20,000 bases of DNA from an uncultured virus (IMG/VR IMGVR_UViG_3300019378_000034) (lineage: Duplodnaviria; Heunggongvirae; Uroviricota; Caudoviricetes): IMG/VR virus record IMGVR_UViG_3300019378_000034, one strand, 5' to 3'. Positions 1-20,000 of this stretch are shown here, piece by piece. Both the position numbers and the translations under genes were made by a program. The notes below the pieces were generated by a model. It worked only from the letters and a program-made list of their open reading frames with translations, was not told the DNA's origin and did not search any database. Each line of letters begins with the position of its first letter. Positions within the stretch are counted from its first letter, which is position 1.

Positions 1-32
1 GCAGCTTTTTGTGCTGCGGCAGGGGTATTCAT
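1..32 (-). CDS. Possible 5' end of a hypothetical gene running off the window (MNTPAAAQKA...)
   Basis: ATG at 30-32 lies one base after the TAA of the 34..258 gene and the frame is open to the edge. This fits the packed operon, but only 10 codons are visible. Confidence 0.4.
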   Translation of the reverse strand, partial: MNTPAAAQKA

Positions 33-33
33 A

Positions 34-258
34 TTAATTATCTAGGCCATCCCAGAAACCTCCATAAACTTTGACGACTTTCACAAGATAGCCGTCGTCA
101 ATTATGTCTCCTTTAGACTTCTTTTCCTTTTTAGTATAAGCGAAAGAATTAAGAATGTAGCCTTGTTTTCTTGCTTCTTCCTTGAAGTCTTCATTCATTT
201 GCTTTGCTTCTTCCTCAGATTCCGCACGGTATTCTGCGGTGACTTTTAATAATCTCAT
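34..258 (-). CDS. Hypothetical phage protein, 74 aa
   Basis: ATGA overlap with the stop of the upstream gene, AAGGAG upstream, ends TAA. Confidence 0.8.
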   Translation of the reverse strand: MRLLKVTAEYRAESEEEAKQMNEDFKEEARKQGYILNSFAYTKKEKKSKGDIIDDGYLVKVVKVYGGFWDGLDN

Positions 259-872
259 ATACCGCGCAACTCCTTTGCTAGATTAGTGAAAGGAGTATCT
301 TCAACAGCCTTCTTTGCGCCATTTACATTGGTGCTACTAATGGGATTGGTAAACATAGAAACAGGGTCAAACTTACCATTTAGAATAGCGTCAACAGTTT
401 TTGCCAGTTCGTCCAGGTTAAAGACCATTCCATTGCTTTCGCAAGTTTTAGCGGGAGCTTCCTTAGATGCTACTTTTTCAGTTTCAGTTTCAGTTTCAGA
501 GGCCTTGTCTGCACTAGAACAAACATCAACCTTGATTACATTGGAGGGAGCAATCGCGGCTTTGGCTGATGTAGCAATACTGTTATCGCAGACACCAGTG
601 ATAGAAGTACTATCACAAAGGGTTGCAGTGCTGGCAATACCATCCACGGTATTGGAGCGCAGAAGACTACCGTTATCGCAGGTCACGGTACCATAATAGG
701 GGGTATTGGTAACAGTAATACTAGGAGAGGTCCAAGTCCAATAATTGCTCTTGGCATGGTTTTCACCATCAGTATAACCTTCACGATAAGTTTCGTTCAA
801 CAGCTTTTCCAGTTCACAACGAGTGAACTCAATCTTACCTGCTCTGTTAGTTTTAAATACTTTTACACTCAT
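255..872 (-). CDS. Hypothetical protein, 205 aa, with Ser/Thr/Ala-rich low-complexity middle
   Basis: AAGGAG SD just upstream, co-oriented and packed with neighbours, ends TGA. Confidence 0.8.
   Translation of the reverse strand: MSVKVFKTNRAGKIEFTRCELEKLLNETYREGYTDGENHAKSNYWTWTSPSITVTNTPYYGTVTCDNGSLLRSNTVDGIASTATLCDSTSITGVCDNSIATSAKAAIAPSNVIKVDVCSSADKASETETETEKVASKEAPAKTCESNGMVFNLDELAKTVDAILNGKFDPVSMFTNPISSTNVNGAKKAVEDTPFTNLAKELRGI
476..499. repeat. In-frame hexamer tandem repeat (TTTCAG)x4 encoding SETETETE
   Basis: Four exact copies read directly at 476-499. Confidence 0.85.
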
Positions 873-877
873 TTTAA

Positions 878-1555
878 TTACTCCTTTGCTTCGTCAGCTT
901 TTTCTTCATAACAAATCAGTTCTTTTGCATAGGGAAGAGTTTCAATCCACTTACAGAAAGCTCTCCATTCAGGAAGACGATGATTACGTCTCTGGCGCCA
1001 GATATTCTTTAGACAACGATAATTAGTTGTCAGACGGGCAGTTAGCATAAAGCCCGCAGGATTAGAATATAGAATCTCAAGATATTTCTGAGTAATTAGC
1101 TTCTTTAGACGCTCTCTATTGTATTCATCATCAATAGGAGTTTGCGCTAATTCAGCAAGTAGCTTATTATGCTGAACTACCTTTTCCTCCATAATCTCAA
1201 TGATTCGAGGGTCAACATACTCATTATACTGATTACGCAAGTCAAACTTGGTAATACGATGCATGGTAGACTGACTAGAAACAAATTCCAAGAATCTGTA
1301 ACGCTCTGCTTCTACCCAAGCCTTATTAGTAAAGGTTAGGTCAAAAGAAACTCGAATACCAGTTAGGAACTGGTCATGTGCGCCCTGCCAATCAGCGGCA
1401 TGGGAAAGATTGGTACCACGCTTTAATTCTGACTCACGAGTTTCTTCCCATTCAGTAGAAGTTCTCATGGGATAGCCAGCAGCGTGGAAGCACTCATCCA
1501 AATCATAAATTCTTATGTTGGAAACAATATTGTTAGAAGGTAATTTTAGTTCCAT
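878..1555 (-). CDS. Divergent ThyX/Thy1-like (FAD-dependent thymidylate synthase fold) protein
   Basis: HDQFL...ERYRFLEFVSSQSTMH and TTNYRCLKNIWRQR...PEWR follow the ThyX motif layout. The gene neighbours nrdD/nrdG. Start moved to ATG 1555 because AAGGAG is at 1562-1567 and the promoter -10 is at 1588-1593. Confidence 0.6.
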   Translation of the reverse strand: MELKLPSNNIVSNIRIYDLDECFHAAGYPMRTSTEWEETRESELKRGTNLSHAADWQGAHDQFLTGIRVSFDLTFTNKAWVEAERYRFLEFVSSQSTMHRITKFDLRNQYNEYVDPRIIEIMEEKVVQHNKLLAELAQTPIDDEYNRERLKKLITQKYLEILYSNPAGFMLTARLTTNYRCLKNIWRQRRNHRLPEWRAFCKWIETLPYAKELICYEEKADEAKE

Positions 1556-1587
1556 TAAATTCTCCTTTTCTCTCATTTTCTATATAT

Positions 1588-1616
1588 ATTATATCATAAA
1601 TTTACCACTTTTTCAA
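1588..1616 (-). promoter_or_regulatory. sigma70/sigmaA-type promoter with extended -10
   Basis: TTGAAA(1616-1611)-17 nt-TATAAT(1593-1588), with TGn before the -10. Confidence 0.8.
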
Positions 1617-1619
1617 ATT

Positions 1620-1874
1620 TTAATCACAGAAACATTCGGCATCATCTTCAGCGTTATTTGTATTGTAAGCCTCCCTCATGCCGGCAATATATCCTAAAGT
1701 ATACTGATGCTTTAAAGCATCTTGCACATTATTCCAACAGGTTGGAAAAAAGGCGGTCAGAATAAATTCAAAACTTAAATCTACGTCAGTGTCGCCTACA
1801 TTTTTCTTTACAGAAGCAACCATTCTTTCAACATCTGAAAGTTTAATTGGCTCAATAGCGATTTTCTGTTCCAT
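1620..1874 (-). CDS. Hypothetical protein, 84 aa
   Basis: TAATG overlap with the nrdG stop, AAGGAG SD, ends TAA. Confidence 0.8.
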   Translation of the reverse strand: MEQKIAIEPIKLSDVERMVASVKKNVGDTDVDLSFEFILTAFFPTCWNNVQDALKHQYTLGYIAGMREAYNTNNAEDDAECFCD

Positions 1875-2353
1875 TAGTTCTCCTTTAGATTGATAATATT
1901 TTGATTAGAGCTTCCGCGCATTTTAAGAGTTATATCTCTTAAAGGTTTAACAAAAGGACCATCAATTAAAACATCAACTTCTTTTAAAATCAAAGGTATT
2001 TTAGGATCCGGTGATTTTAATAATTCTTCATGATAGTAACCAGTCCAAAGATAAATTTTTACTTCTGGTAAATGCTGTTTCACATATTGAATAGTCATTA
2101 AAGTTAATAAAGTATTTTGTTCGCATAGCGGCTCTCCACCCATAATACAAAAACTTCGTTTAATACCATTCTTAGTAAGACCAGCTACTATTTTTCTTAG
2201 CACTTCTGGAGTAAATTCCTTACCACCATCAAAATCCCATGTTTCTGGATTATGACATCCTTCGCAGTGGTGCGGGCACCCCTGTGTGAATAAGGTTACA
2301 GACACACCGGGCGCCGCACACATATCATTATAATTTATTCCTGCATATCTCAT
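1874..2353 (-). CDS. nrdG: Anaerobic ribonucleotide reductase activating protein (radical SAM)
   Basis: GCPHHCEGCHN (CxxxCxxC), GGEPL, DVLIDGPF and RGSSNQ motifs. ATGA overlap with nrdD. Confidence 0.95.
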   Translation of the reverse strand: MRYAGINYNDMCAAPGVSVTLFTQGCPHHCEGCHNPETWDFDGGKEFTPEVLRKIVAGLTKNGIKRSFCIMGGEPLCEQNTLLTLMTIQYVKQHLPEVKIYLWTGYYHEELLKSPDPKIPLILKEVDVLIDGPFVKPLRDITLKMRGSSNQNIINLKEN

Positions 2354-4602
2354 TTATGTTTCACCCTATATTTTACTTCATCTTGCTTGCCACGATTGAA
2401 AGCGGTGGTATAATTACCAGTTAAATATCCAGTAACTCTACGTAATTGTTGGATATGTTCACTGCCACACTCGGGACAATGATCATTAAACTCATCGCAA
2501 TATCCGCACTCTAAACAAGTATCATTAGGAACATTTACTGCGAAATAGGGAATATCTTTGTCCATTGCATAGTTAACTAAAGTTTCAAGAGCTTCTAGAT
2601 TATTTTTAATACCACTATCTAACTCAACATAGGTAATACAACCAGCAGAAGAATAACCAGTTAACTGTGATTCAATATCAATCTTTTCAAAGGGATTCAT
2701 TTCCTTCCATACAGGAACGTGCATGGAGTTAGTAAAGAATTCCTTGTCACTAACATTCTTGATAACACCATAACGCGCCTTGAACTTTTTTAGAGCAGTA
2801 TGGCAAAGATTTTCTGCAGGAGTGTAATAAACACCAAAATTTAGTTTATATTCTTCTTTAAATTCAGCACAACGTTTCTTGAACAAAGCTTCGATTCTTT
2901 TTGCTAATTCCATACCCTTTTCTTCAGTATGGTCGCATCCAATAAGAATCTGTAAAGCTTCAGCCAATCCTAGCTGACCCATTGCAAGAGTACCATGCTT
3001 TAAGGCAGAACGAATACCTTCTTCTGGTACATAGCCAGCCATTAGACCATTCTCATACATAAAACGAGCGGAGGCAGGATTCTGAGAGCAAATCCAATTA
3101 AAACGTTCAATTAACATATCTTTGGCTTCGTGGATTTTTTCATTTAGAATGGCTAAGAAAATATCTTCAACACTTTCGCCCTGCCCCTCAGCTAACCACT
3201 CTTCCTTAGCCATCATGGCCAAAGTAGGCAAAATAATGGTTACTGGACAGATATTTCCTCGTCCATCCTTTCGCTGACCGAGGCCGTTAATATCGTATCC
3301 ATTGGCAGTTCTACATCCCATCGTACTGAAATAGGTACAGGGGTCATTGATGTCGTATCCATCATTGCCAGTCCAGTCAACATTTGCGTAGTTGGGATAC
3401 AATCTTTGGGCGGTTGAGCGTAATGCGAGTTTAAATAAATCGTAATTTGGGTCTTCGGGTTCACGGTTTACTCCTTTCATACACTGGAAGATTCCACATG
3501 GGAAAATAGATGTTTTGTGTAATTTACCAATACCTTTAATAGAAACATCAAGTAAAGCCTTGGTAATCATTCTACCTTCTGGCAAAGTACAGGTTCCATA
3601 GTTTATAGATGTAAATGGAAGCTGATTACCACTACGTGATTGTAAGGTGTTAAGATTGTGGTACATAGCTTCAACTGCTTGATATACTTCACGTTCAGTC
3701 ATTTCAAGAGCATAGGTCCAAGCTTGTGGATGAAGGTCTTTAAATTCGGTATTATTGAAGCAAATGACACCATTTTCACAACCTTCTTTGGTATTTTTTA
3801 ACCATCTGTCAAAACGTTCTAGTTTATATTCAGATTTTCCTTCACAATATCTCATGCCATCTTTTAAATGTTTGGTAAAGCTCTTTCTAACATAAGGAAC
3901 CATAGTCCAATCTAAGTGAGTTGCACTAACTCCGCCAAACTGCTGTAAGGATTGCAACTGGAAGATAACAGCAACTAACTGGAAAGCTGTACTTATGGAT
4001 TGAGCTGGACGTACATCAGTCTGTCTTGTATTGAAACCTTTAGCCAATAAATCATCAAAGGGAATAGATAAGCAATTATGAGAACCAACGGCATAATGGT
4101 CTAAATCATGAATATAAATCATGTTATTCAAGTGATTTTCTTTAGCCATAGGACTTACAATATAATCAAGCGCATATTTACGTGCAACTGCGCTATTCAT
4201 TTCACCCATACGGCCACCAAATGAATGTTCATCGACATTTGCATTTTGATTCTGAACATTTGCTGCACTTAATTTTTCACCAATGGTGTCCATCAATTCC
4301 TTGTAATTATGGCGAGCCATTTCACGCTTATAGCGATAACGAATATAAGCTTTCGCCAAATCTGGTTTGGGACCATTGATTAGATTCCATTCTACTAAAT
4401 CTTGAATCTCTTCAACTGTAATACATTCTACAGTATGATATTCAAAATAGTTTTCAATACTTGTAGCAACATTTTCAGAAATATACTTAGAGTAAATATT
4501 ACCATCTACTTCAAGTAACGCCTTATTGATTGCACAAATAATTTTATTTCTGTCATAAGGAACTTGAGTTCCATCTCTTTTTACTACAATTACGTTAGTC
4601 AT
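2350..4602 (-). CDS. nrdD: Class III anaerobic ribonucleoside-triphosphate reductase with N-terminal ATP cone
   Basis: ATP cone (VVKRDG), IYIHDLD, TPAENL, FTNSMHVP, Zn site CLEC..CPEC and glycyl-radical loop RRVTGY. Start set at ATG 4602 (MTNVIVVK) with GGAGG at 4609-4613. Confidence 0.96.
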   Translation of the reverse strand: MTNVIVVKRDGTQVPYDRNKIICAINKALLEVDGNIYSKYISENVATSIENYFEYHTVECITVEEIQDLVEWNLINGPKPDLAKAYIRYRYKREMARHNYKELMDTIGEKLSAANVQNQNANVDEHSFGGRMGEMNSAVARKYALDYIVSPMAKENHLNNMIYIHDLDHYAVGSHNCLSIPFDDLLAKGFNTRQTDVRPAQSISTAFQLVAVIFQLQSLQQFGGVSATHLDWTMVPYVRKSFTKHLKDGMRYCEGKSEYKLERFDRWLKNTKEGCENGVICFNNTEFKDLHPQAWTYALEMTEREVYQAVEAMYHNLNTLQSRSGNQLPFTSINYGTCTLPEGRMITKALLDVSIKGIGKLHKTSIFPCGIFQCMKGVNREPEDPNYDLFKLALRSTAQRLYPNYANVDWTGNDGYDINDPCTYFSTMGCRTANGYDINGLGQRKDGRGNICPVTIILPTLAMMAKEEWLAEGQGESVEDIFLAILNEKIHEAKDMLIERFNWICSQNPASARFMYENGLMAGYVPEEGIRSALKHGTLAMGQLGLAEALQILIGCDHTEEKGMELAKRIEALFKKRCAEFKEEYKLNFGVYYTPAENLCHTALKKFKARYGVIKNVSDKEFFTNSMHVPVWKEMNPFEKIDIESQLTGYSSAGCITYVELDSGIKNNLEALETLVNYAMDKDIPYFAVNVPNDTCLECGYCDEFNDHCPECGSEHIQQLRRVTGYLTGNYTTAFNRGKQDEVKYRVKHK

Positions 4603-4792
4603 TAACATCCTCCAAATGATAGCAGAATTCACATTGTCCCTCTACATAATGATGATTACATTTCTTCTGCAAAGATTCAATTTCATTATTAATTCTGACT
4701 ACTTCTGGATTTAATGTAAACATACCTGGCACAGTAGCTTCTTCAAGCTACCAGCGCAATTCATCAATTTTTGCTTTAATCTCTTTTGACAT
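4595..4792 (-). CDS. Small 65-aa protein with C-terminal CxH...CxxC, containing an in-frame TAG (codon 15); absent from the ORF track
   Basis: GGAGGG SD then MSKEIKAKIDELRW[TAG 4748-4750]LEEATVPGMFTLNPEVVRINNEIESLQKKCNHHYVEGQCEFCYHLEDVND-TAA. It exactly fills the gap and overlaps the nrdD start. Confidence 0.8.
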
Positions 4793-4794
4793 TT

Positions 4795-5925
4795 TCAACC
4801 CTCCATCTTGTTGATATAAAATTCATAAAAATCTTCAAAGAGTTCAGGTTTCTCTTCTCTGACAAAAGCAAACAGTTCTCGTATTTCTTGTCTGGTCATG
4901 GCTTTAGCATAATAGGTTGGCAAGTCATCATAAGTAGCTCGCGCGAAGTCAAATAAAGTGTCCTCTCCAATACGCTTAAAATAAGTTGATTGTGGAAGAC
5001 ACCGCATACTATTATGATAAAAATTGAACAAATCTAAGACTTTTTCCCATCTACTGTCGATAAAGAAATTTTCCTCATATTTAAGTGAAAAGAAAACCCT
5101 ATAGCTACGTGCTTTTACAACCTGATGAAAAATCCGAACAATATATTTATCAAGAAACTCCTGCTGATTAGCAGAAGAAGCAGTGACATAATAATCTAAC
5201 TGTTTGTAAACGGCCTTTTCTCTTATATAGCCGACGAAATCATCGAAAGCATCGTCATCAATAACTCCGTCATATCTAAGAGAATAAAATGTACTATTTG
5301 GGCGCAATGAAATCCAATTCAATAAGTCTTGTCCTTGAGTAACAGTAGGAGGAAATTTCATTCCCACTCTTGTTGCCCAGCCATCAGTTCTGGCGCGAGC
5401 CAACAACTTTTTAACTTCTTCAAAACTGCCTTCGATTTTTCCTAAATCAAAGTCATGTAACATCAAGTTACGAGCAGTTTTTAGAAACTTAAATTGTCTT
5501 GGGTAATCTTCCCAAATTGTCTTCCCATCTAATGACAATCGGCAATGCTCAGCTTCCATCATGTTTTGAAAAATTTTCTTCTGATCGCGCCCTTTAGAAG
5601 CCATAATAGTCTTTTCCATATTTTCATATATAGAAGTGTCTGGATGCATAATTTCTATTTCTCTTGGTAGTGGTGCATATATTCCATCTGTAAATGCATA
5701 ACCACCGTACTCAAGATTGGGAATATTTTCAAGTCCCATTATAAAGTTTCCATCATCATAGTCTTTTCTTAAAAAGAATTTCTGATGTCGCTCTGGCGTG
5801 AAGTAGGGAGATAGTACAACTACCTCCCTCTTTTTCTTGTAGTAAGCAGAGAGTTTCATCAGTTCTAGATTGAATGGAACTAAAGTATAAGTTGCCATGT
5901 CCTAATCATATAAACCAATACTCAT
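4795..5925 (-). CDS. 376-aa protein resembling phage radical-SAM-family proteins but lacking CxxxCxxC; in-frame TAG at codon 8
   Basis: ATG 5923-5925 overlaps the dnaE TGA (ATGA) with a GGAGG SD. It reads MSIGLYD[TAG 5902-5904]DMATYTLVPFNLELMKLSAYYK. The family call is from recalled motif resemblance. Confidence 0.75.
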
Positions 5926-8900
5926 TCTGCTGCCTCCATTCTTTCGCCCTTGGTGTATAACCAACCATCTTCGGTAACTTCGGTAATAAGCTCAACCAGA
6001 TGATAAGGAGTCTTATTATATTTCTTTGCTAAGAAACCATCAGACTGCTTAATACCAGTTACAATAATCTTATTACCACGAGCCAGCCAAGACTTTTCAA
6101 TAACGTGCTTCTTTCCATCTGCACCTTTTTCGGAAATTTGCTTGTCATAATGAGAAAATACTTGGCCAAAAATCTTAACAGTTACAACTCCGCTTGTAGT
6201 TAGAAGTGTAACAGTTTTCTTGTTCTTATCTTTATCCAAAATTGTACCTGCAATTCGATACAATTTGAAAATAGGGATTTGGCGCCCTTTAATTGGAATG
6301 ATTCTTTCAACTACAGGAGTTTCCGGAATCTTGTCAAAATCAGTAATGTCATAAGCTCTTGTATTTACATGGGCCAATTCATGCTCGTGAGAATAGAAAG
6401 ATACTGCATCCATTTCCCACTTACTCAAACTACCTTGGCAATACTTATTCCACATATCGCTTGTCAAGCGATTATTTACTTCCTCAAGCAAAGTTGCAGA
6501 ATTTTCTTTTACCCAAGGACGAATCTTATCCATATGGCTCTGATAAATCTTATCCCAAACTGTTTGCTTGATTAAGAAACCGCTTTCAGACATTTCACTA
6601 GGAATTAAATTATCCATATCAAAATGCTTCTCATAGAAATTAAAAGCGATATTATCAAGAGCATAATAAGTTTCCCACTTTAACTTCTTTACATACTTGT
6701 TAAAGTTATAAACTCTACGCTGCATATCATACTTATCTGGAATCAAACCAAAATCAATTAACATCTTCATATTCTGAAGAGTAATTCGCTGCTTTGTATC
6801 AGAGACACTATTGATGTACTGTCGCATGATTTGCACGCGGTCTCCAAAGCTATCAAAAGCTCCGGACTTGATAAGATTAATGACTTGAGCCTTGTTGATT
6901 TTAACTCTAGAGGTAAGGTCGGCCACAGAAGTGTAAGGACGTCCATCCATAATTGCCTTGACGAGGTCTTCACCAACTTTTGTAATTCCGCTAAGTCCAT
7001 ATCTAATTGTATTACTCTCTACATCGGGATAGAAGGTAAAACTGGACTTGTTGATATCAGGTGGGGCCACATCAACTCCGCTTGACTTGATTTTACCAAT
7101 AGCCGTTGCGATTTTACCATAATTGGCGGATTTTGTTTTCTTTTTCTTTTTAGTAGCTGCTGATACTGTCTCTTCATCTTCGTCTTCGTTTTCATCTTCA
7201 TCCTCTTCCGCGCCGAAATCTTCAAAAGAAGAATATTCGACTTCTTCATATACATTATCTACTTCTTCTACTTCTTCTTCGTCGTCGTTTTCAGCGCCAC
7301 CACTATCAGAAATCAAACACGCACAATTCCAGAACATGATGGGATAATTATATCCTAAGTTCATTTCTTGTAGTGCAATCAAAGAATAAGCAAGAGTGTG
7401 AGAAGCATTAAAACCATAACCACGAGAAGTTGCAACTAGAACATTCCATACATAATTGCATAGATTTTTACTCAAGCCTTTCTTTTCTACAGTTTCAAAA
7501 TATTCCTTCTGCAACTCTTCATAAGCCGCAGGATTCTTTTTAGCGATTGACTTACGCAGTTTATCTGCCCAAGTCAGGTCAAAGCCACCACATTCAGGCA
7601 TCTGCACCAACTGCATAAACTTTTCCTGGGACTCAGAAATACCATAAGATAGCTTAACAACTGGCTCAAGCAATTTCTGCTCTTCTTTGGTTAGCCCATA
7701 CTTATCCATTTCATCATACCATAACTGAATATCATTCTTAAAACGAGCGAACTTATTCAGCGGCTGCTCAGCGCCTTTCTCCTGCGCCATCAATCGAATA
7801 ACAGAGTTAAGAACCGCAAGGTCATCAACACTTTGAGGATGGGTTAAAGCAATACCCTGAATACCAGATTGCTTTTCCATCTGGAACAAAGAATGAATCT
7901 CATGGTTCCAAACCATCTGCCACATCTGAGGTGCTTCACGCACCAAATTATAAATACCGATAACACTTTCATAAGTGTCTCTCAAAGTTTCTTTCTTTTC
8001 AATGTAATTCTGTTCACAAAGCAAATCAAGACAAATATGAATTTTATCCATTGCCTCGACAGAAAGTAAGTCGTACTTAATCAGAGAACAATCTTCACAA
8101 TCATGCAGGTCAAACTGAGTCATAATATCACCATTAGGTGCGCGCATTAAAGCGGTGGAATTTTCAAAGTCCTCATCAACAAAGATAACGCCACCTGCGT
8201 GTTCACCTAAACGACAAACCAGACCTTCAATCTTTTTTGCAACCTGCCAAACTTCGGGATAGTTTTCTGTCATTTCATATACAAACTGCTTATTTGGCGC
8301 GAAGTCACTTTCTTCATCGCCATAGAATGTTTGGTCGAGAGTTCTTAACATACCACGGTCAGAAGCAATCATAGAAGCTAGATACTGTGCAATATCAACA
8401 TCAATACCCAAACCACGGCAAGCAGTCAAAACCGCAGACTTAGATTTTTCAGTACCAAAGGTTGCAACGTTAGCAACTCTATCTTCCCCATAGACTTTTC
8501 TTAGATGGTCCAAAACCTGCTTACGGCGCCCGCCTTCAATATCAACGTCAACGTCAAGAACAGATACACGAGCAGGATTAAGAAAACGCCAGGCAAAAGT
8601 TTTGGTCGTTTCCCATTGAGGATTAATTTGGGTAATTCCCAAAAGGTATAGCAGTATGAAACCAACACCAGAACCACGGCCACAGCCTACAAGAGTTCCT
8701 GCATTCCAACACTCCTCAATAATCTTTTGTAGATTTAGATAATATGCAGACCAATGAGTTTTGTTGACTTCGGAAGAAATCCAAGTCATTTCAAGACATT
8801 CATTGATTGCGTCATAGATTTCTTGAGTTTGTAATTTCTTGTCTTTGGACAGAGCTAAAGAAATAGCATCACATAAATGATGGTCACCTACATAATCAGA

Positions 8901-9911
8901 CCCCATAAAGGTTTTCATATAAGGAATCTTATCAAACCATTTATAAGGTGCAGGTGCGCCAAAAGGTTCACTCCAAGGAAGCTGAGGAATTTTTAGAGGC
9001 TTCATCAAGCTATAATCTTCACACATTTCTTTAATATGATGAATATTATTATATGCTTCAGTTAATTCTTCTCTGGTCAAACCCATAAAAGATTCAAGCT
9101 CTTCAGTATTCATCATATAAGTAGTTGCATAGAAATCATCAACTTCTCGATCACCATTCTGAGAGTTCAGATATGCCTTATGAATGGGTTTATCTTCTTT
9201 CTTCAAATAATGACTATCAGTTGTAATGATATAGGGGAAATGGTAAGTATTCGCAATATCAATCAGCGCTCTATTAACATAACGCTGGTCACGGTTTGCT
9301 GCAGGTTGAAGTTCTAGATAAAAATTACCAGGTCCAAAAATCCATTCCATCTGCTCGCACCAAGCGATGATTCTTTCATATAGTTCTTGACTACCAGAAT
9401 CTCTATGTCTCAGAAGCTGAGTAGGGAGGGCGCCACCAAGACAAGCAGTAGTTCCAATAACATGACCTCGATTTTCACCAATGACATCGATTAAATCTTG
9501 ATAGTAAGTGGGAACTCTACGCATACCTCGTGCCATATAACTGCGATGCCAAGCTCTAGTAGAAATCTCACGAATTTGTTTATGACCAATTGCATCCTTT
9601 GCTAAAAGAACAAAGTGATAATATCTATCATACTCACGATTGAAATTGTTTGCATTTAGTCCATTACGACAAAGATAAATCTCATTACCAAGAATTACCT
9701 TAAAGTCTGGATGTTCTTTTTTTATTTTTTTGTAAATCTTTTCGACCTTAACTGCGTTGCATACAGCTTCATGGTCTGTTACTGCCACAACTTCATGACC
9801 AAGTTCTACGGCATATTCAATCAAATCTTTTTCTTTGATGATACAGTCACGCAAACGTAAGTTAGAATATTGGGTGTGATTATGTAGTGAACCAGGAAAA
9901 TTTGTCACCAC
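5922..9911 (-). CDS. dnaE: DNA polymerase III alpha subunit (family C, DnaE-type), 1329 aa
   Basis: PHP domain (HNHTQYS, TDH, GNE, DSH), GRGSG, catalytic DVDVD, HAGGV, KYDLL, YGFNASH, C-terminal OB region. GTG start with GGAGG SD. Confidence 0.95.
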   Translation of the reverse strand: MVTNFPGSLHNHTQYSNLRLRDCIIKEKDLIEYAVELGHEVVAVTDHEAVCNAVKVEKIYKKIKKEHPDFKVILGNEIYLCRNGLNANNFNREYDRYYHFVLLAKDAIGHKQIREISTRAWHRSYMARGMRRVPTYYQDLIDVIGENRGHVIGTTACLGGALPTQLLRHRDSGSQELYERIIAWCEQMEWIFGPGNFYLELQPAANRDQRYVNRALIDIANTYHFPYIITTDSHYLKKEDKPIHKAYLNSQNGDREVDDFYATTYMMNTEELESFMGLTREELTEAYNNIHHIKEMCEDYSLMKPLKIPQLPWSEPFGAPAPYKWFDKIPYMKTFMGSDYVGDHHLCDAISLALSKDKKLQTQEIYDAINECLEMTWISSEVNKTHWSAYYLNLQKIIEECWNAGTLVGCGRGSGVGFILLYLLGITQINPQWETTKTFAWRFLNPARVSVLDVDVDIEGGRRKQVLDHLRKVYGEDRVANVATFGTEKSKSAVLTACRGLGIDVDIAQYLASMIASDRGMLRTLDQTFYGDEESDFAPNKQFVYEMTENYPEVWQVAKKIEGLVCRLGEHAGGVIFVDEDFENSTALMRAPNGDIMTQFDLHDCEDCSLIKYDLLSVEAMDKIHICLDLLCEQNYIEKKETLRDTYESVIGIYNLVREAPQMWQMVWNHEIHSLFQMEKQSGIQGIALTHPQSVDDLAVLNSVIRLMAQEKGAEQPLNKFARFKNDIQLWYDEMDKYGLTKEEQKLLEPVVKLSYGISESQEKFMQLVQMPECGGFDLTWADKLRKSIAKKNPAAYEELQKEYFETVEKKGLSKNLCNYVWNVLVATSRGYGFNASHTLAYSLIALQEMNLGYNYPIMFWNCACLISDSGGAENDDEEEVEEVDNVYEEVEYSSFEDFGAEEDEDENEDEDEETVSAATKKKKKTKSANYGKIATAIGKIKSSGVDVAPPDINKSSFTFYPDVESNTIRYGLSGITKVGEDLVKAIMDGRPYTSVADLTSRVKINKAQVINLIKSGAFDSFGDRVQIMRQYINSVSDTKQRITLQNMKMLIDFGLIPDKYDMQRRVYNFNKYVKKLKWETYYALDNIAFNFYEKHFDMDNLIPSEMSESGFLIKQTVWDKIYQSHMDKIRPWVKENSATLLEEVNNRLTSDMWNKYCQGSLSKWEMDAVSFYSHEHELAHVNTRAYDITDFDKIPETPVVERIIPIKGRQIPIFKLYRIAGTILDKDKNKKTVTLLTTSGVVTVKIFGQVFSHYDKQISEKGADGKKHVIEKSWLARGNKIIVTGIKQSDGFLAKKYNKTPYHLVELITEVTEDGWLYTKGERMEAAE

Positions 9912-9940
9912 GCATCTACCTCCTCTCAGTTTATATAAAT

Positions 9941-9969
9941 ATTATATCATAAATTTATATTTTTGTCAA
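9941..9969 (-). promoter_or_regulatory. Perfect-consensus sigma70/sigmaA promoter upstream of dnaE
   Basis: TTGACA(9969-9964)-17 nt-TATAAT(9946-9941), with extended -10 TGn. Confidence 0.88.
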
Positions 9970-10253
9970 TTATTGAGCAGTTCGTCTAAACCATGGTTAA
10001 TTATTCTTTGCTTAATAGTTGGCATGAGAACTTCATAGAAAGTTTTTTCATCAAGTTGTTTATCCAAGATTACGTGTGCATAAGCTGCTCCACGTCTAGA
10101 CTCGGGAAATCCACTTCGAATATGGAATATGAATAGCTTATTACGTATTTCAGTATATTCTTTTGTCTGGATAGTAGTATCAACTTCCATCATATTGATA
10201 ATTGTGTGATACCATCTAGTAATTCTATCTGTTATAATCAATATCTTAATCAT
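9966..10253 (-). CDS. Hypothetical protein, 95 aa
   Basis: GGGAG SD, directly abuts the stop of the upstream small ORF, ends TGA. Confidence 0.75.
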   Translation of the reverse strand: MIKILIITDRITRWYHTIINMMEVDTTIQTKEYTEIRNKLFIFHIRSGFPESRRGAAYAHVILDKQLDEKTFYEVLMPTIKQRIINHGLDELLNN

Positions 10254-10406
10254 TCAGACTCCCATTATTTTAACGGCTCGTTCTATATGCCAAATCGTAT
10301 AGAGATACCACATTCCATCTTTATCTGCAATAAGAGGGATAATAGGAAAGGGGCTTTCTGCTATTACTTTAGGTATATCATATATGTAATTAGAATCCAA
10401 GCGCAT
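10254..10406 (-). CDS. Small hypothetical protein, 50 aa (not in ORF track)
   Basis: GAGGTG/AAGGA upstream of ATG 10404-10406. MRLDSNYIYDIPKVIAESPFPIIPLIADKDGMWYLYTIWHIERAVKIMGV-TGA fills the gap and abuts the next ATG. Confidence 0.65.
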   Translation of the reverse strand: MRLDSNYIYDIPKVIAESPFPIIPLIADKDGMWYLYTIWHIERAVKIMGV

Positions 10407-12147
10407 TATCCTTCACCTCAATATCTTCAATAAAAATCTGAGGAGTTACTCTTCCGCCCCATTCATTCAAATTGGCACGACCAACAACTTCTATCTTCAT
10501 GTCGGGATGCTTATTTAATTCTTCAATCAAATCTTTTGCATGGAACTTCATATAAGCGATACCAAATTTCTCAAATTTTACAGTATCCTTATTTTTACCC
10601 ATAATTTGAACATCACTTGCAGAAATGTTAATATCTGTTACATGGATCAAAGGTTCTGGATTTTGCTGCCCCCAAATGCCACCATGTGCCCCAATATCAT
10701 GAATAATATCTGCTAAATCATCATCAGCGGCAATTCTATCAAAATTTACATCATAGCAGTTTTCACCAAAATCAATTCCAATAAGAGCCTCATTTGCCCA
10801 CTTGTGGAAATCAGTTAAATGAGAATTAGGGATAGAACAACCAGCCGCATTGTCATGACCTTGGACATATTCAAACATTCCGCTTTCAGTTAAGAAATCT
10901 TTAAAAGAAACCAATTCACTTTGATTCAATCCGCGCATAGACCCACGATTAAAGCCTTGCTCATTCAGTCGTGCAACAATAGTGGGACGCTTGAATTTGG
11001 CGCTTAACTTCATAGCTAGTAGACCATTTAATTCCGAGGGGAATGTATCTTCTTCGTCCAGACGAACAAACAAAATTCTGTTTTCCAACAAATCATACTT
11101 ATGAATTTTGATTTCAGTTCTATCCATAGCGGTTTCCAAAGATTTATTTTGACGATTGCGCGCGTTGCTACATTCACGTGCGGCTTCAACACCAGCTCTT
11201 TCCATAGTTCCCTTCGCTCCACGCTTGCCACTAGGAATCATTTTATCGCCATCTAAGAAAGCTTCAAACAGTCGACACTTTTCATCCATGGTGCCAACAC
11301 GAATCATCGCATTGACCAGAGGGACAATGTAAAAAGCTACGCTAATGGGATTCATAGCGTCAATCAGCTGTTGTTTGCTAGGACTCATCGCACCAGTAAT
11401 AGAATAAGCCTGCTTCTCCATGAGCGCCCATAGCAACTTGTTATTAATATTCTTTAATCCTTCCTTTACGATATAACGATTTTCCAACTCAAGCATAGAA
11501 CCCATATCGCCAATGATACCCCAGGCTGCTAAGTCCATATACTTGTCAGCAAAAGACTTGCCCAACTTTAAATCAAGATAACGGCAGAACTGATATACAA
11601 CTCCTGCGCCGGTCAATTCCTTGTTCTTATATCGAGGAGAAAGCTGGTTGTTAATAACTACGGCATTTTCACTTAGTTCTGTATCTGTAATGTGATGGTC
11701 AAGAACTAAAACAGAAGTACCCAAGTCACTCAATTGTTCATGATAAACATAATCATTACTAGAAGAGTCGGGTAGAATGATTAACCCGTAATGTTCTCCG
11801 CCCTCTGTTAAATTCTTAATATGATCTTGCAGGCCATGCTATTTACCTTCATGTAAAATATAATCAATCTTGCAATCGGGCATTAAATCTCTCAGATAAT
11901 TATACATGATAGTAGCAGAAGTAAAACCATCATTATCAGAGTCAACAACAATCAGAATTTTCTCATCCTGCGCAAGTACTCCTATGAGCAGGTTGGCGCC
12001 TCGCTCTACATTTTCTAAATCAGTGGGAGGTTGTAGGAACTCTCTGCCAGGATTGTAATAATCTTCTGGATTTTCAATACCACGAGCCTTCAAAAGTGAA
12101 TCTACATAATCTTTCTTAAAGTTTGTGTTAATCAGTTTGGTCTTCAT
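10390..12147 (-). CDS. recJ: RecJ-like DHH-family ssDNA exonuclease, 585 aa, single gene with in-frame TAG at codon 103
   Basis: Track ORFs 11839..12147 and 10390..11733 share a frame and are separated only by TAG at 11839-11841. The joined protein has DSDNDG, HEGK*HGL, ILPDS, LDHH, GIIGDM, RGSMRG and QGH in RecJ order. Confidence 0.9.
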
Positions 12148-13196
12148 TTAACAATTACCCTCTTATCTAATAGTTTCAAGAAAATTTCTTCTCCTTTATC
12201 TGTAGGAGAATCCTTTAAATCAAGCAAACCTTCCCTATCATAGATAAAAGAGAAGTTGCAATAATTTTTATATTTTTGACAGATATTCCATAATTTGTTG
12301 AAATACTTATCCTCTCCAGGAAGCTCTTCTTTATCAAAGCACAAAACAATATGCGCTGGATGGCAATGCCTCATAAGAATGTTTAATTGATATTTATTAA
12401 AATTACTTCCACATACTGCCGCAGAACAATTTGGTATTGAGAAGCCTTCCATCTGTAAAACAGACTTTTCACTTTCAAATAAAAAACAAATTCCGCTTTC
12501 TTTAATATCAAATTCTGTCATATGTAAGCCATAAAGGTTCATAGAAAGTGGATGTTTGTACCAAGTATTTTCAATGCGTATTGGTGCATACTTACCAACA
12601 TTTTCTACTTCCCACTCATTCAATGCGCGACCTCTAATTCCAACAAGACGGCCATCAATATCATAATGAGGAATAATAATTTTATTCTGAGAAATAGAAT
12701 AGGAAATATCAAAATCATCCATAGCTTCTTTTGTTATACCATCGTTCAACCATTCTGGAGGATAATATTTAACAAAACAATCTAACACATTTGGCGAATA
12801 TTCTGGAAGTTGAACTTCTTTTCGTACGACAGAATAGCGCTCTTTTAAACTCTTATAAACTGGTTTAATAAATCCTTCTTTTTGCTTAAAAGAAGAACAA
12901 TTACAAACCACTTCATAGATATCTTGATACCAGTCGTATTCTATCTGCCTTTCTTCGTAATAAGTACGAAGAAATTTAAAAATAGACATACTTCCACATT
13001 CTGTATAACAAACGAACATCTTGTTCTTTTTGTAAAAATATAATTTCATTGACGCTTCACTAGATTCCAAATTATGACAGATGGTGGGAAAGATTACAAA
13101 ATCTTCCCTATCATCGTACCTGTCGGCGCCAAGTTCTGTCATCAAATGAATTATAGAATCGGTATTTAAATTAGAGATTATCTCAGCATAATCCAT
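12144..13196 (-). CDS. Phage DNA primase (DnaG-like: Zn-binding domain plus TOPRIM)
   Basis: CHN...CYTEC Zn ligands, IIIPH...GIRGR, LYGL, FESEKS and LCFD TOPRIM-like motifs. Adjacent to the helicase. Confidence 0.85.
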   Translation of the reverse strand: MDYAEIISNLNTDSIIHLMTELGADRYDDREDFVIFPTICHNLESSEASMKLYFYKKNKMFVCYTECGSMSIFKFLRTYYEERQIEYDWYQDIYEVVCNCSSFKQKEGFIKPVYKSLKERYSVVRKEVQLPEYSPNVLDCFVKYYPPEWLNDGITKEAMDDFDISYSISQNKIIIPHYDIDGRLVGIRGRALNEWEVENVGKYAPIRIENTWYKHPLSMNLYGLHMTEFDIKESGICFLFESEKSVLQMEGFSIPNCSAAVCGSNFNKYQLNILMRHCHPAHIVLCFDKEELPGEDKYFNKLWNICQKYKNYCNFSFIYDREGLLDLKDSPTDKGEEIFLKLLDKRVIVK

Positions 13197-14742
13197 TTAG
13201 CCAATCAACCTTTCTTTTAATTTCAATCAGTTCATCGCTTTCAAAATCACTGATATTATATTCATCACCAGTACTAAAATCATTGATAACAACCAAACGA
13301 GAATCAGTTAAAAACAAATCATCTCGCTTCATTGTACCCAAATCAACAATAGACCAAATACGTACTTGTGTCCACTCACCACTTCGAACTTTAAAAATAT
13401 CAGTTACCAGATTTGGCTTACCATGAACAGCAATAATTGGTTCGAGAGTTTCTAACTCTTCCTTAGTAGGACGAGCCATAATCGCACCATTATCTGCTTT
13501 GTTAATTGTTGAACGACCACCGGCCAGAGAAGATTCATTCCTAATATTTATGTTATTATCCACATTTGCATTAACCTGTGTAGAAGTAAAAACACAGACA
13601 TCCAATTCAACAGCCAAATCCTTTAAGGCGGTTGCCATCATCAATAGAACTTCATCATTACGGACACCAAAACCACGGAACTCGTTAAGAAGCGCAGGTC
13701 CAATAAAGATGTAGTCATAAAATACATAACCAATATCATGCAACAAAACTTTTTCGCGTACTTTGGTTTTTACTAAATCAATAGTTGGATTAGGAATACG
13801 AATCAGAATAAAATTATCTGCATAATCCTTCATAATCTGTTTACCTTGCGCGATTCGTTTCTTTTCTTCTTCAGTAAAACGTCCGTACTTAAACTTAGAT
13901 TCATTTATATCAGTTAAGTATGCCAAAATCATTTTTTTAATCTGAATATCAGTCTGCTCTGTGATAATAAACAAAATTCGCTGATTGTTGCCTTTTTGTT
14001 CCCAAGAAGCAGTTTTGCTATTGTATCTTATAGGAAAAGCAAGAATACAAGCGTCTGCTACAGCATTTCTTGTTTTACCAGTACCACTCGCACCAGAGCG
14101 AATGGTCAGACAAGAACGCTGTGCTCCATCAATAATTCTACTGAAAATAAAACCTTGAATTGGAAGTCCAACACTTCCTTCTGCGCCGAAAGATTCGACA
14201 AGCTCGTCAATATCATCACCGATATTCCATTCTTGAACTTCTTCAGTGCCCGCATAATCAGATTCCAAAACCAACAATCTCTTCTTAACCGCAGTAATAA
14301 TATCGCTGATGGTTAGTTCTTCAAACCGCTGATTAATTTCCATTGCATTCGCCGCAGTTAAATCTTCTTGATAAAATTCACTTACGGGAAAGTTCTGTTT
14401 CTTTAAATCCCTGAGCAAATTCAGTTTCTTTAGTTTGGTATAATAATAAGGAAAGTTCTCTATATTAGAGAACTCTTCAATATCTTGCAAATACTCAAGA
14501 CCATTCTGCTGTTCATATAATTTCTTTGCCGCATCATTAGCTTCAAGATAACTTTCAATATCTAAAGCCGTAATCTTTTGCGCGCCACTACGCCATAAAC
14601 CATTTATAGCATTGAAAATATATTTCTCGAACTTAGTTGAAAAGTCTGAGATAGACAAGCTATACTTATCAACCTCACTTAAAAACTGAGGGTGTTTCAT
14701 CAGAGAACCAAGAACCTGCTGAATGGTTCCCTTGTTTGTCAT
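13183..14742 (-). CDS. Replicative DnaB-like (SF4) helicase
   Basis: Walker A GASGTGKT, FIITEQ, Walker B VFYDYI, LKDLAVELD..TSTQVN, KAD and KVR motifs. Confidence 0.88.
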   Translation of the reverse strand: MTNKGTIQQVLGSLMKHPQFLSEVDKYSLSISDFSTKFEKYIFNAINGLWRSGAQKITALDIESYLEANDAAKKLYEQQNGLEYLQDIEEFSNIENFPYYYTKLKKLNLLRDLKKQNFPVSEFYQEDLTAANAMEINQRFEELTISDIITAVKKRLLVLESDYAGTEEVQEWNIGDDIDELVESFGAEGSVGLPIQGFIFSRIIDGAQRSCLTIRSGASGTGKTRNAVADACILAFPIRYNSKTASWEQKGNNQRILFIITEQTDIQIKKMILAYLTDINESKFKYGRFTEEEKKRIAQGKQIMKDYADNFILIRIPNPTIDLVKTKVREKVLLHDIGYVFYDYIFIGPALLNEFRGFGVRNDEVLLMMATALKDLAVELDVCVFTSTQVNANVDNNINIRNESSLAGGRSTINKADNGAIMARPTKEELETLEPIIAVHGKPNLVTDIFKVRSGEWTQVRIWSIVDLGTMKRDDLFLTDSRLVVINDFSTGDEYNISDFESDELIEIKRKVDWLNGLC

Positions 14743-15326
14743 TCATCGTCCTCCATATCTACTTCTGCTAACATCTCTGCCGCAGTTTTTACTTGCCGCT
14801 TTTTTCTCTTCATCTTTACTTCAATAATATTTTGGTTCTGAAATTGACGAATCTGTTCTTCAATTGCGGCAACGATATTCTTATCTCTTTGGTTTCTTTC
14901 TCCCCAATAAGCTGTTGCATCTTCATATATATGTGGAACAATTCCAATGCCGCCTTCGCTCTTGTCGACTAAGCCACCACATATTTCATAAAAATATCTA
15001 ACAGTAAAATAGATACCTTTGGGTGTACGTCCATCCCTTTCTACAAATTTCTTCCACTGAGAATTAAATCTTTTATAATCAAGACTAATTTTTAAATCTC
15101 TTTTAAGATAATCTTGTACAGCAGTTTTCCATACAACTTCATCTGCCTCAAGTTCTATTCCCTCTTTTCCAATTTGTCCTTTTTTCTTAGCAAAATCTTC
15201 ATAGCATTTTTTATGGTAATAGAATCTTTTAACTGGTTGTACCCAATAAACTCCTTCTACTAAATCTGGGTCCAATCTGTTAAATTTTTGTTTACAAACT
15301 CGACACTCAACCATAGCTTTTGCCAT
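14739..15326 (-). CDS. Hypothetical replication-associated protein with N-terminal CxxC...HxxC Zn finger
   Basis: CRVC...HKKC motif. First gene after a promoter, ATGA-coupled to the helicase. Start set at ATG 15326 with AAGGTGG upstream. Confidence 0.75.
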   Translation of the reverse strand: MAKAMVECRVCKQKFNRLDPDLVEGVYWVQPVKRFYYHKKCYEDFAKKKGQIGKEGIELEADEVVWKTAVQDYLKRDLKISLDYKRFNSQWKKFVERDGRTPKGIYFTVRYFYEICGGLVDKSEGGIGIVPHIYEDATAYWGERNQRDKNIVAAIEEQIRQFQNQNIIEVKMKRKKRQVKTAAEMLAEVDMEDDE

Positions 15327-15365
15327 TAATCGCACCACCTTTTCTAGCCTTATTTTCCTACATAT

Positions 15366-15394
15366 ATTATATCATATTTTTTGTAAAAAGTCAA
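15366..15394 (-). promoter_or_regulatory. sigma70/sigmaA-type promoter with extended -10
   Basis: TTGACT(15394-15389)-17 nt-TATAAT(15371-15366). Confidence 0.82.
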
Positions 15395-15399
15395 ATTAG

Positions 15400-15428
15400 A
15401 AAAAGCCACCCTTGAAACCAAGGGTGGC
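15400..15428 (-). terminator. Intrinsic terminator after the AAA ATPase gene
   Basis: 10-bp perfect stem GCCACCCTTG-gttt-CAAGGGTGGC followed by TTTTT on the minus strand. Confidence 0.88.
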
Positions 15429-15441
15429 GTAATTAAAAGGA

Positions 15442-16404
15442 TTAGTCCTTTAACATATCTCTCATATCAAGAACAACAAGGTTAAACAAATCAACCTGGT
15501 CTTCTGTGATTTCAGACAGCTTCATGGGACGACCAAAAATAATCTCAACCTTTTTCAAGATAACAGGAGCATTTTCGGGGTCTTTCTCCACAAGGACAGT
15601 CCACAATTCAGAGGCTTCCGCGCGAATTGCTTTATAATCCAATTTCTCAAATGTATCAAGAGGTGCTGTATCAGTAACAACTGCGCCATTTTCTTGCTCT
15701 TTATCGATTGCTTGGCCCAGAGCCTCTAAGAACTCATTATAGCCAAATGGAATTCGAGGAGCAAGATATTTATATCTGGAACCTGCAACAATGGTGGGAG
15801 TAGAACGAGTCTGAATCCAACGATGACTTTCACCATGCTCATCCCAAGTCTGAGTGATGACACCGATAATATCAACCAGGCCATTAACAATCTTTAAGCA
15901 ACGATTGTTTAAGTCAGGCTTATATCCAGTGATTTCACCATTCTCGTCAGAACTTTCCTTTAAGTGGCAAGTCATAATTAGGCCATAACCCATCATAGTA
16001 ATCTTGCGGAGCGCGCTATCAAATTCCTTGGATAGAGCAGCATAACCGCCACCATAAGGGATGTCACCAATCTTTTGCACACCATTCTGGGCGCAAATAA
16101 ATTGTTCACACAGGTCGTAAGCAATTGCAACTGTATCAACACAGATGGTTGAGAACTTGGCTTTTGCTTCTGGTTTTTCCAACTGACGAAGAACTAACTT
16201 GAATGTACTCCAAGTATCAATCTTCTGAATCATGGCGCCAGGTCTTGCATTGGTACCAATCTCAAATGCCAACACTAAAGCATCAGGCGCCATAGTACAA
16301 AATTCAGTTTTACCAATCTTAGGTGCGCCAGCCAGGAGCAGGTATTTCGAGCGTAAATCTCTCGAAATAACCTACGGCTGAATGGCTAAAATATCAATAG
16401 CCAT
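15442..16404 (-). CDS. AAA_24/Sak4-like P-loop ATPase (putative phage recombinase), 320 aa, in-frame TAG at codon 11
   Basis: GGAGGT SD at 16412-16417 then MAIDILAIQP[TAG 16372-16374]VISRDLRSKYLLLAGAPKIGKT. The Walker A lies upstream of the track start at 16293. Walker B is ICVDT. Adjacent to the SSB-like gene. Confidence 0.85.
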
Positions 16405-16418
16405 TTACGTTACCTCCA

Positions 16419-17330
16419 TTAGAAGCCCAGGTCAGCCATAGACTTCTTTGCGGCCTTAGGAGCAGTCTTGCTTTCCTTAGCCTTCTGCTTTGCCTTCAGT
16501 TCAGCCAAACGAGCCTGACGATCTTCCAAAGCGCTATGGATTTCATCCATATCAAAGGCAAAGTCACCCTCCAAAGGAGTCTGAGAACCACCAGTGATAA
16601 TCAGCTCGCTGACAGAAATAGTCTTTCTCTCAATACGAGGCTCACCGAAGTCGACCTCAACCATCTTCTCCTCAGTCTTAGAGGTAAAGTTCAGCTTACC
16701 ATTAATCTTAACGGTATCGCCCTGCTCCCAGTAAGAAGAAACAGCATCAATAACGTTAGGACTGGTAGCGAAGAAATCAATTACATCAACGATACCGCCG
16801 TACTGAGGCATGATACCACGAATCTTATAGCGATTGGGAATTTCCACGCCATCCTTATCGGTTTCATAACCCATGCTACCAACTGCAAAAATAACAGAGA
16901 AAGTAGCTTCAGGGGTGAACTTACTCAAATCGGTAATCTTGGTTACGAAAGAAGCATTGATACGGGGGTAAGAGTTCAGATTACCAGTCTGGCCGTAATA
17001 TTCATTCATACGAATCTGCGCGCCAGTAATACGAACACGGTCTGCGGCATCGATACCAACTGCAGCGATACTCTTATACTCGTTCATTACGCGCTCAATA
17101 GAAGCGTAAGCAGGATTAGCAGTACCCTTATTAGTCAGCTTATTGGCAAACATATATACAGGGATATCCAGTTCGGATTCCTCGCCATTCAGCATCTGAG
17201 TAACACGAACCTTGATGGAACCGCCAATCTTTTCGACAGACTTACCATCTTTCATATAACTACCTGTCTCCAGGTCAATCTCGGACAGAATACCCTCAAT
17301 CTTTACAGAATTTTCCTTAGACTCTAGCAT
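16419..17330 (-). CDS. Putative single-stranded DNA-binding protein (two OB-fold-like halves)
   Basis: N-terminal NSVKIEGIL, GDTVKINGKL, charged tail ending DLGF, located beside a Sak4-like ATPase. AAGGAG SD. Confidence 0.6.
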   Translation of the reverse strand: MLESKENSVKIEGILSEIDLETGSYMKDGKSVEKIGGSIKVRVTQMLNGEESELDIPVYMFANKLTNKGTANPAYASIERVMNEYKSIAAVGIDAADRVRITGAQIRMNEYYGQTGNLNSYPRINASFVTKITDLSKFTPEATFSVIFAVGSMGYETDKDGVEIPNRYKIRGIMPQYGGIVDVIDFFATSPNVIDAVSSYWEQGDTVKINGKLNFTSKTEEKMVEVDFGEPRIERKTISVSELIITGGSQTPLEGDFAFDMDEIHSALEDRQARLAELKAKQKAKESKTAPKAAKKSMADLGF

Positions 17331-17351
17331 TAAGTTTATCTCCTTGTTTTG

Positions 17352-17378
17352 TTTAAAGTTTCATTTAAAGTTTCATTT
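17352..17378. repeat. 12-bp tandem direct repeat (TTTAAAGTTTCA)x2 plus TTT in the SSB-like leader
   Basis: Exact copies at 17352-17363 and 17364-17375. Confidence 0.8.
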
Positions 17379-17384
17379 GCTGAT

Positions 17385-17409
17385 AAAAATGTGGGGCTTA
17401 AAGCCCCAC
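17385..17409 (-). terminator. Hairpin, terminator-like or mRNA-stabilising, after the wHTH gene
   Basis: GTGGGGC-tttaa-GCCCCAC followed by ATTTTT on the minus strand. Confidence 0.7.
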
Positions 17410-17417
17410 TATTAAAA

Positions 17418-17672
17418 TCAGTCCTCAGAGGGAACAAAGGTCTTGCCGGCTTCGGTCAGAACAACATAGGTGATGTCCTTTGCATCCTCGCCTTCACCCT
17501 TAACCTTCTCACGCATAGCCAGGCCCTTCTTCTCAGAGCACAGGTCGGTAACGTTAGCGTTAACAGAACGAGGGGTACGGTTCAGACCAGCAGCCAGTTC
17601 CTCGATGGAAACACGACCACCGTTCTCCTTGATGTAATTGTAGACTTCCATAGACTTTTCAGTTAGCTTCAT
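17418..17672 (-). CDS. Small winged helix-turn-helix DNA-binding protein, 84 aa
   Basis: VYNYIKE..VSIEELAAGL..TPRSVNANVTDL..KGL..VVLTEAGK follows the wHTH/MarR-like pattern. AAGGAG SD and its own promoter. Confidence 0.75.
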   Translation of the reverse strand: MKLTEKSMEVYNYIKENGGRVSIEELAAGLNRTPRSVNANVTDLCSEKKGLAMREKVKGEGEDAKDITYVVLTEAGKTFVPSED

Positions 17673-17753
17673 TGTGATTTTCTCCTTGTCAATTCGACTT
17701 TTTGTTTTGTTTTAATTTATTTAGAAGCGAGTTATCTCTCACTTTCTATAAAT

Positions 17754-17782
17754 ATTATACCAGAAAATCTTTTTATTTTCAA
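17754..17782 (-). promoter_or_regulatory. sigma70/sigmaA-type promoter with extended -10
   Basis: TTGAAA(17782-17777)-17 nt-TATAAT(17759-17754). Confidence 0.82.
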
Positions 17783-17793
17783 ATTTTCTGAGC

Positions 17794-17870
17794 CAATAAT
17801 TTTGAGAAAGAAAATTTACTAGGCCGTTCAATCATAGAGGAGGTTCAACTTTCTTTCTCTCAATCATTGT
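17794..17870 (-). ncRNA. Candidate ~77-nt hairpin RNA or structured leader with anti-SD-like loop
   Basis: Starts about 7 nt after a -10 box. The ends pair (CAATGATT..GAGAAAGAAAG with TTTTCTTTCTC..AATTATTG) and the loop contains ACCTCCTCT. Confidence 0.5.
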
Positions 17871-17876
17871 ATATAT

Positions 17877-17905
17877 ATTATATCAGAAAATTTATAGATT
17901 TTCAA
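17877..17905 (-). promoter_or_regulatory. sigma70/sigmaA-type promoter with extended -10
   Basis: TTGAAA(17905-17900)-17 nt-TATAAT(17882-17877). Confidence 0.82.
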
Positions 17906-17908
17906 ATT

Positions 17909-20000
17909 TTAATAAAGCGAAATTCCAATAATTTTATCTGTTTCGGAAATTTTGATTGCTTTCGCGCCCTGTGTTACACGGCTTAAAGTGGGAACATCAT
18001 TGATAGACAATTTAATACAGGATTTACTAGATGCAACTAGAATTTCTGTTTCTGCACCAAGAGATACAAAATCTGCCATAAAATCCTTACCGGTTAATTT
18101 GTGAATCTTTGCTCCCTTAGTATTTTTACCTTGTACAGTGAATTCACTAATAGGAGTTTTCTTAAACAGACCAGAGGAAGTAACGGAAATGATATACTGA
18201 GCATCAGGTTTAATAGGATAAGCACAACATACAGCATCTCCATCATTTAACTTAATTCCACGAATACCCTTAGCAATACGTCCAATAGGACGAATGTCTT
18301 TTGTAGTAATACGAATGAAATTACCGAATTCTGTCATGATACCAACATCTTCGTTATCAATGAACAAAATAGAAGCAATTTCATCGTTGCTATCTAGGTT
18401 AATTGCCTTTAGACTACCAGAGCGTTTTAAGTTGTATTCAGACAATTCAGATTTCTTTACAAATCCATTTTTGGTGAAGAATACAATATTCTTTTCTGCT
18501 TTTCTCTTGTTAAAGGAAGAAATAGCAACGATTCTTTCCCCTCCAGATAGGCCGAATAGAGATTCAATAGCAACTCTTTCTCCCACAGGTAGAGCGGCCG
18601 CTGGGTAGTGGTAGAAGTCTCCACTGTGAGTGAAGAAAGCAATTTCTTCATTAGATTCAATTTGTTCTGAGTGGATAACATATTCGCCGGCTTCCAGCTT
18701 TGCTTTACTTCCAACTCCACCGCGCTTTTGCTTATAAAGAGTGGAAACCTCTGATAAGTAAAGATTATTTCGATTCGTCATAGAAATTTGGAGCGAACGA
18801 ATTTCAGTTGGCTCTTCATCTTCTTTTGCAATGTTAATAATCTTCGTTCTACGAGCATCACCAAATTTATCAGCTACTTCACGCCATCCCTTTTTGATTT
18901 CTTCTTTGAAAAGTTCCTCATTATTAAGAATCTTTTCAATGGCTTCTGCTTTAGCTACTAATTCAGTTCTTTCATTTTCCAGCTTCTTAACTTCAAGATG
19001 AGCCAAACGACTTAACTTCATATCAAGAACTGCTTTGGCTTGTACTTCATCAAGCAAGAAGTTAGCCTGCAATGCGGTTGATGCGGCCGCAGTAGAAGCA
19101 GAATTACGAATAGTTTGAACAACTTCTTCGATTCGTGCCATACAAATCAGTAAGCCGTCAATGATATGAATACGACTTTTAATCTTGTTTAAATCAAATT
19201 CAAAGGCTCTGCGATATACTACTCTCTCATGGTCAATATGCGCCTGAAGCATTTCTTTCCAGCCGAAGACACGAGGAAAGCGACCATTATCTAGCATAGT
19301 AAAGTTAATACCATAATGATACTGCAAGAAAGTATTCTTATACAAATACTTCAATACCTTATCGGGATTGGCTTTCTTTGCTAAGTAAATTTTAATCAGC
19401 GGAGTGGAACCGGTAAGGTCATTAAATCTTTCAATACCAGGATTATCCTCACCATTTACTATTTCCTCAAGCTGGCCGCAAATAGTGTTAGTATAAACGC
19501 CATAGGGAATTTCAGTTACTACAAAGCATCTTTCCTTGGAATCAAATTCAACAACACTTCTTAACTTACAAGCAAAGCCAGTGCCTTTTTTCATAGATTC
19601 CTTTACATCAGATTCATTATATAAGATGGCGCCGGTAGCAAAGTCCGGAGCGCAATAGATTTCATCAAAATCACAATCTGGATTATCAATAAGATGAATA
19701 AGAGCGTTGTTTAGCTCTTTAATATTGTACTGAGGGACAGAACAAGCCATACCAATACCAATACCACTGGTACCATTTACAAGATTGTAAAATCCCTTTG
19801 TAGGAAGCACTCCAGGATATTGCTCATTGTCAGCATAGTTATCACGCCAATCATCAATAGTATTTTTATCAATATCAGCAAATAAAAATTTTGCCAACTT
19901 AGACAGACGAGCCTTGGTATATCTTTCTGCTGCCCAGTTTCCAGAGGAAAGTAGGGTACCAGCATTACCTCTTACTTCAACAAGAGGATAGCGCATAGCA
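17909..20000 (-). CDS. gyrA: DNA gyrase/topoisomerase IV subunit A (5'-truncated by the window)
   Basis: Catalytic AAERYT (Tyr at 19919-19921), LVNGTSGIGIGMA, PDFATG, VTEIPY, QAKAVLDMKL, GyrA-box-like QKRGGVG and beta-pinwheel repeats (GRIAKGIRGI, QGKNTKG, SRVTQG). Confidence 0.88.
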   Translation of the reverse strand, partial: AMRYPLVEVRGNAGTLLSSGNWAAERYTKARLSKLAKFLFADIDKNTIDDWRDNYADNEQYPGVLPTKGFYNLVNGTSGIGIGMACSVPQYNIKELNNALIHLIDNPDCDFDEIYCAPDFATGAILYNESDVKESMKKGTGFACKLRSVVEFDSKERCFVVTEIPYGVYTNTICGQLEEIVNGEDNPGIERFNDLTGSTPLIKIYLAKKANPDKVLKYLYKNTFLQYHYGINFTMLDNGRFPRVFGWKEMLQAHIDHERVVYRRAFEFDLNKIKSRIHIIDGLLICMARIEEVVQTIRNSASTAAASTALQANFLLDEVQAKAVLDMKLSRLAHLEVKKLENERTELVAKAEAIEKILNNEELFKEEIKKGWREVADKFGDARRTKIINIAKEDEEPTEIRSLQISMTNRNNLYLSEVSTLYKQKRGGVGSKAKLEAGEYVIHSEQIESNEEIAFFTHSGDFYHYPAAALPVGERVAIESLFGLSGGERIVAISSFNKRKAEKNIVFFTKNGFVKKSELSEYNLKRSGSLKAINLDSNDEIASILFIDNEDVGIMTEFGNFIRITTKDIRPIGRIAKGIRGIKLNDGDAVCCAYPIKPDAQYIISVTSSGLFKKTPISEFTVQGKNTKGAKIHKLTGKDFMADFVSLGAETEILVASSKSCIKLSINDVPTLSRVTQGAKAIKISETDKIIGISLY

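What the first reader, a model, noticed from the sequence alone, without database searches (positions are those of the whole stretch)
4595..16404. Amber stop codon reassignment (TAG most likely Gln, code 15) in this phage
Seen: four genes each have exactly one in-frame TAG (4748-4750, 5902-5904, 11839-11841, 16372-16374). In each case reading through it restores the frame: the Walker A of the ATPase, contiguous DHH motifs of RecJ, ATGA coupling to dnaE, or a gene filling the gap before nrdD. All 19 stops of genes called here are TAA or TGA. The flanking contexts differ (CCG/GTT, AAA/CAT, GAT/GAC, TGG/CTT), which argues against a local readthrough signal. Established: TAG-to-Gln recoding is known in Lak, some crAss-like and other gut phages. 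Inference: this genome uses code 15 or a phage-encoded amber suppressor.
Basis: partly seen in the sequence, partly recalled or inferred. Interest (0 to 1): 0.88.

Follow-up and report, generated by a model that had tools for sequence, protein, structure and literature searches.

The report
Gut phage reads TAG as glutamine
This animal-gut phage uses the stop codon TAG to mean glutamine across its genome and carries its own tRNA to read it, which is a real but already known trick of several gut phage groups.

Summary
Confirmed. All four TAGs are in-frame codons on the minus strand, and a fifth is likely at window 42-44. On the 56.9-kb contig, coding density rises from 0.80 (table 11) to 0.97 (table 15), with no gain for table 4. 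At 94 TAG sites, standard-code and code-4 homologs give Gln a log-odds of 68 against -4 for Glu. A near-identical strain has CAG at the RecJ site. A 122.5-kb record that is 99.998% identical over 54.7 kb carries a tRNA(CUA) with a Gln-type acceptor (U1·C72, G73). No release factor or synthetase was found. TAG makes up 33% of Gln codons in morphogenesis genes, 3% in the replication arm, and none in the major capsid or tail tube. Relatives mix codes 11, 15 and 4, as in the published Agate clade; membership of that clade could not be tested by sequence. It is not Phassvirus (TerL 37%). Other windows of this scan reported amber-suppressor phages on other DNA. Verdict: a new member of a known kind.

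The parts
15442..16404 (-). Sak4-like AAA ATPase, 320 aa; TAG at codon 11 (16372-16374)
   Evidence: Pfam AAA_24 E 1.8e-36 read through vs 3.5e-29 truncated; phrog_124 Sak4-like; TAG also in L038 and L006, Thr/Ser in distant relatives
10390..12147 (-). RecJ-like exonuclease (SPbeta YorK-like), 585 aa; TAG at codon 103 (11839-11841)
   Evidence: DHH complete only on read-through; the ten nearest non-identical relatives (58-92% identity) have CAG or CAA here; TAG/CAG strain polymorphism
4795..5925 (-). 376-aa conserved protein of unknown function, coupled to dnaE by ATGA; TAG at codon 8 (5902-5904)
   Evidence: RBS and ATGA overlap; homologs align across the site, mostly Ala; no Pfam, NCBIfam or PHROG match
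4595..4792 (-). 65-aa conserved protein with C-x-H...C-x-x-C motif upstream of nrdD; TAG at codon 15 (4748-4750)
   Evidence: 15 tblastn homologs, all with sense codons at the site
1..50 (-). Start of the dUTPase gene (runs out of the window); probable fifth TAG at 42-44, codon 3
   Evidence: GGAGG 7 nt before the ATG; the G006 homolog aligns from residue 4; Pfam dUTPase; alternative ATG downstream not excluded
5922..9908 (-). DNA polymerase III alpha (DnaE): TAG-free contrast gene, 0 of 50 Gln codons
   Evidence: also 0 TAG in the best-matching ORF of six other code-15 records

Best explanation
The phage has reassigned UAG to glutamine (table 15) across its genome and ends genes only at UAA or UGA. 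SHOWN: recoding, Gln as residue, and a tRNA(CUA) gene in a near-identical longer record. INFERRED: (1) The tRNA is made early, since it sits third in a 36-tRNA island behind a near-consensus sigma-70-type promoter. (2) It is charged by a host glutaminyl-tRNA synthetase, because it has U35, G73 and an unpaired 1:72 position, while the indirect amidotransferase route relies on U1-A72. (3) It competes with host RF1, so UAG works as a slow, risky Gln codon: nearly absent from early replication genes, absent from the highest-copy virion proteins, and common in low-copy late genes, homing endonucleases and a late sigma-like factor. The four window TAGs are best read as near-neutral CAG-to-TAG drift that is tolerated once suppression is on, not as dedicated switches. 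The genome-wide gradient probably does hold late genes off until the tRNA has built up.
For: Coding density 0.80 to 0.97 under table 15 and 0.78 under table 4; no gain in three standard-code relatives. 58 TAGs in a 2840-codon tape-measure frame. Gln log-odds 68.1 vs Glu -3.9 at 94 sites, 1000 of 1000 bootstraps, controls right in 2950 of 2950 draws. 14 of 18 conserved TAG columns are Gln. 45 of 52 TAG exchanges with close relatives are with CAG/CAA (pairs not independent). TAG/CAG polymorphism in RecJ. 54 of 55 table-11 calls ending in TAG lie inside table-15 genes, and the other is out of frame in the tape-measure gene; a TAG one codon before a stop aligns to Gln in three relatives. tRNA(CUA) at G001:15442-15516; none in 6 of 6 near-complete code-11/code-4 relatives. 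Promoter match 11 of 12 upstream. TAG share of Gln codons: replication arm 7/228, morphogenesis 149/447 (p 1e-22), capsid + tail tube + 192-aa protein 0/23, endonucleases and RT 47/142; 0/203 for the abundant virion proteins over eight records. Identity rules from PMC9976931.
Against: No protein or RNA data, so Gln insertion is inferred from homology. The tRNA lies in G001, not in the window's own contig (0 tRNAs). No tRNA(CUA) was found in six partial code-15 records (G007-G010, G037, G038), one of them 89% complete. The host is unidentified, so its having GlnRS is untested. No release factor in 15 of 15 records searched and no GluRS/GlnRS in 5 of 5, so how 58 UAGs are passed against RF1 is unexplained: 90% read-through per codon would give 0.2% full-length tape measure. 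TAG use correlates with CAA-rich genes (Spearman -0.62 against CAG share, n=71), so part of the gradient may be AT-biased mutation under weak codon selection rather than regulation.
Confidence: 0.9

Rival explanations
1. TAG is a sense codon, but for another residue (Glu from an un-amidated Glu-tRNA, or Lys, Leu, Trp or Pyl).
For: U1·C72 should block amidotransferase recognition. The anticodon loop matches the phage's tRNA-Trp loop but for one base. ARAGORN labels it Pyl. Other notes of this scan report Glu, Leu or Ala readers in gut phages.
Against: Log-odds Q 68.1, E -3.9, K -7.6; 14 Gln vs 1 Glu in conserved columns; exchanges with CAG/CAA 45 of 52 vs GAA 1. The Pyl label is only ARAGORN's name for a CUA anticodon.
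Confidence: 0.03
2. The host itself uses TAG=Gln or supplies a suppressor, and the phage simply follows.
For: Host unknown; several partial code-15 relatives show no tRNA(CUA).
Against: A recoded host would not explain TAG avoidance in replication genes, the phage's own tRNA, or codes 11, 15 and 4 interleaving on the terminase tree. Gene neighbours point to Clostridia (16 of 20 hits), which use table 11 (established knowledge).
Confidence: 0.04
3. The TAGs are sequencing errors, nonsense mutations in a decaying phage, or local read-through signals.
For: Within the window alone there are only 4-5 sites, two of them near gene starts.
Against: 241 in-frame TAGs in 51 of 157 genes; the same TAGs in other assemblies; no TAA or TGA breaks in the same frames; flanking bases resemble those of CAA and CAG.
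Confidence: 0.01
4. Recoding is real, but the distribution is purely mutational (C-to-T drift, purged only from highly expressed genes) and has no timing function. Compatible with the best explanation except for its last step.
For: TAG tracks CAA-rich genes; the RecJ TAG is polymorphic; the capsid and tail tube are late genes yet TAG-free.
Against: The replication arm has many CAA codons (106) but only 7 TAG, against 219 CAA and 149 TAG in morphogenesis genes. Code-4 relative G004 shows the same layout for TGA: DnaE 0 of 20, tape measure 34 of 38.
Confidence: 0.35

Closest known systems
Agate clade of recoded gut phages (Borges et al., bioRxiv 10.1101/2021.08.26.457843; parts 1-4 of 6 and all 'Agate' passages read)
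   Same: About 127-kb animal-gut phages whose close relatives use different codes; structural genes recoded, replication genes mostly not; recoded homing endonucleases; suppressor tRNA.
   Different: No RF2 here (the paper found it in two TAG-recoded Agate phages). No Agate sequence was at hand, so membership is not shown. Replication genes here carry a few TAGs.
phAss-1 / proposed Phassvirus and its SPbeta-related gut group (PMC10607447; parts 1-3 of 6 read; OQ749652)
   Same: About 135-kb siphovirus-like, TAG=Gln, 36 tRNAs, no synthetase, predicted Clostridia host. One phAss-1 suppressor has the same U1·C72/G73 acceptor, and its capsid, tail tube and DnaE are also TAG-free.
   Different: TerL 37% and other core proteins 24-39% identical; one suppressor instead of three; not the same genus.
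Code-15 crAss-like and Lak phages (PMC9523058, PMC7886860 and bioRxiv 10.64898/2026.08.21.746148: passages read)
   Same: TAG=Gln, validated by proteomics in crAss-like phages; mostly late genes; a TAG-free major capsid gene and a 'Glu-tRNA(Gln) amidotransferase subunit' were noted in one crAss-like phage.
   Different: Unrelated lineage with Bacteroidota hosts.
SPbeta-like Bacillus phages and Geobacillus virus E3
   Same: Closest cultured relatives: RecJ 35-37%, TerL 40-43%; tail tube folds like that of phage SPR.
   Different: Annotated in the standard code; distant.

Membership tests
TAG-to-Gln (table 15) recoded phages | Coding density gain under table 15 (over 10% for contigs under 100 kb, over 5% above) | tested here: met
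   0.80 to 0.97 for G000; 0.68 to 0.84 for G001 (own simple caller, not Prodigal)
TAG-to-Gln (table 15) recoded phages | In-frame TAG aligns with Gln in homologs | tested here: met
TAG-to-Gln (table 15) recoded phages | Correct-length genes without fusions; TAG not used as a stop | tested here: met
TAG-to-Gln (table 15) recoded phages | Suppressor tRNA(CUA) (found in about 40% of published genomes) | tested here: met
   G001:15442-15516, in a record 99.998% identical over 54.7 kb; absent from the window's own contig
TAG-to-Gln (table 15) recoded phages | Gln detected in peptides at TAG | not testable with these tools
   no proteomics
Agate clade | Terminase falls in the Agate clade of the published tree | not testable with these tools
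   no Agate reference sequence available; bioRxiv supplements closed; journal version not held
Agate clade | Genome size near 127 kb | tested here: met
   G001 at least 122.5 kb plus 2.2 kb seen only in G000; relatives with terminal repeats 115-140 kb
Agate clade | Close relatives use different codes (11, 15, 4) | tested here: met
   77-row terminase tree needs 6 label changes (quick tree)
Agate clade | Firmicutes host | tested here: inconclusive
   16 of 20 hits of one gene are Clostridia; terminase and NadR hits are mixed and probably mis-binned
Agate clade | GC skew of bidirectional replication | tested here: inconclusive
   skew reverses more than twice and follows gene strand
Phassvirus (proposed genus) | Over 80% nucleotide identity and synteny with phAss-1 | tested here: not met
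   TerL 37%, capsid 34%, DnaE 33% amino-acid identity

The most novel reading that the evidence does not exclude
This lineage reads up to 58-72 UAGs per gene with one tRNA and no release factor or synthetase of its own, so it may carry an unrecognised small factor that disables host RF1 or boosts charging of the suppressor. It may also use amber codons as a two-step timer: the sigma-like factor ahead of the packaging genes has TAGs in 6 of 6 code-15 records where it was found (8 of 19 Gln codons here), and the reverse transcriptase of a diversity-generating retroelement is 12 of 15 TAG, which would confine tail-protein diversification to late infection.
Probability: 0.2. Interest if true: 0.7.

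Novelty: new member of a known kind. Interest (0 to 1): 0.33.

Why it matters
It is a well-supported further example of a published phenomenon, and it matters for annotation: under table 11 the tail and head modules fall to pieces. The lineage is a useful natural comparison, because codes 11, 15 and 4 occur among phages with 63-74% identical terminases and a TAG/CAG polymorphism exists between near-identical strains. That makes two open questions testable: whether recoded stops time late genes or merely drift in, and how such phages out-compete host RF1 without a release factor of their own.

Tried and rejected
tRNA search of the window and its contig: 0 at default settings; relaxed intron-allowing hits lay inside genes and were discarded. 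TGA recoding: no density gain. Phage release factor (PF00472): 0 of 15 records. GluRS/GlnRS (PF00749): 0 of 5; no synthetase among 108 proteins scanned with Pfam. Stand-alone YqeY as the code-change factor: G001:48926-49393 is a YqeY homolog (PDB 8xjg E 2.9e-8; phrog_1460), found in 3 of 6 code-15 and 0 of 17 other records, but missing from code-15 G028 (100% complete), G029 (98%) and G037 (89%), so it is not required; YqeY also occurs in papers on other phages (listing only). No other gene specific to code-15 relatives stood out (output partly cut). Origin of the tRNA from tRNA-Trp or tRNA-Gln: pairwise scores uninformative. A pattern search for CUA tRNAs missed G001's own and is not used. 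No RNA holder listed among sequencing runs. Host not resolved. The careful terminase tree did not finish; the quick tree is shown, and monophyly of the code-15 group was not formally tested. No earlier scan notes on this genome or look-alike DNA. Paper searches. Supplements of the bioRxiv Agate paper could not be seen and may list this lineage.
Full report
Observation. All four coordinates hold TAG on the minus strand, in frame. Translation through them gives a 320-aa ATPase, a 585-aa RecJ, a 376-aa protein and a 65-aa protein. Pfam supports the first two directly: AAA_24 gains the P-loop segment (E 3.5e-29 to 1.8e-36) and DHH becomes one full-profile match instead of two sub-threshold fragments. 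The 376-aa gene begins at an ATGA overlap with dnaE behind a GGAGG, and the 65-aa gene has 15 homologs with sense codons at the site. The 19 genes that end in the window end at TAA or TGA. A probable fifth TAG is codon 3 of dUTPase, window 42-44. Contigs of run X7 are identical across all four sites, so these are not assembly errors.

Genome-wide test. The window is the replication arm of a 56,860-base phage contig. With my own simple gene caller, coding density is 0.80 under table 11, 0.97 under table 15 and 0.78 under table 4; standard-code relatives G002, G003 and G005 show no gain, and G004 gains only under table 4. The tape-measure gene holds 58 TAGs in 2840 codons. G001, a 122,525-base record, matches the contig with one mismatch in 54,703 bases and supplies most of the rest of the genome. 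Over 157 called genes of G000 and G001 there are 241 in-frame TAGs in 51 genes. No true TAG stop was found: 54 of 55 well-scoring table-11 calls ending in TAG lie inside table-15 genes, the last is out of frame within the tape-measure gene, and a TAG one codon before a stop aligns to Gln in three relatives. G002, G003 and G005 end 35 of 121, 24 of 115 and 26 of 106 well-scoring genes at TAG.

Which residue. Using only homologs from code-11 and code-4 relatives, 94 of the 241 TAG sites had coverage. Summed log-odds were Gln 68.1, Glu -3.9, Lys -7.6; Gln won 1000 of 1000 bootstraps, and the method called known codons correctly in 2950 of 2950 draws. With a stricter filter (74 sites), 14 of 18 conserved columns were Gln. 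In close code-15 relatives TAG exchanges with CAG or CAA in 45 of 52 differing pairs (sites recur across relatives, so the pairs are not independent). At the RecJ site the ten nearest non-identical relatives have CAG or CAA, and a contig of run X11 with only 4 differences in 1901 bases has CAG. The other three window sites are variable columns (Thr/Ser, Ala, mixed), so they show read-through but not the residue. I ran the formal test because other notes of this scan describe Glu-, Leu- and Ala-reading gut phages.

Machinery. G001 carries 36 tRNAs, one with anticodon CUA at 15442-15516 (Rfam 49 bits). Its acceptor is U1·C72, G2-C71, G3-C70, G73. A review (PMC9976931, passages read) states that U35, the 1-72 and 3-70 pairs and the discriminator define Gln identity for GlnRS, that amber suppressors with a weakened 1-72 pair insert Gln, and that amidotransferases rely on U1-A72. 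I therefore infer charging by a host GlnRS; the host is not identified, though 16 of 20 genome hits of one accessory gene are Clostridia. CUA tRNAs with weak or mismatched 1:72 and G73 also occur in G006, G028, G029 and phAss-1; none occurs in six near-complete code-11 or code-4 relatives, and none was seen in six partial code-15 records. A promoter-like site matching 11 of 12 consensus bases lies about 440 bases before the first tRNA of the island (8 sites found against 4.3 in shuffles, so a hint only). No release factor was found in 15 records and no GluRS/GlnRS in 5; G001 is 82% complete, but G006, G028 and G029 are 98-100%. A stand-alone YqeY homolog is present but absent from three near-complete code-15 relatives.

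Distribution. TAG makes up 7 of 228 Gln codons in the replication arm, 149 of 447 in morphogenesis genes (Fisher p 1e-22), 47 of 142 in homing endonucleases and the reverse transcriptase, and 0 of 23 in the 350-aa, 286-aa and 192-aa virion genes. Structure predictions identify the 350-aa protein as an HK97-fold capsid and the 286-aa protein as an SPR-like tail tube; the role of the 192-aa protein is inferred from position. These genes have 0 TAG in 203 Gln codons across eight code-15 records, and DnaE has none in seven. Code-4 G004 repeats the layout for TGA. A TAG-free capsid gene was also noted in a crAss-like phage (bioRxiv 10.64898/2026.08.21.746148, passages). So the rule is not simply 'late genes are recoded': UAG is avoided both where a gene is needed early and where it is needed in bulk. 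TAG share also falls with CAG share (Spearman -0.62), so mutation bias and weak codon selection contribute. The sigma-factor-like gene before the packaging module (phrog_5767) has TAGs in all six code-15 records where it was found, but 0 TGA of 2 in G004. With 58 UAGs, per-codon read-through must be about 95% to give 5% full-length tape measure, so RF1 must be strongly out-competed late in infection; how is unexplained.

Comparison. TAG-to-Gln recoding in gut phages is published and validated by proteomics (PMC9523058, passages; PMC7886860, passages). The size, animal-gut habitat (sheep and feces runs), layout and interleaving of codes 11, 15 and 4 on the terminase tree match the Agate clade of Borges et al., but no Agate sequence was available, so I claim resemblance, not membership. 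It belongs to the wider SPbeta-related group that includes phAss-1 but not to Phassvirus (TerL 37%).

Verdict. A real, well-supported new member of a known kind. Confidence that TAG is read as Gln is about 0.9 overall (higher for recoding as such); charging by host GlnRS about 0.65; a timing function for the gradient about 0.6. Interest 0.33.

Noticed in passing
G001:1-2331 (L073): Diversity-generating retroelement: variable repeat 117-217, template repeat 808-908, 19 of 19 mismatches at template adenines; Rfam RT-2 RNA at 930-1151. Its reverse transcriptase has 12 of 15 Gln codons as TAG (binomial p 6e-7 against the genome rate).
   Followed up: partly
G001:21328-21999, 26039-26550, 16311-16437 (L074, L073): ROOL, GOLLD and drum RNAs sit inside the tRNA island of the same phage.
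   Followed up: no
G001:48926-49393 (L075:8926-9393): Stand-alone YqeY homolog next to NAD-salvage genes; present in some code-15 relatives, not required.
   Followed up: yes
G006:95354-95443 and phAss-1 62445-62532: Amber tRNAs with an extra arm containing CUG; the G001 tRNA lacks this arm.
   Followed up: partly
G004 (L100-L106): A relative with a 70%-identical terminase recodes TGA to Trp instead, and ARAGORN found no UCA suppressor among its 6 tRNAs.
   Followed up: partly
G000:21245-21973 (L001:1746-2474): The RuvC-like resolvase carries recoded stops in 6 of 6 code-15 records where found and 9 of 10 Trp codons as TGA in G004, although it lies in the replication arm.
   Followed up: partly
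G001:18489-18577: tRNA with a Trp anticodon and a long variable arm.
   Followed up: no
G000:22363-24806: Cluster of small, nearly TAG-free genes, one Gly-rich and one Met/Gln/Asn-rich, with homologs in Clostridia genomes, between the tail module and the replication arm.
   Followed up: no
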